Source of the DNA: an uncultured cyanobacterium
GTDB lineage: Bacteria; Cyanobacteriota; Cyanobacteriia; Cyanobacteriales; Cyanobacteriaceae
Assembly: GCA_963710605.1 (NCBI GenBank)
Contig: CAVQBA010000004.1
Span: forward strand, 416,001 to 480,000
DNA length: 64,000 bases
Reading direction: 5' to 3'
Within the stretch, counting starts at the first letter, position 1; each line of letters opens with the position of its first letter. Made by a program: the position numbers and the translations under genes. This document shows, in pieces, positions 1-64,000 of this stretch. The notes beneath the pieces are model-generated. The model made no database searches, was not told the DNA's origin, and saw nothing but the letters and a program-made list of their open reading frames with translations.

Positions 1-836
1 GTTTAAGAAACACCACCTATAGAAAGAACTCCGAATAGTAGTTCAGAAGAATTAGAAATCATTATTAGAGCTGTTTACCGTCAAATACTAGGTAACGCTT
101 ATGTAATGGAAAGTGAACGGGCAACTGTACCCGAATCACAATTTAAATTAGGCGCGTTGAGTGTCAGAGAATTTGTTCGTGCTGTAGCAAAAAGTGACGT
201 TTATACATCTCGTTTTTTCGAGACTTGTCCTCGCTATCGCTTTATTGAGCTTAACTTCAAACATTTTTTAGGTCGTACACCTGAGAATTTAGAAGAAACA
301 AGAACTCATAGTACTATTTTAGATACTGAAGGATATGAAGCGGATATCGATTCTTATCTAGATAGTGATGAGTATCAAGATAACTACGGGGAAAATATAG
401 TTCCTTACCACCGTGGTTACAAAACCTCAAATAATCGGACAATGGTGGAATTTACCCATATGTTTGCGATGCTTCGTGGTGCATCTAGTAGCGACTTTAA
501 AGGTAGTCTTTCTGGCAAAAAACCAGTATTGGCAGAAGCAGTAATTCAACAATCTCCGATCGCTGTGAGACCTCCTTCTGGTGGTTCATCAGGTGGTGGT
601 TGGGCTTTCCAAGAGCCTCCTTTAGCGGCTGAATCTCGTCAAGGTGCGGGTGCAGGAGAAGATGGAAAAGTTTATCGTGTTGAAGTTACTGGTTATCCTA
701 CTAGTAAAGCGATTAACCGTATTTCTAGATTCCGTCGTAGTAACAAAGTTTATTTTGTTCCTTATGCTCAACTTTCAGAAACATATCAACGTATCCACAA
801 ACAAGGTGGATGATAGCTAGTATTACACCTGTGTAA
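1..836 (+). CDS. cpeC: Phycoerythrin-associated rod linker CpeC (5'-truncated by the window edge; in-frame TAA at 4-6; 1-nt frameshift near 811)
   Basis: ETPPIE..IIRAVYRQILGNAYVMESER..LRGASSS..KVYRVEVTGY..FRRSN..YQRIHKQGG match CpeC. The typical end (V)IASITPV* is in a shifted frame ending at 836. Confidence 0.85.
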
Positions 837-1015
837 TTAGTAATCAATTAATTTTTTAAATTTAGGGCAAGGTTGAGTATTCTTCCTTCTGCCCTTATTT
901 TGATAATAAATCGTTGATTAAAATTAAGAGCCTAACAAATAAAAAGCTTTTAATTAATAATAAATAAAAAAACCAAAATATAATTAGCAAATTTAATCAT
1001 TCATAGGAGTAAGCA

Positions 1016-1778
1016 ATGAGCTTAGTTTTAGTAAATACAGCTGTAGAATTACGTCCACAATCTAAAGATAACTTAGATGAAGTGATTCGTGCGGTTTACC
1101 GTCAGGTACTAGGAAATCCTCATATTATGGAAAGTGAGCGTCTAACTAGTTCAGAATCTCGTTTACGTAATGGTGACATTTCAGTACGTGACTTTATCCG
1201 TGAAGTTGCTAAATCTGATTTTTATCGTACCCGTTACTTTCAATCTATTGCGCACCTTATCGTTTTATTGAACTTAATTTTAAACATTTATTAGGACGTG
1301 CACCCCAATCTCAAGAAGAACTTTCTGAGCACATTAAAATCACGATCGAACAAGGATATGAAGCCGAAATTGATTCTTATCTAGATAGCGATGAATATCA
1401 AGATAATTTTGGTGACAATATTGTACCTTACTACAGAGGTGCTAGTACTCAAATTGGTCAAAAACAATCTGAATACAACCGTATGTTAAATATTTACAAT
1501 GGCTATGCGGCTGTTGATAGTGCGGTTAAATCTTCTCGTTTAGTTGATGCTGTTGCCACTAATGGTGATAACAAAATTAATGTTCCTAGTAAAGGTGGAC
1601 ACTAGGTTCTGGACAAGTAAGTGAAAAGCAATTTAAAATTGTGGTTAAAGGTGCTAAATTTGATGCTCCTCGTCGAGTTAGCAATACTACTTATTTAGTT
1701 TCTGGTGACAAAATGACTCCTCAAATACAACGTATTCATCGTTCAGGTGGTCGTATTGTAAGTATCACAGAAGTCTAA
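1016..1778 (+). CDS. cpeD: Phycoerythrin-associated rod linker CpeD (frameshifts near 1250 and 1600)
   Basis: [11 protein letters not shown] and [13 protein letters not shown], then in shifted frames [35 protein letters not shown] and [47 protein letters not shown] upstream. Confidence 0.8.
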
Positions 1779-1870
1779 TAATAGTTAATTTTAATTAGAT
1801 TAAACCAAGTTCATTAAATAAGGCGATAAATAAATAAATCCCCCAACCCCCCTTACCTAAGGGGGGCTTA

Positions 1871-1963
1871 TTAGCTTTTAGCTTTTAGCTTTTTTTAGCT
1901 TTTAGCCTTTAGTTTTTTACTTACTCTTGCCTCTTTTAATTGTTCATTGTTCATTGTTCATTG
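1871..1963. repeat. Heptamer tandem repeats (TTAGCTT)n and (ATTGTTC)x3
   Basis: Read directly in the cpeD-cpeS intergenic region. Confidence 0.8.
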
Positions 1964-1989
1964 ATTTGCCCTTTTGATTGTCGTTTTTT

Positions 1990-2515
1990 ATGAGTATTAT
2001 TGAGTTTGTCGAGAAATCCTTAGGTCGTTGGCAATAGTTACGTAGCGTTCATCACCTTGCTTTTAGTCATTTAGAAGAAGTTAATTCAGAAATTGAAATA
2101 ATTAGTTTAGACAAAAACGATCCTCAAGTTATTAGTTTATGTCAAGATAACAATATAGACCCAAATTTAGCTCAAACTCCTTTTAAAATGAGTTGGGAAG
2201 GAGAATCAGATTTGGGATGAAAAAGAAGAATTGAAAGGTTCAACTATTTTGGTACCAATTGCTGATCATGATAATCCTCTTCAAGGAAGACTGCTACAAG
2301 GAATCAAGGTTATGCTGAGACAATGCCTGCGGTTGCTAAATATACAATCCAAGAAGATGGTACTTTTGTTTTGATAACTCAATACAATCGAGCTAGTGCT
2401 GAAGAAAAAATTTGGTTTGTCAATCCTCAATTGAGGTTTCGTGTTTCAGACGATCAAAACCAGTAGCGGTAAAGGTGCGACTACGGCTTCCTTTTCTTCA
2501 GAGATAAAAATATAA
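1990..2515 (+). CDS. cpeS: CpcS/CpeS-type phycobiliprotein lyase (in-frame TAG at 2035 and several frameshifts; missing from the ORF track)
   Basis: Manual translation: MSIIEFVEKSLGRWQ*LRSVHHLAFSHLEEV..PFKMSWEGESD..GYAETMPA..SAEEKIWFVNPQLRFRVS..TTASFSSEI*. Lies between cpeD and cpeT. Confidence 0.8.
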
Positions 2516-2591
2516 AAGAATTAATAATTAACAATTAGGAGCATCCTTCATAATATTAAGTAACTAAAATTTAGGTTGAGATTGAGATTAA

Positions 2592-3209
2592 ATGACTAAT
2601 GATAACGAGCAAAAGTTACTACAAAATTTAGCTACTTGCTTAGCAGGAGAATTTAGTAACAAAAAACAAGCTTCTAGTAACCCCAAAGATTTCGCTCACA
2701 TCCATGTGTTTTTCCGCCCTTTACCATGGGAATTTTTTCAAGGAATTGGTTTTTATTTTGAGCAAGTCTATGATTACGATTTGTGGAACCCTTACCGTCA
2801 AGGGGTTCATCGTTTTGTGGCTCAATCTGACAAAGTATATGTCGAAAATTATAGCCTCAAAGATGCGATGCTTTATGCAGGTTCAGGACATAATCATTCT
2901 ATTCTAAAGACGATAAGTCCAGAAGCAATCGAAAGAAGATACAATTGCTCAATGGTATTTACCAAAAAAAATGATACATTTTACGGTAACGTCGAAGGAA
3001 ATCAATGTTTAATCACTAAAGGTGATGTTGTTACCTATTTGATTAGTGAAGTTGAATTAACTCCAAATACATTTGTAAGTTGGGAATAAGGCATGGATAT
3101 TAAAACGAACGAACAAAAATGGGGTTCTGATCATGGTGCGTTAAAATTTGAGAAAATTACCGATTTTGCTGATGAATTATCCTTTGATAAAATAAATCAG
3201 TCAGTTTAA
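2592..3209 (+). CDS. cpeT: CpcT/CpeT-type bilin lyase (in-frame TAA at 3087-3089; frame continues to 3209)
   Basis: LAGEFSNKKQA, FAHIHVFFRPLP, EQVYDYDLWNPYRQGVHR. After the stop, the same frame reads GMDIKTNEQKWGSDHGALKFEK. Confidence 0.85.
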
Positions 3210-3236
3210 AATACATATTTGCTCTTACTTATACTT

Positions 3237-3615
3237 ATGACTAGAATTTTGTTAGTAGAAGATAACGAAATGAATCGAGATATGCTTAGTAGAAGATTAG
3301 CCCGTAAAGGTTATGAAGTTTTAATAGCGGTTGATGGGCAAGAAGGTATTAATATGAGTGTCAGCGAAAATCCCGCCTTAATTTTAATGGATATGAGTTT
3401 ACCAATTATTGATGGCTGTAGCGACCCGACAGCTAAAAAGTAATCCGCGAACAAAATCTATACCAATCATTGCTCTAACCGCTCACGCCATGACAGGAGA
3501 TAAAGACAAAGCCTTGAAAGCAGGATGTGACGATTATGATACTAAACCGATCGATCTCAAAAAACTATTAGGTAAAATAAAAGCCTTAGCTGAAGGAGTA
3601 AGGAGTAAGGAGTAA
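3237..3615 (+). CDS. Single-domain response regulator (DivK/CheY-like), frameshift near 3415
   Basis: [22 protein letters not shown] and [23 protein letters not shown] lie in two overlapping ORFs. Confidence 0.85.
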
Positions 3616-3642
3616 GGAGTAAGGAGTAAGGAGTAAGGAGTG
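3594..3642. repeat. Heptamer tandem repeat (AGGAGTA)x7, STRR-like
   Basis: Read directly; overlaps the response-regulator stop codon. Confidence 0.9.
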
Positions 3643-3700
3643 TTCTGGCTGGTCTTTGTTCCCTTAATCAAATAAAAATCATAGATGGAGGTCTGTTACG

Positions 3701-3814
3701 ATGCAAAGCTTTCGCTCTGTTGAGCATAATACTAAAAGTGGTTTAATTTCTGTAGCTTCAAATATCTGGACGATCGAAGCAAAAGAGTGTGTTTGTTATC
3801 GTCCGCCAATATAA
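3701..3814 (+). pseudogene. Short ORF or gene remnant (MQSFRSVEHN..VASNIWTIEAKECVCYRPPI*), possibly a DUF4336-like N-terminus
   Basis: GGAGG RBS upstream; the frame continues PRYQF after the stop. Family assignment is from memory only. Confidence 0.3.
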
Positions 3815-4189
3815 CCACGTTATCAATTCTCTGTTATTTTACCAATTTACTCGATCGTTGTTTTAGTTGGTGATATTATTTATCCACGATTAGTTAAGAA
3901 AAAAAGTTTTAGCTAAAAATTATCTCGATCGATTATTATTGAGATTTTTTGTCTTTTCTCATTTTCTTATATATTTTCTCTAACAGCTCTTAATTTTTAA
4001 GGGAAAAATAAGGGAAAAGAATAAAGCGATCGTGAATGCTAACAGCCTAATTGTCAGTATTTATATACTACTTCAACCAATTGATTAGGATAAAAATAGG
4101 ATAAAACTAACAAATCACTTAATCATTAACTTCGATAAGCTCTAACTAGAAACTCTGAAACGTAGTTCTAGAAGGAGGTTTCTATCAAT

Positions 4190-4233
4190 AAGCCTTTGAC
4201 GAGGATTGAACTCGTGACCTCACCCTTACCAAG
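4190..4233 (-). repeat. att core: displaced 3' fragment of tRNA-Thr
   Basis: Identical to 9920-9963; identity ends in the anticodon loop. Confidence 0.93.
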
Positions 4234-4326
4234 AATACGATACAATATAAAATACCTAAAAACTCGTTAATCTATAGCTACTAAGCAACAGACATCGTTC
4301 ATTTTGATGGTTATTTTTAACTAAAA

Positions 4327-4358
4327 CAGGAGAAAAGTAGGAGAAAAGTAGGAGAAAA
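4327..4358 (+). repeat. Putative integrase arm-type sites, 3x (T/C)AGGAGAAAAG, overlapping the int RBS and ATG
   Basis: The same 11-mer occurs as pairs at 9707-9727 and 9818-9838 at the other end of the element. Confidence 0.75.
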
Positions 4359-5569
4359 TGAAACTAATTGAAAAGACAACAGAATCAAAAAGCTACAGAC
4401 CTGCTGAATGCGATCGTGTCACGATTTATAACACAAAAGGTACGATTGCATTAAAGTTTGTTTGTCCAATCAGAGGTAGTCAAAGAGCATTTAATGTAGG
4501 TAAGCTCAAGTGGCTTAATTTAAACGACCATAGAAGTGCTAAGTTAAAAGCTCTAGAGCTAGATAACGATCTTAGATTAGGTTTATACGATGGTGATGTT
4601 AGTAAATATAAGCTAAATAACAACTATAAAAATAAAAAGAACGTTAAAACTAAATCACAAACAAAACAAATTACCCTTAAACAAATATGGGAATATTATA
4701 AAAGTAAAAATAGCCATATTGCTAAAACTACAAAAACTAATAAATGGTCAATTATCGATAAGGTAATAATTGATTCTGATACAGTTGATAGTGTGGCTGA
4801 ATTGGTTGATAGAATGCTTGAAAAATACGCACCATCTACAAGTAAAAGTGTTTTAGTAGCCTTAAATTCAGCTATTAACTTTTCAATTACTCATAATAAA
4901 TACCAAGGTAAAAACTACTTATCTGATATTGCCAGCAAGATAAAAGCACCCAAGAAAAAGAAAATAAAATCTTATTCAAAGCAAGAAACATTAACTATAT
5001 TAGATGCTTTTAAAAATAATACTTATCGTCATGATAAAAACATTTATAATCATTCTTATTATTATGGGTTAATCGCTATTCGTGTTTATACTGGTTGCCG
5101 TCCTTGTGAAGCGATCGCTCTTACTTGGAAAGATATTAAGGTGCGTAATGATAAAACTTATATCATCTTTGATAAGTCTTACAGTGATGAATTAAAACAA
5201 ACAACAAAAAACGGCACCGATCGCATTTTCCCCTGTAACAAAAAACTGCAAGAAATTATCGCCAATTTACCACGAATAGAAAACGATTCTAATTTAGTTT
5301 TTCCTAGCATTAGAGATAAGTCATACATCGATCGTAAAAACTTTACTCATCGAGTTTGGAATAAAGTAATCAAAGGATTATATGATGATGATCTAATTAG
5401 TAAAAAGCTACCATTCTATGATTTACGTCACACTTTTACTACTCATCTTTGTCGTAGCGGTAAAGTTGATTTGGCGACGATCGCATCTTTAGTAGGTAAC
5501 AGTGTCCCAACTCTGATTAACAATTATTTAGCTACTGATGAATCGATCGAATTACCCGACTTGTTTTAA
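4358..5569 (+). CDS. Tyrosine recombinase/integrase
   Basis: YTGCRPCEAIALTWKDI (Arg), TTKNG (Lys), FYDLRHTFTT (x-x-R-H), LVGNS..NNY (Tyr). N-terminal arm-binding-like region. Confidence 0.93.
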   Translation: MKLIEKTTESKSYRPAECDRVTIYNTKGTIALKFVCPIRGSQRAFNVGKLKWLNLNDHRSAKLKALELDNDLRLGLYDGDVSKYKLNNNYKNKKNVKTKSQTKQITLKQIWEYYKSKNSHIAKTTKTNKWSIIDKVIIDSDTVDSVAELVDRMLEKYAPSTSKSVLVALNSAINFSITHNKYQGKNYLSDIASKIKAPKKKKIKSYSKQETLTILDAFKNNTYRHDKNIYNHSYYYGLIAIRVYTGCRPCEAIALTWKDIKVRNDKTYIIFDKSYSDELKQTTKNGTDRIFPCNKKLQEIIANLPRIENDSNLVFPSIRDKSYIDRKNFTHRVWNKVIKGLYDDDLISKKLPFYDLRHTFTTHLCRSGKVDLATIASLVGNSVPTLINNYLATDESIELPDLF

Positions 5570-6939
5570 CCAAAAATACTGAGAAAACTTAATACTCATC
5601 TATTATCTCACCTTACAAACGTGGTCGTTCCAATATCCTTTTTTATGTTTATTTATTTATAAATAACTCTAACAAAATGGTTTTTAGTCAGGGATAATTT
5701 TTTAGTTTTATTACTGAAGATATTTCTATATAGACCTATATAGCTCCATACTGTTATGAAAAATCAAAGTAAAAAGTGCCTCTACAGAAACCTCACAAAT
5801 AAACATAATGCACAATAACACTAATGGTTGTAGTACTCAGAAGATAAATTAATGATTAAAAGAAGGAATATAACAGAATTTATTAATAATATCAAATAAA
5901 CACTAATCGGTAATCTACACCTCTGTTTAAATAAACTTCCTCAGAGCTAAGGAATCTTATAAGCTTACTGGGGGAAAAATTACCTATTGAAAACCTATTT
6001 TCAAATCGCTAAGAAAAACACCAAAAATAAAAAATCAACTACATTTTCAAAGACCTAAAACTTACTTTTAATTTAATTACACTGATATTACAATAAATCT
6101 AGTAAAAAGCGATCGGTTCTAAAGACACAATAACAGTACTAAAACGGTGAAAACTCTTTTACAGTAATACTTTAAAGTCGTTAATATTATTGTGCTAACT
6201 ATATACGCTTGTAGCATATGATTTTGCCCCGTTTAAAGTATCATTAAAAGTATTTTAGAACATAGATTATTGTCTATCGTTTTCGTACAAATAGTTAATG
6301 TCACAATTTAAAATCTATGTGCTGAGACTAATATGTTTTTAATTTATTAGTTATTGATAGCTATTCTCAGATTTATACCTTTAAAGGGGGGGTGAACAAA
6401 AATTTACCGCCCCCCTTAATACTATTTTTGTACTAATAAAATAAGATTATCTTAAAATTGCCTAAACAACTATAAATAAAAGAATACAGCTTTTTATTAG
6501 CTTACTAAATAAAATTAAGTAGAATTTATTAAATCAAACAATCATGATATTTGTCTTAAAAACTATTACTATTTTTTATTGCAAAAAAGTAGTCTTTATT
6601 GATAATAGGTATTTGTTATCATTTGATAAATGATAACAAGTAAAATTGTCATTAAGCTATCTTAATTCTCAACAAGGTTTAGTTGAGTAAATGTATTAAT
6701 TTTATGGTTTTGTTACATTTGTTAATAATAGTGATAATTAAGCTATTTCATAAAACTACTATATACAAATGCTTAAACATAATCAAATTTATTTATGTTA
6801 CAAATTTTAGATGGTAGTGAGGGGGGGTGAACAAAAAATACACCCCCTCACTACAGTGTACTTTTATGAGAAATATTTCTATTAACATCGTTGATATTAT
6901 TTGATATATGATACTAAATGTTATCAACGTTATCAAAAT

Positions 6940-7164
6940 ATGAATACCAATACTAAACAAGTTATTTTTCGCTTACCCGATCATAAATTTACTCTTTTAG
7001 AGTCTAGGTTAAAAGAGATCGGAATGAAAAGACAACAATTCCTTGAGCGTGCTGTTGATGATTTTTTACGCTTTGATAATACAGATGATTTAAAGCGGCA
7101 ACTTTTAAACGATGACGATTTTGTTCTCCAATTGGCTACCAAAGTAGAAAACTTATTAGAGTAA
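6940..7164 (+). CDS. Small ribbon-helix-helix-like DNA-binding protein, paralog 1
   Basis: TKQVIFRLPD beta-strand followed by two helices. ATG at 6940 chosen by alignment with paralog 2. Confidence 0.65.
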   Translation: MNTNTKQVIFRLPDHKFTLLESRLKEIGMKRQQFLERAVDDFLRFDNTDDLKRQLLNDDDFVLQLATKVENLLE

Positions 7165-7274
7165 TCTCATTGCAAAATAAATTTTTGCTCGTATTGAATT
7201 ATGGTGGTTAGTCTTGGTCAGTTAATATTAAAGTAATATTTTCAAGCATAAGTAATATCAGAAATTATCAAATT

Positions 7275-7505
7275 ATGGATACTAATACCAAGCAAGTCGT
7301 TTTTCGCTTACCCGATTGTAAATTTATTCTTTTGGAGTCTAAATTAAAAGAGAGCGGAATTAAAAGACAACAATTTCTTGAACGTGTTATTGATGATTTT
7401 TTAGATCTTAATCACACAAAAGCACGTCATGAGATTCTAAACGATGACGATTTTGTTCTCCAATTGGCTACCAAAGTCAAAAGGAGTTTAAAACAAAAGG
7501 ATTAA
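7275..7505 (+). CDS. Small ribbon-helix-helix-like DNA-binding protein, paralog 2
   Basis: MDTNTKQVVFRLPD..KRQQFLER..LNDDDFVLQLATKV; clear paralog of 6940-7164. Confidence 0.65.
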   Translation: MDTNTKQVVFRLPDCKFILLESKLKESGIKRQQFLERVIDDFLDLNHTKARHEILNDDDFVLQLATKVKRSLKQKD

Positions 7506-7519
7506 ATTTAAGGTAATTA

Positions 7520-8341
7520 TCACGATCGTTTAGTCTTTAAAGCCTTGGTAAACTCACTAAGCATTTCTAATGCTTTGAGATTAACTGGTGTCCGCTGTTC
7601 TTTGTATTTACGTTCTAACAGTTCCTGACTACGACGATCGGATAAGTTTTTAGCTTGAATATATTTTTGATACTCTCTCCACTTCTTAATCGCCTTATCC
7701 CGTTTACTTAGGTGTTTAATTGCATTTTCTTTAGCCCTTTCTCTAGGTTCGTTGTAATTTTGGACAAACTCAGCAGTAACAAACCTAATTAACGGCTCAT
7801 GTTCATAGGGTTTTTCTGGTAGCGGCTCATTCTCTATCACTTCTTTTTGCTGTTCAATAGTCTGTTTGTTCTGTGTGACTTCTCCCTGCTGTTTAGTAGT
7901 AACTTTGTTTTTCTCGTTAATAACTACTCGATCGATATCTTCTTGCTGTTGTTGATAATTTTCTTTTTTTTCTTTTTCTTCTAATTTATTATCTTTAATC
8001 TTAATATCTTTAATCTTAGAGTCGCTGAAATCGTTATTTGGCAATAGTTCTGGACTGGTTAAAGGCTCACTTTTGACCTCTAAAGGCTCACTTGTGATTA
8101 AAAGACTTTTAACGAATTTAAAGGCTTTCCGCTCTCTTAGTTTTTTGACCGCTCTTTTAAAAGAACTAATAGAAATGCCGAATTGTTGGCAAAATTGTTG
8201 GCGATCGATGTTAATTGATTGATTACCAAATGGATCTAGAGAACGCAAATAAAAATAAATGAAGGTTTGGGTGTTGAGTATTCCCTCATTTTTTAAGTTG
8301 ATTATTTCTTGTGTGGTGAGTTTATAAAAAGTGTTATCCAT
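7520..8341 (-). CDS. Winged-HTH replication-initiator-like protein
   Basis: N-terminal HTH (RQQFCQQFGISISSFKRAVKKLRE), SEPL repeats encoded by a 21-bp DNA tandem repeat, then KIKDIKIKD and a charged C-terminus. Confidence 0.55.
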   Translation of the reverse strand: MDNTFYKLTTQEIINLKNEGILNTQTFIYFYLRSLDPFGNQSINIDRQQFCQQFGISISSFKRAVKKLRERKAFKFVKSLLITSEPLEVKSEPLTSPELLPNNDFSDSKIKDIKIKDNKLEEKEKKENYQQQQEDIDRVVINEKNKVTTKQQGEVTQNKQTIEQQKEVIENEPLPEKPYEHEPLIRFVTAEFVQNYNEPRERAKENAIKHLSKRDKAIKKWREYQKYIQAKNLSDRRSQELLERKYKEQRTPVNLKALEMLSEFTKALKTKRS

Positions 8342-8451
8342 GTTTTGGCTTGAAGTAATGATTTAGCCCTAAATAATTGGTGCAAAACGGAAAACCGTGC
8401 ATAGTCCAACTAGTAATTAGTCTTGTTATGCACGGTTATTGTTATGGTTCT

Positions 8452-8727
8452 TTACTTAAGTTTTACAACTGTCTGATGAAGTTGATCAACTGTTTGTTTG
8501 TATTTGTCTAGTGAGTCTTTAAGGTGGTCTAAATGAGTCATGACTATGTACATAGCGGTATCATAATCAATGGTTTCGTCATTACGCTCTACCATTTCGT
8601 TAAAGAACACTCTGATCACTTCAAAATCTGACTCAATAAACAAAAAGTCATTACTTAAATCAAGTAATGAACTTGTCACATCAGACATCGACACACCTTG
8701 CTTAGGTGTAGGTTTGTTTGGTATCAT
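8452..8727 (-). CDS. Hypothetical acidic helical protein (element-borne)
   Basis: 91-aa ORF co-oriented upstream of the initiator-like gene. Confidence 0.55.
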   Translation of the reverse strand: MIPNKPTPKQGVSMSDVTSSLLDLSNDFLFIESDFEVIRVFFNEMVERNDETIDYDTAMYIVMTHLDHLKDSLDKYKQTVDQLHQTVVKLK

Positions 8728-9284
8728 AGGTATAACCTTTATGTAAGAAGTTGAGGTTTAATGCCCCGTTGTGTTTCTACACGATGGGGTAATTACTTTT
8801 TATCCTACCACCAACCTTGTGCATTTTGTCAAGGGTAAATTGAAAATTAATTATTCACGGCTAGAAACGCTTCTAAAAAATCTAGCTATCGATCGTTTGA
8901 GTTGGTGCGATCGTTTTCTCTACCAGAAAAATATTAACTTACATCTCTACTGTACATATGAAATAGGTACAGTTGTTTGAACAAAAAAAGCATTATGCAA
9001 TAATTAAATGATAATTGTTTAATGATGGCGTTCAATAATTCTATTGTACAGTAGATATACTATTAAAAACTTTCATTATCAATAAATTGAATTCAAGACA
9101 CTTAAATCTACTGTACATAAGATATATTATTAGTGAATGTAAGTAAATAATGTATTATGCAAAAAAAGAATAATAAGTATGCAAAAAATATATTAAGTAA
9201 TAATCTACTGTACAGTTGACGTTCGTCTATATCTATGTGTATGATTAAAATGATGAATTTAAAAAGTATAAATCTACTGTACAC

Positions 9285-9578
9285 ATGAAGATAAACAAAG
9301 TTAGTCTGAGTAATTTAAAACCTAATCGATCGAGATGGAATAATCCAGAGACGATCGCTGTTAGAGTACCCAAAATGTTTAAGCAAGAGGTATTAGATTA
9401 CGCTAAGCAATTAGATAATAACCAAGTAGCTAACCAAGTTAGTAATAAAGAAAACTCTACTGTACACAAGGAATTAAAAGAAATACTTACCAAAATAGAA
9501 AACAAAGAAAAGGGATATAAAGGTAATTGTGCTACTGCTTTAATTAAAGAGTTGAAAGCGATCGGTCAACAACTTTAG
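9285..9578 (+). CDS. Small DNA-binding protein (RHH-like, SRWNNPETIAVRVPK)
   Basis: TIAVRVPKMFKQEVLDYAKQLD beta-alpha pattern; preceded by an array of TCTACTGTACA sites. Confidence 0.6.
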   Translation: MKINKVSLSNLKPNRSRWNNPETIAVRVPKMFKQEVLDYAKQLDNNQVANQVSNKENSTVHKELKEILTKIENKEKGYKGNCATALIKELKAIGQQL

Positions 9579-9920
9579 CTTTATTTATTTTTAAGAGTTG
9601 GAGGAGTAACAACTCAATTTCTGAAGGTGAACGGGTAGCTATCACATCCAATTCAATTAACAAATTACTCAACAAACTTCATGACGATCGATCGGCGATC
9701 GTGATTTAGGAGAAAAGTAGGAGAAAATTAATCTTATTGTTTATCAGCGCTTAACTAGGTAAATACTAGAAAACTAAGTATAAAGATACTAATATAAGTT
9801 GATTTATCAGCCTAATCTAGGAGAAAAGTAGGAGAAAACACGAATTATACTATTTACTTAACCTTTCTTACCGTGAAGCTCAACCCCTGAAACCCGTGTA
9901 TGGTGTAGGTTATAGAGGAA

Positions 9921-9992
9921 AGCCTTTGACGAGGATTGAACTCGTGACCTCACCCTTACCAAGGGTGTGCTCTACCACTGAGCTACAAAGGC
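9921..9992 (-). tRNA. trnT: tRNA-Thr(GGT)
   Basis: Reverse complement GCCTTTGTAGCTCAGTGGTAGAGCACACCCTTGGTAAGGGTGAGGTCACGAGTTCAATCCTCGTCAAAGGCT folds as a cloverleaf. Confidence 0.97.
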
Positions 9993-9995
9993 AGA

Positions 9996-10077
9996 TGGGC
10001 CGTGCTGGATTTGAACCAGCGTAGGCGTAGCCAGCGGATTTACAGTCCGCCCCCATTAACCACTCGGGCAACGACCC
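9996..10077 (-). tRNA. trnY: tRNA-Tyr(GTA)
   Basis: Reverse complement GGGTCGTTGCCCGAGTGGTTAATGGGGGCGGACTGTAAATCCGC..GTTCAAATCCAGCACGGCCCA with long variable arm; Tyr-Thr tandem arrangement. Confidence 0.97.
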
Positions 10078-10358
10078 TTTTGTTTTCACAGTTATATATT
10101 GTAGCAAAACTATGAGCAAAAAACCACCTTGATTACAATTTTTTTTGAGTAGCTCTAGACTCAACTCTCTTTATCAAATGATCAATTAAAGATGTAATCG
10201 GGTTTTGCGGTATTTGTTCAAGTTAAAAAAAAATCAAAAAATCTGACGTAAATTTATTGAGTAACGATCGATCGATTAGCAATAGGGTTCAAAAAATGAT
10301 TAAAATAATGAAGTGATGAATTTTCACATAAATAAATTAGTGAGTTTAAGAGCAAAAT

Positions 10359-10898
10359 ATGAAAAAATTACGTAATCTTTTAATTGGTGCCGGTTTAGCC
10401 GGTGTAGGTGCGATCGGTGTCAAAAAGGCAGTTGATTATTTCCAAGACAAAAAAGAAGCTAAGGCTGCACAACAAAATCAATTTACACCCGTAACAGCAC
10501 CAGAAGGTGAAGACGAAATTATTCGTAATCCTCAAGAAGAAGTTGCTTTTGCAGTAGTTGAAGAAAGTTCTGTACAAGGCTTCTTGGATAAAAGTTTCGG
10601 CGATCCTGGTCGTTATAAACCTACTCGTCAACCAAAAATCTTTGAATATCAAGATGAAGATTATATGGTGATTTGGGCTTATGATAACAAAAACAACAAA
10701 AATCAAATGTTAGTTTTCCTCTATACCGATTCAGGTAGAGAAATGATTGGTAGTGTCGGCTATACTAATTCAGCTACTGATTACAATCTCAGTATGGGAA
10801 GTACTCCTTTCGCCGTCGAAATCAATGGTGAATTGTTTGAATCAGGTCAAGGTAACACTGATGGTACTAGTGATGTCAATTTTGTTTTAGCTAGTTAA
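10359..10898 (+). CDS. Hypothetical protein with N-terminal Gly-rich membrane anchor
   Basis: 179-aa ORF; LLIGAGLAGVGAIGV hydrophobic segment. Confidence 0.75.
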   Translation: MKKLRNLLIGAGLAGVGAIGVKKAVDYFQDKKEAKAAQQNQFTPVTAPEGEDEIIRNPQEEVAFAVVEESSVQGFLDKSFGDPGRYKPTRQPKIFEYQDEDYMVIWAYDNKNNKNQMLVFLYTDSGREMIGSVGYTNSATDYNLSMGSTPFAVEINGELFESGQGNTDGTSDVNFVLAS

Positions 10899-11038
10899 AA
10901 TTAGTGATTGTCTTTCTTTTAACAATTAATAATTAATTACTTAAAACCTTAATTGAATCCCCCTTGTTTGACGCTGGGGGGCTATTTTTATGCGTAAATT
11001 TTTCAAAGAAAATAAAACTAATCAGCTTCTTTTGATTA

Positions 11039-11683
11039 TTATGTAGAAACCGTTTGTCCTATTTTTGGCTCTGTACCTTCAATAATCCTTTTAATATTAC
11101 TTGTGTGTCGAGAAATAACATAGGCGGCGGCAACTACGGCAAATAATAGGTAAGGAAGAGTCGGGATTAAGAAAAACATCGAAACAGCAACCGAAATAGC
11201 CGCACTAATCGAACTTAAAGAAACTATTTTAGAAATTCCTAAAACGCTGACAAAAACTGCTAAAGTCGATAAACCCAACCAAGGATTAATCGTGAAGAGA
11301 ATACCTAAACTAATCGCCGCTGATTTGCCACCTGAGAAGTTTAACCAAATCGATTTACTATGTCCTAAAAGAGCGAATAAGGCACAACCAACAATTAGCC
11401 AATCAATACCATTTGTCGGTAACAAGTTAGCATCTAGATGAGCGTAACTGAATCTAACTAGATAAATTGCTAATGCCCCTTTAAGCATATCAATCAACAA
11501 TACAGCGATCGCGGCACCTTTACCAACCGTTCTTAATACATTAGTTGCACCCGTTGAGCCAGAACCGTATTGACGAATATCAATACCTTTGAGGGCTAAA
11601 GCTAAAAGATAACCTGTGGGAATTGAACCTAATAAATAGGCGATGACAATTAAACCAATCACAAACAAAACAGAAATATTCAT
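11039..11683 (-). CDS. plsY: Glycerol-3-phosphate acyltransferase PlsY
   Basis: AYLLGSIPTG, DIRQYGSGSTGATNVLR, GHSKSIWLNFSGGKSAA, RHTSNIKRIIEGTEPK. Confidence 0.95.
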   Translation of the reverse strand: MNISVLFVIGLIVIAYLLGSIPTGYLLALALKGIDIRQYGSGSTGATNVLRTVGKGAAIAVLLIDMLKGALAIYLVRFSYAHLDANLLPTNGIDWLIVGCALFALLGHSKSIWLNFSGGKSAAISLGILFTINPWLGLSTLAVFVSVLGISKIVSLSSISAAISVAVSMFFLIPTLPYLLFAVVAAAYVISRHTSNIKRIIEGTEPKIGQTVST

Positions 11684-11864
11684 AGTCTAGGATTAACAAT
11701 TAATAACTAACAATTAATAACTAATAATTAAACTATAGCAGTGTTGGATAGAATTGAGAATACGAAGCCTTAGCCGAAAGCATAAACATAAAACAGACAA
11801 TAACAAGATAGTAAATGTTAAGTTAAAAATAAAATAGATTTGATTTGGTTAGAAGAAGGTTTTT

Positions 11865-13217
11865 ATGGTGAATGTAATTAATAAAGTATCAATGCCTGAA
11901 TGGCAACAAAAATTATTGTGGATATTAAATCCTGTTTCCTATATGGAAAAAGCGGCAGCCGAACATCCTGACATCTTTACCACAACTATTACAGGTTTTA
12001 GCGGTGATTTGGTTTTTGTGAATAATCCTGAAGCCATTGGGCAAATATTAACAAACGATCGACAAACGTTCTTTGCTGATGGTGAATTAAATGGTATTTT
12101 AATCCCCATTGTGGGTAATTCTTCTCTACTTTCATTAGATGGTAAAAAACATAAAAGAGAGCGTAAATTAATGATGCCTTCTTTTCATGGTGAAAGAATG
12201 CACTATTATGGGCAATTAATTAATGAAATTGTCGATCGAGTATTTAGCCAACAAAAAATTGGTTCAGTATTTACCGCTCGTGAAATGATGCAAGATATTT
12301 CCTTACAAGTTATTTTGCAAGTAGTTTTTGGTTTGAATCAAGGAGAAAAATACGATCGTATAGCCCATCTGATTAAAGCACTTTTAGAACCATTTAATCA
12401 ACCGATTAACTTTACTTTTTTAATCTATGAGTGGTTGAGAAAAGATTTAGGAAAATGGAGTCCTTGGGGTCGTTTTTTAAGTATCCAAAGAGAATTAGAC
12501 GAATTAGTATATCAAGAAATTAACGATCGTCGAATGGAAGATAATCACGATCGAGTTGATATGTTATCAATGCTTCTCAACGCCAAAGACGAAAATGGTG
12601 AAGGCATGAGCAATCAGCAATTAAGAGATGAATTAATGCTAATTTTGTTTGCCGGGCATGAAACAACAGCGATCGCTATGACATGGGCTTTATACTGGAC
12701 TCATTATCATCCCGAAGTCAAAAATAAATTATTAGATGAATTAAATAATTTGCCAGATGATCATAAAGATGCGATGACAATTTATAAGCAACCCTATCTC
12801 AGTGCAGTCTGTAACGAAACCTTGAGAATACATCCTGTGGCAATGCTTACCTTTCCTCGTGTAGTTACTAAACCCGTAGAATTACTCGGACATCAATTAT
12901 CTGAAGGTACTATTTTAATGGGCTGTATTTATTTAACCCATCAACGAGAAGATTTGTATCCTAATCCTGATCAATTTCAACCAGAACGATTTTTAGACAA
13001 ACAGTATTCACCTTACGAATTTTTTGCTTTTGGTGGTGGTGTACGTCGTTGTATCGGTGAAGCATTAGCAACTTACGAAATGAAGCTAGTACTCGCTAAA
13101 CTAATCCAAGAATATAACTTAGAATTAGTTGAACACAAAAAAGTTAAACCTCGTCGCCGAGGAGTGGTTTTAACTCCAGAAGGAGGAATCCCAATGATTT
13201 ATCGTGGGAAGAAATAA
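11865..13217 (+). CDS. Cytochrome P450 (CYP110-like)
   Basis: AGHETTA I-helix, ETLR, FQPERF, heme motif FGGGVRRCIG. Confidence 0.93.
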   Translation: MVNVINKVSMPEWQQKLLWILNPVSYMEKAAAEHPDIFTTTITGFSGDLVFVNNPEAIGQILTNDRQTFFADGELNGILIPIVGNSSLLSLDGKKHKRERKLMMPSFHGERMHYYGQLINEIVDRVFSQQKIGSVFTAREMMQDISLQVILQVVFGLNQGEKYDRIAHLIKALLEPFNQPINFTFLIYEWLRKDLGKWSPWGRFLSIQRELDELVYQEINDRRMEDNHDRVDMLSMLLNAKDENGEGMSNQQLRDELMLILFAGHETTAIAMTWALYWTHYHPEVKNKLLDELNNLPDDHKDAMTIYKQPYLSAVCNETLRIHPVAMLTFPRVVTKPVELLGHQLSEGTILMGCIYLTHQREDLYPNPDQFQPERFLDKQYSPYEFFAFGGGVRRCIGEALATYEMKLVLAKLIQEYNLELVEHKKVKPRRRGVVLTPEGGIPMIYRGKK

Positions 13218-13497
13218 ATCAGTAATTAGTAATGATTCTTTTAGCTATTCTTAACTGTTAAGGATTTCAACCCTTGATGCTTAATATTATTCTATTTATC
13301 TATATATTGTTATATATATGATGCTTGATTTTGGTCAATTAAATCTCTCTTAAGATAGTTATTAAATAATTTTAATTAAGTTAAAGTTAATCTAATTAGT
13401 TAGTGATCAAATATAGATAAACTCAAATTTAGAGATTGGGTAATTAATCAATTTTGATTAGGCTAGTTAAATAAAAAAATTAGGTATCATTTGTCTC

Positions 13498-14019
13498 ATG
13501 TTTAATAATCTTAATCCTTTTGTTGAAGTTATATTAGCAGGTATAATTTCTTATATTGCGATCGTTTTTATTTTAAGATCATCAGGAAAAAGAACTTTAG
13601 CCAAATGGAATTCTTTTGATTTTATTGTTACCATTGCTTTGGGTTCTATATTTGCAAGTTCTTTAATTTCGACTAAAGATACTTTTGGTAAATCGATCGT
13701 CGCTTTTGCTTTACTTGTCTTTATTCAATATGCTATCACTTGGGTAGCTGTTCGCTCAGATGTGATTCAAAAACTAATCAAAAGTGAGCCTAGTTTATTG
13801 CTGTATCAAGGTAAGATGCAAAAGGATATTATGAAAAAACAAAGAGTAACTGAAGGTGAAATATTAGGAGCAATACGTACTAATGGTGGTTACTCAGTTG
13901 AGGATACAGGTGCAGTTATCTTAGAGACAGATGGTAGTTTTAGTGTAATTGATAAAATTGATCCTAGTGCATCTGCACTAAAAGATGTTAGAGGATACGA
14001 CAGGTTTAATAATCAATAA
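13498..14019 (+). CDS. DUF421/YetF-family membrane protein
   Basis: GKRTLAKWNSFDFIVTIALGS, LIKSEPSLL, ILETDGSFSVI. Confidence 0.85.
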   Translation: MFNNLNPFVEVILAGIISYIAIVFILRSSGKRTLAKWNSFDFIVTIALGSIFASSLISTKDTFGKSIVAFALLVFIQYAITWVAVRSDVIQKLIKSEPSLLLYQGKMQKDIMKKQRVTEGEILGAIRTNGGYSVEDTGAVILETDGSFSVIDKIDPSASALKDVRGYDRFNNQ

Positions 14020-14084
14020 CTAACGATGGATATCAATTGATACTTCATACTTTATCTTTTATCTTTGTTTATATCGTTCGAGCT

Positions 14085-14483
14085 TTAATTATAATTGACG
14101 GGATAAATCCAACGATATAACCAATGTTTTTTTCCTTGACTACTAATTTTTTGGACTTGTTGAGAAAGGTAATAATGTTGTTTATCAGATAATCTTCCTC
14201 GCAAAATAACTGTACTTTGCCAAACTAAAACCGAAGTGATTAAACCCAAACAAAAACTAATCCCGACAGCCGCTAAAAGATTAAACTCCATTCCGATACG
14301 TATTGCCGCCCATGTACATTGTTCTTGACATAAAGAAATTGTTTCCTTAAATTGCCAGATTGCCCACGGCATAATTAATAACCAACAAATCAAGACTACT
14401 AGCCATCTACCATAAAGATAAAATCGGTAAAGTCTTTTTATTTGTTTTTCGGATACTATTTGTTCGTTAGATTGTTCCTTCAT
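14085..14483 (-). CDS. Hypothetical membrane protein
   Basis: 132-aa ORF with two hydrophobic segments and a QGKKHWLYRW tail. Confidence 0.7.
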   Translation of the reverse strand: MKEQSNEQIVSEKQIKRLYRFYLYGRWLVVLICWLLIMPWAIWQFKETISLCQEQCTWAAIRIGMEFNLLAAVGISFCLGLITSVLVWQSTVILRGRLSDKQHYYLSQQVQKISSQGKKHWLYRWIYPVNYN

Positions 14484-14828
14484 AATTTATTAGTGAAGTA
14501 CTTTTACTGACAATAATTGATTAGTTTAATCAATTAAATCAAGAAACGTCAATATCAAATGATTAATCATATTGATTAACAAAATACTCATCTCATAATT
14601 ATCTTAGTCAAATTATTTGTAGCCAACTTCTACTGCAAGATTAATTATAATCATAAAAGCACGATCGTATTCAATCAATCATAATTAGTCAGAGTAAGTG
14701 CTAATTGATTACATTGATAACTTTACCGCTTAATAATTACAGACTAATCTTAAGCGAAAGTATAGACAAATTATTTGAACTTTACTTAAAATGCCGCAAA
14801 GCTAAGTAAAGCAAGAAATATACATTTA

Positions 14829-14902
14829 CGGGACTGACGGGATTCGAACCCGCGACTTCCTACGTGACAGGCAGGCGCTCTAACCATCTGAGCTACAGTC
14901 CC
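14829..14902 (-). tRNA. trnD: tRNA-Asp(GTC)
   Basis: Reverse complement GGGACTGTAGCTCAGATGGTTAGAGCGCCTGCCTGTCACGTAGGAAGTCGCGGGTTCGAATCCCGTCAGTCCCG. Confidence 0.96.
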
Positions 14903-15095
14903 ATTAAGCTGACATATACTATGCTAACGAACCAATTATAAAAAGTCAAGCATAATAGTAAATTTTTCTTGAATTTATTTATAAGTAGGAAAAATAAACA
15001 AACCCTGACTTTAGATTTTTGCAGAATCATGTGTTTGTGACGCTTAGCAGTTAAAATAAGCATTTAGTCCTATCTTCGATATAAAAATTAACAAT

Positions 15096-16299
15096 ATGAG
15101 TCGTGCTAATAAAGTAGTTTTAGCTTATTCTGGGGGTGTTGATACCTCTGTCTGTATTCCTTATTTAAAAAATGAATGGGGGGTAAAGGAAGTGATTACC
15201 CTCGCCGCTGATTTGGGGCAAGGAGAGGAATTAGGTCCGATTAAAGCCAAGGCTTTAGATTGCGGTGCAGTAGAGTCTTTGGTAGAAGATGCTACAGAAG
15301 AGTTTGTCACTGATTATGCTTTCCCGGCGATTAAAGCAAATGCTTTATACGAAAATCGTTATCCATTATCTACGGCTTTGGCTCGTCCTTTAATTACTAA
15401 GTTATTAGTTAGAGCGGCGGAAAAATATGGTGCTGATGCAGTTGCTCATGGTTGTACTGGTAAAGGAAATGACCAAGTTCGTTTTGATTTAGGTATTACT
15501 GCCCAAAATCCGAATATTAAAATTTTAGCCCCTGCAAGAGAATGGGGTATGAGTCGTGAGGAAGCTATTTCTTATGGCGAAAAGTTTGGCATTGAAGCCC
15601 CTGTCAAAAAGTCTTCACCTTTTAGCATCGATCGTAATTTACTCGGACGTAGTATAGAAGCAGGTTCCGTTAGAAGATCCGATGACAGAGCCTCCTGAGG
15701 AGATTTACGCTTTAACTAAGTCGGTTGAAGATGCTCCGAATGAACCTCAATATGTAGAAATAACTTTTGAAAAAGGTTCTCCTGTAGCTGTCGATGGAGA
15801 AGGTTTATCTCCTGTGGCTTTGATTACTAAAATTAATGAAATTGCTGGTAATCACGGTGTGGGTAGAATTGATACGATCGAAAATAGAGTAGTAGGTATC
15901 AAATCTAGAGAGATTTACGAAGCACCTGCTTTATTAGTTTTAGTTAAAGCGCATGAAGATTTAGAGGCTTTGACTTTAACTAGCGATGTTACTCATTATA
16001 AAAGAGCTCATGTTGATGAAATGTATAGCCGTTTGATTTATGACGGTTTGTGGTTTAATCCTTTAAAAAGTGCTTTGGATGCTTTTATCAACGAAACACA
16101 AGAGCGTGTAAGCGGTACTGTAAGAATTAAATTCTTGAAAGGTAATGCTACGATCGTTGGTAGAAGATCAGATTATTCTCTTTATAGCCCTGATTTATCT
16201 ACTTATGGTGCAGACGATAAATTTGATCACAAAGCCGCTGAAGGATTTATTTACGTCTGGGGATTATCTACCAGAGTTTGGGCAGAAAAAAATAAATAA
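15096..16299 (+). CDS. argG: Argininosuccinate synthase (split by a frameshift near 15667)
   Basis: [49 protein letters not shown] across two overlapping ORFs. Confidence 0.95.
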
Positions 16300-16365
16300 G
16301 AATTTCTAATTTTTGTTTTCTTTTGAGCAATATATTATCTGCTTAATCAATAAAATGACTCTTCT

Positions 16366-16396
16366 TCCCCCATCTATAATGTAGGTGGGGGATTTT
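16366..16396 (+). terminator. Probable intrinsic terminator after argG
   Basis: TCCCCCATCTA-TAATG-TAGGTGGGGGA followed by TTTTT. Confidence 0.6.
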
Positions 16397-16471
16397 TGCT
16401 GATTTGTATAATAGAAAAGACAAAGCCTACCTTGTCTAAGAGAGTGAATATTTGAATTTTTATTTTTTTTC

Positions 16472-17086
16472 ATGAGTAAAAAATATACTTATATTTTGTT
16501 TTACAAACCATATAATGTTCTTTGTCAGTTTACTGATGAAAGTATTCATACAAACGATCGACAAACGTTAAAAGATTATATTTTAATTCCTAATGTTTAT
16601 TCAGTGGGCAGACTCGATTTAGACAGCGAGGGTTTATTACTTTTAACTGACAACCCACGGGTAAAACATCATCTTTGTGAACCGAGTTTTGCTCATCCAC
16701 GAACTTATTTAGCTCAAGTCGAAAATATACCTACTAGTATTGCTTTAAAACAGCTAGAAAAAGGAATAATGATTAAGGGTAAAAAAACAAAAAAAGCAAT
16801 TGCTAAATTACTGGTTTCTCCTCCTGACTTTCCTTCTAGAAATCCGCCGATAAGAGAGCGAAAACATATTCCTACCGCATGGATAGAATTAACTCTCACC
16901 GAAGGAAGAAATCGTCAAGTAAGAAAAATGACGGCGGCAGTAGGTAATCCCACTTTAAGACTGATAAGAACTAAAATCGGTGTATCTTCATCTTCACAGT
17001 TAGAATTAACTTTAGCTGGTTTATCCGTCGGGCAATGGCGGTATTTAACACAGATTGAACAAACACAGTTAGAAAAATTAGTCTAA
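16472..17086 (+). CDS. rRNA pseudouridine synthase (RsuA/RluE family)
   Basis: [38 protein letters not shown]. Confidence 0.9.
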
Positions 17087-17165
17087 GCTATTTAACTTTT
17101 AAAAGGAAGGAAAAAAGATCGCTCAGGTTTTAACTAACTAACTCACTCACTGCTATATTATTAAA

Positions 17166-18203
17166 TTATTGACGATCGAGAATACTAGCTACAATTCGAT
17201 ACTCCCAACAAAAAATTGAATAACCATAACCCAAATTTTCCACAGTTTTTATTTGTTTTTCTACTTCCTCTACGGGGAAAAAACCTGCCCAATTACCTGT
17301 ATAAATACCGATCGCTACAGGTATATTCGATGGTAAACTCTCAAGACGAGAAGAATTAATTGAATCAGTAAGTTGTGCGGTAGTCGGGCGATATATTTGA
17401 ATAACTACCTCATCTAGATAACCTTTTTTTGCCCAACCTAACCAATCTTGATTGTATTTTTTTAAGGAAAAACCATAAGGATTAGGAGAAAGACTCAACT
17501 CCATCTCAGGGTTTATTTGTTTAATCCGCTGAGATACTTTACCAGTTAAATCAGTCATGGCTTGGGTTTTATTCCCAAACTGAATCGGCACAGCCCAATG
17601 GTCATCTAACTGAATACCTGCTAAGTTTTTATATTGGGCTACCTCGGTGATAATGTTTAAAATGTATTCTTGTACCTGTGGATGTTCAGGATTTAACCAG
17701 ACAAAATTATTGATAATAGTTTCACCATCATTGGTTTTTAATAACCATTCAGGATTATCTACTGCAATCTGGTTACTCGGATTAAGCATTAAACCATACT
17801 CTAACCAAGCATATATTTTCAAATTCTGTCTTCTACCTTCAAATTCTACGGCTTTTAAAACATCTGTAAAAGGAGGTAAAAATAAAGGATGACTTGTAAC
17901 TGTAGTTGAAGGATAAATTGTCCCTGTTAGTCCGTAAGTGCTAATGTATATTTGATTGTATCCAGATTTAGCTAGATGATGAAAAACATTATCTAAAGTA
18001 AAAGTATGATGAAAAACAGAAGCCCCGACATTTGTCATCCAAACGCCTCTGATAGTTTGCTCTTGATTTTGGTTGTTACTTTTAAAACTCGGTGCAGGGC
18101 GTAAAAGTAAATACAAGAGAAACAGAATTATTAGAATACCTACTTTTTTAGTTGTAGATAATAGTTTTGCTAATTGTAGTTTTGACATCATTATATATAG
18201 CAT
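17166..18203 (-). CDS. Glycoside hydrolase-like family 10 (DUF187) protein
   Basis: IRGVWMTN, YAWLEYGL, WLNPEHPQVQ, GIQLDDH, QDWLGW. Confidence 0.85.
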   Translation of the reverse strand: MLYIMMSKLQLAKLLSTTKKVGILIILFLLYLLLRPAPSFKSNNQNQEQTIRGVWMTNVGASVFHHTFTLDNVFHHLAKSGYNQIYISTYGLTGTIYPSTTVTSHPLFLPPFTDVLKAVEFEGRRQNLKIYAWLEYGLMLNPSNQIAVDNPEWLLKTNDGETIINNFVWLNPEHPQVQEYILNIITEVAQYKNLAGIQLDDHWAVPIQFGNKTQAMTDLTGKVSQRIKQINPEMELSLSPNPYGFSLKKYNQDWLGWAKKGYLDEVVIQIYRPTTAQLTDSINSSRLESLPSNIPVAIGIYTGNWAGFFPVEEVEKQIKTVENLGYGYSIFCWEYRIVASILDRQ

Positions 18204-18337
18204 AAATACAAGTAAATACTTAAAAAGACATTCTCTCTCCCTTTAAATATAGACACACAAAAATCCATTCCTCTGCTTACTCAGCGTCCTCTGCGGTTGA
18301 TTAAAATATAATTATAAATATCCCAACCAACCCATTA

Positions 18338-18386
18338 GTAACCCATCGTTATAAATGTTGGGTTTCGTTATCTCAACCCAACCTAC
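18338..18386 (-). repeat. Compact GTAG-type REP (GTAGGTTGGGTTGAG-ATAAC-GAAACCCAACA) plus the TAACCCATC half of a partner REP
   Basis: Same arms as the long elements at 41-45 kb but with a short loop. Confidence 0.75.
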
Positions 18387-18426
18387 GGCTATATTTAATT
18401 CTCAATTCTCAATTCTCAATTCTCCA

Positions 18427-19878
18427 TTAATCTAAATCGCTTTCCATAATCATTGTTGTTGCTTTAGCTATACTCGCTTTAAATTCAGACACATTTACTT
18501 TATTTAAAAGTATTAATGCACCAACGATACAAGATGCTTCACAGATAAAAACGAAACTGTAAGCTAACCAAGCATTATTAAACAAAAATCGAGCCAAGTC
18601 TAATAATGCACCTCCTAAAGCGATCGCAATTCCTCTTGACATAGATTGAGCTAAACCCCACGCCCCAACAAATGTACCTGCGGTTTCAGCGGCAGTTAAA
18701 TCTAACATCAAACTAATAGAGGCGACAGTAACGATACCTGCGGCGATACCAAATATTACCATTGCCCCTTTAAGCATTGAAGGTTGAGCAGTTAAACCTG
18801 CTAGAATAATTAAACTAAAAGATAAACCGACTAAAATACAACCAAGTCGAGCGGTGTTGTTTTTGCCTAAACGAGGTACAACAAAAAAGCCTGTGGTGCT
18901 ATAACCGATTAGAATACCAATCCCCCAAAATGAATTAAGTAAAGTTGTATCGCCAATTTCCATGCCGAAAACTTCCGCCCCATAAGGCTCTAAAACTGCT
19001 TCTTGCATAAACAAACTCAGACTAATCATCACCAGAAAAAAGAAAAAGATTCCTGTTTGTCGAGAAGAAGTAAGAATTTTTAAGGCTTTTTTCAAATTCA
19101 TGGCTTCTTCACGATCGGCTAAACTAGAACGAAGATGATAACGAGAATATTTTTTCTCCACTCCCCAAGTCGCAATCAAGGTTAAGATAAAAACAATGAT
19201 TGGTACTGTAATAAATATAGAATTAATTGGTGGGATTAATACTTCTAGAGGAATCGCTTCGCCTTCTACTGGAGCAAGATTATCAAGTAATACTTTACCT
19301 GTAATACCACCTATAACGATTCCTACCATCAACATTGACCAAATAGTCGCCACAATTTTGGAACGATCGTTTTCATCGGAAACATCAACTAACAAAGCTG
19401 TAAACGGTGTTGAACAAGCACCTGTAGCGATACCTTGAATAATGAAGACTATGGCTAAAACGATCGTCATCGTCACCGTAAATGTATTTAACTGCCAACC
19501 ATTATTCGCCTCTATATTCTTACCAATTAACCAAATAATTTGTGTTGCTGTAAAAATTGCAATTCCTAAAACCACAATCCCACTACGAATATAACCCGTA
19601 CGATGTAAACCAAATAATTTTTTACTATCAGATAGTTGCCCTAACCAAATACGAGTTGGTGAAATTAATTGCGAAATAGATAATACTCCTGCCACAATTG
19701 TTGCCGGGATAGCCAACTCAGCAATCATGACACGGTTAAGTACAGCTAAAATTAAAACCGAAATTAAGCCAATACCTAGATTAAATAAACCAAGTCTTAA
19801 TGTGGTGATGCTACTAACTCTAGGCATTTTGCTTGAAACTGATGATGATGAAAGAGAATTTTGATTATTAGTTGTCAT
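18427..19878 (-). CDS. PucC/BCD-family MFS protein
   Basis: LRLGLFNLGIG, LNRVMIAEL, GQLSD, HRTGYI, LEPYGAEVFGM, AGTFVGAWGLAQ. Confidence 0.9.
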   Translation of the reverse strand: MTTNNQNSLSSSSVSSKMPRVSSITTLRLGLFNLGIGLISVLILAVLNRVMIAELAIPATIVAGVLSISQLISPTRIWLGQLSDSKKLFGLHRTGYIRSGIVVLGIAIFTATQIIWLIGKNIEANNGWQLNTFTVTMTIVLAIVFIIQGIATGACSTPFTALLVDVSDENDRSKIVATIWSMLMVGIVIGGITGKVLLDNLAPVEGEAIPLEVLIPPINSIFITVPIIVFILTLIATWGVEKKYSRYHLRSSLADREEAMNLKKALKILTSSRQTGIFFFFLVMISLSLFMQEAVLEPYGAEVFGMEIGDTTLLNSFWGIGILIGYSTTGFFVVPRLGKNNTARLGCILVGLSFSLIILAGLTAQPSMLKGAMVIFGIAAGIVTVASISLMLDLTAAETAGTFVGAWGLAQSMSRGIAIALGGALLDLARFLFNNAWLAYSFVFICEASCIVGALILLNKVNVSEFKASIAKATTMIMESDLD

Positions 19879-20309
19879 GGTTGAGAGTTAATAGTTAATA
19901 GTTAAGAGTTAATAGTGAGACACCATAAATCGTAATTTGAACATTTATTATTTTTCATCCTTTTTTCTTTATCCTTTATTATCAATTATTTTACCGAAGG
20001 ATACTGAGATAACTTTCAATTTGGTTTGCTTTTAGGTTACAAAAAATCTCCAATTGTTAAGAAAATATTACAATTTTAATAAATCTCAATATAAATATAG
20101 TCACTTTTATTGTCGAAAAAAGCTGATTAAAAAATCGATAAGGTATTGATCGATACAGGTGAATGGGAAGTTCAGCAATTAACTATAGATAATCAATTAT
20201 TGTTTTTTATCGATCGATAATTAAATCTCTATGAATAAAGATTATTCGCTCGTCAGGTTATAATGACCTTAATATTAATTTTTTTTAAGATATAACTGAA
20301 TTATAAAAG

Positions 20310-22001
20310 GTGACTTATTCTAACTTCAATTCTAATACACGAGATGGTGAACCTTTAAGAACATATTCTGCACAATCGATCGCTCGCTATTATGGTCGTC
20401 GTCCTTGGTTAGTAATCTGGCGAGGTTTAAGAATCTTGTTAATGCTAGGTACTTTTGCGGCAAAATTAAAACTCGATCAATGGTTCAATTTAGAAGAGCA
20501 AAACAGATTTAAAAGAGCAAGACAAATCAGGAAAATTTTAACTAAATTAGGACCAACATTTATTAAAGTAGGTCAAGCACTTTCGACACGTCCTGATTTG
20601 ATTCGGAAAGATTTTTTAGTCGAATTAATTAAATTACAAGATCAGTTACCTCCTTTTGATACCAGAATTGCTTTAGGTATTATCGAAAAGCAATTAAAAT
20701 TAACGGTAAAAGAAGCATTTAAAGAAATATCCGCTCTTCCTGTTGCCGCCGCTAGTCTAGGGCAAGTGTATAAAGGAGTTTTACATACAGGAGAAGAAGT
20801 AGCAATTAAAGTTCAACGTCCTAATTTATTACCTGTTATTACTTTAGATTTATATTTAATGCGTTGGGCGGCTCTTAATTTTGGTAAGTTTTTACCGCTT
20901 AATTTAGGTCACGATTTAGATTTAATTGTGGATGAATTTGGGACTAAGTTATTTGAAGAAATAGACTATGTTAATGAAGGTAGAAATGCTGAAAAATTTG
21001 CGGCTAATTTTCGTAATGATCCCCAAGTTAAAGTACCCTCAATTTATTGGGCATATAGTAGTCTAAATGTCTTGACTTTAGAGTGGATTAATGGTTATAA
21101 ATTAAATGATTTAGATAAAATTAGAGCCGCTGGTTTAGATATTGATCATATAGTTAGAATAGGTGTTACTTCTGGTTTAAAACAGTTATTGGAATATGGA
21201 TTTTTTCATGCTGACCCTCATCCGGGTAATTTGTTCGCTACCCCAGATGGCAGAATGGCTTATATCGATTTTGGCATGATGGATCAGTTAGATGAGGTGA
21301 CCAAAGAAACGATCGCTTCTTCTGTAGTTCAATTAATAAATAACGATTATGAGACCTTAGCTCACGATTTTGTTAAATTGGGGTTCTTAACTCCTGATAC
21401 AGATATAATACCTATAATACCTGCCTTAGAAATGGTTTTTGCTAACGTCGTGGGGCAAAGTGTTGGTAATTTTAATTTCAAAACGATTACCGATGAATTT
21501 TCTGAGTTGATGTATGAATATCCTTTCCGTGTACCAGCTAAATTTGCTTTGATTATTCGTTCACTGGTAACTCAAGAAGGTTTAGCTTTAAGTTTGAATC
21601 CTGATTTTCGGATTGTTGAGGTTTCTTTCCCTTACATTTCTCGTCGCTTGTTAACTGAAGAGTCTCCTGCAATGCGTAAACGTTTAATTGAAGTGTTATT
21701 TAAAGACGGCAAGTTTCAGTGGCAAAGGTTAGAAAATATGATTGAAATAGCCAGAGACGATCGACAATTCGATCTTTTACCGACCGCAGGTTTAGGTTTA
21801 CAATATTTAGTTTCTGATGAGGGTAAGTATCTACGTCAACAGTTAATTTATGCTTTAATTGAAGACGATCGATTACATACTACTGAAGTTAGAAGATTAT
21901 GGACATTACTTCAACCTGAATTTAAACCTGAAAAAATTTGGGATGCGGCAATACTGGCATGGCAACAATTTTCTAATAACGAAACCGTAGTTACACGTTA
22001 A
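20310..22001 (+). CDS. ABC1/AarF/UbiB atypical kinase
   Basis: LGPTFIKVGQALSTRPD, AAASLGQVY, VAIKVQRP, FFHADPHPGN, DFGMM. Confidence 0.93.
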   Translation: MTYSNFNSNTRDGEPLRTYSAQSIARYYGRRPWLVIWRGLRILLMLGTFAAKLKLDQWFNLEEQNRFKRARQIRKILTKLGPTFIKVGQALSTRPDLIRKDFLVELIKLQDQLPPFDTRIALGIIEKQLKLTVKEAFKEISALPVAAASLGQVYKGVLHTGEEVAIKVQRPNLLPVITLDLYLMRWAALNFGKFLPLNLGHDLDLIVDEFGTKLFEEIDYVNEGRNAEKFAANFRNDPQVKVPSIYWAYSSLNVLTLEWINGYKLNDLDKIRAAGLDIDHIVRIGVTSGLKQLLEYGFFHADPHPGNLFATPDGRMAYIDFGMMDQLDEVTKETIASSVVQLINNDYETLAHDFVKLGFLTPDTDIIPIIPALEMVFANVVGQSVGNFNFKTITDEFSELMYEYPFRVPAKFALIIRSLVTQEGLALSLNPDFRIVEVSFPYISRRLLTEESPAMRKRLIEVLFKDGKFQWQRLENMIEIARDDRQFDLLPTAGLGLQYLVSDEGKYLRQQLIYALIEDDRLHTTEVRRLWTLLQPEFKPEKIWDAAILAWQQFSNNETVVTR

Positions 22002-22033
22002 ATTAGCAGTTATAAATAATATCAATTAAAGAT

Positions 22034-22358
22034 GTGGAGATAAGGTATGTCTTGTCTCTATCTACTACTATAGCAGTAGCCATAACAGTTAAAACAAATG
22101 TAAAAGCTCAAACTATTAATATATAAGCATTTTACCTTTGCCCTTTGCACGAGTGCCCTTTGCCCTTTGCTATAATGTGTAATAGTTAATTGTTCAAAGG
22201 TTAAACCATCGCTCAAAGCAAAAGAATCTTTTTTATTCTTAAAATCCTCGATCGTATCGGTCAAAAAACTATAAATAATACTCGCCACAGTTTTGTCGTC
22301 TGCAAACCCAATAACAAATCAGCATTTAAAACGTAGAGACAAGGCACGCCTTGTCTTC
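22034..22358. repeat. Pair of GTAGAGAC-type REP palindromes flanking a gene fragment and a (CCCTTTG)n repeat
   Basis: GTGGAGATAAGGTATGTCTTGTCTCTA near 22034 and GTAGAGACAAGGCACGCCTTGTCT near 22333. Confidence 0.65.
22175..22265 (-). pseudogene. Fragment resembling the C-terminal domain of cyanobacterial RTX/calcium-binding proteins
   Basis: DTIEDFKNKKDSFALSDGLTFEQLTIT resembles the D-x-I-x-DF..D-x-I-x-L..GLTF-x-QL-x-I pattern; flanks decay into repeats. Confidence 0.5.
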
Positions 22359-22380
22359 ATTAGTCTCTAATAACCAATTA

Positions 22381-24675
22381 TTATTCTTCTTCATCATCAA
22401 CTATTTCTTCTGAATTATCTAATTTCAACATTAGTACACCTAAAGGAGGTAAACATAAATCGATCGAATTATTGTAATTATGGAAAAACCATTGATCAGT
22501 ATATTTACCGCCCAGATTACCCATATTGCTACCACCGTAATCACGAGAATCACTATTAAATATCTCACTGTAAAAACCAGCTTCAGGCACACCGATACGA
22601 TAATGACTATGAGGTTGAGGAGTAAAGTTACAAACCACGATTACAAAATCACCACTAATAGTACCACGACGGATAAAAACAGCTACACTATGACGACTAT
22701 CGCTACAATCAATCCATTGAAAACCTTCTTCATCAAAATCATTTTCGTATAAAGCAGGCTCACTCTTATAAATAGTATTTAAATCAATAAAAAATTGTTT
22801 GAGTTGTTTATGTTTACCATATTGAAGTAAATGCCATTCCAAATCACTAGCCACATTCCACTCACCCCATTGAGCAAATTCCATACTCATAAACAGGGTT
22901 TTTTTACCTGGATGAGCATACATATAAGTAAACAAAGATCTTAAATTAGCAAATTTTTGCCATTCATCTCCCGGCATTTTACTAATCATGCTTCTTTTAC
23001 CATGAACAACTTCATCGTGGGAAAAAGCTAAGACAAAATTTTCGCAGTGGTGATACCACATACTGAAGGTAATATTATTTTGGTGGAATTGACGAAACCA
23101 AGCATCCATCGCAAAATAGTCAAGAATATCGTGCATCCAACCCATATTCCACTTCAGATTAAACCCTAAACCTCCTTCATCGGCAGGGCGAGAAACCATT
23201 GCCCAAGAGGTTGATTCTTCGGCTATAGACAAAATACCTTGATATTTTTTAAATAAAATCTGGTTTACTTTACGTAAAAAAGCGACAGCTTCTATATTTT
23301 CTCTACCACCTAATTCATTAGGTATCCATTCTCCATCTTCTCGATCGTAATCTAAATAAAGCATTGAAGCGACTGCATCTACTCTAATTCCATCAATGTG
23401 ATATTTATCAAACCAAAACAAAGCATTAGAAACTAAAAAATTACAAACTTCATTACGTCCATAGTCAAAGACTAAAGTACCCCAACCTTTATGTTCTCCC
23501 TGACGGGGGTCAGCGTGTTCAAATAAATATGTACCATCAAAATAAGCTAAACCATGAGCATCTTTAGGAAAATGACCTGGTACCCAATCAAGTATCACAC
23601 CAAGATCGTTTTGATGACATTGATCGATAAAATACATTAAATCTTCAGGTGTGCCGTAACGAGATGTAGGGGCATAATATCCTGTAACTTGATAACCCCA
23701 CGAGCCATCAAATGGATGTTCGGCGATCGGTAACAATTCAACGTGGGTAAATCCTAATTCTTTAACATAAGGGATTAATCTTTCTGCTAATTCGTAATAA
23801 GTTAGATAACGAGCAGAGGGTTTGTATTCTGAAGCTACGACTATTTGTGCACCTTTGTCATATTGTTTGAGAGGCTCTTCGATCGATGTATGTAACCATG
23901 AACCTAAATGTACTTCGTAAATAGTAATCGGTTGAGTTAAAATATCGGTCTGTTCACGTTGCTTGAGCCATGGTTCATCCTGCCATTGATAAGAATCTAA
24001 ATCGGCGACAATTGAGGCTGTTTGGGGTCTAATTTCTTGAGTAAAGCCAAAAGGATCTGATTTGGGGTAAATATGACCTTCTGGGTTTTTAATTTCATAT
24101 TTATAATGAGTACCAAAACCTAATTCAGGTATAAATAATTCCCAGATCATATCTTGACGTTGACGCATTTGATGCTGTCTGCCATCCCATTCATTAAAAT
24201 CTCCGATTAATGATACATTACGAGCATTTGGAGCCCAAACAGCAAAACGAACTCCTTTAATGCCTGATTGTTCGGTTACATGAGCACCTAATTTATCATA
24301 AATATAGTGATGATCTCCTTGTCCAAATAAATAGATATCGTAGTCGGTGATGTAATCTTCGGTAAATTGATATGAGTCGTAGATAATTGTTTTTTGTCCA
24401 GCCTTGGTAATTTCTAATTGGTAAGGTTTTATTTCGCTTTCTTTAACCTCACACTCAAAAAAGTGAGGATGATGTAATGAGTGCATAGGAAACGATCGTT
24501 TCTTCTTTGGTAAAACTACCGATATATTAGTTGCGTCTGGGATATATGCACGAATTATCCATTTTATTGAGCCAAAAGTCTTTGATATTTGATGGCAACC
24601 CAAAATCTCAAAAGGATTATGGTGCAAATTATTGACTATTTGATTGACTTGCTCAAGACTTATTTTACTCGTCAT
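22381..24675 (-). CDS. glgB: 1,4-alpha-glucan branching enzyme
   Basis: FAVWAPNA, IYEVHLGSW, SWGYQVTGY, DGIRVDAVASM, AEESTSW, SHDEVVHGK. Confidence 0.97.
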   Translation of the reverse strand: MTSKISLEQVNQIVNNLHHNPFEILGCHQISKTFGSIKWIIRAYIPDATNISVVLPKKKRSFPMHSLHHPHFFECEVKESEIKPYQLEITKAGQKTIIYDSYQFTEDYITDYDIYLFGQGDHHYIYDKLGAHVTEQSGIKGVRFAVWAPNARNVSLIGDFNEWDGRQHQMRQRQDMIWELFIPELGFGTHYKYEIKNPEGHIYPKSDPFGFTQEIRPQTASIVADLDSYQWQDEPWLKQREQTDILTQPITIYEVHLGSWLHTSIEEPLKQYDKGAQIVVASEYKPSARYLTYYELAERLIPYVKELGFTHVELLPIAEHPFDGSWGYQVTGYYAPTSRYGTPEDLMYFIDQCHQNDLGVILDWVPGHFPKDAHGLAYFDGTYLFEHADPRQGEHKGWGTLVFDYGRNEVCNFLVSNALFWFDKYHIDGIRVDAVASMLYLDYDREDGEWIPNELGGRENIEAVAFLRKVNQILFKKYQGILSIAEESTSWAMVSRPADEGGLGFNLKWNMGWMHDILDYFAMDAWFRQFHQNNITFSMWYHHCENFVLAFSHDEVVHGKRSMISKMPGDEWQKFANLRSLFTYMYAHPGKKTLFMSMEFAQWGEWNVASDLEWHLLQYGKHKQLKQFFIDLNTIYKSEPALYENDFDEEGFQWIDCSDSRHSVAVFIRRGTISGDFVIVVCNFTPQPHSHYRIGVPEAGFYSEIFNSDSRDYGGSNMGNLGGKYTDQWFFHNYNNSIDLCLPPLGVLMLKLDNSEEIVDDEEE

Positions 24676-24981
24676 TTAGTTATGCAATTGAGGGAAAGTT
24701 AGGTGAGTTTTCCATCATGATAGCCATTTTTTCGAGATTCTGATCTACTTTATTTATGTTTAGATCTAGTTTGCTTGTTTTTAGCAAATAAACGATCGAT
24801 CTTTAGTTTTCCTCTATTTTTCACTTATAAAAAACTAATTATTTTAATTTTTGGTTAAGTTAATTACCTTAATATTAAGTTGATTAAGTAATAGTTAATC
24901 AATTTAAATGATAGACAATTATGATCAAAATATCCTATAATCTTTTTAACACATTGTTAATTTTTATATGAGGTTGTATTT

Positions 24982-25164
24982 ATGCCCTATACAGAAGAAG
25001 AAGGCGGAAGATTGAATAATTTTGCTAATGAACCTAAAGTTTATGGAGCAGAACCTCCTACTGGAGCTGAAAAACGTAATTATGTTATTTTAGGTGCTTT
25101 GGCATTAGGCTTAGTTGCAGGTGTAATTGCAATTACTTTTTACGCTTCTAATGTCGGCGGTTAG
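24982..25164 (+). CDS. psb34: PSII assembly factor Psb34 (Ssl1498 family)
   Basis: MPYTEEEGGRLNNFANEPKVY followed by one C-terminal TM helix. Confidence 0.85.
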   Translation: MPYTEEEGGRLNNFANEPKVYGAEPPTGAEKRNYVILGALALGLVAGVIAITFYASNVGG

Positions 25165-25336
25165 TTGTAATCGAAAACTATTTAAAAAAATCGATCGTAA
25201 ATTAATTATTTAACTAAATATTTTTTTCATTAAAACAAAATTAATTAAACTAACTTTGTTTTAATCTTAGATAGAGGGGGTTTCCCCCTTTATTTATTAC
25301 AATTAAGACTATTTTTTGTCGTGATGGTTTTTAATT

Positions 25337-26812
25337 TTACTTATCTTTAAGAAAATCATACAAAGTAATATAATCACTTCCAGAGCTACTCCATGAGTAA
25401 TCATATTGCATTCCCTGCTGTTGCAATTTCCTAAAGTCTTCAGGGAAATAATGCCACAAACCAATTGCTCTTTCTAAAGCCGATTCCATGCCACCATAAT
25501 CACTTTGATAAAAGACAAAGCCATTTCTTGTTTCTGGTGAATGATGATAATCATAATCTTTATCAAATACTGTATCAATTAATCCGCCTACTCCACGAAC
25601 TACGGGTACAGTACCATAACGTAAACCAATTAATTGAGTCAAACCGCAGGGTTCAAAATTACTCGGAATCACAATTATATCTGCACCTGCATAAATAAGG
25701 TGAGCAAGTTCTTCATTAAAAGCTAATTCTATATGACAATCAGGGTTATCATTTAGATAATTTTTCTCATGCCAAAATCGATCGTTAATTTCTTTACCTG
25801 TAGCCGAACCAAGTAAGACAAATTGGGCATTGCGTTGTAAAGCATAATGAATAGAGTGATGGACTAACTCTACTCCTTTTTGATAATCTAATCGACCAAC
25901 ATAAGCCACCACGGGTTTATGATCATCTTTTAAAAACAATCTATTTCTTAATGCCTGACGATTGTTATTTTTGTTTTCAACAGTACTACTGTTATAATGA
26001 CTTGGCACAAAGTTGTCGTGTTCTGGATTCCAACTATTGTAATCAATACCGTTGAGAATACCGCTAAATTTACCTTGATGGATTTCTAAAGTATGACCCA
26101 AACCATAACTAACATCACTAAATCGAGCCTCCCACGCATGATGAGGAGAAACAGTTGTGACGTGGTTTGAATAAACAATACCACCCTTCATTAAATTTAA
26201 AGCAGAAGGATTAAAGTTATCTCTTAAACGATCGTAACTAAAATAATACTCACTATCATTTAATTCTACTGCACGCAGAATATCACCACTAGTTACCCCT
26301 TGGTGTTTAAAGTTATGAATCGTATAACAAACACGCTGATGATCCATACCACGCCATTTATACTTATCATATAACAAGACAGGAACTAATCCTGTTTGCC
26401 AATCATGACAATGAATAATATCAGGACGTTTGTTCGTAACACATAAAAACTCTAAAGCGGCTTTGGAAAAAAAGGCAAAACGTAAATCATCATCATCACT
26501 GCCATAATAACAACCTCGATTAAAGAAATTATCCCGAGAATGAGGCTGTATAAAAAAGCAAACTAATCCGTTTACCCAGCCACAAAAAACAGTACAATTT
26601 ATTCTACCTCCATACCAAGGTACTGATAGATTTTCATAAGCATTATGTAATCCCCAAATGTGGTCGTAACGCATACAATCATACATCGGTAAAACTATCT
26701 CTACCGTATGATTTCTTGTTTGGATGTCTTTACTTAAGCCGTAAACGACATCTCCTAATCCACCCGCTTTAATCACAGGTGCACATTCGGAGGCAATCTG
26801 AACGATGTACAT
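25337..26812 (-). CDS. glgA: Glycogen synthase
   Basis: SECAPVIKAGGLGDV, HCHDWQT, TIHN, GRLDYQKG, PSNFEPCGLTQ. Confidence 0.96.
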   Translation of the reverse strand: MYIVQIASECAPVIKAGGLGDVVYGLSKDIQTRNHTVEIVLPMYDCMRYDHIWGLHNAYENLSVPWYGGRINCTVFCGWVNGLVCFFIQPHSRDNFFNRGCYYGSDDDDLRFAFFSKAALEFLCVTNKRPDIIHCHDWQTGLVPVLLYDKYKWRGMDHQRVCYTIHNFKHQGVTSGDILRAVELNDSEYYFSYDRLRDNFNPSALNLMKGGIVYSNHVTTVSPHHAWEARFSDVSYGLGHTLEIHQGKFSGILNGIDYNSWNPEHDNFVPSHYNSSTVENKNNNRQALRNRLFLKDDHKPVVAYVGRLDYQKGVELVHHSIHYALQRNAQFVLLGSATGKEINDRFWHEKNYLNDNPDCHIELAFNEELAHLIYAGADIIVIPSNFEPCGLTQLIGLRYGTVPVVRGVGGLIDTVFDKDYDYHHSPETRNGFVFYQSDYGGMESALERAIGLWHYFPEDFRKLQQQGMQYDYSWSSSGSDYITLYDFLKDK

Positions 26813-27114
26813 AGAAAAATTTAACCCCCTTTTCTTTTATTTTGCTGTTTACTTGATTTATTTTTTTAAGCTCAAGAATGAATGACTTTGTAAATATAGA
26901 TAAATATAGAGTTAGTTACTAATGAACTAATTTTTTTACTAAAGTTTCACATTACTCAGACCATAAAAAACATCACAAAAACAATAATTCTTAAATTATA
27001 TTGTGTAACTGCAATATATTCATAACAATAATCAATAATTTAGTTCGCCATAAACAGACAAAGAATAGCACTAACAATTATTAAAGTAATTAATAAATAA
27101 TAATTAATTGTTGA

Positions 27115-27972
27115 TTATTTATTGACAGTAGATAAACTTCTTGGGGCGGCAAAAACTACTTTGGCTTTAGTCGTACCAATATATCGCCAGTGCCAAGGTT
27201 CAAAACTAACTCCTTGTGAGTTGTTGGGTATAAAGGATAATTCAAAACCGTAATCTTGAGCATTTTGAGCTAACCATTTATACGCAGGAGTAGATTCAAA
27301 TTCAAATTTCAAATCCATCTTCGGTTTTTTACCGTCACCAATATCGACTGCATAACCTGTATGATGTTCGCTATACCCTGGTGGTGCGCTGAGTTTAGCG
27401 GCGGCTTTTTTACTACCTTGTCTTTTTGTCTGTCTGGTAAATAATTGTTTTTGAACATCTACATCACGAAAACCAGAGATTAAGACTAATTCTATATTTT
27501 GTTTTTGAGCATCCGCTTTCATCTTTTTAAATACTTCGGCGGCTTCAATATCTAAATATTCAACACGATCGTAATATTTACCCATATTAACCAAACGATT
27601 AGGTGCAGTTTCGCTAAAAGGAAAATGTCCTAAATAAGTTTCCACTTTTGGTGTGGTAGTTACAGGTTCAGGTTGGGGTAAAGGTGGTCCAATAATGTTA
27701 TCATTGACTGGCTCAACATCTGAAGAATTAGAATCTGTATTGGTAGCTGTGTTTTCTTCTTCAGTTGTGGGTGTATCTAGCGGGGTATTCTTCTCAGCTA
27801 AAGAGTCTGTTGGGGTGGGATTATTTAAAGTTACTTGATTGTTATCTTCAAGACTCGCAATCGATCGAGTTTGGGGTAAATACCAGTAAGCAATGACGAC
27901 TATAATAGCCGATGCGAGTAGAAAATTTATAATTTGAAAATTAGTGAATAAAAATCTAAGTAGTTTTTTCAT
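27115..27972 (-). CDS. Membrane-anchored M15B D,D-carboxypeptidase (VanY-like)
   Basis: ISGFR, SAPPGYSEHHTGYAVD, GFELSF, FEPWHWRY; N-terminal TM helix plus Pro/Thr linker. Confidence 0.9.
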   Translation of the reverse strand: MKKLLRFLFTNFQIINFLLASAIIVVIAYWYLPQTRSIASLEDNNQVTLNNPTPTDSLAEKNTPLDTPTTEEENTATNTDSNSSDVEPVNDNIIGPPLPQPEPVTTTPKVETYLGHFPFSETAPNRLVNMGKYYDRVEYLDIEAAEVFKKMKADAQKQNIELVLISGFRDVDVQKQLFTRQTKRQGSKKAAAKLSAPPGYSEHHTGYAVDIGDGKKPKMDLKFEFESTPAYKWLAQNAQDYGFELSFIPNNSQGVSFEPWHWRYIGTTKAKVVFAAPRSLSTVNK

Positions 27973-27995
27973 AAAGATAATTAACTTTAGTTGAT

Positions 27996-29495
27996 TTAAA
28001 AGTCAACTAATTGAGAAGCCATCCAACCTTTCGTATTAGATTGAGGATGATAAATTTGATACCAGATATAATTACCCACTTTCTCACCACCTCCAATTAT
28101 CTGTAAGGTATCGCCTGTGTATGCACGACCAATAATTTGATTGTTTGTACCAGGCCCTGAGCGTATATTTTTCCGCCCTGGAGTACCACCGACAACGCCA
28201 GTTATCTTTTTATCTGGGTTTTCTGGTTCTCCAATTATACTATTGATAAGACGTAGTTTCTTGACTTCTTTTTGAGCTTGCTTGCGTAATTGCTCTTCTC
28301 TACGCCACTTTTTTTCAACATCTATTCTTAATTGTTCAGCTTTTTGACTTTTGGTTTGATTTTCTTCACTTATCTGGAGTTGCTGGGCTAATTGAGCTTG
28401 TATTTCTGCTTTTTGTTGTTCTATCTGTGCTAGTTTTGATTGATATTCGTTATTTTGATTCGAGGAAACAAAAATATAAGTGAGTAATGTTGCTACAGTT
28501 AAAAATAAGCCGACGATGAGTATAGTTTTTTTCTGCTCTAATGAGTCTTTATCAACTGAAGATGTGGTGTTATTATTATTCGTTGCAACTTTAGTAGAAA
28601 CCAAACTTTGAGGAGAATTATTCTCTTGTGTTTGAGCAAAAAATGTTTCTGAATTATTTGTGTATAAGGAAGCAACATTATGACTAGTTTTGAAATGTAA
28701 ATCTTTTGACATCGCTTCGGCGGTAGGGTAACGACTAGCGATATCCATTTGGGTTGCTTTAGTGAGTACTTTTTGCAAGTTGTTGTCTAAATCGACTTCT
28801 AGATTATCTTGCCATTCTAATTCACCTGTAATCGGATCTGAAGAGAACTCTTGAGGTAGTTTTCCTGTTAAACTATAAATCATGCTTAAACCCAGTGCAT
28901 ACAAGTCGCTACTAAATACGGTTCTGTCTGAACTTTGCTCAGGCGCCATAAAACATTGTGTTCCGATGACGATTGAAGGAACAGTTGAACTAATAGAAGT
29001 ATTAAGGCTACCCATAGTTTCTTTTACTGCTCCAAAATCAATTAAGACAGGAAGTCGATCGCTTTGCCGAATAATGATATTCTCAGGTTTGATGTCTCGG
29101 TGAATAATATTTTTCTTATGAATATATTCAAGGGTATCTAACAATGAAGAAAGAATAGAAATACATTGAGAAGAAGTAATTATTCCTAACTCAAGTAAGT
29201 TTTTACCTTCGATATATTCTTGAACTAAATAGTATTTATTCTCTTGACTAATATAAGCATAAAGTGAGGGAATTTGGGTGCAATTAGAACCTAATTCTTC
29301 TAAAACAGAAGCTTCTTTTAAAAATAATTTCTCACTGATTTCTGGCGTGATTTCATGATGATTAGATTTTAAAGATTTAAGGACAACTTTTTTTTGATTA
29401 GCACTTTGTAAATCAATGGCTAAGAATGTTTCGCCAAAGCCTCCTGAATTTAAAGATTGTAGTATTTGATAACGATCGAGTAAAATACTGTCCAT
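27996..29495 (-). CDS. Membrane Ser/Thr protein kinase with coiled coil and C-terminal SH3b-like domain
   Basis: GGFGETF, HRDIKPEN, DFG, APEQ; TM segment ILIVGLFLTVATLLTYIFV; NIRSGPGTN..WYQI..GWMASQLV. Confidence 0.9.
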   Translation of the reverse strand: MDSILLDRYQILQSLNSGGFGETFLAIDLQSANQKKVVLKSLKSNHHEITPEISEKLFLKEASVLEELGSNCTQIPSLYAYISQENKYYLVQEYIEGKNLLELGIITSSQCISILSSLLDTLEYIHKKNIIHRDIKPENIIIRQSDRLPVLIDFGAVKETMGSLNTSISSTVPSIVIGTQCFMAPEQSSDRTVFSSDLYALGLSMIYSLTGKLPQEFSSDPITGELEWQDNLEVDLDNNLQKVLTKATQMDIASRYPTAEAMSKDLHFKTSHNVASLYTNNSETFFAQTQENNSPQSLVSTKVATNNNNTTSSVDKDSLEQKKTILIVGLFLTVATLLTYIFVSSNQNNEYQSKLAQIEQQKAEIQAQLAQQLQISEENQTKSQKAEQLRIDVEKKWRREEQLRKQAQKEVKKLRLINSIIGEPENPDKKITGVVGGTPGRKNIRSGPGTNNQIIGRAYTGDTLQIIGGGEKVGNYIWYQIYHPQSNTKGWMASQLVDF

Positions 29496-29498
29496 CTT

Positions 29499-29545
29499 TG
29501 ATAATTGATAATTGATAATTGATAATTAATGATTGATAATTAATT
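29499..29545. repeat. Heptamer tandem repeat (TGATAAT)n
   Basis: Read directly. Confidence 0.8.
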
Positions 29546-29903
29546 ATTTAGTACTTGTATATGAGAAAAGATGTTTCAAAATCTTATTTTATCCTTTTTT
29601 CGTAAATAAAGTAAAACTTGCTTTGGCTCAGGGTTTAATTAATTTTAAGTAATTTTTAATTCGGTACTTCGGAGTTAAGTCGGCAAAATAGCTCAATTTT
29701 AAAATTTTAGGAAAAGTTTTTTCACAACCTTCTAACTAAGCCAACAGCAATTCTATCTAATCAACTAAAGCCAAAAAAGTTCAAAAATGTAATCTGTAGC
29801 GTATGATTAGTTATAAGCGTTGAACGCTTTGTAATATTACCTAAATATCTTAGAATTTATAATTAGTACTCGATGACTTTTTAGTTGTCAACTATCCATT
29901 ATA

Positions 29904-31544
29904 TTGCATATGACATATACAGATCTGTCGTCATCTAATCAGACTAATAAAACCGAAACCAAGTCTTTAGAAGATTGTATTTTAGGTGCGATCGATATAG
30001 GTACAAATTCAATCCATATGGTAGTGGTCAAAATCAATGCTCAGATACCTTCATTTAGAATTATAGCCAAAGAAAAAGACACAGTTAGATTAGGCGATCG
30101 AGATCCTAAAACAGGAGATTTAACTGAAGTTGCTATGGAACGGGCATTTGCCGCCCTTACTCGCTGTAAACAACTAGCTCATAGCCTACAAGTCGAACAT
30201 ATTGCAGCGGTGGCAACTAGTGCGACTCGTGAAGCAGGTAATGGACAACAATTTATCGATCGAGTTGAACGAGAATTAGGTATCGTCATCGATTTGATTT
30301 CAGGGCAGGAAGAAGCACGTCGTATTTATTTAGGTGTTTTATCAGGGATGGAATTTGGCGATGATGTTCACGCCGTTATTGATATTGGTGGTGGTTCGAC
30401 CGAAATAATTTTAGGAGATGATCAAGATACACGTTTTTTGAGTAGTACTAAAGTCGGTGCAGTCAGACTTACCCAAGAATTTGTTAGTAGTGATCCAGTT
30501 AGTACAAAAGACTTGATGCGTTTACAAGGTTACATTCAAGGAATGTTAGAACGCCCTGTTGATCAATTCAAACAAGCACTATTATCAGGAGAAAAGCCAA
30601 TTTTAGTTGGTACATCGGGTACAGCAGAAACGATCGCTACTATTCATGCTGAAAATACTCAAAAATCTGAACCTCTAACTCTTAATGGCTACACTATACC
30701 CTTAGAAGACATTGAAAATATCCTCCAGAAATTAGTCAAAATGGATTATGAGGAAAGGATGTCTGTAGGTGGTATGTCAGAACGTCGAGCTGAGATTATT
30801 ATTGCGGGTGTTACCATTATGGTAGAAGCAATGAAAATGCTAGAAATCGATCGTCTGACTATCTGTGAGCGTGCTTTAAGAGAAGGTATTATCGTTGACT
30901 GGATGTTGAAACACGGTTATATCGAAAATCGATTGGCATATCAAGGAGAAGTTCGTAACCGTAATGTTTATAAAATAGCTCATAAATATCAAGTTGATTT
31001 AGTTCATGCTGAAAAAATAGCTGAATTTGCTTTACAAATTTTTGATCAAACTCAAGGTGATTTACATAACTGGAATCAGTCACAAAGAGAATATTTATGG
31101 TCTGCGGCTATTTTACATAATTGTGGTTTGTATGTCTCTCATTCAGCTCATCATAAACATTCATACTATCTAATTCGTCATGCTGAGTTATTAGGTTTTA
31201 GTGAAATAGAAATTGAATTAGTTGCTCAAATTGCTCGTTATCACCGCAAAAGTAAGCCTAAACGTAAACATGATAATTATGGGGTTTTATCTGATCAAAA
31301 TCGGAAAATGATTAAACAACTTAGTGCTATCTTACGTTTAGCGATCGCTCTAGATCGACGTAAAATAGGTGCGATTAGAGCCTTAGAATGTAAATATGAC
31401 TTGGAGTACAAACAACTACATTTACATTTGTTTCCACGTCAGTTTAATGATGAATGTGCTTTAGAATTGTGGAGTTTAGAATACAAAAAACCAGTTTTTG
31501 AGCAGGAATTTGATCTTAAGTTATTAACTACTCTCCATAAATAA
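29904..31544 (+). CDS. ppx: Exopolyphosphatase, Ppx/GppA family
   Basis: AIDIGTNSIH, ATSATREA, DIGGGSTE, ALREG, HHKHSYYLI. Confidence 0.93.
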   Translation: MHMTYTDLSSSNQTNKTETKSLEDCILGAIDIGTNSIHMVVVKINAQIPSFRIIAKEKDTVRLGDRDPKTGDLTEVAMERAFAALTRCKQLAHSLQVEHIAAVATSATREAGNGQQFIDRVERELGIVIDLISGQEEARRIYLGVLSGMEFGDDVHAVIDIGGGSTEIILGDDQDTRFLSSTKVGAVRLTQEFVSSDPVSTKDLMRLQGYIQGMLERPVDQFKQALLSGEKPILVGTSGTAETIATIHAENTQKSEPLTLNGYTIPLEDIENILQKLVKMDYEERMSVGGMSERRAEIIIAGVTIMVEAMKMLEIDRLTICERALREGIIVDWMLKHGYIENRLAYQGEVRNRNVYKIAHKYQVDLVHAEKIAEFALQIFDQTQGDLHNWNQSQREYLWSAAILHNCGLYVSHSAHHKHSYYLIRHAELLGFSEIEIELVAQIARYHRKSKPKRKHDNYGVLSDQNRKMIKQLSAILRLAIALDRRKIGAIRALECKYDLEYKQLHLHLFPRQFNDECALELWSLEYKKPVFEQEFDLKLLTTLHK

Positions 31545-31631
31545 TTAATAATTAATAATTGATAAGTGATAATTGATAAGTGATAATTGATAAGTAATAA
31601 TTAATAAGTAATAATTAATAATTGATAATTG
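31541..31631. repeat. Heptamer tandem repeat (TAATTGA/TAAGTGA/TAATTAA), about 13 units
   Basis: Read directly. Confidence 0.8.
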
Positions 31632-33542
31632 TGTAACTATTACTGTTATAGGTTCAAAACAAGATTGTCACAAAATTAATTGTTCGATCGTTCACTGTAA
31701 TCTGTAATCTGTAATCTGTTAACTATTATCTATATTTTCAACCATCAATTATTTGGTTTGCACTGCCAAAATAGTACGATATTTAAGATGAAAAAAAGAT
31801 CAACTCATCGCTCAATACCTCTTAAGTTTATTTTGGTAATTCCCTTTGTATTAGAAGTTTTTGTAGCTGTAGGAGTAATTGGTTTTTTATCATTAAGAAA
31901 TGGGCAAAAAGCAGTTAAAGAATTAGCAACCGAACTTCAACAAGAAATTGGTAATCGAATGGATAGACATATTCAAGATTACTTAGAAACTAGCTTAGAA
32001 GTTAATTATCTTAATGCAGAAGCAATCCGTTTAGGTGTTCTTAATCCTGATAATCCAGAAGAGTTGACAATCCAATTCTGGCAACAAATGCGTGCTTTTC
32101 CTTCGATCGAATATATTTATTTTGCTCATCAGCAAACAGGAGGATACGCAGGGGTAGCAAACTCAGAAACACTATTTCCTAATATTGAGGAAACCGAAAA
32201 TTATACTTCGGGTAATTTGTTGATTTATAGCACTAATAATCAAGGTAATCGTCAAGAATTAATTAGCCAAACACCAAATTATAACCCTCATCTACGAGAT
32301 TGGTATCAAAATGCAGTTGCTAATAAAAAATTAGGTTGGAGTAAAATTTACAATTTTTCTGGTGAATCAACCATTGGTATTTCCGCTACTATACCGATTT
32401 ATAAATCCAATGGTCAACTTTGGGGCGTTATTGGTAATGATTTGGAGTTGGGAAATATTCATCAGTTTTTAGCTAGTTTAGATGTTCTACAAACAGGACA
32501 AACTTTCTTGATGGAGCGAAATGGTAAATTAATCGCTAATTCTAATAATCGTAATATTTTCACTTCTAATAGTGTTTTAGCCGAACAATCTCAGCGACAA
32601 TTAGTAACTGAAGCTGAAGAATCTTTAATTCGTTTGAGTGGAGAGAATTTACAAGCAAAATTTCCTAATTGGAATCAAACGAAAAAACCTTTAATATATT
32701 CTTTTGAACACGAAAAAGAGCGTTATTTTATTCAAATTAGACCGATCGCTAATGATCTAGGTTTAGACTGGTTAACAGGAATAATTCTACCTGAGGCGGC
32801 TTTTTCCCAACAGATAAAAATAAATACATATACCACAATCGGATTCTGTTTAATTGCATTAATCGTTGTCTTAACTGTCGGTGTTGCTACTTCTTTTTGG
32901 ATTGAGCAAAGATTAAATAAACTTAGTGATACAGCCCAAGCAATTACAGAGGGTAAGTTAGATCGAAGAATTCCACCTTTTTCTCTACGTGAATTCGATC
33001 GTTTAGGAGAATCTTTTAATGCCATGGCAGACCATTTGCAAAGCGTGATTAATAAGTTAGCAGGTACGAATAATCAATTAGAAGAGCATATCGCCGAACT
33101 TGCCCAAGCTAGAGATGAAGCCGAAAATGCCAATCGTTATAAGAGTATGTTTCTAGCAAATATGAGTCATGAAATTCGCACTCCGATGAATGGTGTTTTA
33201 GGTATGTTAGCTTTAGTTGATGATTCGACTTTAGATACCGAACAACGATCGCAAATTAGTATGGCTCAATCTAGTGCTAAGTCTTTACTTATATTAATCA
33301 ATGATATTCTTGATTTTTCTAAAGTTGAAGCTGGCAAATTAGAATTAGAAGAATTGGATTTTAATCTATCTCTGTTTTTAACCGAATTTACTCAAACGAT
33401 CGCTTTAAATGCCCAAGAGAAAAATATCGACTTAATTCTTGATTTGGGTAACATCGAAAAAATAATGGTTATAGGCGATTCAGGGCGACTTAGGCAAATA
33501 TTAACCAATATCGTCGGTAATGCCATCAAATTTACCGAACAA

Positions 33543-35261
33543 CAGCAATTCTCATTATGGAAAAAATAGAGCGTATTTCTTTTGTTTACAAACAAGAATC
33601 ATAGTTCTCGGAAGTAATTTTTGTGGTTATGATAGATGTGACTTGAAATAAAATCTTAATTTTTGCTTCAACTTCATACTACATGAAAAAAAGTCCTGAG
33701 TTCGAACCATCACAGTTAATTGAATTTTTGCGTCAAGAATTAAATGGATTACCAGATAAAAGAACTGGAAAAAACATCAAATATCAAATTTCTGAGGCTG
33801 TTATGGCAGCATTTTCGGTCTTTTTTACCCAGTTACCTTCTTTTTTAGAACATCAACGTTCGATGAAGCAACAAAAAGGGAAAGATAATGCATTAAGTTT
33901 ATTTGGTTTAGAAGAAGTACCATCTGATAATCAACTGCGAACACTGTTAGACCCTGTAAGTGCAAAAATAGTTTTTCCCACATTTAAAAGGGTATTTCAA
34001 TGGTTAGATGAAAATAAAATCATGAAACAGTTTGAATACTTAGAAAATCAAATATTAGTAGCATTGGATGGAACCCAATATTATTCCTCTAAAAAGATTT
34101 ATTGTCCTCATTGTAATTGTCGCAATCATAGAAATGGTGAAACAACTTATTATCATCAAGTAATTACTCCAGTTATCGTCTCACCAAACAAAAAACAAGT
34201 AATTAACTTAGAGCCTGAATTTATTAGAAAACAGGATGGTAAAACGAAGCAAGATTGTGAAAACGTAGCGGTAAAAAGGTGGTTATTACGAAATTCAAAT
34301 GACCAAGAAAAAAATCAAATAACCTTATTGGGAGATGATCTTTATTCTCGTCAGCCAATATGTGAATTAGCGATAAAACAAGGATATAATTTTATATTTG
34401 TGGCTTTACCATCATCTCATAAAAGTTTATATGAATGGCTTGATTTTTTAGAAAAAAATGAAGAAATAAAGAAAGGAGAAATCAAAAAATATGAAAAAGG
34501 AAGACCGATAATTTATCGTTATAAGTATGTAAATAATGTACCAATGAGAGAAAAAAAGCCAAGCTTAATGGTCAATTGGTATGAGGTCGAGATAATTGAT
34601 AGAATTAAGAATAAAGTAATTTATTATAATAGCTTTATCACTAATCATAAATTAAAAGAAGACAATATATTAGTAATAATAAAAGGGGGAAGAACAAGAT
34701 GGAAAGTAGAAAATGAAGGTAATAATATCTTGAAAAATCAAGGATATAATTTTGAACATAATTTTGGTCATGGGCAAGAGAATTTGTCCGAAATATTGTT
34801 ATCATTAAATCTACTAGGATTTCTCTTTCACAATGTTTTAGAATTAGTGAATGTTAACTATCAAAAAATTAGAGACAAATTAGTGAGGAGAAAAACATTT
34901 TTTAATGATATAAGAGCGTTATTGAAATATATATGGTTTGAAAGTTGGCAGGATTTATTCATATTTGTACTAACGGAAGGAGAAGAAAGAAAGTTAATCA
35001 ACACAAGTTAAAAAGAGAAAAAATAAACAGTAAAGGTAAGTTGATTTTGAAGTAATGAATATCACAGAAAGAAGCCTAATTTTTATCAAGCAAGAAAATT
35101 AGGTCTAGTTTGTGATGACTATTTTTTTGAAGTGCTGATGTAATATAACAAAGAAAAGAAAAATCAGAACTGATAATCGTCTAATTTAGATTTAATTATG
35201 AATATTTACAATATAATTATTGTTGTGTTACATATATTCTTCTTCAAAATGAGAATTGCTG
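33543..35261 (+). mobile_element. Insertion sequence, 1719 bp (ISNCY/IS4-like DDE)
   Basis: Perfect 14-bp terminal IRs CAGCAATTCTCATT / AATGAGAATTGCTG; 9-bp TSD ACCGAACAA at 33534-33542 and 35262-35270. Confidence 0.95.
33683..35011 (+). CDS. DDE transposase
   Basis: VALDGT, CPHCNC, KQDCE, LLGDDLYS, RWKVENEGNNILKNQGYNFEHNFGHG. Confidence 0.93.
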   Translation: MKKSPEFEPSQLIEFLRQELNGLPDKRTGKNIKYQISEAVMAAFSVFFTQLPSFLEHQRSMKQQKGKDNALSLFGLEEVPSDNQLRTLLDPVSAKIVFPTFKRVFQWLDENKIMKQFEYLENQILVALDGTQYYSSKKIYCPHCNCRNHRNGETTYYHQVITPVIVSPNKKQVINLEPEFIRKQDGKTKQDCENVAVKRWLLRNSNDQEKNQITLLGDDLYSRQPICELAIKQGYNFIFVALPSSHKSLYEWLDFLEKNEEIKKGEIKKYEKGRPIIYRYKYVNNVPMREKKPSLMVNWYEVEIIDRIKNKVIYYNSFITNHKLKEDNILVIIKGGRTRWKVENEGNNILKNQGYNFEHNFGHGQENLSEILLSLNLLGFLFHNVLELVNVNYQKIRDKLVRRKTFFNDIRALLKYIWFESWQDLFIFVLTEGEERKLINTS

Positions 35262-36594
35262 ACCGAACAAGGAGAAATTGTACTCAAATGTCATCTTACA
35301 ACTGAAGATGACGATGTTTTATTTGATTGTGAAATTACAGATACAGGTATTGGTATTCCTGAAGAAAGACTTGATCAACTTTTTAATTCATTCACTCAAG
35401 CAGATGCTAGCACTACTCGTCGATATGGTGGCACAGGATTAGGATTAGCCATTACTAAAAAACTCTGCGAATTAATGGGCGGTAAACTTACTGCTACTAG
35501 CGAAATAGGGCAAGGGAGTAAATTTAAATTCACAGTTAGATTAAAATCAAGTTCTAAACAGATTGATAACTCTATTCATAATTCAACGATCGATTTTGCC
35601 CGTTTAAAAATTTTAGTGATTGATACCAACAAAACTAGCCGAGAATTAATTAAAACTCAATTACAAACATGGAAAGCAAATGTTTTTGAAGCTAGTAATG
35701 ATATGACCGCCTTACAATTATGCTACGACAATATCGAAAATCAATCTGAGTCTCCTCCATTTGATCTTATTTTAATGGACGCATCTCAGGCTGATATTAA
35801 TGTTCAACTGTTAAATAAATGTTTTCAGTCTAATCATGTTTTGCAAAGAATGACGTTAGTAATCATAATCCCTATTACTCAACAAGGGCGTATGCAAGAA
35901 TTTACTGACTCTGGTTTCAATCGTTGTTTATTAAAACCAATTATTCGGGAAGACTTACTTAATCTTTTAGAAGTCACATTTAATGACAAAATAACCATAG
36001 AAAATCAATATTTACCCTTAGAAGCACAAATCAATTTACCCGAAACACAAAAAGATTCATCTTATAATCAAGTACAAGAGTTAGATGAAAAAGATAAACT
36101 TGCCTCTGTACTTTTAGTTGAAGATAATAGAGTTAATCAAGTTGTAATTAAAACTATTTTCAAAAAACGTGGTTTAAAAATAGATGTGGCTAAAAATGGG
36201 CAAGAAGCTTTATCCCTTCTCAAAAAAGTTCCTGAGCAGAATCCTCCTTACAATTTAATTTTGATGGATTGTCAAATGCCGATTATGGATGGCTATCAAG
36301 CAACCGAACAAATCCGTCTTGGTTATGTAGGAAGTCAATATCAAAATGTACCCATTATTGCTTTAACCGCTAATGCCATGAAAGGCGATTGAGAAAAATG
36401 TTTAGAAGCAGGAATGAATGACTATCTCAGTAAGCCAATCGATATCAAACAATTAAATCAAATTTTGCTTAAATGGTTGAAAATATAAACTAAATAAAAA
36501 AAGATTAAGCTCAAGAAAACTTTGAACAGATAAACTTATAAATTTTTTTTAGCATTATAAATTTGCTCTTTTATTAATTAGATATTTTGAGAGA

Positions 36595-37062
36595 TTAATC
36601 ATTAGTAAAATAATTCAAACATTGATTAAATAATTCTTTAGTATTATCATTAGCTTGCTGATAATTAAATTGGTAAGGGAATTCTTTTGATAACGACATT
36701 GTTTCTTCAGGGGAATTTTTAACCCATTCGCCTGTTCCCATTTCTTGATAAGCAAAAGTAACTTGATTAAATAATTCTTCTTGACGATCGTAATTACCTT
36801 GAAAACAAGAAATAATATCTGAATTTTGAACGTAAACTAATCCTTTAACTATATTGTTACTATTCTGAAAAATAATATATTCTCCACCAATTTCGGCGGC
36901 TTCTTCCTGATTACCATAAAAAGAAGTTTCGTTTTCGCCTACTGTTTGAGCTTTTATCAAAGCTGAAGAATTGTAAATAAATAAAGAAATAAAAATAGCA
37001 AATAAATTGAAAATTGAATTATATTTAAGTAAAAAACTATTGAAAATGGGTATATTCTTCAC
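36595..37062 (-). CDS. Hypothetical exported protein
   Basis: Signal-like N-terminus; FYGN..IGGEYIIF..SCFQG..FNQCL. Confidence 0.7.
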   Translation of the reverse strand: MKNIPIFNSFLLKYNSIFNLFAIFISLFIYNSSALIKAQTVGENETSFYGNQEEAAEIGGEYIIFQNSNNIVKGLVYVQNSDIISCFQGNYDRQEELFNQVTFAYQEMGTGEWVKNSPEETMSLSKEFPYQFNYQQANDNTKELFNQCLNYFTND

Positions 37063-37773
37063 TGCTTTAATTTAGGCATTTAATTATAGATTCAAAAAAG
37101 TATTTGATTTAAAAAGATTATATTTTTTTATTGTTTGAACGAAGATTTGACAATGTTATTTTTTAGCTTTAGAAATAAAAACTAATCTAAAAAAATAAGA
37201 AATAATAGCTATTTTTTGAATTATCTTATCAAAAATTTGTTAATTACTATACTTAATTTAGAACCAAAAAAAATACATTGATAAAGTAACACTTTCACAA
37301 TAAGACCTTTTTCACTGAGTTCTTATGATAGAGTTTTTTTGATACTTGTTTACTCTTCCATTGGAGATATATTAAGATTTTTTACTAACTAACGTACATA
37401 GAATTAAAGTTGTCGTAGTTAAAAGCAACGCTACTGCTAAACCAGCCACTTGTTGATCGATCTCACTCACAAATTCTCGATCGATTGGCAGTGAAAATTT
37501 ATATCTTTCTCCACTTGCCTTTTAAGCTCACTAATGTTATATCGATTATAACTAATTAGTCGAGCTAATCTTGTAATATCTCTGTATATTTTTATTATGC
37601 CAAAAACTGTTTTGGCTAAAAACTGAAAATCGTTATTTTGTCATGAAACGATACTTAATGTAATCAAACTTTAAACAAAGAGTAAACACTTTTAGTACTC
37701 AGCTAACATATATTGTGGTATTTTTTTGTTAAGACCACAATACAATCAGTAATGTGTTTCTCTTGTTAAAAGT

Positions 37774-37878
37774 TCAAAACGACTTAAAGTTGTTGTTGTG
37801 TAACTCTAAAGCTATATTAGCACCACTAGAAACAGTGATAGCTAAAACCAGAAGAAGGCAAGATAAGTTAAAAATCAT
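37774..37878 (-). CDS. Small hydrophobic peptide, 34 aa (MIFNLSCLLLVLAITVSSGANIALELHNNNFKSF)
   Basis: AAGGA RBS upstream; duplicated with 38101-38190; hairpin downstream at 37711-37742. Confidence 0.55.
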   Translation of the reverse strand: MIFNLSCLLLVLAITVSSGANIALELHNNNFKSF

Positions 37879-38100
37879 GATTAATTTCCTTTAAGTGATT
37901 AATTTTGTTCTCACTAACTAATAGGTTTGAGTTTTCGGTAATATGCAGATTTTTCTCAAACAAATTTCAACAAAATATTAATAACCAAAGAAAACAGGCA
38001 GATATAACAGTACTTGTCTAGATACAGATAAACAACAAGTAATCTGTCTGTTTCCCTTATCAGAAGGAATTAAATATTCAAAATATCCTAGAGAGATTAA

Positions 38101-38190
38101 TTAGTCGTCACGTAACGCTAGCATTATATCAGCACCACTAGAAACAGTGATAGCTAAAACTAGAAGAAGGCAAGATAAGTTAAAAATCAT
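38101..38190 (-). CDS. Small hydrophobic peptide, 29 aa (MIFNLSCLLLVLAITVSSGADIMLALRDD)
   Basis: Same RBS and 5' leader as the other copy; first 20 residues identical, with a synonymous CTG/CTA difference. Confidence 0.55.
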   Translation of the reverse strand: MIFNLSCLLLVLAITVSSGADIMLALRDD

Positions 38191-38334
38191 GATTAATTTC
38201 CTTTGAGTGATTAATTTTGTTCTCACTAAATAATAGCCTTGATTTCAAATTTTAGGTAGATTTATTTTTATCAGAAAAATTTGAGATTGTGATCTTAATA
38301 AACTTATTGTCAATAATCAATGGTTAATTGTCAA

Positions 38335-41220
38335 CTATTTCGCTTCCATCCAATTATCTCCTGTATGTACATCAACAGATAAAGGAATATTGAGTTTAAT
38401 CACGTTTTCCATACAATCTTTAATTTTCTCTTGTAACTCATCAACTTCAGATGGAGGTAATTCTAAAACTAATTCATCATGCACTTGCAACAACATATTC
38501 GCTTGATAATCGTCCAAAATTCGATCGACTTCTACCATCGCTAATTTAATAATATCAGCACTAGAGCCTTGTATCGGTGCATTAGCCGCACTGCGTAACA
38601 TTTGGGTGGTGTAATAATCAAACTTAACTTTTGATAAATCGAGGGTATTAATATCGCTACCTGCAATTTTGTCTAACTCTTTTTCAGGAAAATCAAAGTA
38701 ACGTCTTCTACCTAAAATTGTTGTGACATAACCATCAAGTAAAGCTTGTTTTTTAGCATTTTCTAAATAGTTAAATACCCTTGAATATTTAGCACGATAT
38801 TTATCAACAAACTCTTGAGCTTTTTTATTAGAAACTTTTACTTCTCTGGCAAATTTTTGTACCCCCATTCCGTAAATCAAACCAAAATTAATTGTTTTAC
38901 CCATACTTCTTTCCTCAGAAGTAATTTCTTTTTTATCGAGAATAATTTGGGCGGTAACAGTATGAATATCTTGATTGTTTTGATAGGCAGAAATTAAAAT
39001 TGGTTCTTTACTTAAATGTGCTAAAATTCTTAATTCTATTTGTGAATAATCTGCACTCAAAAATTTCCAGTCACCTTGAGGGATAAATCCTCGTCTAATT
39101 TTGCGTGAAAATGCCGTTCTAATCGGGATATTTTGTAAGTTAGGATTAGATGATGAGAGTCTGCCTGTAGCTGTTACACTTTGATTATAATTGGTATGAA
39201 TACGATCGGTTTTAGGATTAATCAGTGTTGGTAAGGCATCAACATAAGTTGATTTTAGTTTAGCTAAAGTACGATGTTGAAGAATTTGTGGAATTAAAGG
39301 ATGATCATCTTTGAGTTTTTCTAATACAACTTGATTGGTAGAATATCCTGTTTTTATTTTTCTAGATTTACGTTTATCTAAGCCTAATTTATCAAACAAT
39401 AATTCGCTTAGTTGTTTAGGAGAAGCAAGATTAAATTCACCAAATTCAGCATAGACATTATTGGTAATTTCGTCTAAATCTTCATTAACAATATAAGAAA
39501 GTTTAGCTAAATAATCTTTATCTACTAATACCCCAGTCTGTTCCATTTTAGCTAAAATCGGTTCTAATTTTAGCTCAAGGTTAAATACTTCTTGTAAATC
39601 TAGATATAAAGCTAATTCGGTTTGTAATTTTTGGGTTAATTGCCACGTGCCTAAAACATCTAAGCCACAATATTGGGCAGTTTTATCGATGCTTAGGTGA
39701 GCGATCGATTGTTTTTTATCCAATCCTAAACTATCATAATCAAGGGCGATCGCTTCGATACCATATTCTTTGCATAAACTACTTAATTTATGACTAGCTT
39801 CTGGTTGTAAAACATAACTTGCCAACATCGTATCAAAGACAACTCCTTGTAAATCAAAACCGTGATTGAGTAAAATGAGACGATCGAATTTACTATGATG
39901 TAATGTCTTCGGATACTTAGGATTAGCTAAAAATGGTTGTAGTGCCGTTTGTATTTGAGCTATAGGTAATTGTTCTCCTTCTTCATGTAGAATCGGTATG
40001 TAAGCAACTTCGTTAGTTAATTTACCCCAACAACAACCAATCCCGACTAAATTAGCGGCTTGAGTATCTAATCCATCGGTTTCGGTATCCCAAGAAGTGA
40101 TAGAAGCTTTTTCTAATATTTCAATCAACTTAGTTAATTTGTCAGTATCATCAACAATTAGAGGTTGTAAGACTATTTCTGATTCGGGGGAAGAAACTGT
40201 TGCCGCTTTTTTAGTTACTTTCTTCTCCTTTTTTGCGGCAGGAAATAAAGATAATTGGTCACTATTTTTAGTATCTAAATTTAAAGGAGAAAAATCAATT
40301 AAAGGATTACCTAATTTTGCTTGTACTTTAGTTAGTTGTTTAATCAGTTTTTTTAATTCTAATTCCTCTAATAAACGAATTACTTCTTTTTGTTCAAAAC
40401 CTGTAAGATGATAATCTTCAAAATTATTATTTAAATCTATATCAGTAACAATTTTAGCTAAAAACTGTGAATGATAAGCACTATCTTTACCGTCAGTTAA
40501 TTTCTTTTTAACTCCTACTTTTAATTCATCTAAATTTTCATAAACATCAGCTAAAGTTTCGTATTCTCCTAACAAACTACTCGCTGTTTTTTCACCGATA
40601 CCTAATACCCCAGGGATACAATCAGATTTATCACCACATAAAGCTTTGAAGTCAACTATTTGTGTTGGTTTGACTTTCATTTTTTCGTAAACTGCTTCTT
40701 CGTCGTATGTCTCGAATTTACCAAAACTTCTACCCATGTATAAAACTTTGACACCACCTTCATCGTTAACTAGTTGAAACAAATCTCGATCGCCTGATAA
40801 AATTCTAACTAGATGATTCTCCTTCATTGCTTGGGTTGCCAGAGTGCCAATCACATCATCAGCTTCATAACCGACGGCGGTAACGATGGGTAAATTTAAA
40901 GCTTTTAACAACAAACGTAAATTTTGAACATCTTCAATAAAATCATCGGGTGCGGGTGGTCGATCTGCTTTATAATTATCATCAGCTTGATGGCGAAAAG
41001 TAGCTTCTTTCAAATCAAATGCGATCGCCACTAATTGCGGTTTAACGTCATTAATAATCGCAAACAAAGAATTAAGAAAACCGAAACAAACACTGGTAGG
41101 AACGCCTGTAGAGGTACGGAATGGTCCCGTACGAGCCTTTGCTAGAGCGTAATAAGCCCGAAATGCTAAAGAAAATCCATCGACGATTAAAAAAGAAGAA
41201 GCACGATCGTTTTCAGCCAT
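38335..41220 (-). CDS. polA: DNA polymerase I
   Basis: VDGFSLAFRAYY, YEADDVIGT, WDTET, TGRLSSSNPNLQNIP, ADYSQIELR, LQVHDEL. Confidence 0.98.
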   Translation of the reverse strand: MAENDRASSFLIVDGFSLAFRAYYALAKARTGPFRTSTGVPTSVCFGFLNSLFAIINDVKPQLVAIAFDLKEATFRHQADDNYKADRPPAPDDFIEDVQNLRLLLKALNLPIVTAVGYEADDVIGTLATQAMKENHLVRILSGDRDLFQLVNDEGGVKVLYMGRSFGKFETYDEEAVYEKMKVKPTQIVDFKALCGDKSDCIPGVLGIGEKTASSLLGEYETLADVYENLDELKVGVKKKLTDGKDSAYHSQFLAKIVTDIDLNNNFEDYHLTGFEQKEVIRLLEELELKKLIKQLTKVQAKLGNPLIDFSPLNLDTKNSDQLSLFPAAKKEKKVTKKAATVSSPESEIVLQPLIVDDTDKLTKLIEILEKASITSWDTETDGLDTQAANLVGIGCCWGKLTNEVAYIPILHEEGEQLPIAQIQTALQPFLANPKYPKTLHHSKFDRLILLNHGFDLQGVVFDTMLASYVLQPEASHKLSSLCKEYGIEAIALDYDSLGLDKKQSIAHLSIDKTAQYCGLDVLGTWQLTQKLQTELALYLDLQEVFNLELKLEPILAKMEQTGVLVDKDYLAKLSYIVNEDLDEITNNVYAEFGEFNLASPKQLSELLFDKLGLDKRKSRKIKTGYSTNQVVLEKLKDDHPLIPQILQHRTLAKLKSTYVDALPTLINPKTDRIHTNYNQSVTATGRLSSSNPNLQNIPIRTAFSRKIRRGFIPQGDWKFLSADYSQIELRILAHLSKEPILISAYQNNQDIHTVTAQIILDKKEITSEERSMGKTINFGLIYGMGVQKFAREVKVSNKKAQEFVDKYRAKYSRVFNYLENAKKQALLDGYVTTILGRRRYFDFPEKELDKIAGSDINTLDLSKVKFDYYTTQMLRSAANAPIQGSSADIIKLAMVEVDRILDDYQANMLLQVHDELVLELPPSEVDELQEKIKDCMENVIKLNIPLSVDVHTGDNWMEAK

Positions 41221-41357
41221 TATAGAGTTAAGAGTTAAGAGTTAAAAATTAAGAATCAATTACTCGATCGTTTCCAATCGTTATGTATTCATTAAATCTA
41301 TTTTAGTAGATAAATACCATACAATGCGTTCGCTTCGATCGATCGTTTATCGTCTCT

Positions 41358-41444
41358 TTAAGCCATCACCAAATTTGTTTGTGTTTTTAAGGTGTTAAAT
41401 GTTGGGTTTGACTTCTATTTTATAGTTTTTTTATTTATTAAGTA
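41358..41444. repeat. Partial long REP-doublet element (R1)
   Basis: CCATCA..GTGTTTTT..AATGTTGGGTTT..TATTAAGTA, cut off at CGATCG. Confidence 0.6.
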
Positions 41445-41470
41445 CGATCGATCGTTCATCGTAGTCGATC

Positions 41471-41638
41471 GTAGGATGGGTTAGGCTACGATACATTATA
41501 ATCTTCAACAAATTCATTAATAACTACCCGTAACCCATCATCAACCTTCAAAGTATTTTAGCGTATTAAATGTTGGCTTTAATTTTTGTTTTATGGTTTT
41601 TTCATATATTAAGTAATTAGCGGTTTAACCCAAACTAT
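41471..41638. repeat. Long REP-doublet element (R2)
   Basis: GTAGGATGGGTTA..ATTATAATCTTCAA..TAACCCATC..AATGTTGG..TAACCCAAACTAT. Confidence 0.8.
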
Positions 41639-41743
41639 AAAATGATAAATTTCTTTCATAAAAAACATATTATTTAATAGTTATAAATGCTAAAATTTGC
41701 TATAATTACTACTAAGAATAGTAAGAATAAATAATTTATTTCA

Positions 41744-42652
41744 ATGAGTCAATTTCCTCATGACGACTTTGTCAAAGAATATTTACCTGAATTAATATCT
41801 AATTATGGAATAGTTGTTTCGGGAAAGAAAATAGCTTCTCAGACTAAAGAGATTGATGTTTTTTTTCAACCTCATAGCAAGGTAATAGATGATTCTAATC
41901 AATTGGGTTTATTACGAAAACTACTAAATACAACCTGTTTATTTGAAGTCTATCGAAATTCAGTCACAGTTAATCAGATAAAAGAATGTATTGGTAAATT
42001 AATGGACGTTACTACTGCAATTACAAGAGAAAACAAAAAGAAAAATAAAGACGAAGAAGAAGTAAATTTATGGATTTTAACTCCTACTTTATCAGAAAAA
42101 ATACTAGAGTCTTTTGGAGCAAAAAGAAAAAATAACTGGGAAGAAGGTATTTACTTTTTAGCACCAGCTTTATCGACGGGAATAATAGTTGTACATCAGT
42201 TACCAGTAAGTGAAAAAACTCTCTGGTTAAGGATGTTAGGTAAAGGAAAAGTGCAGGAAAAAGCCATAGAAGAATTAAATACTTTACCAAAAGATAATCC
42301 TTACAGAGATAGTGTTTTAGAGTTGGTCAGTAATTTATTTACGATGCTACAATTGAACCAAGAAAAAAGGAAAGATTTAACCAAAGAGGATAAGGAATTA
42401 ATTATGAAATTATCACCAGTTTATAAGGCTAGATTAGAAGAAAGAGAACAAATTGGTTTACAAAAAGGGCTTCAACAGGAAGCAACTTTATTAGTTGTTC
42501 GTCAATTAAAAAGAAAAGTTGGTGAGTTATCTCCTAATCTAGAGGCAACAATTATGGGTTTACCTGTTAATGTTTTAGAAGATTTAGGTGAGGCTTTATT
42601 AGATTTTAACTCGGTAGATGATTTAATCAATTGGTTAGATAGTCATGAATAA
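41744..42652 (+). CDS. Rpn-like PD-(D/E)XK protein with C-terminal DUF4351
   Basis: HDDFVKEYL, EIDVFF, LFEVYRN, TLWLRMLG; RQLKRKVG..LEDLGEALLDFNSVDDLINWL. Confidence 0.75.
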   Translation: MSQFPHDDFVKEYLPELISNYGIVVSGKKIASQTKEIDVFFQPHSKVIDDSNQLGLLRKLLNTTCLFEVYRNSVTVNQIKECIGKLMDVTTAITRENKKKNKDEEEVNLWILTPTLSEKILESFGAKRKNNWEEGIYFLAPALSTGIIVVHQLPVSEKTLWLRMLGKGKVQEKAIEELNTLPKDNPYRDSVLELVSNLFTMLQLNQEKRKDLTKEDKELIMKLSPVYKARLEEREQIGLQKGLQQEATLLVVRQLKRKVGELSPNLEATIMGLPVNVLEDLGEALLDFNSVDDLINWLDSHE

Positions 42653-42725
42653 TACTTATGCCTTAGTGCTTCTGGTCAAAAATACGATCGTTATTCTACA
42701 ACGATAAAACCTCGAATTAATTGTC

Positions 42726-42901
42726 GTAGGATGGGTAATAGCTTAATAGCTTGAACCATTATAATCTTCAACAAACTCATCAATAACGAGTGCCGTAACC
42801 CATCATCAACTTTCTTTGTGTTTTTATTGTTGAATGTTAGGTTTCGTTTTTATAATGCATTCTTGATCTATCAGTGGTTTTGATGCTTAACCGCTCTTTA
42901 C
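42726..42901. repeat. Long REP-doublet element (R3)
   Basis: GTAGGATGGGTAA..ATTATAATCTTCAACAAA..GTAACCCATCATCAAC..AATGTTAGGTTTCG..GCTTAACC..TTAC. Confidence 0.8.
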
Positions 42902-42963
42902 AAGATTGGCTACTATAATAGACTTTTGTGTAACTCAACAAAATTATTTTTGACAATTAGTGT

Positions 42964-43242
42964 ATGTTAGAAGAAGATTATTTAGACACGGCTTTAGGGT
43001 TAATGATATTTTGCTTCGGATGGGGAATTTTTGCTTACTTATTTTTGTTTACAAATGGAAGTAGCGATTCATTAGGATTAGCTGTATCTGCTAGTGGGTT
43101 TATTAGTCCTACTTATAATATTGAGCCTCATGGTATTTGGCGTTTATTAGTAGGTATATTATGTTTAATTGGCAGTCTTTGTTGTGGTAGTTTGAGTGTT
43201 TATTCTATTTATCTTTATATAAAAGACAAAAAAGCAAACTGA
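42964..43242 (+). CDS. Hypothetical two-TM membrane protein
   Basis: 92-aa ORF lying between R3 and R4. Confidence 0.6.
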   Translation: MLEEDYLDTALGLMIFCFGWGIFAYLFLFTNGSSDSLGLAVSASGFISPTYNIEPHGIWRLLVGILCLIGSLCCGSLSVYSIYLYIKDKKAN

Positions 43243-43301
43243 TCAAGATTAATCAAACTTGAAAATTGATAACGATCGTAAGTAAGATCGTTTATCACAA
43301 A

Positions 43302-43460
43302 ATAGGATACGCAATTATTAATTATAATCTTTAATAAATTGATTAATAACTTAGTTGTAAAGCATCATTAATTTTCATTATCTTTTTAGTGTTAAATGTT
43401 GGGTTTCGCTTTTGGGATGTCTGGTGTCTATATTAAGTAACTAGGCTCAACTAAAGCTAC
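43302..43460. repeat. Long REP-doublet element (R4)
   Basis: ATAGGATACG..ATTATAATCTT..AATGTTGGGTTTCGC..GCTCAAC..CTAC, followed by AAGTCGATCG. Confidence 0.8.
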
Positions 43461-43485
43461 AAGTCGATCGTTAGTACTCTAATCC

Positions 43486-44124
43486 TTAACTAAAAGTAAT
43501 TAATAAATTATACTTAATACTAGCTAAAGACATATGATATAGTACCAATAAAACTAGTTTTTCGTCTGCAAGAATATCAGCTTTATCGAATAATTCATCA
43601 ACTTTTGAATCGTATAAAGAATCAAAATTTGTACTATACGTACCTAAATCAAATTTTAATTGATTTGCTAATTTTTTTAATTCATTACGAAGACTAATAC
43701 TCGAACCTAAAGTATTTAAAAATCGATCGGGTACATATATATTTTTAAAGTCAACTGGTACATAATATCCACTACCATTTAGTTGGGAATGTAAGATCAA
43801 ATGTGACTGCTTTTTTCCAAAAATCTCTGATAAAATCTCATTTGTGTAATTTGTTGTCTTGTCAAAAAGTAACGAATCACTTTGGGGTGTCCATTTGGGA
43901 TTGTATTCTAATTCGATTGCAATAATTTTTAAATTTTTAAATGCCTTTCTTACCCATCTAGACAACTGTATAGAGGAAGGTTCAATCTCATTTGGTAATG
44001 TATCACTTAACTTTACGTCATAATTATCAAGACCATAAGAATTCAATTTGTCGTTAACATATTTGTAACGTTCAAAAAAGAATTCACTCTTTAAATCTTC
44101 CATCAATTCAATAAATACAGACAT
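43486..44124 (-). CDS. Uncharacterised protein (SHLILHS..GYYVPVDF..LGSS..LRNEL motif)
   Basis: 212-aa ORF lying between R4 and R5. Confidence 0.7.
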   Translation of the reverse strand: MSVFIELMEDLKSEFFFERYKYVNDKLNSYGLDNYDVKLSDTLPNEIEPSSIQLSRWVRKAFKNLKIIAIELEYNPKWTPQSDSLLFDKTTNYTNEILSEIFGKKQSHLILHSQLNGSGYYVPVDFKNIYVPDRFLNTLGSSISLRNELKKLANQLKFDLGTYSTNFDSLYDSKVDELFDKADILADEKLVLLVLYHMSLASIKYNLLITFS

Positions 44125-44169
44125 TATTTTTATAAACTATCATCAAATACGATCGCTTATCTTAATAAA

Positions 44170-44333
44170 ATAGGATACGTAATTACTAATTATAATCTTC
44201 AATAAATTTATTAATAACTTAGTTGTAACCCATCGTTAATTTTCATTATGTTTTTAGTGTGTTGAATGTTGGGTTTCGCTTTTATAATGTATCGTTTGTA
44301 TATTAGGTAATTAGTCGCTCAACCACAACCTAC
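44170..44333. repeat. Long REP-doublet element (R5)
   Basis: ATAGGATACG..GTAACCCATCG..AATGTTGGGTTTCGC..GCTCAACCACAACCTAC, followed by AAGACGATCG. Confidence 0.8.
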
Positions 44334-44380
44334 AAGACGATCGTACTACCACTGCTTGCGATCGTCAATCAATCAGTTAT

Positions 44381-44917
44381 TCATTTGTTAACATTATTTT
44401 TTTCTTCTATTTTTTGTAATGCTTCTTTAAACTCTGATATTAAATCTCTTATAAATGAAGGAATAGCAAATCCAATGATTATCCAAATAATCCCAGAAAT
44501 TTGTATTTGTTTAGAAATGTTTGAAAGATGAACTAAACCACCTAACAAGAGTGGAATGATACCGAGTAAGCTATATATTGGAGAGGAAAACATAGATTTA
44601 TAAGGAATTGCTTTACCCTTTTCATTAAATGTTATCCTTATACTACTTCCAAACAAAGTATATAAAGTTTTACTAATTATTTGATTTTGGTTATATTTAA
44701 TAATGGCAAAAATATAATTAACTGATAAAAAATTAAAAAATCTCTCAAAGATATAATTTTTAGAACTATCAATCAAATCTTCATCTTTATTAACTTTTCT
44801 TATTTTATAAATAGATGAATATTTTTGAAGATAATAAAAATTATTTAACCAAATAAATATACTTACAGATAAAGCTATTAACAATTCGATAAACATACAT
44901 ATAATTATTGTTTTCAT
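44381..44917 (-). CDS. Hypothetical membrane protein
   Basis: 178-aa very AT-rich ORF with 3-4 hydrophobic segments, between R5 and R6. Confidence 0.6.
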   Translation of the reverse strand: MKTIIICMFIELLIALSVSIFIWLNNFYYLQKYSSIYKIRKVNKDEDLIDSSKNYIFERFFNFLSVNYIFAIIKYNQNQIISKTLYTLFGSSIRITFNEKGKAIPYKSMFSSPIYSLLGIIPLLLGGLVHLSNISKQIQISGIIWIIIGFAIPSFIRDLISEFKEALQKIEEKNNVNK

Positions 44918-45140
44918 TTTAATCTTGATGATAGTAAATCAAATAATTTTGTAAAAATGACAGGTACGAAAATACCTTGTTTGATACCATAATTAACAAA
45001 AGCTGTAGGATTAATCTCTCGAAAAAACTGTGTCACCTATTTTTTTTGATTTTAACGCCATCAAGAAATAATCATTAAATTTTGTACTTACGCCCTTAAT
45101 CCATTGAATAGCTTCAGGACTAAGTGTAACTGTATCAGTC

Positions 45141-45253
45141 GTAACTTATCATCAGCTTTTATTACGTTTCTAATTGTATTAAATGTTAGATTTTGCCTTT
45201 ACTAAGATGTATCGTTTATCTATTAAGTAATTATTCGCTCAACCACAACCTAC
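45141..45253. repeat. Partial long REP-doublet element (R6)
   Basis: GTAACTTATCATCA..AATGTTAG..TATTAAGTAATTATTCGCTCAACCACAACCTAC. Confidence 0.7.
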
Positions 45254-45566
45254 AAGACTAATAATCAAGAAAGACGATCGCACTCTTTTATAATTGTCCT
45301 TAATATTACAGCAACTTTTAAAACAATAACTAATCGATCGAAAATTAAAAATCCTGTTAATCAATTAATCTTGTCTAATCTTGATATAGACAGTGGAGAA
45401 ATAGGTAGTCCTTATCGTCAAATCCATTTGTCTATTTATTATTGGTTATTCGATCGATGTTATGATTAAGTTTTATGTAGTTAATTTTACTATTGCTTCT
45501 TTTCCCTACACAAAAAGTAAGTAGAGAAAGCCGATTGTAATTGATAGTTACCAAGTAAAATAATTT

Positions 45567-47360
45567 ATGAAAACTAAAACACAAGATAATGACTGGGGAT
45601 TATTATTAAAACTTCTTCCTTACGCTAAGAAAAATTCTCGGACATTAATTATTTCCTTATGTTTACTAATTCCCTTATCCCTAGCTGGTGCGGTGCAACC
45701 ATTACTTGTTGGGCAAGCTATTTCTTTATTAAAAGAAGAAGAAACATGGGATTTTTTGCAATCTTATCCGTTATCCCAATCATTAGATATACTGGGTTTG
45801 ATTTTACTTTTTTCAATTATAATCAGAACAGGTTTTCAAGCATGGCAAGGGTTTTTAGTCCAAAAAGTGGGGCAAGAAGTTACCGCCTCTGTACGCCAAG
45901 ATTTATTTAGTCATGTTACTTCTTTATCGTCTAATTTTTTCCACAAAACTCCTGTCGGTAAATTAGTTACTCGTATTACTAGTGATGTGGAAGCTTTAGG
46001 AGATGTTTTTGCTACAGGTGCGATCGGTATCCTCAGCGATTTGGTTTATATTTTAGTTATCATCATCACTATCTTTACTTTACAGTGGCAACTCGCTTCT
46101 TTATTAGTAGCAATGTTGATTCCCGTCACCGCATTAATTATTTATTTCCAAAAACAATACCGTAAAGCTAACTATGCCGCCCGTGAAGAATTATCGGTTT
46201 TAAACTCGATGTTACAAGAAAATGTTGTCGGTATTAATATCGTGCAATTATTTGGACGAGAAAAGTATAACAGTGAAATGTATCGTACTGCAAACGATCG
46301 TTATCGTATTGCTGTGGATAAAACAATCTTTCATGATTCGGCTGTCTCGGCTACTTTAGAATGGATTGCGTTAGTAGCGATCGCTGGAGTATTATGGTTA
46401 GGAGCAGTTTTTATCCTCCAAGACACACTTAGTATTGGTGCATTAAGTGCTTTTATTTTATACGCTCAACGTTTATTTGATCCTCTGAGACAATTTGCCG
46501 ACAAATTTACCATGTTTCAATCGGGATTCACGGCTATCGAAAGAATTACCGAATTGATGAGTATTCCTGCTGAGATTAAAGACCAAGATAATAATATCAG
46601 TTTGGGAACACATAGCGATCGAAATAGAATTGGCGAAATCAGATTTGAAAACGTTTGGTTTGGTTATAAAGCCGATGAATATATCCTAAAAGACTTAGAC
46701 TTTACCATCAAACCAGGTGAGAAAATTGCTTTAGTTGGTCCTACTGGTGCGGGTAAAAGCTCAATAATTCGTTTGCTATGCCGTCTATACGAGCCAAACC
46801 AAGGGCGTATTTTAGTTGATGGGGTGGATATTAAAGACATCGATCAAGCCGAGTTACGTCGTCATATCGGCGTAATTTTACAAGAAAGTTTTATTTTTGC
46901 AGGGGATGTTAAACGTAATATCACTTTAGGCGAAGAATACGATTTTAATCAAATTAAAAAAGCCGCTGAAATTACCAACGTCGATCGATTTATTACCAAC
47001 TTACCTGAAAGTTATGATACCCAATTAAGAGAAAGAGGGGCAAATCTGTCTGGAGGGCAAAAACAACTACTCGCTTTTGCTAGAGTCGCTATTCGTAATC
47101 CTAATATTTTAGTTTTAGATGAAGCAACTTCAAGTTTGGATGTAGCTACAGAAGCAGATACCCAACAAGCGTTAGAACATTTATTAGTAGGTAAAACAGC
47201 AATTATTATTGCTCACCGTCTTTCTACTATTCGTAATGTCGATCGTATTTTTGTACTCAAACAAGGAGAATTGATCGAATCGGGTAGTCACGAACAATTA
47301 TTAAGACAAGATGGATTGTATGCTAGTTTATACAAATTACAAATGTTGAGCAAAGCGTAG
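45567..47360 (+). CDS. ABC exporter, fused TMD-NBD (MdlB-like)
   Basis: GPTGAGKSS, LSGGQKQ, LVLDEATSS, IAHRLSTI. Confidence 0.93.
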   Translation: MKTKTQDNDWGLLLKLLPYAKKNSRTLIISLCLLIPLSLAGAVQPLLVGQAISLLKEEETWDFLQSYPLSQSLDILGLILLFSIIIRTGFQAWQGFLVQKVGQEVTASVRQDLFSHVTSLSSNFFHKTPVGKLVTRITSDVEALGDVFATGAIGILSDLVYILVIIITIFTLQWQLASLLVAMLIPVTALIIYFQKQYRKANYAAREELSVLNSMLQENVVGINIVQLFGREKYNSEMYRTANDRYRIAVDKTIFHDSAVSATLEWIALVAIAGVLWLGAVFILQDTLSIGALSAFILYAQRLFDPLRQFADKFTMFQSGFTAIERITELMSIPAEIKDQDNNISLGTHSDRNRIGEIRFENVWFGYKADEYILKDLDFTIKPGEKIALVGPTGAGKSSIIRLLCRLYEPNQGRILVDGVDIKDIDQAELRRHIGVILQESFIFAGDVKRNITLGEEYDFNQIKKAAEITNVDRFITNLPESYDTQLRERGANLSGGQKQLLAFARVAIRNPNILVLDEATSSLDVATEADTQQALEHLLVGKTAIIIAHRLSTIRNVDRIFVLKQGELIESGSHEQLLRQDGLYASLYKLQMLSKA

Positions 47361-47450
47361 ATTAAGAATTGAGAATTGAGAATTGAGAATATACTCATGA
47401 TCATTGTAAAAATTATTACTTATTTACTGTAAATTATCTTTCACTAATTT

Positions 47451-49421
47451 ATGTCTAAACCACGTTTTCAATTCAATAAACAATTATGGCAACGTTTTAT
47501 TGAATCAGCCCAACCTTACTTTTTTCCCTGTAGAAAGACGACAGACAAGAATTTTTTTAGGCTTGATTCTGGTTTTGCTTGTCTTTGTTGTTTCTTTTAC
47601 TTTCTTTTTTACTGTTGCTTTAACTGAGTTAGCAAAAGCACTTTTTCCTGAATTTTTTGGTAAAGCCGCTCAAGGTTTGATTGAAAATGTCGATAATTTA
47701 CTGGCTTCTCCTGCACCTTATGTCTTTGTTGTATTGTTGATTGGTAGTATTTTAATTTTTGCTTCTCAACGTCAAAAATTGAGACAACGTTTGCCTCAAT
47801 GGTCGTTATTAGGGGTTTTACTGTTTTTATTATTCGTTGTTAATGGCTTGAATGTTATTTTGAGTTTTGCTTTCCGTTTGATAGATAATGCCCTCAATGA
47901 GAAAAACACCGAAATTTTCTGGCAAAACATGATTATCTATGGAATTGTTTTGGTGTTAGCAATTCCGATTATTGTTGGTTATCGATATATAAGACAAAAG
48001 TTAGGTTTGTTATGGCGAGAATGGTTGACTAAATATTTTCTCGATCGTTATTTTCGTCAACGGGCATATTATGAGTTAGATTCGAATTCTATTAATACTA
48101 ATATAGATAATCCAGATCAACGTATTACCCAAGATATACAATCATTTACGGCTGTTACTCTTGACTTTTTATTAGATATTCTCGATTCGATTCTTACTCT
48201 ATTTTCGTTTACTGCAATTTTATATGGTATTTCTACAACCTTAACTGGGGGATTATTAATTTATGCCACTTTTGGTACGGTTGTCGCTATTGTGGTGGGT
48301 GCGCGTTTAATCAGCATCAATTACGAGCAATTACGTTTAGAAGCTAACTTTCGTTACAATATGGTGAGGGTAAGAGATAACGCCGAATCGATCGCTTTTT
48401 ATCAAGGTGAGCAGTTAGAAAAAAGACAGGTTATCGATCGTTTAATGGATGCTGTCAGAAACTTTGATTTATTAATTATTTGGCAATCGATTATCGTTTT
48501 ATTCCAGTTAGGATATAACTATTTTACTCGCTTGATTCCTTATCTAATTATCGCTCCGCTATATTTTGCAGGAGAAGCTGATTTTGGTGCAATCGGGCAA
48601 GCGGCTTTCGCTTTTTCGATGGTATTAAGTGCTTTATCTTTAATCACTAACCAAATTCAAAGTATTAGTGGATTTGCCGCTAGTGTCAACCGTTTAGGAG
48701 AGTTTTATGAGTCTTTAGACGATCCCAGTGGAGAAAAAAGAAATCCTAAATTTACTAGTATTTTAACTGAAATAGACGATCGTATTAGTCTAGAAAACGT
48801 CACTTTACAACCACCTAATTCCGATCGAATTTTAATTCAAGACTTATCATTAGTCGTTAACCCAGAAGAAAATTTATTAATCATGGGTGCATCGGCAGTG
48901 GTAAAAGTTCGCTCCTTAGAGCAATAGCAGGATTGTGGAATACAGGAGATGGTGTTATTAATCGCCCCAACCTAGAAAACTTGTTATTTTTACCTCAACG
49001 CCCTTACATGATTTTGGGTACATTAAGAGAACAATTACTTTATCCTAATACCGCCAATCAAGTTGATAACGATTATCTACAACATATATTAGAGACAGTT
49101 AATTTACCTAATTTAGCCGAACGTTTTACCGATGGATTTGATACCAAAGAAAATTGGGAAAATGTGTTATCTTTAGGAGAACAACAACGGGTTGCATTTG
49201 CTAGAGTTTTAATTAGTCAACCTCGTTATGCCATCTTAGACGAAGCGACAAGTGCCTTAGATGTCAACAATGAAGAAGTACTTTATCAAAAACTTGCCTC
49301 TCAGGGAACAACTTATGTCAGTGTAGGGCATAGACCAACTTTAACCGATTATCATCAACAGTTGTTGGAAATTACCGAAGGAGGAGAATGGGAGATAAAA
49401 CAGATAACGTGCGAACAGTGA
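47451..49421 (+). CDS. ABC transporter of the ABC_membrane_2 (ABCD/YddA-like) type; frameshifts near 47525 and 48897
   Basis: Start MSKPRFQFNKQLWQRFIESAQPYFF; IDNPDQRITQD, EANFRY, broken Walker A GAS(G)SGKSS, LSLGEQQR, LDEATSALD, SVGHR. Confidence 0.88.
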
Positions 49422-49516
49422 ACAGTGAACAACTTAAATAATGGACAATTGACAATTGACAGTTGACAATTAATATTTCTTACTCATTACTCCTTACTCA
49501 TTACTCATTACTCATT
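49412..49516. repeat. Mixed heptamer tandem repeats (GAACAGT, ACAATTG, TTACTCA)
   Basis: Read directly between convergent genes. Confidence 0.75.
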
Positions 49517-49578
49517 TAATGGCTGGGGCGAGAAATTTATCTAGCCCCAAAAATACAACTCATACAAATACTACAAAG

Positions 49579-50013
49579 TTAAACTTCGTAGGGAGCTTTT
49601 CCAGAAAACTTGAGAGTAACAGGTTCGGGGTTATCACCAATTTTTCTGTCTTTTTTACCATCAAATGGTCTACCTTCGTTGACTTTTTCAGGAAAGACAC
49701 CATCAGCAGGATGAATGAATGTAACATCACCATCAGGAGTAATACGATAAACTTTATATTCATTAATTCTTGGTTTGATTTTAGTACGTAATGTAGCACC
49801 TAAAGCCAAACATTGCTCTTTACGAGCAAGATATAATAAGTTATCGCCTTCGTTCATGACAGCGGCGCCACCAGTAGGCATTTCAAAAACTTGCTCTTTT
49901 GGACTACTCCAAGTGATAGCGTATTTTTCCTCTCTTTCGGCTGCACTAAGCAAACCGCCAGTGCTACCACCGAATTTGGGCATTGTTCCGGTTAATTGAA
50001 TTGTTTCGCTCAT
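49579..50013 (-). CDS. psaD: Photosystem I subunit II
   Basis: [42 protein letters not shown]. Confidence 0.98.
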
Positions 50014-50088
50014 AAAGATATTATTTTTATCTATATATGATTTACTATCTAGGCAATGCTACCATTTGGATAACCACTCTTGTTCATG

Positions 50089-50116
50089 TTTGTTATGAAC
50101 TGTAACAGTTTGTTAC
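50089..50116 (-). promoter_or_regulatory. HLR1-like (RpaB) direct repeats upstream of psaD
   Basis: Minus strand GTAACAAA-CT-GTTACAGT-TC-ATAACAAA at 10-bp period, upstream of a TAGCAT -10-like box near 50056-50061. HLR1 sites are known upstream of PSI genes. Confidence 0.55.
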
Positions 50117-50547
50117 TCTGGAGTCTTTATTGTGTCGTAATTTAAACTTTAATTTCGCTCAGAGACATGATCAAAATCAGTTTATTTGAAGATGAGCGTC
50201 AAGATAGATATTTCATTTGTGCCATTGTTTTCTGATTAATCTTACTTTGATTTTTATCTATATCTTCGATTCTTTTTCCAGTAATAAAAACGATACCTTA
50301 ATCAGTATTCGGTTATTGTAATATTTAATTTTTTAGTAAACGAAGTTAGGTCAATTTTTTCTAAGTTCGAGATGTACTAAATAATGAATTGCTGATTATA
50401 GCCATGACAAAATAGTCAGATAAATAATAACTTAATTTTGATATCAAAATAACAAACAAAAAAAATGATTTAGAGTAAGATGAGTGATTATACTCTGTAT
50501 GTAACTCGATCGATTAAAATAATAGCTAATCATAAAATAAACTTTTT

Positions 50548-51449
50548 TTGAAGATGCACAGTGAAAAACTAAATCCTGCTAATTTAGTCCGCAATTACGG
50601 ATTTTGGATGGCGGTACTTTTATCAACTTTAGTACTAATTAATTTAACCATTTTTTATAAAATGGACAACATTGCCCATGCAGGAATTAGTGGCTTATGT
50701 TGGTTAGCTATTTTTTCTTTATTATGGGATAGACGAAAAGAATTACAATTTAAACAGCAACTATTACCAATTGCAATTGGTGTAGTTTTAGTCGCTATCA
50801 ATTTATGGTTTAGTAAATCAATACCCAATACAAAAGAAAGTAACGTACTGAGTGTTATGCCTTTTGTTTTCTCCGTTGGTGCGGCTTTGATTGCTTCAGG
50901 TTTTCAGGGATTAAAGCAATTTAAAGAGTGAATTATTAATTGTTTTTATTCGTTGGTGTACCCAGAGTAATATTAGAGTTATATACTAATATATCTCCTA
51001 TTACGGCTAAAGTTTCTTCTTTTATACTTCATTATGCAGGTTTCCCTGTAACATTGGAAGGAGTCTTTATTTATTTACCAAAAGGTGCGATCGAAGTATA
51101 TGCAGGTTGCTCTGGTGTTGAGGCAATGACTTATGTACTAAGTATAGCGATCGTCTCTTTAATTATGTTCCCAATTCGTAAAAAAGATCAATATTATGTA
51201 CCTATTCTTGCTTTAGCAATCGGTTTTGTTGTCAATGCTTTTAGAGTAGTTTTAATGGCTATTTTAGTTAATAGCGGTCGAATGGAAGCTTTTAAATATT
51301 GGCATGAAGGTGAAGGTTCATTAATTTTTGGTATGATTGCAGTCTGTACTTTTGCTGGATTTTATTGGCTTTTAATGAATAAAGCTGATAACAGTAATAA
51401 AATAAATAGCCATAACGAAACTGCTATACGAGAAGAAAGCTTTTTTTAA
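50548..51449 (+). CDS. crtA: Cyanoexosortase A (frameshift near 50930)
   Basis: ALIASGFQGLKQ; GAIEVYAGCSG catalytic Cys; GFVVNAFRV Arg; FKYWHEGEGS His. Confidence 0.85.
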
Positions 51450-51477
51450 TTTGTTATTAGTTTAAGATCAATTAAGT

Positions 51478-52794
51478 ATGAAACCTGCCTTAGTTAGCCG
51501 TATTATACCCGAAACGATCGCCTCTGAAATAGGTTTTGAAATCGGAGACAAAATCGTTACCATCAATGGAGTACAACCTAGAGACTTAATTGATTATCAA
51601 TTTCTTTGTAGTGACGAATTTTTAGAACTTGAAGTTGTTGACAAATGGGGTAAAAATCATCTTATCGATATCGAAAAAGATTACGATGAGGATTTAGGTT
51701 TAGAATTTGAAAATGCCCTTTTTGATGGTTTGATTCAATGTAACAATAATTGCCCTTTTTGTTTTATCGATCAACAACCTCCGGGGAAAAGAGATACTCT
51801 TTATCTTAAAGATGATGATTATCGCTTAAGTTTTCTTTATGGTAGTTATTTAACTTTAACTAATTTAACGGCAAAAGAATGGAATCGAATTGAACAAATG
51901 CGTTTGTCTCCTTTGTTTGTCTCTATTCACGCTACCGAGCCAGATATTCGGATTCGTTTACTTAAAAACCAACGTGCAGGAGAAATTAAAAATCAACTGG
52001 CATGGTTTCAAGAGCGACGTTTACAAATTCACGCTCAAGTGGTGGTTTGCCCTGATATTAATGATAAAGAGCATTTAGAGACGACTTTAAATGATTTGTT
52101 TTCTTTCCATCAAGGAGATATCCCTGCGGTTATTAGTGCGGCAGTTGTACCCGTCGGTTTAACTAAATTTCGTCCTAATGAAGATGAGTTAAAACCAGTT
52201 AGCCCAGAGAAAGCACAAGAAGTAATTCAACAAGTGCAAGCATTACAACAAAAATTCAAACAAAAATGTGGCTCTTATTTCGCTTGGTTAGCTGATGAAT
52301 GGTTTTTAATTGCAGGGCAAGATTTACCCCCTGAATCTGATTATGAAGATTATCCACAAATCGGTAATGGTGTTGGTTCGATTCGTTTGTTTATCAAAGA
52401 ATTTGAAGATACTGCTAATCAATGTTTACCAAGACAAATAAAAGAAACTAAAGAATATACTTGGATAGTCGGTAATGCAGTCGAAAATGCTTTTCAACCT
52501 TTAGTCAATCGTCTTAATCAAGTCAAAGGTTTAAAAGTTAATTTAATCGCTCTTAATAGTCTGTATTGGGGACAACAAATAACTGTAACTGGTTTGTTAA
52601 CAGGGCAAGATTTATTGTCACATCTTGAGGGTAAAACGATTAAAGGAGATATTTTGTTACCGACGGTGATGCTTAAACATGATGAAGATAAGTTTCTTGA
52701 TGATATGACGGTATCGGAAGTAGAAACTAAGTTAGGTACGATAATTCATCGTATCAAAGATATTCGACACTTGATGAGTTTTTGTAGTAGTTAA
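51478..52794 (+). CDS. PDZ-containing radical-SAM-like Fe-S protein (TIGR03279/DUF512)
   Basis: CNNNCPFCFIDQQP, KDDDYRLSFLYGSY, ADEWF, TVTGLLTG. Confidence 0.9.
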   Translation: MKPALVSRIIPETIASEIGFEIGDKIVTINGVQPRDLIDYQFLCSDEFLELEVVDKWGKNHLIDIEKDYDEDLGLEFENALFDGLIQCNNNCPFCFIDQQPPGKRDTLYLKDDDYRLSFLYGSYLTLTNLTAKEWNRIEQMRLSPLFVSIHATEPDIRIRLLKNQRAGEIKNQLAWFQERRLQIHAQVVVCPDINDKEHLETTLNDLFSFHQGDIPAVISAAVVPVGLTKFRPNEDELKPVSPEKAQEVIQQVQALQQKFKQKCGSYFAWLADEWFLIAGQDLPPESDYEDYPQIGNGVGSIRLFIKEFEDTANQCLPRQIKETKEYTWIVGNAVENAFQPLVNRLNQVKGLKVNLIALNSLYWGQQITVTGLLTGQDLLSHLEGKTIKGDILLPTVMLKHDEDKFLDDMTVSEVETKLGTIIHRIKDIRHLMSFCSS

Positions 52795-52856
52795 TAATCA
52801 AAAAAGAAAACTTTGATATTTTGTCTTCACTAATTAATTTAATGCTACCTTAACAA

Positions 52857-54344
52857 CTATCGGCTTTTATATAATTGTATTCTCCCTGTACCTAAGTTAA
52901 AACCGACGGGATTATCACCATCGGGAAAGACGCTAATATGAAACTGGAAAGTACCTGAAAAGGGAGGATTTCGTTTAGCTTTAAGGACGATCGTGATAGT
53001 ATTATTAGCAGAAACTGGATTATCTAAAGATAGATTAATCGTTGGTGTCGAATCAGATGATAATGAAGCACTAATTGGTATCTCTGTTTTTTGATTATTA
53101 CTATCAACTACAAAGGCTGTAGTTTGCTCAAGTTTAAAATCAATATCTTCAGCATTCGCACTCGGTGTAATCATCACCTTTTTTAACGAGGAAGAAGAAT
53201 TTGCCGGCATTTGGATTTCTAGATAATATGTCGCATTGTAATATGAAGTTGTCTTATGAGGTGTTCTAAATGTAACTAGCTTGGGAGGAGTGCCAGTAAA
53301 GAGATTATTACGATTAACAGCTACAGTATTGTTAGTAACAGCAGATTTATTTTCATTGCGTGATGGTGTAGGAATAGAATTTTCTTCAACTTGATTTGGT
53401 ATTTTACCAAGAGACTCAACTACTTGTTGATTAGTTGTGGTTTGAGGAGTAAAATAAAAATCACCAATTAAAGAAGAAGATGTCCAAGGTACTTGTTCAT
53501 TATTAGTTTTTTGAGCGACATCAACACGAACTTTTTTAAAAACTTCTTCAATATTTTGATTTTGGTTATCTATATGTTTGAGTAACATCTCGGTAAATGT
53601 ACCATTTTTACCTGTACCATCTTGAGCTATATTCCCTGGTCCGGTCGCATAGGCAATAAAGCTACCTGTGGCACTATTATATACGGGTGCTAAGCCTTTA
53701 GTTATGGCGTTGCTACGACTCCAACTACGAGCAAAAGGATTGTCTCGACAAGCATCAAGAATAATGATATTAACATCATTTTGAGCATCTTCGATCGTGC
53801 CTAAAAGTTTTCCTAAAGGTAAGGTTTCGTAATTGACTTCACTAGCACTAGTTAAATCTGCATCTACAGGAATAAGATAGTTTTCGCCATTAACTTGTAC
53901 TCCATGCCCTGCGTAATAAAATAAACCGATCGCTCCTGAGGTTAGTTTCTGATAAAATTGCTTTAAACCTTGATCCATCGATCGTAAATCAGCATTAGTT
54001 AATAAAATTACCTCAAAACCCAAATTTCGTAATGAGCTAGCCATATCATTGGCATCGTTGATCGGATTACGTAAATTACCCCCATTTTGATATTCTGAAT
54101 TACCAACCACTAAAGCAACTCTTTTGGGTTGATTTTGGCTCAATAAAAAGTTATCACTAGAAAAAAATTGGTTGCTTGTATTAATGCTGGTAGCTGTCGA
54201 TAATGATTCAGTCAATTTTTGCTTGAAAGTAAATATAGGAGTCTTAGCATCTACCAAAGAAATATTGAGAGTAGAAGTAAATAAAGTTGTTACTGTAGTG
54301 ATAAAGAAATTACTTAATAATTGTTTTGATTTGTTTTTACTCAT
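52857..54344 (-). CDS. C14 caspase-family (orthocaspase) protease with signal-like N-terminus and C-terminal DUF2808-like domain
   Basis: ALVVGNSEY, LRNPINDA, YYAGHG (His), ILDACRDNP (Cys), QVPW; C-terminal TPPKL..ATYYL..RNP..GTFQF. Confidence 0.85.
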   Translation of the reverse strand: MSKNKSKQLLSNFFITTVTTLFTSTLNISLVDAKTPIFTFKQKLTESLSTATSINTSNQFFSSDNFLLSQNQPKRVALVVGNSEYQNGGNLRNPINDANDMASSLRNLGFEVILLTNADLRSMDQGLKQFYQKLTSGAIGLFYYAGHGVQVNGENYLIPVDADLTSASEVNYETLPLGKLLGTIEDAQNDVNIIILDACRDNPFARSWSRSNAITKGLAPVYNSATGSFIAYATGPGNIAQDGTGKNGTFTEMLLKHIDNQNQNIEEVFKKVRVDVAQKTNNEQVPWTSSSLIGDFYFTPQTTTNQQVVESLGKIPNQVEENSIPTPSRNENKSAVTNNTVAVNRNNLFTGTPPKLVTFRTPHKTTSYYNATYYLEIQMPANSSSSLKKVMITPSANAEDIDFKLEQTTAFVVDSNNQKTEIPISASLSSDSTPTINLSLDNPVSANNTITIVLKAKRNPPFSGTFQFHISVFPDGDNPVGFNLGTGRIQLYKSR

Positions 54345-54417
54345 AATTTTGTCTCAATAACTTCTCGCTCAAATCTTTATTTTTTACTTTTACTTTTTAG
54401 TTGTGGCGTTGGTAAAG

Positions 54418-55032
54418 TTATTCATTATCTGGGCATAAAAGTGGTGGGCAAGGAGATTGAGATGGAGGAGAGACAATCTGCTGATCTTTAGGTGTTATAT
54501 TATTTGTTGGGGTAGATTCGGTAGTAGTAGATATAACAGGGGCAGTATTTAAAAACGCTTCTAAATCTAAAATACCACCACGAGATAAACCACCAGAAGA
54601 AACACGAGCCGAGATATCAAATAATTCTTGTAATACAGTATTCGGATTATCTTTTGGTTCTAATGTTAAAAGCAAACCATCGGTTTGACAGCCGAAACCA
54701 GATGATTTTTTTTGAGCTACACAAATTACCGATTGTCGATTCATTGTTCCTGTAGCAACATAACGTAAAGTACCGTTATCGGAAAACTTTTGAAATCTTT
54801 TGCTTACCTCATCGCATCTTTTTTGTGGAGTCCAAGTAGAATTACTAAAAAAATTACTTTTCCAACTTATTAATTGAATTTTCCCTCTTTTTGTATCAAC
54901 TACGGTAGTCGGATTATTTTTAAATATTAAGCATTTGTAGGTATTTTTTGATTGTGCGACAGATGGCATTGCTAACACGCTATTAATCAACACTAATAAA
55001 GTTGAAATACCTGTTATCTGTTTAATATCCAT
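54418..55032 (-). CDS. COP23-domain exported protein
   Basis: ISWKSNFF..WTPQKRCDEVSKRFQ..GTMNRQSVIC..LLLTL. Confidence 0.85.
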   Translation of the reverse strand: MDIKQITGISTLLVLINSVLAMPSVAQSKNTYKCLIFKNNPTTVVDTKRGKIQLISWKSNFFSNSTWTPQKRCDEVSKRFQKFSDNGTLRYVATGTMNRQSVICVAQKKSSGFGCQTDGLLLTLEPKDNPNTVLQELFDISARVSSGGLSRGGILDLEAFLNTAPVISTTTESTPTNNITPKDQQIVSPPSQSPCPPLLCPDNE

Positions 55033-55153
55033 GATTAAATATTAGCTACTAATTATTAATTATCAATTACTAATTATAGATAACAATTTTCAAGATCTAA
55101 TAGTAATTCTTACTAAACTTAACTATCAATATTACTTGGTAAAAAATTACTAA

Positions 55154-56059
55154 TTATTGATTAATATTATCTAATTGTTGTAAAATTTTATATAAACCAT
55201 GTGCGATCGTCTCAATCACTGATTCACTAGTCCAATAACTACAATGAGAAAGGGGATTCCAAGATTTTAATAGATTGCCATCATTTACTTCTTGATCTTC
55301 TTTTACTACACTGGCATAAGCATCGTTAAGAGACTTGAGAGGATAGCCCATAATATCGCTTTTATTATAAAAGTTAATCCATTCACCTTCTAAATCTGGG
55401 TAGTAGTTTGCTAACTTTTCTGAGGGTACTTTTATTGGTTGATCAAAGTTAGGATGTCGTAAAGACCAAAAAGGCATTTGGCTAGCTAAAGTATAAACAT
55501 TAGTCAACGTTTCTCCCCGCTCTAATGGTGTATCACCAATATCAACTTGAGCTTTTTGAGTTTGCAAATCGTAGATATAGTTACTGGTAATGATAGTACC
55601 TAAACTATGACAAATAATACATAATGGGGCAGTACTTCCTGCTTGATCTTCTTGTGCTAAACTATTCAAACTGTCAGCGTAACAGCGGTGAATGCCATCG
55701 TAACTCCAAAGATCTTCTACTTTTTTACTGGTCATGTGATAAGTCAAACTATCTGCGATCGCTTGAAATAAAAATTCTCTTAAACCAAAAAAACTTTCTA
55801 GTTTATCTACATCTAATCGATCGTATAAATCCTTACGCTCGTCTTGCAACACGGGAGTCCAATTAATTGCTGATATCGCCAATTTAGAATCAGCCCATTC
55901 TAGTTTTTCGTCTTTGTTTCCCTTTATTTGTGCAATCTCGGCTAGTTTGAGTTTTAAAGCATCTGCCATGCCTTTAGTGTATTTTGAGTTTTCTTTTTGA
56001 TCAAATTCATTACCTACACAAATACCGTGAACGATCGCAATCGCAATTTTGGTTGACAT
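55154..56059 (-). CDS. Alpha/beta-hydrolase-fold protein
   Basis: IVHGI, CHSLG nucleophile elbow, WINFY..D, SHCSYW. Confidence 0.7.
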   Translation of the reverse strand: MSTKIAIAIVHGICVGNEFDQKENSKYTKGMADALKLKLAEIAQIKGNKDEKLEWADSKLAISAINWTPVLQDERKDLYDRLDVDKLESFFGLREFLFQAIADSLTYHMTSKKVEDLWSYDGIHRCYADSLNSLAQEDQAGSTAPLCIICHSLGTIITSNYIYDLQTQKAQVDIGDTPLERGETLTNVYTLASQMPFWSLRHPNFDQPIKVPSEKLANYYPDLEGEWINFYNKSDIMGYPLKSLNDAYASVVKEDQEVNDGNLLKSWNPLSHCSYWTSESVIETIAHGLYKILQQLDNINQ

Positions 56060-56380
56060 AATATTTTATTTTAATTATCCATAGAGATAGTTTTAAATTT
56101 GCTTTAAACGATCTGACTTTAAGCGTAATTGCTTGAAGCTTTTAAATCAATCCTCTCAGATACTATCACTTGACAAATACGACTTGCTTACCAACTTTTT
56201 TTAAATGTGTCGTTTATAGCTTAAGTTTTTTAAGATTAAACCTATCACTAAAGGCGATCGTACTTAAATTAGGAAACTCGATCGTATTTCACTTTGGAGA
56301 TTTAACGATGATGAATTAATTATCTGTGGCATAATTTAAAGTAATTATTTATCCTATTCTAAGATCTATTCGTATTGCTT

Positions 56381-56797
56381 ATGTCTGCAAGAGATTTATT
56401 TCATCAATCAGTCAAAAAAGCCTTGCAGAAAGACGGATGGGAAATAACCCACGATCCTCTTCATCTAGCAGTAGATGATATAGAATTTTATGTAGATCTT
56501 GGAGCAGAAAGAATAATAGCGGCACAAAAAGCAGAAACCAAAATTGCGGTAGAAATTAAATCTTTTTTAGGAGCATCAGAGGTCAAAGAATTTCATTTAG
56601 CTGTCGGTCAAATTCTCAACTATAGATTCGCTTTGGAAAAAGAAGAGCCAAAACGTATATTATATTTAGCCATTGATCAAGATGTTTATAAAGATTTTTT
56701 TTCTCGTTTATTTGTGCAGAATGTTTAAAAAAAATATGAAATTAAATTATTAATTTTTAATTATATTGATGAGGAAATTGTGCTGTGGAAAGAATAA
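56381..56797 (+). CDS. xisH: XisH-family protein (in-frame TAA at 56726)
   Basis: MSARDLFHQSVKKALQKDGWEITHDP, DLGAE, AVEIKSF; the same frame continues to EEIVLWKE* overlapping xisI. Confidence 0.85.
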
Positions 56798-57114
56798 ATT
56801 ATCCCAAAACGATTCAAAAAATATTAAGTCGTCACTCGACTAACGATTTAGCAAATGGAACAGAAATTAAGTTGATTTTTGATACAAATAAAAATCATTA
56901 TCAAGTATTAAATATTGGTTGGAAAGAGCAAAGAAGAGTTTATGGAGTGATCATTCATGTAGATATAATCGGCGACAAAATTTGGATTCAAAGAGATGGT
57001 ACTGAAATTGGTATTGCGAATGAATTACTTAATGAGGGTATTACCAAAGAAAACATTGTTTTAGGTTTCAAATCACCTTTTAAAAGACAATTTACCGATT
57101 TTGCTGTTGATTAA
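56785..57114 (+). CDS. xisI: XisI-family protein
   Basis: HYQVLNIGW, IHVDI..KIWIQRDGTE.GIANEL, IVLGF. Confidence 0.9.
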   Translation: MERINYPKTIQKILSRHSTNDLANGTEIKLIFDTNKNHYQVLNIGWKEQRRVYGVIIHVDIIGDKIWIQRDGTEIGIANELLNEGITKENIVLGFKSPFKRQFTDFAVD

Positions 57115-57191
57115 ATATTTATTCTTTTTGTATTTACTGAAGTAATTACTATGTTAGAGAATCAATAGCCATCGCCCACGATCGATCGTAC

Positions 57192-57677
57192 TCAGTGAAT
57201 CTCATTCAAAATACTACCATCAGGCATAATAGTATTACAGAAAATACAACCTTTGATCCAAACACTTTCCCATTCTTCGACTCCAGTCAAATTGGCATTA
57301 GTCAAATTAGCATTGCGGAAATCAGCACTGAGAAAATTGGCATTAACCAATCTAGCACCAGTCAAATTAGCTTCTCTCAAAGTAGCACAACTCAAACAAG
57401 CCTCACTCAAATCAGCTCCCGTCAGATTAGCTTTTTCCAGACAAATTTGCCCCATAGAAGCATTACGGAGATTCGCACCACTTAAGTTAACCCCTTCCAT
57501 GTAAACTTCTGCCACGTTGGCGTCACTCAAATTAATTCCACTCAAATCAACATTAATCAAGCCCCCTTGGGTCACGTAAACATCAGTAAAATCCTGCCCT
57601 TCCAAATATATCCCAGAGAAATGCCGCTCACCAGAGTTGTATCTTCTAATCAATTCTTTAGCAGTAATATCTACCAT
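57192..57677 (-). CDS. Pentapeptide repeat protein
   Basis: ELIRRYNSGERHF; ANLxx/ADLxx repeats; CNTIMPDGSI. Confidence 0.9.
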   Translation of the reverse strand: MVDITAKELIRRYNSGERHFSGIYLEGQDFTDVYVTQGGLINVDLSGINLSDANVAEVYMEGVNLSGANLRNASMGQICLEKANLTGADLSEACLSCATLREANLTGARLVNANFLSADFRNANLTNANLTGVEEWESVWIKGCIFCNTIMPDGSILNEIH

Positions 57678-57766
57678 AATTCAAATATCCAAACAATCTA
57701 TCAACTAAATAAGAGCGTAACTAAACGATGGTAAACCTTTATGCTCCAAACAAAGATAAATATAAC

Positions 57767-59686
57767 CTATGAAACTGGTGAGCAAATATCAATGGTGAGG
57801 GAAGTTTGTTGTTTTTGAAGATGATAAGCAATCCGAGATGCTAGTTGTTTTACCCCAACGGATTTATGAACTAACTCATCAGCATTACTAGTACATAATT
57901 GATTTTGAACTTTTTTATGTTGATGAATACTAAAGTATAATACGGGTAATTTATACCACTGAGGATTTGTTCTTAGTACCTGACACAATTCTATTCCGCT
58001 TAAGTGAGGCATTTCGATATCGAGTATTAGTAAATCGGGAGTAATCGCTTTAAATACATCCCAAAATTGTCGGGGATCATTTAAGGTAGTTACCTGAAGC
58101 CCCCAAGGCTCTAATGAACAAGGTAAAAGCTCTAATAATTCTCGATCGTCATCAACAATCATTACTTTTTTTTCTTGGCAAGAATTTTGTACTGCTTGTT
58201 GACAATAAACGATCGCTTCAGATGGGGTGATTGGTTGTTTGAGATAAAATGTTGCTCCGTTTTTAGCTAAAAGTAATCTATCTTCAAATCGATCACGATC
58301 GGCTATCACAATAATTGGGATTAAGGGAAATAATGAATGTACTTCTTTCATGAAAGATAAATATTCATCGAGAGATTGAGAATTTGAATGAGATTGAGAG
58401 CAAGAAACTCGTAACAAAATTGCATTAGGTAATCTTTTATTTTCTATCCCTTGAAGCCAACCTTGAGCTAGTTTGAGAGTAGCCGTCGATCTGGTTTCGA
58501 TGTTATGAACGATCGCTTCGGTGTTTAATCGTTCAATAAATTGTCGATCGTCATCAATGATAAGTAATGAAAAATTATACCCCGTCTCTAACTTTTTTGA
58601 GATTGGATTCTGTGAATTATGTTTGCTGGTTAATTGTTGATGTAAAGTGTTAAAAATAGTTTCAAATTGTAATACTTGTTTTTTTTCTTCATTTACTTTA
58701 TTTTCTAATAACTCCTCTAATTGTTTAGCGAGTTTTGAACCTTGATCAAAACCAAAAACACCAACCATTCCAGCTAATTTATGAGCGATCGATTTAGCTT
58801 CTTGACGTTTTACATCGATTAAATCATTTTGTTGCCATGCTAGTAAAGCGTTTTGTAAGACAGTTAATTGTTGACTTATCTTCGGTTGATATTTTTTCCA
58901 GGCTTGGGCTAGTGCTTCTAAATGTTGTTTTTGTTGATCAGACATTTTTGCTGGTTGCCGATCGTAATCAGTTGGGAAAGAAGAAGATTTTTGCTCTGAA
59001 TCAGGATTTGGAGGTAAAAATTTTAAGCAATATCCTCTACCCCTTAAAGTTTCGATCGGGTTATTTTTCACACCTGTTTTTTTTAGCTTTTGACGTAAAT
59101 ATCTTAAATGCGATCGAACAGTAGCTTCGCAAGGGTATTCCACTGATGACCATAAATTATCAATAATATCTTCAATACTAAAAACGAATTGAGGATTACT
59201 TAAAAATAGTTCTAATAACTGATATTCTTTAGTGGTCAAAGAAACCGATTTTTGTTGATAAACAACCTGACAATTACGAGTATCTAATTGTAAATCTTCC
59301 CAAGTCAAAATAGGCGAAAGATGAGACTGATTTCGACGTAATAAAGCCCTGATTCTTGCCCCTAATTCTTCTACATTAAAGGGCTTACACAAATAATCAT
59401 CAGCCCCGGCATCTAAACCAATAATTTTTTCTTGGTTACTATCATGAGCCGTTAATAACAAGATTGGCATCTCATAGCCATGACTACGAAAACGCTTACA
59501 TAAACTAATACCATCTAACTTTGGTAAAGACCAATCAAGAATAACTAAATCATAACTATAATTAGAGCCATAAGTCCATCCTTGCTCACCATCAAAAACC
59601 GCATCGAAAGTATAATTTTTTTCGCCGAGGAGTTTTTGCAATACATCAATTAAAATTTCGTCATCATCAACTAATAAAATTCTCAT
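57767..59686 (-). CDS. rcaC: Multidomain response regulator (REC-wHTH-HPt-REC-REC), RcaC-like
   Basis: OmpR-type N-terminus, AHKLAGMVGVFGF HPt His, two C-terminal receivers; downstream of rcaE-rcaF. Confidence 0.75.
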   Translation of the reverse strand: MRILLVDDDEILIDVLQKLLGEKNYTFDAVFDGEQGWTYGSNYSYDLVILDWSLPKLDGISLCKRFRSHGYEMPILLLTAHDSNQEKIIGLDAGADDYLCKPFNVEELGARIRALLRRNQSHLSPILTWEDLQLDTRNCQVVYQQKSVSLTTKEYQLLELFLSNPQFVFSIEDIIDNLWSSVEYPCEATVRSHLRYLRQKLKKTGVKNNPIETLRGRGYCLKFLPPNPDSEQKSSSFPTDYDRQPAKMSDQQKQHLEALAQAWKKYQPKISQQLTVLQNALLAWQQNDLIDVKRQEAKSIAHKLAGMVGVFGFDQGSKLAKQLEELLENKVNEEKKQVLQFETIFNTLHQQLTSKHNSQNPISKKLETGYNFSLLIIDDDRQFIERLNTEAIVHNIETRSTATLKLAQGWLQGIENKRLPNAILLRVSCSQSHSNSQSLDEYLSFMKEVHSLFPLIPIIVIADRDRFEDRLLLAKNGATFYLKQPITPSEAIVYCQQAVQNSCQEKKVMIVDDDRELLELLPCSLEPWGLQVTTLNDPRQFWDVFKAITPDLLILDIEMPHLSGIELCQVLRTNPQWYKLPVLYFSIHQHKKVQNQLCTSNADELVHKSVGVKQLASRIAYHLQKQQTSLTIDICSPVS

Positions 59687-59716
59687 AAATTATACTTATA
59701 TAAAGTTCTAGCTAAA

Positions 59717-60097
59717 TTAATATTCCCAATGCAACATTTGAGCAACTCTACTGGCTATAGTCATAGAATTAAAAGGTTTAGTGATCACACCAATCACTCC
59801 TAAATCTTGAAATTGTGTTTTATCTGCACCTTGAGTTTTGGCAGTAAAAAAAATGACAGGAATTAATTTAGTTTGTCTATTAGTTTTCAATTTCGATAAA
59901 GTTTGAATACCATCCATCTCAGGCATCATCACATCTAAGAGAATGACATCAGGTTGTTGATTTTCAGCCATGGCTATACCATCTATTCCTGAACAAGCAC
60001 TCAAAACTTGCCAATCAGCTTCAATCTCAATCCCCATTTGAACAACTTCTCGAATCGCTTCATCATCATCAATTAGCAAAATACATTTATCATTCAT
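59717..60097 (-). CDS. rcaF: Single-domain response regulator, RcaF-like
   Basis: LLIDDDE, ILLDVMMP, FTAK, ITKPF; lies between rcaE and rcaC. Confidence 0.75.
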   Translation of the reverse strand: MNDKCILLIDDDEAIREVVQMGIEIEADWQVLSACSGIDGIAMAENQQPDVILLDVMMPEMDGIQTLSKLKTNRQTKLIPVIFFTAKTQGADKTQFQDLGVIGVITKPFNSMTIASRVAQMLHWEY

Positions 60098-60109
60098 TTA
60101 ATTAATTAA

Positions 60110-62200
60110 TTAACCTCCTTGCTCTATTAATAAGGGCAAAGTAAAGTAAAAAGTACTACCTTTTTGGGGAAAACTTTCCGCCCAGATTTCGCCTCCATGC
60201 CCTTCAATAATCTGGCGACAAATTGTTAAACCTAAACCTGTACCTCCTTTTTTACGAGAATCAGAAGAGTCAACTTGTTGAAAACGCTCAAAAATTGTCT
60301 CTAATTGATTATCAGGAATACCTTGCCCTTGATCTTTAACAGCAAAAGTAAGATAAGAAATTGATGGTGGCTTTTGCTTTAAGTTATGTCTGGGAGATTC
60401 AATTTTAGCGGAAAGGGAAATGGTACTATCAGGTAGGGAAAATTTAATTGCGTTACTTAATAAATTGGTTAAGGTTTGAACTATGTAGTCATAATCTGCC
60501 CAGACAAAAAGATTGACTGGTTTACTTAATAATTTGATTCCTCTTTCATTCGCCATGGTTTGCATTGCTTGACAGGCTTCTCGCATTAATTCTGTGGCGG
60601 GGCAAGCTTTTTTGTTCATTTTAATTTTGCCTGATTGAATGCTTTGTAAATCCAGAACATTATTAACTAAACGTACTAAACGATCGGTTTGTTCGTCGGC
60701 AATAGTCAGCATTCGATGCCCTTTGGGGGAAAGATTACCAAGTTTTCCTGTGGCTAATATTTTTAATGAGCTATGAATAGAAGTTAAGGGTGTTCGTAAT
60801 TCGTGACTAACAACAGAGATAAATTCGTCTTTCATTCTTTCGATCGCTTTTCGATCGCTTATATCACTAGTAAGGGCAAAAAATCCTTTAACAACTGCTT
60901 TTTTTTGTTTGTTGATGTGGGGTATATAAGTAACGTTGACGGTGTGGATATGACTATCTTGAAAAGTCTCTTCTTTTTCATAAGTAACTATTTCCCCTGA
61001 TAGCACTTTGTCTATATGTGGTTTTATTTTGTGATATTCTTCTTCACCATGAACTCTTTTTAGATGACAGCCGTAAATTTTATTGGGAGAAAATCCTAAC
61101 CATGTTTGGTAAGCTTGATTATTAAAGCGATAATATTGATCTTTATCTACATAGGCAATTAAAACGGGTATGCCATTAGCGATCAGACTAAGTTTTTCTT
61201 CACTACGTCTGAGTGCGGTTTCTGCTTTTTGACGATCGTTTATTTCTTCTTGCAAATTATGATTAGCTTCTCTTAATTTTGCTGTGCGTTGGGTGACTAA
61301 TTCTTCTAAATTTCCTCTTAACTCTGCTTGAGATAAAGCAATACCGATTTGAGCGGCTAGTTGTTGCATCAATTCCAATTCAAAATCTTGCCATTGTCTG
61401 GTGGTTTCGCATTGATGGGCTATCAATAAACCCCAAAGTTTAGGTTTTCTTTGTCCTTTTTGAGAGTCGAGGTTTTGCAGGATAGGTACTACTAGTTTTG
61501 CTTTTACCATCCATTGATTTAAAAATTCAATCAAACAATCGGCTAAATCTGCTTTTTGACTATGGGCATCAGCGATCGCTTGTATTCTTCCTTCTTGATA
61601 AAGTTCTCGATATTCAGAAGGAAAAACTTCTTCAGGAAATTCGATATTCAATACCTTTGGATATTTGGGTAATACTGCTTCGCTAATTGCCATACCTGTA
61701 CCATTGGCAAAAACTTGATAAATTAGTACTCGATCGGCTTTAAGAATTCTTTGCACTTGAGTAACCGCTGTCTGGAGAATTTCTTGAAGTTGAAGAGATT
61801 GATTAATTTTAAGGGTTACTTGCGAAAACAATTTGACTCTTTGATGTTGGCGATGAAGTTCTTCTTCTGCTGTTTGGAGCTGAGTTATATCTCTGAGAAT
61901 CAGTAATTTATAATTAGGTAAGACATCTTCAATTAGTTTGTATTTTAAGGTTTTGTTCTGACCGCTACAAGTACGAATTGGAATTCTTTCTTCATTATTA
62001 CTATTAAGAGTACCAATTAAAAAATCAAAAATCGATCGACCTAATAGTTCTTTTCTAGTACAACCAAATAAATTACAAGCACAAATATTGGCTTCGACAA
62101 AACAATCACGATCGTCGATGATTACAATTGCTTCAAAGGAGTTTTCAAATATAGCTTGAAATAAGATTTTTTGGTCGGAAAATAATTCTAATCCTTCCAT
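60110..62200 (-). CDS. rcaE: Cyanobacteriochrome histidine kinase (PAS-GAF-PAS-HisKA-HATPase), RcaE-like
   Basis: GAF FPEEVFPSEY..GRIQAIAD..LADCLIEF..KAKLVVPI..LWGLLIAHQC closely follows the RcaE green/red GAF as I recall it; SHELRTPL, GGTGLGL. Confidence 0.82.
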   Translation of the reverse strand: MEGLELFSDQKILFQAIFENSFEAIVIIDDRDCFVEANICACNLFGCTRKELLGRSIFDFLIGTLNSNNEERIPIRTCSGQNKTLKYKLIEDVLPNYKLLILRDITQLQTAEEELHRQHQRVKLFSQVTLKINQSLQLQEILQTAVTQVQRILKADRVLIYQVFANGTGMAISEAVLPKYPKVLNIEFPEEVFPSEYRELYQEGRIQAIADAHSQKADLADCLIEFLNQWMVKAKLVVPILQNLDSQKGQRKPKLWGLLIAHQCETTRQWQDFELELMQQLAAQIGIALSQAELRGNLEELVTQRTAKLREANHNLQEEINDRQKAETALRRSEEKLSLIANGIPVLIAYVDKDQYYRFNNQAYQTWLGFSPNKIYGCHLKRVHGEEEYHKIKPHIDKVLSGEIVTYEKEETFQDSHIHTVNVTYIPHINKQKKAVVKGFFALTSDISDRKAIERMKDEFISVVSHELRTPLTSIHSSLKILATGKLGNLSPKGHRMLTIADEQTDRLVRLVNNVLDLQSIQSGKIKMNKKACPATELMREACQAMQTMANERGIKLLSKPVNLFVWADYDYIVQTLTNLLSNAIKFSLPDSTISLSAKIESPRHNLKQKPPSISYLTFAVKDQGQGIPDNQLETIFERFQQVDSSDSRKKGGTGLGLTICRQIIEGHGGEIWAESFPQKGSTFYFTLPLLIEQGG

Positions 62201-62333
62201 GATTATGTCAAGAGATTAAGGAAGTTTAAACTATTTTAAACGATCGGTATTTTTATTAACTTTATGAGCAGACTATGCAAACTATCTTTACACAAACAGA
62301 TTGATTGTAATGAATGCTGTTGTTTTTATTTAA

Positions 62334-62735
62334 CTAATCATTACTCCATAATTTTTTCAAAATTTCGATTTTCTTTTCTGTGAATAATTCAGCAAGAGGA
62401 ATATCAGCTTTATCATTTTCAAGTTCAATAGTATTAATGTCTCGCTTGTTCGGTATAAAATTAGCTTTGTTTTTCCAGATATTTTCTTTTATGCAATAAC
62501 AACCAGCTAGTTCTGTTCCATCACTAGGTCTAGTTTCTTGTACTGAAATAATGTCTTCAATACCTACAAATTTGAAAGAAATTGTTTCTTCGTGTTCTTT
62601 TCCCCACAATAATGCTTTTTCATATGCTAATAGGGCATTTTTGGCTTCAAACAAAACATTACAGGTTTCACAATCAAAATTTTTATTGTCTTCAGATTCT
62701 TTTTCTGCAAAAAGAAGAAATGCAATGTACCACAT
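62334..62735 (-). CDS. DUF4288-like protein
   Basis: MWYIA..E..VLFEAKNALLAYEKA..G..FKFVGI..DGTEL. Confidence 0.65.
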   Translation of the reverse strand: MWYIAFLLFAEKESEDNKNFDCETCNVLFEAKNALLAYEKALLWGKEHEETISFKFVGIEDIISVQETRPSDGTELAGCYCIKENIWKNKANFIPNKRDINTIELENDKADIPLAELFTEKKIEILKKLWSND

Positions 62736-62852
62736 AATTTTTAAGATGATAAAAATAGTAATCGATTATTTTTTACAATCTTATCTATTTTGTAAATAAA
62801 TTCGATCGCAATTATAAAGTTTATTGCTAGTTCGATAGATAGTAAATAATGA

Positions 62853-63611
62853 TTAACTTGTTGGTTCGATACGAGGAAAATCAAATAACATTGTACTCAT
62901 ATATCGATCGCTCCATACCTTTCCTAAATACTTTTCTAGAACCTTTCTAGTTTTATCATTCTGTTGCTGTTTATTGCAGTAATAATGCTGTGCTTTGATG
63001 ATTTCTGACTTTTGAGTCTCAGAGAAAACAGCAGGTGTAGAATTGGCAATTTGACAGTGTAGATTTAATATTTGATCAACTCGATCGAGAAACTGTTGCT
63101 CTTCTTCAGTATCGTTAAGACGAACAAATAAACAAAATTGAGAAAAAATATCGCCCCATTCAGGCAAGTCACGAGGATGAGAAAAATTAATTTCAGGTAA
63201 GTTTGTTAAGGCATTTTGATAAGTAGAAGATAAAACACGTTGCGGATTCATCGGCGAAAGATCAACAATTGCCGCTCCGACACCACCATCAATTGTACCA
63301 ACCAAATCGAGTCCTAAAATAGGTAAAGGATAGTTAGGATGAGGAAACATGACACAATGAAGAATATCTAAACGATCGCCAACACGAGCTAATTCTAAAT
63401 GCAACTTACGAAAACTTGCTGTTTGATAACACTTATTTTCGATCGCTAGTTTTTCTCCTTCTAAGCTACTTTCTACATAACCTAAATCTTTTGGTATGTT
63501 GTAAGGCTTTAAAGCAAAATGTTTTTCCCAATTTCTTTCGATACAATTAGCTAATTTACCAATGAGAATGTGTTGAGTTTCTCTTAAAGACGATTGAGTA
63601 ATGGCAACCAT
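62853..63611 (-). CDS. pcyA: Phycocyanobilin:ferredoxin oxidoreductase
   Basis: FRKLHLELA, LDILHCVMFP, GLDLVG, AAIVDLSP, LPEWGDIFS, QQQNDKTRKVL. Confidence 0.93.
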   Translation of the reverse strand: MVAITQSSLRETQHILIGKLANCIERNWEKHFALKPYNIPKDLGYVESSLEGEKLAIENKCYQTASFRKLHLELARVGDRLDILHCVMFPHPNYPLPILGLDLVGTIDGGVGAAIVDLSPMNPQRVLSSTYQNALTNLPEINFSHPRDLPEWGDIFSQFCLFVRLNDTEEEQQFLDRVDQILNLHCQIANSTPAVFSETQKSEIIKAQHYYCNKQQQNDKTRKVLEKYLGKVWSDRYMSTMLFDFPRIEPTS

Positions 63612-63947
63612 AAAATTATTATTTGAATATTATTATCTAAAATTTTTATGCAAGACGCTGTTGAATCAAGTTCCCCTTTTTAGTAAGGAGCAGGGCTGTT
63701 TCATGTCTTATTTTTGTAATTTCTACAACGCCAGAAATACCAGTAAATTTAGCCGTTTTTTTTCTAATAGTAAAAAGACAATGTGCTCAAATTACTCAAT
63801 CGAGTATGTAGTAATAGCTTCTAGCTATTTATTGTGAGCAGATAGCTATTTTCTTCTTCCTTTGAATGAAACAGCCCTCCTTAGTAAAGAGGGGTTAGGG
63901 ATGGTTAAATATTTTAATCAATCAAACGCCTCTATCACATCAATTAA

Positions 63948-64000
63948 TTAATCTTCGGACTCAGTTTCGGTACTTTCATCAACATCATCGTTATTATTAC
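63948..64000 (-). CDS. Possible acidic C-terminal end of a gene extending beyond the window (..NNNDDVDESTETESED*)
   Basis: Open minus-strand frame from the window edge to a TAA. Confidence 0.35.
   Translation of the reverse strand, partial: NNNDDVDESTETESED

Follow-up and report, generated by a model that had tools for sequence, protein, structure and literature searches.

Tycheposons, as set out in the portions of the report by Hackl et al. that bear on this comparison (bioRxiv 10.1101/2020.12.28.424599), possess a tyrosine recombinase, and their insertion sites are the 3' portions of tRNA genes, Thr-GGT and Arg-TCT among them. The cyanobacterial DNA analyzed here, a stretch of 64,000 nucleotides (the window), harbors a 5.7-kb mobile element in a tRNA-Thr gene. 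As far as that account extends, the element family resembles tycheposons in that partial tRNA repeats are left and a tandem arrangement is possible, and VirE/VapE-type primase-helicases are encoded by relatives of the window element. Tycheposons, however, are defined there in Prochlorococcus and marine bacteria, with an integrase clade of their own, and are likened here by architecture; the window element lacks their hallmark replication module as well as cargo and PICI-like packaging genes.

Phage-inducible chromosomal minimalist islands (PICMI) offer a second comparison. According to the available sections of their description (PMC10803314), they are approximately 6 kb in length, with few genes, large non-coding regions, and no capsid-remodelling genes; they share an integrase and a small regulator with the window element and a DUF5906-type primase with its relatives. 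In contrast, the mandatory PICMI markers given there, alpA (PF05930/PF12728) and primase (DUF3987/DUF5906), were not found in the window element by Pfam searches; PICMI integrate at fis in Vibrionaceae rather than at a tRNA gene, and their helper dependence has been demonstrated, whereas for the window element it is conjecture. A further link is to CyRepA (PMC10079941), whose marker domain in the excerpted account, DUF3854, is carried by the primase-helicases in three relatives, G258, G093, and G113; these relatives are likened to it by that domain, and the window element has no CyRepA-type protein. A preliminary description of this DNA had raised the possibility of an undescribed class. The combination of a tyrosine recombinase, a tRNA 3' att site, a small regulator, and a primase-helicase nevertheless matches the tycheposon/PICMI-type architecture, within what those sources describe, and the element is an unusual variant of a family of tiny integrating plasmids, not a new class.

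Results

The element is bounded by an exact 44-nt direct repeat (repeat family D6, 100% identity) at 4190-4233 and 9920-9963, spanning 5,730 bp, and the repeated stretch is the 3' half of tRNA-Thr(GGT). The distal copy at 4190-4233 is a partial tRNA 3' half, while the right copy (att feature 9920-9992, minus strand) forms the 3' part of an intact tRNA-Thr(GGT) gene at 9921-9992, followed by tRNA-Tyr. Between them lie an intact tyrosine integrase gene and five small or medium open reading frames (ORFs), with 3,060 of 5,730 bp coding and 46.6% non-coding, and the element is single-copy in its 3.93-Mb genome. The hexamer CGATCG occurs 19 times (3.29 per kb), where base composition predicts 0.38; the remainder of the window has 2.37 per kb, and only 1 of the 19 sites lies in 5570-7505. 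Searches of the element against Pfam, PHROGs, NCBIfam, and PADLOC matched no relaxase, primase-helicase, capsid, or terminase family, and neither a coupling protein nor a known oriT family was detected in it. The exact att duplication in tRNA-Thr, a non-coding share of roughly 45%, an abundance of CGATCG sites, and the absence of these four protein families had all been put forward in the preliminary description, and each was borne out. In a genome of the same genus, the same tRNA-Thr site adjoins conjugation-like genes.

The integrase (4358-5569, plus strand; 403 aa) matched PF00589 (E=5e-16) and phrog_1 (E=3.4e-40) and retained all clade-invariant residues, in agreement with its earlier designation as intact; it was 41-46% identical to those of six delimited relatives by blastp, with search identities of 42-48%. 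Directly upstream of its start codon is a cluster of three 11-bp-phased arm-type AGGAGAAAAGT units (4327-4358, plus strand), and a repeat search revealed two additional pairs of arm-type repeats, TAGGAGAAAAGTAGGAGAAAA, at 9707-9727 and 9818-9838 (plus strand). The three 21-mer copies of the arm repeat match each other exactly and occur only in the element; indeed, all three repeat families of the element are confined to it within the 3.93-Mb genome. Relatives carry arm-type repeats of other sequences at equivalent positions.

Downstream of the integrase gene lies a 1.3-kb AT-rich non-coding stretch (5570-6900; GC 0.23-0.28), with no stop-to-stop frame of at least 45 aa wholly inside (the maximum is 44 aa; two longer frames reach into it only at its right-hand end) and no conservation in 19 other genomes of the family. 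The preliminary description had called the non-coding DNA dense in repeats and palindromes, and the palindromes proved real: that at 6613-6639, with perfect 12-bp arms TTGTTATCATTT and AAATGATAACAA and a 3-nt spacer, gave a DNA-fold z-score of -5.24, with 0 of 200 shuffles folding equally well, and a G-rich hairpin with a 12-bp stem at 6814-6854 gave -14.8 kcal/mol and z=-5.63. The latter shares its loop motif, GGGTGAACAAAAA, with a G7/C6 hairpin at 6384-6417 (repeat family D15) that folds weakly (z=-1.6); the hairpin-loop 16-mer has two copies in the genome, both inside the element. GTTATCA boxes recur at 6920 and 6929, directly upstream of the first ribbon-helix-helix (RHH)-like gene. No iteron array of the kind found inside the primase-helicase genes of relatives was present in the window element.

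Two of the RHH-like genes are paralogues on the plus strand, one of 74 aa from an ATG at 6940 (6940-7164; 87 aa from a TTG at 6901) and one of 76 aa (7275-7505), which share a 154-nt repeat at 83% identity (repeat family D1). The first matched the Arc-like family phrog_582 (E=0.004) and has one relative, of 57 aa and 62% identity, in a collection of 5.8 billion proteins. Over 73 aligned codons, the paralogues have 41 identical codons and 9 synonymous and 23 non-synonymous differences, which do not demonstrate purifying selection. The third RHH-like gene (9285-9578) encodes a 97-aa protein with an E value of 0.033 to NCBIfam VapB. A strand-helix-helix sequence pattern is present in all three, while profile comparisons among the three proteins were not significant; the three genes announced in the preliminary description are thus tentatively retained as RHH-like on this pattern and the two family matches.

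The minus strand encodes a 273-aa protein (7520-8341) and, in the same direction, a 91-aa orphan (8452-8727) with no family or homologue in Pfam, PHROGs, NCBIfam, PADLOC, or searches of the relatives and protein collections. The structure model of the 273-aa protein (pLDDT 78.1) comprises a confident N-terminal winged helix (residues 10-83), a disordered linker (97-153), and a conserved helical C-terminal domain (158-272). Its winged helix matched generic Crp/GntR/MarR DNA-binding domains (Z<=8.2), and none of the structural matches obtained was to a plasmid or phage initiator. Of the earlier label, an initiator-like helix-turn-helix gene, the DNA-binding fold is supported and the initiator likeness is not. 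The protein has 26 homologues at E<=1e-3 among 1.84 billion representatives, including conserved full-length ones of 28-53% identity. Geminocystis plasmid pGM3709_08 carries a two-domain homologue alongside two annotated Rep genes, so members of this family may serve as something other than a replicase.

The 97-aa protein (plus strand), with its RHH-like N-terminus, is a putative regulator and belongs to the backbone of the element: it is 47-53% identical to homologues in three relatives, and tblastn located a homologue in 7 of 10 delimited relatives. Nine Geminocystaceae plasmid records also encode a homologue, and eight of the nine are 4.4-6.3 kb. Six operator-like TCTACTGTACA sites (8946, 9045 inverted, 9107, 9204, 9273, and 9456) span the divergent promoter region and reach into the 97-aa gene; these exact 11-mers at 8946-9466 are all six copies in the genome. 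Relatives have TCACTTGTTACAGTGA-type sites at equivalent positions, one of them intragenic over conserved N-S-x-V-T codons, and the operator-like motifs co-vary between upstream and intragenic sites across relatives.

We delimited ten relatives, all tRNA-bounded, with direct-repeat spacings of 4,989-7,982 bp; by integrase, six are close (41-46%, blastp) and four more distant (32-36%). They share with the window element a homologous integrase, the size range, and the layouts of arm repeats and operator-like motifs, while nucleotide similarity is restricted to int and the 97-aa gene. Two copies of a relative lie in tandem in G193, 100% identical over 5,773 bp, a sign of recent activity. The likeness to small Geminocystaceae plasmids, such as Cyanobacterium aponinum pAL20115c and pAL20118f and Geminocystis sp. 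NIES-3709 pGM3709_11, lies in a homologous 97-aa protein (40-44% identity). In all three free plasmids examined, this homologue adjoins an ORF of 792-1,019 aa, which in two of the three matches the primase-helicases of relatives; none of the three had an integrase match. Since the integrase and 97-aa lineage is both tRNA-integrated and plasmid-borne, it is a lineage of integrative plasmids, which supports the integrated-plasmid-like character first suggested for the locus: its members are tRNA-integrated elements of 5-8 kb together with those small plasmids. The homologous elements are equal in size to the window element; much larger ones would have marked it as a deletion remnant.

What sets the window element apart is its replicon. 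All ten delimited relatives encode a primase-helicase (VapE, D5_N/DUF5906, or Toprim_3+AAA_25), and relatives and plasmids pair the 97-aa gene with an ORF of 735-1,020 aa (in G062, a 416-aa VapE), unlike the window element. A tblastn search with 12 proteins from relatives, including 8 primase-helicase ORFs or fragments, detected no primase-helicase remnant: within the element no match was better than E=0.09, and the window as a whole gave none. The integrase tree, shown with a midpoint root, nested the element in two clades, one of 7 rows (support 96/96; the 7-row clade) and one of 6 rows (100/98), in which every other member comes from a primase-helicase-bearing element. Loss of the primase-helicase follows from this topology on the assumption that the root lies outside the 7-row clade. 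The preliminary description had called the locus a minimal integrative element; with 10 of 10 relatives possessing a primase-helicase, this copy is better described as a module-swapped derivative than as a self-standing minimal design.

Discussion

On balance, the element probably descends from a family of 4- to 8-kb cyanobacterial integrative plasmids as a site-specific integrative element whose primase-helicase replicon has been replaced by a foreign module. The ancestral backbone would have comprised a tyrosine integrase with attP, the small RHH-like 97-aa regulator, and a primase-helicase with its own iterons. With its integrase, 11-bp-phased arm repeats on both arms, and exact 44-bp core, the recombination module is intact, and the element is predicted still to excise and reintegrate. 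The regulatory module is likewise intact, its 97-aa gene and six TCTACTGTACA sites facing the leftward 91-aa/273-aa operon; we infer that, much like a plasmid Cop-type repressor, the 97-aa protein represses transcription in both directions by binding to these sites. The primase-helicase replicon would have been replaced, beyond mere inactivation, by a module of the winged-helix protein, the 91-aa orphan, the two RHH-like paralogues, and the 1.3 kb of AT-rich palindromic DNA. Our committed guess is that this foreign module may serve as an alternative, host-replisome-dependent system of maintenance or replication, in which the palindromes would be targets of the winged-helix protein and regulation would fall to the 97-aa repressor. 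Against this reading, the large non-coding share, single copy, and host-like CGATCG density fit a long, possibly passive, residence.

The same features can be read as those of a defective remnant, in which the replicon was lost, the island is passively inherited, and the central module amounts to junk or to unrelated cargo; integrase and repeats would then persist through recent loss or because occasional excision is neutral. Among the 11 delimited family members, only the window element lacks a primase-helicase, its ORFs are orphans, purifying selection on the RHH paralogues is not clear, and the non-coding 1.3 kb and CGATCG density fit such an island. Decay, however, should first blur exact repeats, the integrase, and the 273-aa protein. 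The 44-bp repeats, the three 21-mers, and the six 11-mers are exact, the integrase is full-length with every invariant residue, and the 273-aa protein has a confident two-domain model and full-length homologues, which counts against a remnant and leaves it unlikely.

Dependence on a helper seems more doubtful still. As a satellite, the element would have given up its own replicase and would rely for induction, replication, and/or packaging on a co-resident 18.6-kb phage-like element at tRNA-Met (G000:C4:622208-640839), which it would sense through a shared promoter- or 5'-leader-like stretch at 5694-5761 (plus strand; 83% identity over 68-69 nt). This match scored 64.4 bits, whereas the best of 60 dinucleotide shuffles reached 48.2 bits, and its 17-mer core has exactly two copies in the genome and is absent from 19 other genomes of the family. 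In the tRNA-Met element, the stretch comprises 62 nt of upstream sequence plus the two initial codons of the gene that opens a long leftward operon; in the window element, it leads only into a 20-codon ORF (5756-5818). On this sequence match, the tRNA-Met element is a possible helper: it encodes an integrase, an AAA_25 primase-helicase, a cI-like repressor, an Arc-like protein, and an endolysin (phrog_10051, 2e-51). Architecturally similar mini-elements, namely PICMI and PICI-like tycheposons, are phage satellites, as stated in the cited parts of their descriptions (PMC10803314; bioRxiv 10.1101/2020.12.28.424599). Against this, 11 candidate structural genes of the tRNA-Met element had no PHROG or Pfam match, its 663-aa and 250-aa proteins found no phage-database match as queries, and the model of the 250-aa protein (pLDDT 62) matched no capsid fold; the shared stretch could have arisen as a scar of recombination between the co-resident elements, and the window element has plasmids, rather than known satellites, as its close kin. 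Least probable is an integrative mobilizable element, transferred by conjugation through a putative oriT in the palindrome-rich region with a relaxase acting in trans. RHH proteins are common relaxosome accessory factors, the palindromes at 6613-6639 and 6814-6854 are strong, and conjugation-like genes adjoin this tRNA-Thr site in the same-genus genome, but searches of the element itself turned up neither a relaxase nor a coupling protein nor any known oriT family.

The integrated relatives with CyRepA-type domains also bear on an observation in cyanobacteria at large. Chromosomal CyRepA homologues occur in 80 of 145 cyanobacteria and are unexplained, according to the relevant part of that study (bioRxiv 10.1101/2023.10.09.561360), and integrated mini-plasmids like these relatives could account for them.

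An integrative element with an intact integrase at tRNA-Thr(GGT)

The element is bounded by an exact 44-nt direct repeat at 4190-4233 and 9920-9963, a duplication of the 3′ part of tRNA-Thr(GGT) that encloses 5,730 bp; the right-hand copy sits inside the tRNA-Thr(GGT) gene itself (9921-9992, minus strand; ARAGORN and Rfam), with tRNA-Tyr directly after. Its 3,060 bp of coding sequence comprise an integrase gene (4358-5569, plus strand), two paralogous RHH-like small ORFs (6940-7164 and 7275-7505, both plus), and ORFs of 273 aa (7520-8341, minus), 91 aa (8452-8727, minus), and 97 aa (9285-9578, plus). Among these ORFs, only the integrase had a significant family match in Pfam and PHROGs (PF00589, 5e-16; phrog_1, 3.4e-40), and it retains the R, K, R, and Y positions as well as every clade-invariant residue. 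The element is present once in the 3.93-Mb assembly, which is 84.9% complete. CGATCG occurs 19 times within it versus 0.38 expected from base composition, a density of 3.29 per kb versus 2.37 per kb in the remaining window, with just 1 of the 19 sites falling in 5570-7505. The preliminary description had listed the same six ORFs, an exact 44-bp att duplication in tRNA-Thr with an intact integrase, and many CGATCG sites, all of which were recovered. Host DNA itself is strongly enriched in CGATCG (138 sites in 58.2 kb), the full HIP1 sequence (GCGATCGC) being rare at 9 sites; the related elements of other genera described below hold 0 to 5 CGATCG sites apiece as raw counts.

Between 5570 and 6900, GC content drops to 0.23-0.28 and no stop-to-stop frame of at least 45 aa was found wholly inside. 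When the non-coding DNA was searched against Rfam at E ≤ 1, two tRNAs and one sub-threshold match over the tRNA were returned and nothing else; neither promoter-like sites (36 versus 28.2 ± 5.9 in shuffles) nor terminator-like sites (3 versus 1.9 ± 1.3) exceeded the shuffled sequences. Defence or toxin-antitoxin cargo was considered and rejected, PADLOC giving no match below E = 1e-3 and NCBIfam no significant match. Just left of the element, at 3219-3615, a response-regulator receiver domain is apparently split between overlapping ORFs (3219-3443 and 3409-3615), the PF00072 match in the latter covering profile positions 61-110 only; a frameshift or a sequencing error is possible. The 3′ end of that ORF coincides with a perfect tandem array of about seven copies of the heptamer AAGGAGT (3593-3641).

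The same-genus genome G318 (67% complete) offered no clearly empty syntenic site; its tRNA-Thr/Tyr genes lie on a contig of 4.3 kb, the left flank of which aligns only weakly with that of the window. On another contig of this genome (L068, G318:C146, 3329-12000), a partial tRNA-Thr copy of 49 bp, with the same sequence as the window's att, is found next to a broken integrase of a different type together with ParA-like and coupling-protein-like (plasmid/conjugation-like) genes, an arrangement which indicates that the same tRNA-Thr site serves a different, larger element.

Relatives form a family of small elements carrying a primase-helicase

Relatives of the integrase at E ≤ 1e-20 were present in 114 of 301 genomes of the order, the window's own genome counted. 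Around each of the six best matches (identity 42-48% in the search and 41-46% by blastp), 20 kb was fetched, and in all six the 3′ part of a tRNA gene was repeated 4,989-6,586 bp away, adjoining the integrase. The genomes concerned, with tRNA and repeat spacing, are G177 (Arg-TCT; 6,123 bp), G267 (Val-GAC; 6,448 bp), G089 (Val-GAC; 5,722 bp), G193 (Val-GAC; 5,721 bp, in two tandem copies), G109 (Thr-TGT; 4,989 bp), and G258 (Thr-GGT with Tyr, the window's own site; 6,586 bp). The tandem copies in G193 (L052, G193:C6, 1-11495; 5.7-kb integrase and VapE elements at tRNA-Val) show 100% identity across 5,773 bp, which suggests a very recent double integration. In a further batch of 20 regions around more distant matches, an exact-16-mer repeat search delimited four elements, in G062 (6,215 bp), G093 (6,559 bp), G192 (6,321 bp), and G113 (7,982 bp); the other 16, where the element lay on the unfetched side of a tRNA-adjoining integrase, a contig ended, or there was no tRNA, stand outside all counts.

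Every one of these 10 delimited relatives encodes a helicase-type replication protein, mostly of 728-1,020 aa. The protein is VapE-like in G089, G193, G258, G093, and G062 (just 416 aa in the last, and with DUF3854 in G258 and G093), of the D5_N/DUF5906 type in G177, G267, G192, and G113 (with DUF3854 in G113, and with the G267 gene in three pieces), and of the Toprim_3 plus AAA_25 type in G109. Four relatives have iteron clusters within the 3′ part of the primase-helicase gene; these are the loci L049-L052 (G177, G267, G089, and G193), with 5-7 iterons per cluster, e.g., TGACTCCCCT or GAGGTTGGTA, and the clusters are probably the origins of those four elements.

The integrase and the 97-aa protein form the shared backbone

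Clustering of all ORFs together with tblastn revealed a single protein, apart from the integrase, that is common to the window element and its relatives: the 97-aa protein, an inferred RHH-like regulator. Homologues occur in 7 of the 10 relatives, with 47-53% identity in the three that were aligned; the 97-aa protein is thus about as diverged as the integrase, indicating that both have travelled together. Nucleotide similarity to the relatives is likewise restricted to these two genes. A PDB sequence search with the 97-aa alignment gave just a chance-level SAP-domain match (E = 0.3), an IMG/VR scan with it found no relative, and no significant profile similarity linked the RHH paralogues, the second small gene of the relatives, and the 97-aa family.

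Two sets of repeats are common to the window element and its relatives in layout, not in sequence. One consists of 11-bp-phased direct repeats that precede the integrase start at close range and reappear in the opposite arm, some 110-250 bp away from the att core: AGGAGAAAAGT in the window element (4327-4358, 9707-9727, and 9818-9838), TGGTCTAAA in G193 and G267, AATGATCCA in G089 and G177, and TAGGGTAAA in G109. These repeats fit the pattern expected of integrase arm-type sites. The other is an operator-like motif that flanks the 97-aa gene and also occurs inside it, i.e., TCTACTGTACA in the window element (six copies, 8946-9466) and TCACTTGTTACAGTGA in G089 and G267 (three copies and one inverted), with a variant in four copies in G193. 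In the window and the relatives alike, the copy inside the gene coincides with the codons for the conserved N-S-x-V-T residues, and its changes are mirrored by those of the upstream copies. Across the 3.93-Mb genome, the arm repeat, operator motif, and hairpin-loop motif of the window element occur nowhere outside that element.

Free plasmids of the same lineage carry the 97-aa homologue, in two of three examined beside a primase-helicase match

When the 97-aa protein was compared with PLSDB by tblastn, nine records were obtained, all from Cyanobacterium or Geminocystis, eight of them 4.4-6.3 kb in size and one 86 kb. In each of the three plasmids examined (pAL20115c, pGM3709_11, and pAL20118f), the 97-aa homologue adjoins an ORF of 792-1,019 aa. 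Two of these three ORFs match primase-helicases of the relatives (E = 9e-160 and 0.0), and VapE is the annotation of one. No integrase match at E ≤ 1e-4 was obtained for any of the three plasmids. These small Geminocystaceae plasmids (records NZ_CP138351.1, NZ_AP014832.1, and NZ_CP149443.1; L105-L107) are annotated as nearly all hypothetical, and a TnpB gene is present on pAL20115c. The backbone is therefore that of a small plasmid replicon, regulator plus primase-helicase, which with an integrase and attP in some lineages is an integrative plasmid.

The window element lacks the primase-helicase of its relatives

Pfam, PHROGs, and NCBIfam gave no match to a primase-helicase in the window element, and no iteron cluster of the relatives' type was found in it. 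With 12 proteins of the relatives, tblastn reached at best E = 0.09 in the element and found nothing across the whole window; hence the element is not a frameshifted primase-helicase remnant. The preliminary description had left room for a deletion remnant if homologous elements proved much larger; the 10 delimited relatives measure only 4,989-7,982 bp and no primase-helicase fragments are left, and this explanation was rejected. In an integrase tree of 25 sequences, drawn with a midpoint root for display only, the window falls inside both a 7-row clade (support 96/96) and a 6-row clade (100/98), and every other member of both clades comes from an element bearing a primase-helicase. Given these neighbours, the most economical reading of the sequences is that the replicase was replaced in the window lineage.

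In place of the replicase, the window element carries the 273-aa ORF and its surroundings. A word-based search of 5.8 billion proteins returned the 273-aa protein itself only, and among 1.84 billion representatives 26 proteins were found at E ≤ 1e-3, of which three are full length (53%, 32%, and 28% identity), a few match the C-domain only, and the others cover only the N-terminal 80-120 residues or so. The N-domain is matched in 28 of 301 genomes of the order and the C-domain (residues 150-273) in just 3 of 401, the window's own counted; one C-domain match lies on the Geminocystis plasmid pGM3709_08, which also has annotated Rep and RepL genes. No loci of the full-length homologues (P0002-P0004) were found in genome, metagenome, and viral collections, short contigs with N-domain homologues showed no terminal overlaps, and an IMG/VR scan with the alignment gave no relative.

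An AlphaFold model of the 273-aa protein (24-row alignment, mean pLDDT of 78.1) consists of a winged helix (residues 10-83), a disordered linker (97-153), and a C-domain of four to five helices (158-272), with pLDDT above 90 in both ordered parts. With Foldseek, no PDB entry matched at E ≤ 0.001, and NtcA/Crp, GntR, and MarR DNA-binding domains headed the list; VIA-align against 48,161 chains reached at most Z = 8.2, to winged-helix domains over residues 10-88 only. No Pfam family matches the protein; PF13730 (HTH_36), which available accounts report from Paracoccus plasmid Rep proteins and phage replication regions, is reached by some remote homologues (best 26.4 bits versus a cut-off of 25). 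The same homologues, however, score equally well or better on Crp, MarR, and GntR models, so that an initiator-like role is no more than possible.

For the RHH-like paralogues, one relative of 57 aa was found; the two genes have 41 identical codons and differ from each other synonymously at 9 and non-synonymously at 23. The 91-aa ORF had no relative. The 1.3-kb non-coding stretch, for which conservation was not found in 19 other genomes of the family, includes a perfect palindrome (6613-6639, z = -5.2) whose arms measure 12 bp, a strong hairpin (6814-6854, z = -5.6), and a weaker hairpin (6384-6417) that has a loop motif in common with the strong one. The half-sites of the palindrome are GTTATCA boxes, which occur twice more immediately ahead of the first RHH gene.

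A 68-nt stretch is shared with a phage-like element of the same genome

The only DNA match to the element elsewhere in the genome is 68 nt long (5694-5761 versus G000:C4:626232-626299) and 83% identical, scoring 64.4 bits versus a maximum of 48.2 (mean, 41.1; standard deviation, 2.3) for 60 dinucleotide shuffles of the element searched against the same genome. Its 17-nt core has exactly two genomic copies and occurs in 0 of 19 other family genomes searched. The second copy belongs to an 18.6-kb element at tRNA-Met(CAT) (G000:C4:622208-640839; L095 and L096) that has a 49-bp direct repeat, taken from the 3′ part of tRNA-Met, at its ends. On that side, the final six nucleotides of the 68-nt stretch are the first two codons of a 73-aa gene, which heads a leftward operon of nine small genes, and on the window side the stretch leads into a 20-codon ORF only, implying that the conserved part is a promoter and leader rather than coding sequence. 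The shared stretch may reflect common regulation, through which helper control would be conceivable, or recombination may have left it behind as a scar.

The tRNA-Met element encodes an integrase, an 807-aa AAA_25 primase-helicase, a cI-like repressor, an Arc-like protein, and an endolysin (phrog_10051, 2e-51), while about 11 of its genes have no PHROG or Pfam match. Its 663-aa and 250-aa proteins, the two queried, had no match in the phage collection, and its 663-aa and 425-aa proteins have no sequence relatives in the PDB. The model of the 250-aa protein (pLDDT of 62.4) gave no fold match at E ≤ 0.001. We call this element phage-like and do not claim particle formation; a new small temperate virus is one possibility. 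The 250-aa/174-aa gene pair also occurs in G035, G109 (contig C6), and G143, and a homologue of the 250-aa protein in G263.

Comparison with known systems

The accessible text of bioRxiv 10.1101/2020.12.28.424599 describes tycheposons as carrying a tyrosine recombinase and a primase/helicase, sometimes of the VirE type, and as inserting, also in tandem, at tRNA 3′ att sites, Thr-GGT and Arg-TCT among them. The family matches this described architecture; the primase/helicase that is a hallmark in that account is missing from the window element and present in the 10 delimited relatives. PICMI, according to the available part of PMC10803314, measure about 6 kb and combine an integrase and a small regulator with a DUF5906-type primase and extensive non-coding DNA, and here too the family matches in architecture. 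As PICMI are characterized there, however, the AlpA regulator (PF05930 or PF12728) matches no ORF of the window element at Pfam E ≤ 1, and the DUF3987/DUF5906 primase is not in it, DUF5906 being found only in the relatives' proteins.

The preliminary description had proposed a satellite-like or integrated-plasmid-like element, possibly of an undescribed class. An undescribed class is not borne out, the family architecture matching tycheposons and PICMI, and on sequence grounds we regard the window element as a variant of a family that already matches described architectures; the integrated-plasmid-like reading agrees with the 97-aa homologues on free plasmids. The search for relatives recovered the integrase and the 97-aa protein, and the Thr-GGT site in G258; the relatives carry a primase-helicase. 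Within the Geminocystaceae integrative/free mini-plasmid family defined here, the window element has the 97-aa homologue and a clade integrase without a primase-helicase.

Proposed mechanism and alternatives

We moderately favor the view that the element is an integrative plasmid derivative that would still be recombination-competent, with excision by Int, control by the 97-aa protein, and maintenance or replication by the winged-helix protein. Int would act on the arm repeats and the 44-bp core, leading to excision and reintegration; the 97-aa protein, acting on its six operators, would control divergent promoters; and the swapped-in winged-helix module would provide maintenance or replication via host enzymes. 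A passive remnant, to which the absent replicase and the low-GC non-coding stretch might be ascribed and which would have kept all catalytic positions of its integrase, seems to us unlikely.

That the element is a satellite of the tRNA-Met element, as the shared 68-nt stretch could indicate, appears improbable. In a comparison with PICI and P4-like satellites, no PHROG match to terS, cpm, sid, or psu was obtained, only those to the integrase and a weak Arc-like match. Slightly less probable still is a more specific course of events, in which an ex-integrative plasmid dropped its primase-helicase and became wired to the 18.6-kb phage-like element via the shared promoter/operator as a satellite-helper pair, the winged-helix protein being its sole replication/partition factor. 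If true, this would be a satellite-helper pair in freshwater/brackish unicellular cyanobacteria (Geminocystaceae), with a plasmid-to-satellite transition caught within one genome. Conjugative mobilisation we find scarcely credible. Pfam and NCBIfam matched no relaxase family, one criterion for an IME, in the element, although an oriT would escape inspection of sequence by itself, and the family searches agree with the earlier statement that no relaxase, primase-helicase, capsid, or terminase is recognisable. If the swapped module replicates, it would be a new compact cyanobacterial replicon and a potential vector part; if the shared promoter means helper control, a tractable satellite-helper system in culturable cyanobacteria would be at hand; if neither holds, the element would be an ordinary decaying island.

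Chromosomal CyRepA/VapE-type replicase genes are reported, as unexplained, in 80 of 145 cyanobacteria in the accessible text of bioRxiv 10.1101/2023.10.09.561360, whose supplementary tables of chromosomal CyRepA homologues may already list some of the relatives. Altogether, the findings join three things that have been treated separately, namely, cryptic Geminocystaceae plasmids, these chromosomal replicase genes, and tRNA mini-elements of the tycheposon/PICMI type. The relatives represent one replicon family that is both free and integrated, and the window copy suggests that a backbone of integrase and regulator can outlive replacement of the replicase.

Follow-up and report, generated by a model that had tools for sequence, protein, structure and literature searches.

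The six repeats that alternate with single genes between polA and an ABC exporter gene in the window (the whole stretch of DNA analysed, 64,000 nt) probably represent a group of REP doublets, local and for the most part decayed, belonging to a genome-wide family, in which the repeats colonised the spacers and the genes were not brought in. Between positions 41358 and 45253 the six related elements all lie on the + strand, four of them being full doublets of ~165 nt, and from R2 to R6 one unrelated ORF is found in each interval between consecutive elements. A repeat search of the window identified a 25-nt core six times, always on the + strand (at 41392, 41563, 42827, 43389, 44259, and 45176), and a 50-nt left-half family four times (at 41476, 42739, 43302, and 44170). 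The mean column identity across the six aligned copies is 64%. Repeat search and alignment bear out the six related, equally oriented elements which a sequence-only reading of this DNA had placed here. The coordinates of the left (L) and right (R) modules were taken from an nhmmer profile trained on the genome:

41358..41470, + strand: R1, 5′-truncated doublet (nhmmer match C4:457359-457444)
41471..41541, + strand: R2 left module, intact, with GTAG tag and 9/9-bp stem
41567..41637, + strand: R2 right module, decayed, 6/8 stem pairs, CTAC gone
42726..42806, + strand: R3 left module, GTAG tag, 8/9 stem pairs, 8-nt insertion in the loop
42831..42893, + strand: R3 right module, decayed, truncated 3′ arm, 4/8 pairs, without CTAC
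43302..43368, + strand: R4 left module, 4/9 pairs, both arms mutated, GTAG gone
43393..43460, + strand: R4 right module, 5/8 pairs, mutated 3′ arm, CTAC present
44170..44236, + strand: R5 left module, 6/9 pairs, mutated 5′ arm, GTAG gone
44262..44333, + strand: R5 right module, CTAC present, stem whole except for a 1-nt insertion in the 3′ arm
45141..45253, + strand: R6, 5′-truncated doublet, an L 3′-arm remnant followed by the right module
45180..45253, + strand: R6 right module, 6/8 pairs, CTAC present
18325..18385, + strand (C4:434350-434389): separate copy of the same family, an L 3′-arm remnant followed by a short REP

What remains of R1 is the L 3′ arm in mutated form, followed by the spacer, the R 5′ arm and a portion of the R loop; its R 3′ arm is missing along with CTAC, and it forms no hairpin when folded. 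The right module of R5 is the best right copy of the array, with a covariance-model score of 73.6 bits. The short REP of the separate copy has the canonical 29-nt form with CTAC at its end. The tags in the window amount to GTAG in 2/4 L and CTAC in 3/5 R modules. The left and right hairpins with which the full copies had been described are a composite of several copies; both arms and the GTAG/CTAC tag survive together only in R2-L and R3-L and, if a 1-nt bulge is allowed for, in R5-R. The loops, which had been called conserved, share motifs among the array copies, but these motifs are absent from the family copies elsewhere.

The genes of the interval and its boundaries are as follows:

38335..41220, - strand: polA (DNA polymerase I), left boundary; Pfam DNA_pol_A, E 1.7e-144
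41744..42652, + strand: DUF4351 (Rpn-like) protein, 302 aa; Pfam PF14261, E 8.2e-23
42964..43242, + strand: 92-aa hydrophobic ORF; coding score positive, without family or paralog
43486..44124, - strand: 212-aa ORF of a rare family; function of the family not assigned
44381..44917, - strand: 178-aa hydrophobic ORF, 21.8% GC
45567..47360, + strand: ABC exporter, right boundary; Pfam ABC_membrane and ABC_tran

The enclosed ORFs are mutually unrelated and have the orientations + + - -, so that ORFs and Pfam matches agree with the claim of one unrelated gene per interval, in mixed orientation, from polA to the ABC exporter. The 302-aa DUF4351 protein has at least eight paralogs in the genome (47-76% identity), and the 178-aa ORF has one (44% identical, C7:368400-368954). 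For the 212-aa ORF, a word-indexed search returned the protein itself alone, and 49 cluster representatives were found at E≤0.001, the best match being a hypothetical protein of Cyanothece sp. BG0011 (49% identical). Searches of Pfam and NCBIfam gave zero matches for the 92-, 212-, and 178-aa ORFs; the labels 'two-TM' and 'membrane' given to the hydrophobic ones come from inspection of the translations only. The GC content of the islet is 19-29%, compared to 33-37% in polA and the ABC gene. As had been claimed, no integrase or RAYT is adjacent: no recombinase or integrase domain was found in the seven ORFs of 38335-48927 (Pfam; NCBIfam for the four array ORFs), and the nearest Y1 gene is located ~128 kb from the array.

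A profile scan of the genome, which the sequence-only reading had proposed, was run with iterated nhmmer until convergence and identified 34 L and 76 R modules, distributed over all seven contigs. The modules are ~72 nt long, with ~45 unpaired, AT-rich nucleotides between arms of 8-9 bp. The left module has the layout GTAG-GATGGGTTAGGC, a loop of ~40 nt and GCCGTAACCCATC, the right module GTTGGGTTTCGC, a loop of ~40 nt and GGCTCAACCCAAC-CTAC. Genome-wide, GTAG is present in 22/34 L and CTAC in 53/76 R modules, and the tag directly abuts the stem, as in REPs of the GTAG superfamily. L aligned to the reverse complement of R is identical at 50/65 positions, most of which belong to the arms; the outer arms are complementary, and no homology of the L and R loops was detectable in this alignment. 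Seventeen L-then-R doublets with gaps of 19-50 nt occur in the genome. Each doublet combines two loop-expanded REPs of different type, inverted relative to each other and with their GTAG tags on the outer sides; in the terms of Di Nocera this is a head-head (HH) dimer, and the layout is that of a REPIN. Over 30 copies, 97.5% of cells show pairing in the outer 8-bp stem; in eight or nine R copies the terminal sequence is AACCGTTCCCTAC, and this breaks the stem. Covariation support was absent, all five measures being reached by 39-347 of 500 shuffles, because the stems are almost invariant. All 110 modules, the array copies included, fall outside the 20-40 bp, small-loop form of a REP; the short form is represented in the genome by only six copies, with 25-27 nt between the ends of the arms. 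Long-loop modules occur in this genus only.

Like REPs in general, the modules are multi-copy and extragenic and favour gene 3′ ends. In a genome that is 78% coding, 109/110 of them are intergenic, occupying 81 of 3482 intergenic regions. Spacers between convergent genes are enriched (28/81 occupied regions vs 607/3482 overall, or 17%) and those between divergent genes are depleted (8/81). Right modules adjoin small pentapeptide-repeat genes, 3-231 nt downstream of them, and lie opposite to the gene in 18 of the 19 module-gene pairs.

The array comprises five consecutive occupied intergenic regions. In 5000 random placements the longest run was four, reached in 3/5000, and adjacent occupied pairs number 20, where random placement gave 1.9 on average and 8 at most. 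The clustering therefore exceeds chance. Runs of two to five occupied spacers (REP-gene-REP) occur 11 times in the genome; 9 of the 11 have direct repeats, and neighbouring copies are mutual closest relatives. Ten such runs thus exist besides the array, which argues against a dedicated platform at this locus. Furthermore, the repeat occurs singly at ~50 ordinary spacers.

Two intact RAYT genes were found elsewhere in the genome (G000:C4:589683-590129 and C2:30869-31315). They score 205 and 208 bits against NF047646 (NCBIfam REP_Tyr_transpos, cut-off 80 bits) and are 73% identical to each other; one of them matches the TnpArep of PDB 4ER8 at E 9.5e-36 and carries the motifs HUH (DHIH) and YIHYNP. 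The C2 RAYT has R modules in inverted orientation on its flanks; at the C4 RAYT, one flank holds L plus R and the opposite flank a 29-nt short REP. A RAYT gene flanked by the same REPs, which had been suggested as something to look for, is therefore present twice. These are REPtrons, RAYT genes that lie between the REPs of the family. As both RAYTs are flanked by the modules, the REP/RAYT reading is supported, and the earlier proposal of GTAG-tailed REP/REPIN hairpins with an enzyme supplied in trans agrees with it. In the relatives G018 and G007 an orthologous RAYT (214.6 and 204.7 bits) is flanked by a 29-nt REP that shares its arms and CTAC tag with the right module. Judged by arms and tag, the right module is a loop-expanded derivative of the canonical 29-nt GTAG/CTAC REP of sister genera. 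Covariance-model matches number 73 in this genome and 18-29 in four relatives with an orthologous RAYT of at least 179 bits; the 15 other relatives have 0-6 each, ten of them 0. Membership in this family is what suggests that the modules would be copied by RAYT.

Within the array, loop motifs are found which are private to the window: ATAATCTT occurs in 4/4 L modules of the window and 0/30 elsewhere, and GTAA[CT]TA in 4/5 R modules and 0/71 elsewhere. R4-L and R5-L are 90%, R5-R and R6-R 84% identical. These private motifs point to one local founder of the array copies. Stem and tag are both intact in 2/4 L and 1/5 R modules of the window (3/9), compared to 13/30 L and 46/71 R modules elsewhere. 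Stem or tag is thus gone in 6/9 array modules, and most window modules, when folded as single-stranded DNA, do not form the family hairpin. Between neighbouring array copies, homology stops no more than ~15 nt past the element, which argues that the repeats did not carry the genes along. Three further arrays (C6:258.5-260.2k, C6:565.2-566.8k, and C2:64.3-65.1k) show homology for 25-75 nt or more beyond the module, which suggests segmental duplication there.

TnpA-REP of Escherichia coli cuts and rejoins single-stranded REP hairpins at the GTAG tag. In the same way, the RAYTs would cut and rejoin single-stranded hairpins at this tag, so that the elements are copied in trans. A single founder doublet beside polA may have given rise to copies of the same orientation in the four neighbouring intergenic spacers, where accessory ORFs make up a small AT-rich stretch. 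Either RAYT-mediated transposition over a short range or local recombination or conversion would have produced these copies, which would have decayed afterwards through point mutation. Local hopping, tandem duplication and gene conversion of the doublet are not distinguishable from these data. That genes sit between repeats would reflect the colonisation of intergenic spacers by the repeats. The 20 genes with a repeat on both sides are shorter than the remaining genes (median 172 vs 240 aa, p 0.007), and their coding score is lower (p 0.002), which a cassette model would also predict.

Such a model had been put forward for the array, as a platform for gene capture with attC-like repeats, and it seems improbable. 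The direct doublets would be recombination sites bounding exchangeable one-gene units, which are looped out as gene-plus-doublet circles and re-inserted, either by RAYT, using two directly oriented ends like those of IS200/IS605, or by RecA-dependent crossover between doublets. The six direct elements with exactly one ORF per interval fit this, as do the small size of genes flanked on both sides throughout the genome and the accessory character of the enclosed ORFs (low GC and coding score, with two of them singletons and one belonging to a rare family); repeated integration at one site would also leave common private motifs. However, a structure-specific enzyme would need the stem and tag lost from most of the array modules, homology ends ~15 nt out, the locus has neither integrase nor RAYT, and the gene orientation is mixed. 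No enclosed ORF is duplicated elsewhere except the DUF4351 gene and the 44%-identical 178-aa paralog, and no paralog has the same flanks. Other arrays repeat flanking DNA or a whole gene, which indicates plain duplication, and the R-flanked pentapeptide genes are only 30-50% identical and therefore not recently moved copies. The 122 genes flanked on one side do not differ from the rest of the genome in length, GC and coding score; the repeat is thus largely as much at home beside ordinary genes, which speaks against gene capture. In all relatives examined, the neighbourhoods of polA and of the ABC exporter have a scrambled gene order, with identities of at most 74% for polA and at most 82% for the ABC exporter. 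Gene capture finds no positive support. If it were true, the REP-gene-REP runs, in the array and around small pentapeptide-repeat genes, would be an integrase-free cassette system in cyanobacteria.

REP/BIME elements of enterobacteria have been proposed to act on flanking genes. A function retained by the host, with the doublets serving as 3′-end stabilisers, insulators or nucleoid-protein sites, is unlikely here, although the modules are enriched at gene 3′ ends (28/81 convergent vs 17%), lie downstream of and opposite to pentapeptide genes in 18/19 pairs, and take up most of each array spacer. Decay has gone further in the array copies than anywhere else in the genome, and their stems are lost; promoter-like sites show no excess (30 vs 27.1 in shuffles, sd 5.7), 0/4 terminator-like matches fall inside a module, and Rfam gave no match in the array. 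It is very improbable that the modules are ends of an IS200/IS605-type element (PATE/MITE) moved by an IS200-type TnpA and not by RAYT. Ends of IS200/IS605 elements carry subterminal hairpins too, and the genome contains seven strong PF01797 matches (136-166 aa). The ends of a PATE would match those of a full-length IS in the genome, yet none of these seven tnpA genes is flanked by modules, one having a module within 1 kb, whereas modules flank both intact RAYTs. The GTAG tag and the co-occurrence of REP and RAYT across relatives also fit RAYT.

For annotation, a decayed REP-doublet cluster means that an array with the look of an integron is a group of REP relics, and that the repeats are better masked as a REP/REPIN family than listed as recombination sites. 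This REP stem and tag take two forms inside a single cyanobacterial family: the canonical 29-nt hairpin in four genera, in each case next to an orthologous RAYT, and in this genus a 72-nt form with a loop of ~45 nt, which is now the dominant population. If RAYT copies these long-loop modules, the tag and the base of the stem would be sufficient for recognition. The loop-size filters of REP-detection protocols, as far as given in the excerpts of PMC3733652 and PMC6006769, would then miss such families. The association of right modules with small pentapeptide-repeat genes is strong and orientation-specific, and may bear on gene regulation or targeting.

REP/REPIN-RAYT systems were reportedly described by Nunvar in 2010, by Bertels and Rainey in 2011 and by Ton-Hoang in 2012. 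GTAG REPs have been reported in cyanobacteria (Di Nocera et al., 2013; PMC3733652). According to the excerpted text of that source, HH is the commonest REP dimer, REPs lie mostly between co-directional and convergent genes, REP clusters are reiterated with flanking DNA, and dRS3 is equated with CGTC-1 REPs. The family described here resembles the GTAG superfamily, as outlined there, in its GTAG abutting a G-rich stem, its extragenic multi-copy occurrence, its head-head dimers with the tags outside and its preference for co-directional and convergent spacers. It further shares the RAYT flanked by the same repeats and the co-occurrence of repeat and RAYT across relatives. In contrast, most copies here are ~72 nt long with an unpaired loop of ~45 nt, whereas the excerpts define REPs as 20-40 bp and mention as the largest loop one of 27 bp, which is self-complementary (PMC3733652). 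The halves of the doublet are different REP types whose loops have no detectable homology, and two intact RAYTs (73% identical) are present, not one.

BIMEs and large REP clusters likewise combine two REP types in alternating orientation and are reiterated locally, sometimes with flanking DNA, as the excerpts of PMC3733652 have it. They are compact and lie inside one spacer, unlike the copies here, which span five spacers with whole unrelated genes between them. With integron attC sites the array shares direct imperfect-hairpin repeats which alternate with single ORFs, and folded single strands which would recombine. It differs from integrons, which have a tyrosine-recombinase integrase and attI beside the array, co-oriented cassettes and structurally conserved sites: integrase and attI are lacking here, the genes point in both directions, and single repeats are also present at ordinary spacers. 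In attC sites the structure is kept and the sequence is free, whereas in the array the sequence is conserved by descent and the structure is lost. Finally, in the neisserial dRS3/NIME arrays and 'minimal mobile elements', REP-type repeats occupy variable intergenic regions between conserved genes. REP-type repeats cluster between conserved genes in the array as well, here as seen in one genome.

The array (window positions 41358-45253) comprises six repeat copies, R1 to R6, which the sequence-only reading had described as related elements in one orientation. This was borne out by a reading of positions 41000-45600 and a repeat search, in which all six lie on the plus strand. A 25-nt core recurs there at 41392, 41563, 42827, 43389, 44259, and 45176. 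Members of a 50-nt left-half family lie at 41476, 42739, 43302, and 44170, and the mean column identity of the six-copy alignment is 64%. Full doublets, about 160-170 nt long, are seen in R2 to R5; the left part is missing from R1 and R6. The gene content described before, from polA through single ORFs to an ABC exporter, was likewise recovered by an ORF and Pfam/NCBIfam search.

Genes of the array and its flanks
38335-41220, minus strand, polA, left flank of the array
41744-42652, plus strand, DUF4351 protein, inside the array
plus strand, ORF of 92 aa, no Pfam or NCBIfam match
minus strand, ORF of 212 aa, no Pfam or NCBIfam match
minus strand, ORF of 178 aa, no Pfam or NCBIfam match
45567-47360, plus strand, ABC exporter, right flank of the array

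The codon-bias score of our own ORF caller is positive for all four small array ORFs, and the ORFs between the repeats are not related to each other. The DUF4351 gene has at least eight paralogs in the genome, which is cyanobacterial (11 phycobilisome-protein matches; of 14 control genomes Synechococcus alone matches). The family of the 212-aa ORF is genuine but rare, with 49 cluster representatives; the best relative, 49% identical, is annotated in Cyanothece sp. BG0011 as a hypothetical protein. The GC content is 19-29% across positions 43200-45400 compared with 33-37% in the flanking genes. An Rfam scan of the window returned three tRNAs only and no match in the array. Further to the left, positions 37063-38334 (about 1.27 kb, from a 155-aa ORF to the 3′ end of polA) contain no ORF of at least 50 aa, have 20-30% GC, and gave no Rfam match. 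A DUF4351/Rpn-like gene fragment at C4:958442-958837 (C1 to C7 being the contigs of this genome, G000) shares 49% identity with the window copy over the first 95 residues and sits inside a REP-rich stretch (C4:955.0-959.6k); the other paralogs are not beside repeat modules.

A profile search with R2-R5 gave 69 matches spread over all seven contigs, and half-profiles iterated to convergence settled on modules of about 72 nt, 34 of the left (L) and 76 of the right (R) type. The L consensus is GTAG-GATGGGTTAGGC, an AT-rich loop of about 40 nt, then GCCGTAACCCATC; the R consensus is GTTGGGTTTCGC, a loop of about 40 nt, then GGCTCAACCCAAC-CTAC, with CTAC marking the exact end of homology among R copies. 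Since the L outer arm has nearly the same sequence as the reverse complement of the R outer arm, the L-then-R doublet, found 17 times in the genome with gaps of 19-50 nt, corresponds to two inverted REPs (GTAG/CTAC-tagged hairpins) with the GTAG tags outside. That L might be an inverted R copy over its whole length was rejected, as the loop alignment scores no higher than chance, 315 of 500 shuffles equaling or exceeding it; homology between L and R loops was not detectable. Within the 8-bp outer stem of R, 97.5% of the cells are paired in 30 R copies, covariation being uninformative either way because the arms are nearly invariant. Promoter and terminator scans returned nothing tied to the modules.

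In one R sub-family, AACCGTTCCCTAC or a closely similar sequence stands at the end in place of AACCCAACCTAC, which breaks three outer-stem pairs; no compensating change was seen in the 5′ arm. Its members lie at C1:184458, C3:5588, C6:565971, C6:814245, C6:844980, C7:6425, C7:466469, and C7:500442. The genome (3.93 Mb) contains 8300 copies of the palindrome CGATCG, compared with 87-1138 for four other counted 6-bp palindromes. Of 58 R modules, 23 have a copy in the 35 nt that follow CTAC downstream, predominantly at +6 to +8, the rate in random intergenic 35-mers being 6.6%; examples in the window are found in 41325-41470 and 44330-44365.

A PF01797 scan of the genome gave seven IS200-type genes, none of them flanked by modules, and five weak matches. 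Two of the latter are intact 180-aa proteins, 73% identical, with 208 and 205 bits on the NCBIfam model REP_Tyr_transpos (cut-off 80). One of these REP-associated tyrosine transposases (RAYT) matches E. coli TnpArep (PDB 4ER8) with an E-value of 9.5e-36 and carries the HUH (DHIH) and YIHYNP motifs. A RAYT gene flanked by the REPs of the array had been proposed as a check, and both intact genes have such flanks: the one on C2 lies between R modules in inverted orientation, and the one on C4, at a distance of about 128 kb from the array, is bordered by L and R together at one end and by a 29-nt REP at the other. Other Y1 genes comprise a TGA-interrupted RAYT-like copy (C2:137882-138247, 92 bits on NF047646), a fragment with TAA (C1:190168-190452), and an intact 180-aa protein (C1:347610-348152) with 31% identity to the RAYTs and 68.6 bits against the cut-off of 80.

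Nearly all modules (109 of 110) are intergenic. They occupy 81 of 3482 intergenic regions, among which convergent ones are over-represented (28/81) and divergent ones under-represented (8/81); since the genes were listed with our own codon-bias ORF caller, all intergenic-region counts are uncertain to that extent. Occupied spacers, i.e., those with at least one module, form 20 adjacent pairs compared with 1.9 expected (maximum 8 in 5000 trials), in runs of 5 (the array, the longest), 4, 4, 3, and 3 as well as six of length 2. The 122 genes that have a repeat on a single side do not differ from the other 3347 in length, GC, or coding score (p = 0.47, 0.13, and 0.93). Those with repeats on both sides (n = 20) are shorter (172 vs. 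240 aa, p = 0.007) and have a lower coding score (p = 0.002). The sole run built from L modules alone, C1:330403-331690, consists of three solo direct copies alternating with two ORFs (154 and 125 aa) without a Pfam match.

R modules show a strong association with small pentapeptide-repeat genes: 12 of 49 such genes touch an occupied spacer, the overall figure being 142 of 3489 (odds ratio 8.3, Fisher p = 3e-7, the paralogs not being independent). Recent duplication does not explain this association, since mutual identity is only 30-50% for most of the genes. The R module is opposite to the gene in all but one of 19 R-gene pairs, typically 3-231 nt past the stop. Such loci are C2:64253-65787, C6:258527-260214, C6:565191-566821, C4:411688-412545, C2:82201-83077, C1:183928-184524, C1:276376-277030, C7:5783-6491, and C7:499492-500511. 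The genes were called by a periodic [DN][LFM] count, which splits them in a clean bimodal way and agrees with Pfam places, missing at least one (C2:30070-30615, where the ORF caller took the antisense frame).

A 29-nt REP that shares its arms and tag with the modules flanks the orthologous RAYT of two relatives, G018 and G007. G000 retains six of these short copies. One lies in the window (about 18357), where, at 18325-18385, an L 3′-arm remnant, a 7-nt gap, and this canonical 29-nt REP form a compact doublet that differs from the long-loop type. The family genomes were searched with a covariance model of R.

R covariance-model matches among the best 150 candidates scored per genome
G000 (own genome): 73, mostly about 72-77 nt, at least four of about 40 nt
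G001 (same genus, 67% complete): 4, ranging from 58 to 81 nt, three at 75-81 nt
G007, G010, G012, G018 (orthologous RAYT present): 18-29 each, mostly short, about 40 nt
G005, G031, G002, G009: 6, 3, 1, and 1, of mixed form
Ten other family genomes: 0

For the L pattern, G000 has 12 occurrences, and 19 other genomes of the family have none. From the short REP beside the relatives' RAYT, the numbers and lengths of matches, and the absence of the L pattern, the long-loop forms are judged to be a genus-limited derivative of the canonical GTAG REP. Three of the four R copies in G001 have an identifiable neighboring gene, and in none of these cases does the G000 ortholog of that gene adjoin a REP; the fourth copy is on a short contig with no identifiable neighbor.

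Private loop motifs distinguish the array copies: ATAATCTT is present in 4/4 L modules of the window and 0/30 elsewhere, and GTAA[CT]TA in 4/5 R modules of the window and 0/71 elsewhere. Of the 9 window modules, 7 are most closely related to another copy in the window. These motifs and the nearest relatives inside the window point to descent of the array copies from one local founder. Homology between neighboring copies ends at most about 15 nt from the element. Stem and tag are intact in 2/4 L and 1/5 R modules of the window (13/30 and 46/71 elsewhere), and in ssDNA folding R2-L and R3-L, the left modules of R2 and R3, alone form a clean family hairpin, that of R5-R being imperfect. The array is most likely a local colony of decaying REP copies inside an accessory islet.

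The sequence-only reading had offered a gene-capture platform in which the doublets would act like attC sites. No positive support was obtained for it, and several observations speak against it: the modules are structurally decayed, the enclosed genes are in mixed orientation, a recombinase is absent from the locus, and the family behaves ordinarily at about 50 other spacers. At other arrays the repeated unit takes in flanking DNA or whole genes, most clearly in a 780-bp tandem (C6:565.2-566.8k) with two pentapeptide genes 81% identical. Relatives were compared for gene order. PolA is present in all 30 searched, and in ten examined flanks neither the ABC exporter nor any array ORF lies beside it, and no flank contains a module; the polA neighbors of G001, G009, G017, and G015 map to scattered places in G000. 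A metagenome scan with the ABC exporter gave 24 loci (best identities 82 and 78%), and the nine examined show neither synteny nor a REP. As gene order is scrambled around both genes and polA is at most 74% identical in these relatives, exchangeable gene units bounded by direct doublets keep a slight residual probability. A local colony of decaying copies is preferred.

GTAG REPs are known from Anabaena, Nostoc, and Cyanothece; in the available text of the survey describing them, HH dimers are usual, loops measure at most 27 bp, and repeats with unusual loops were discarded at a pruning step (Di Nocera et al., 2013; PMC3733652). RAYT subclasses in cyanobacteria have been listed with detection rules that, in the available portion of that work, also presume short loops (Quentin et al., 2018; PMC6006769). 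The repeats described here make up a REP/REPIN-RAYT family whose long-loop architecture is unusual, and they are new as a structural variant of this known kind.
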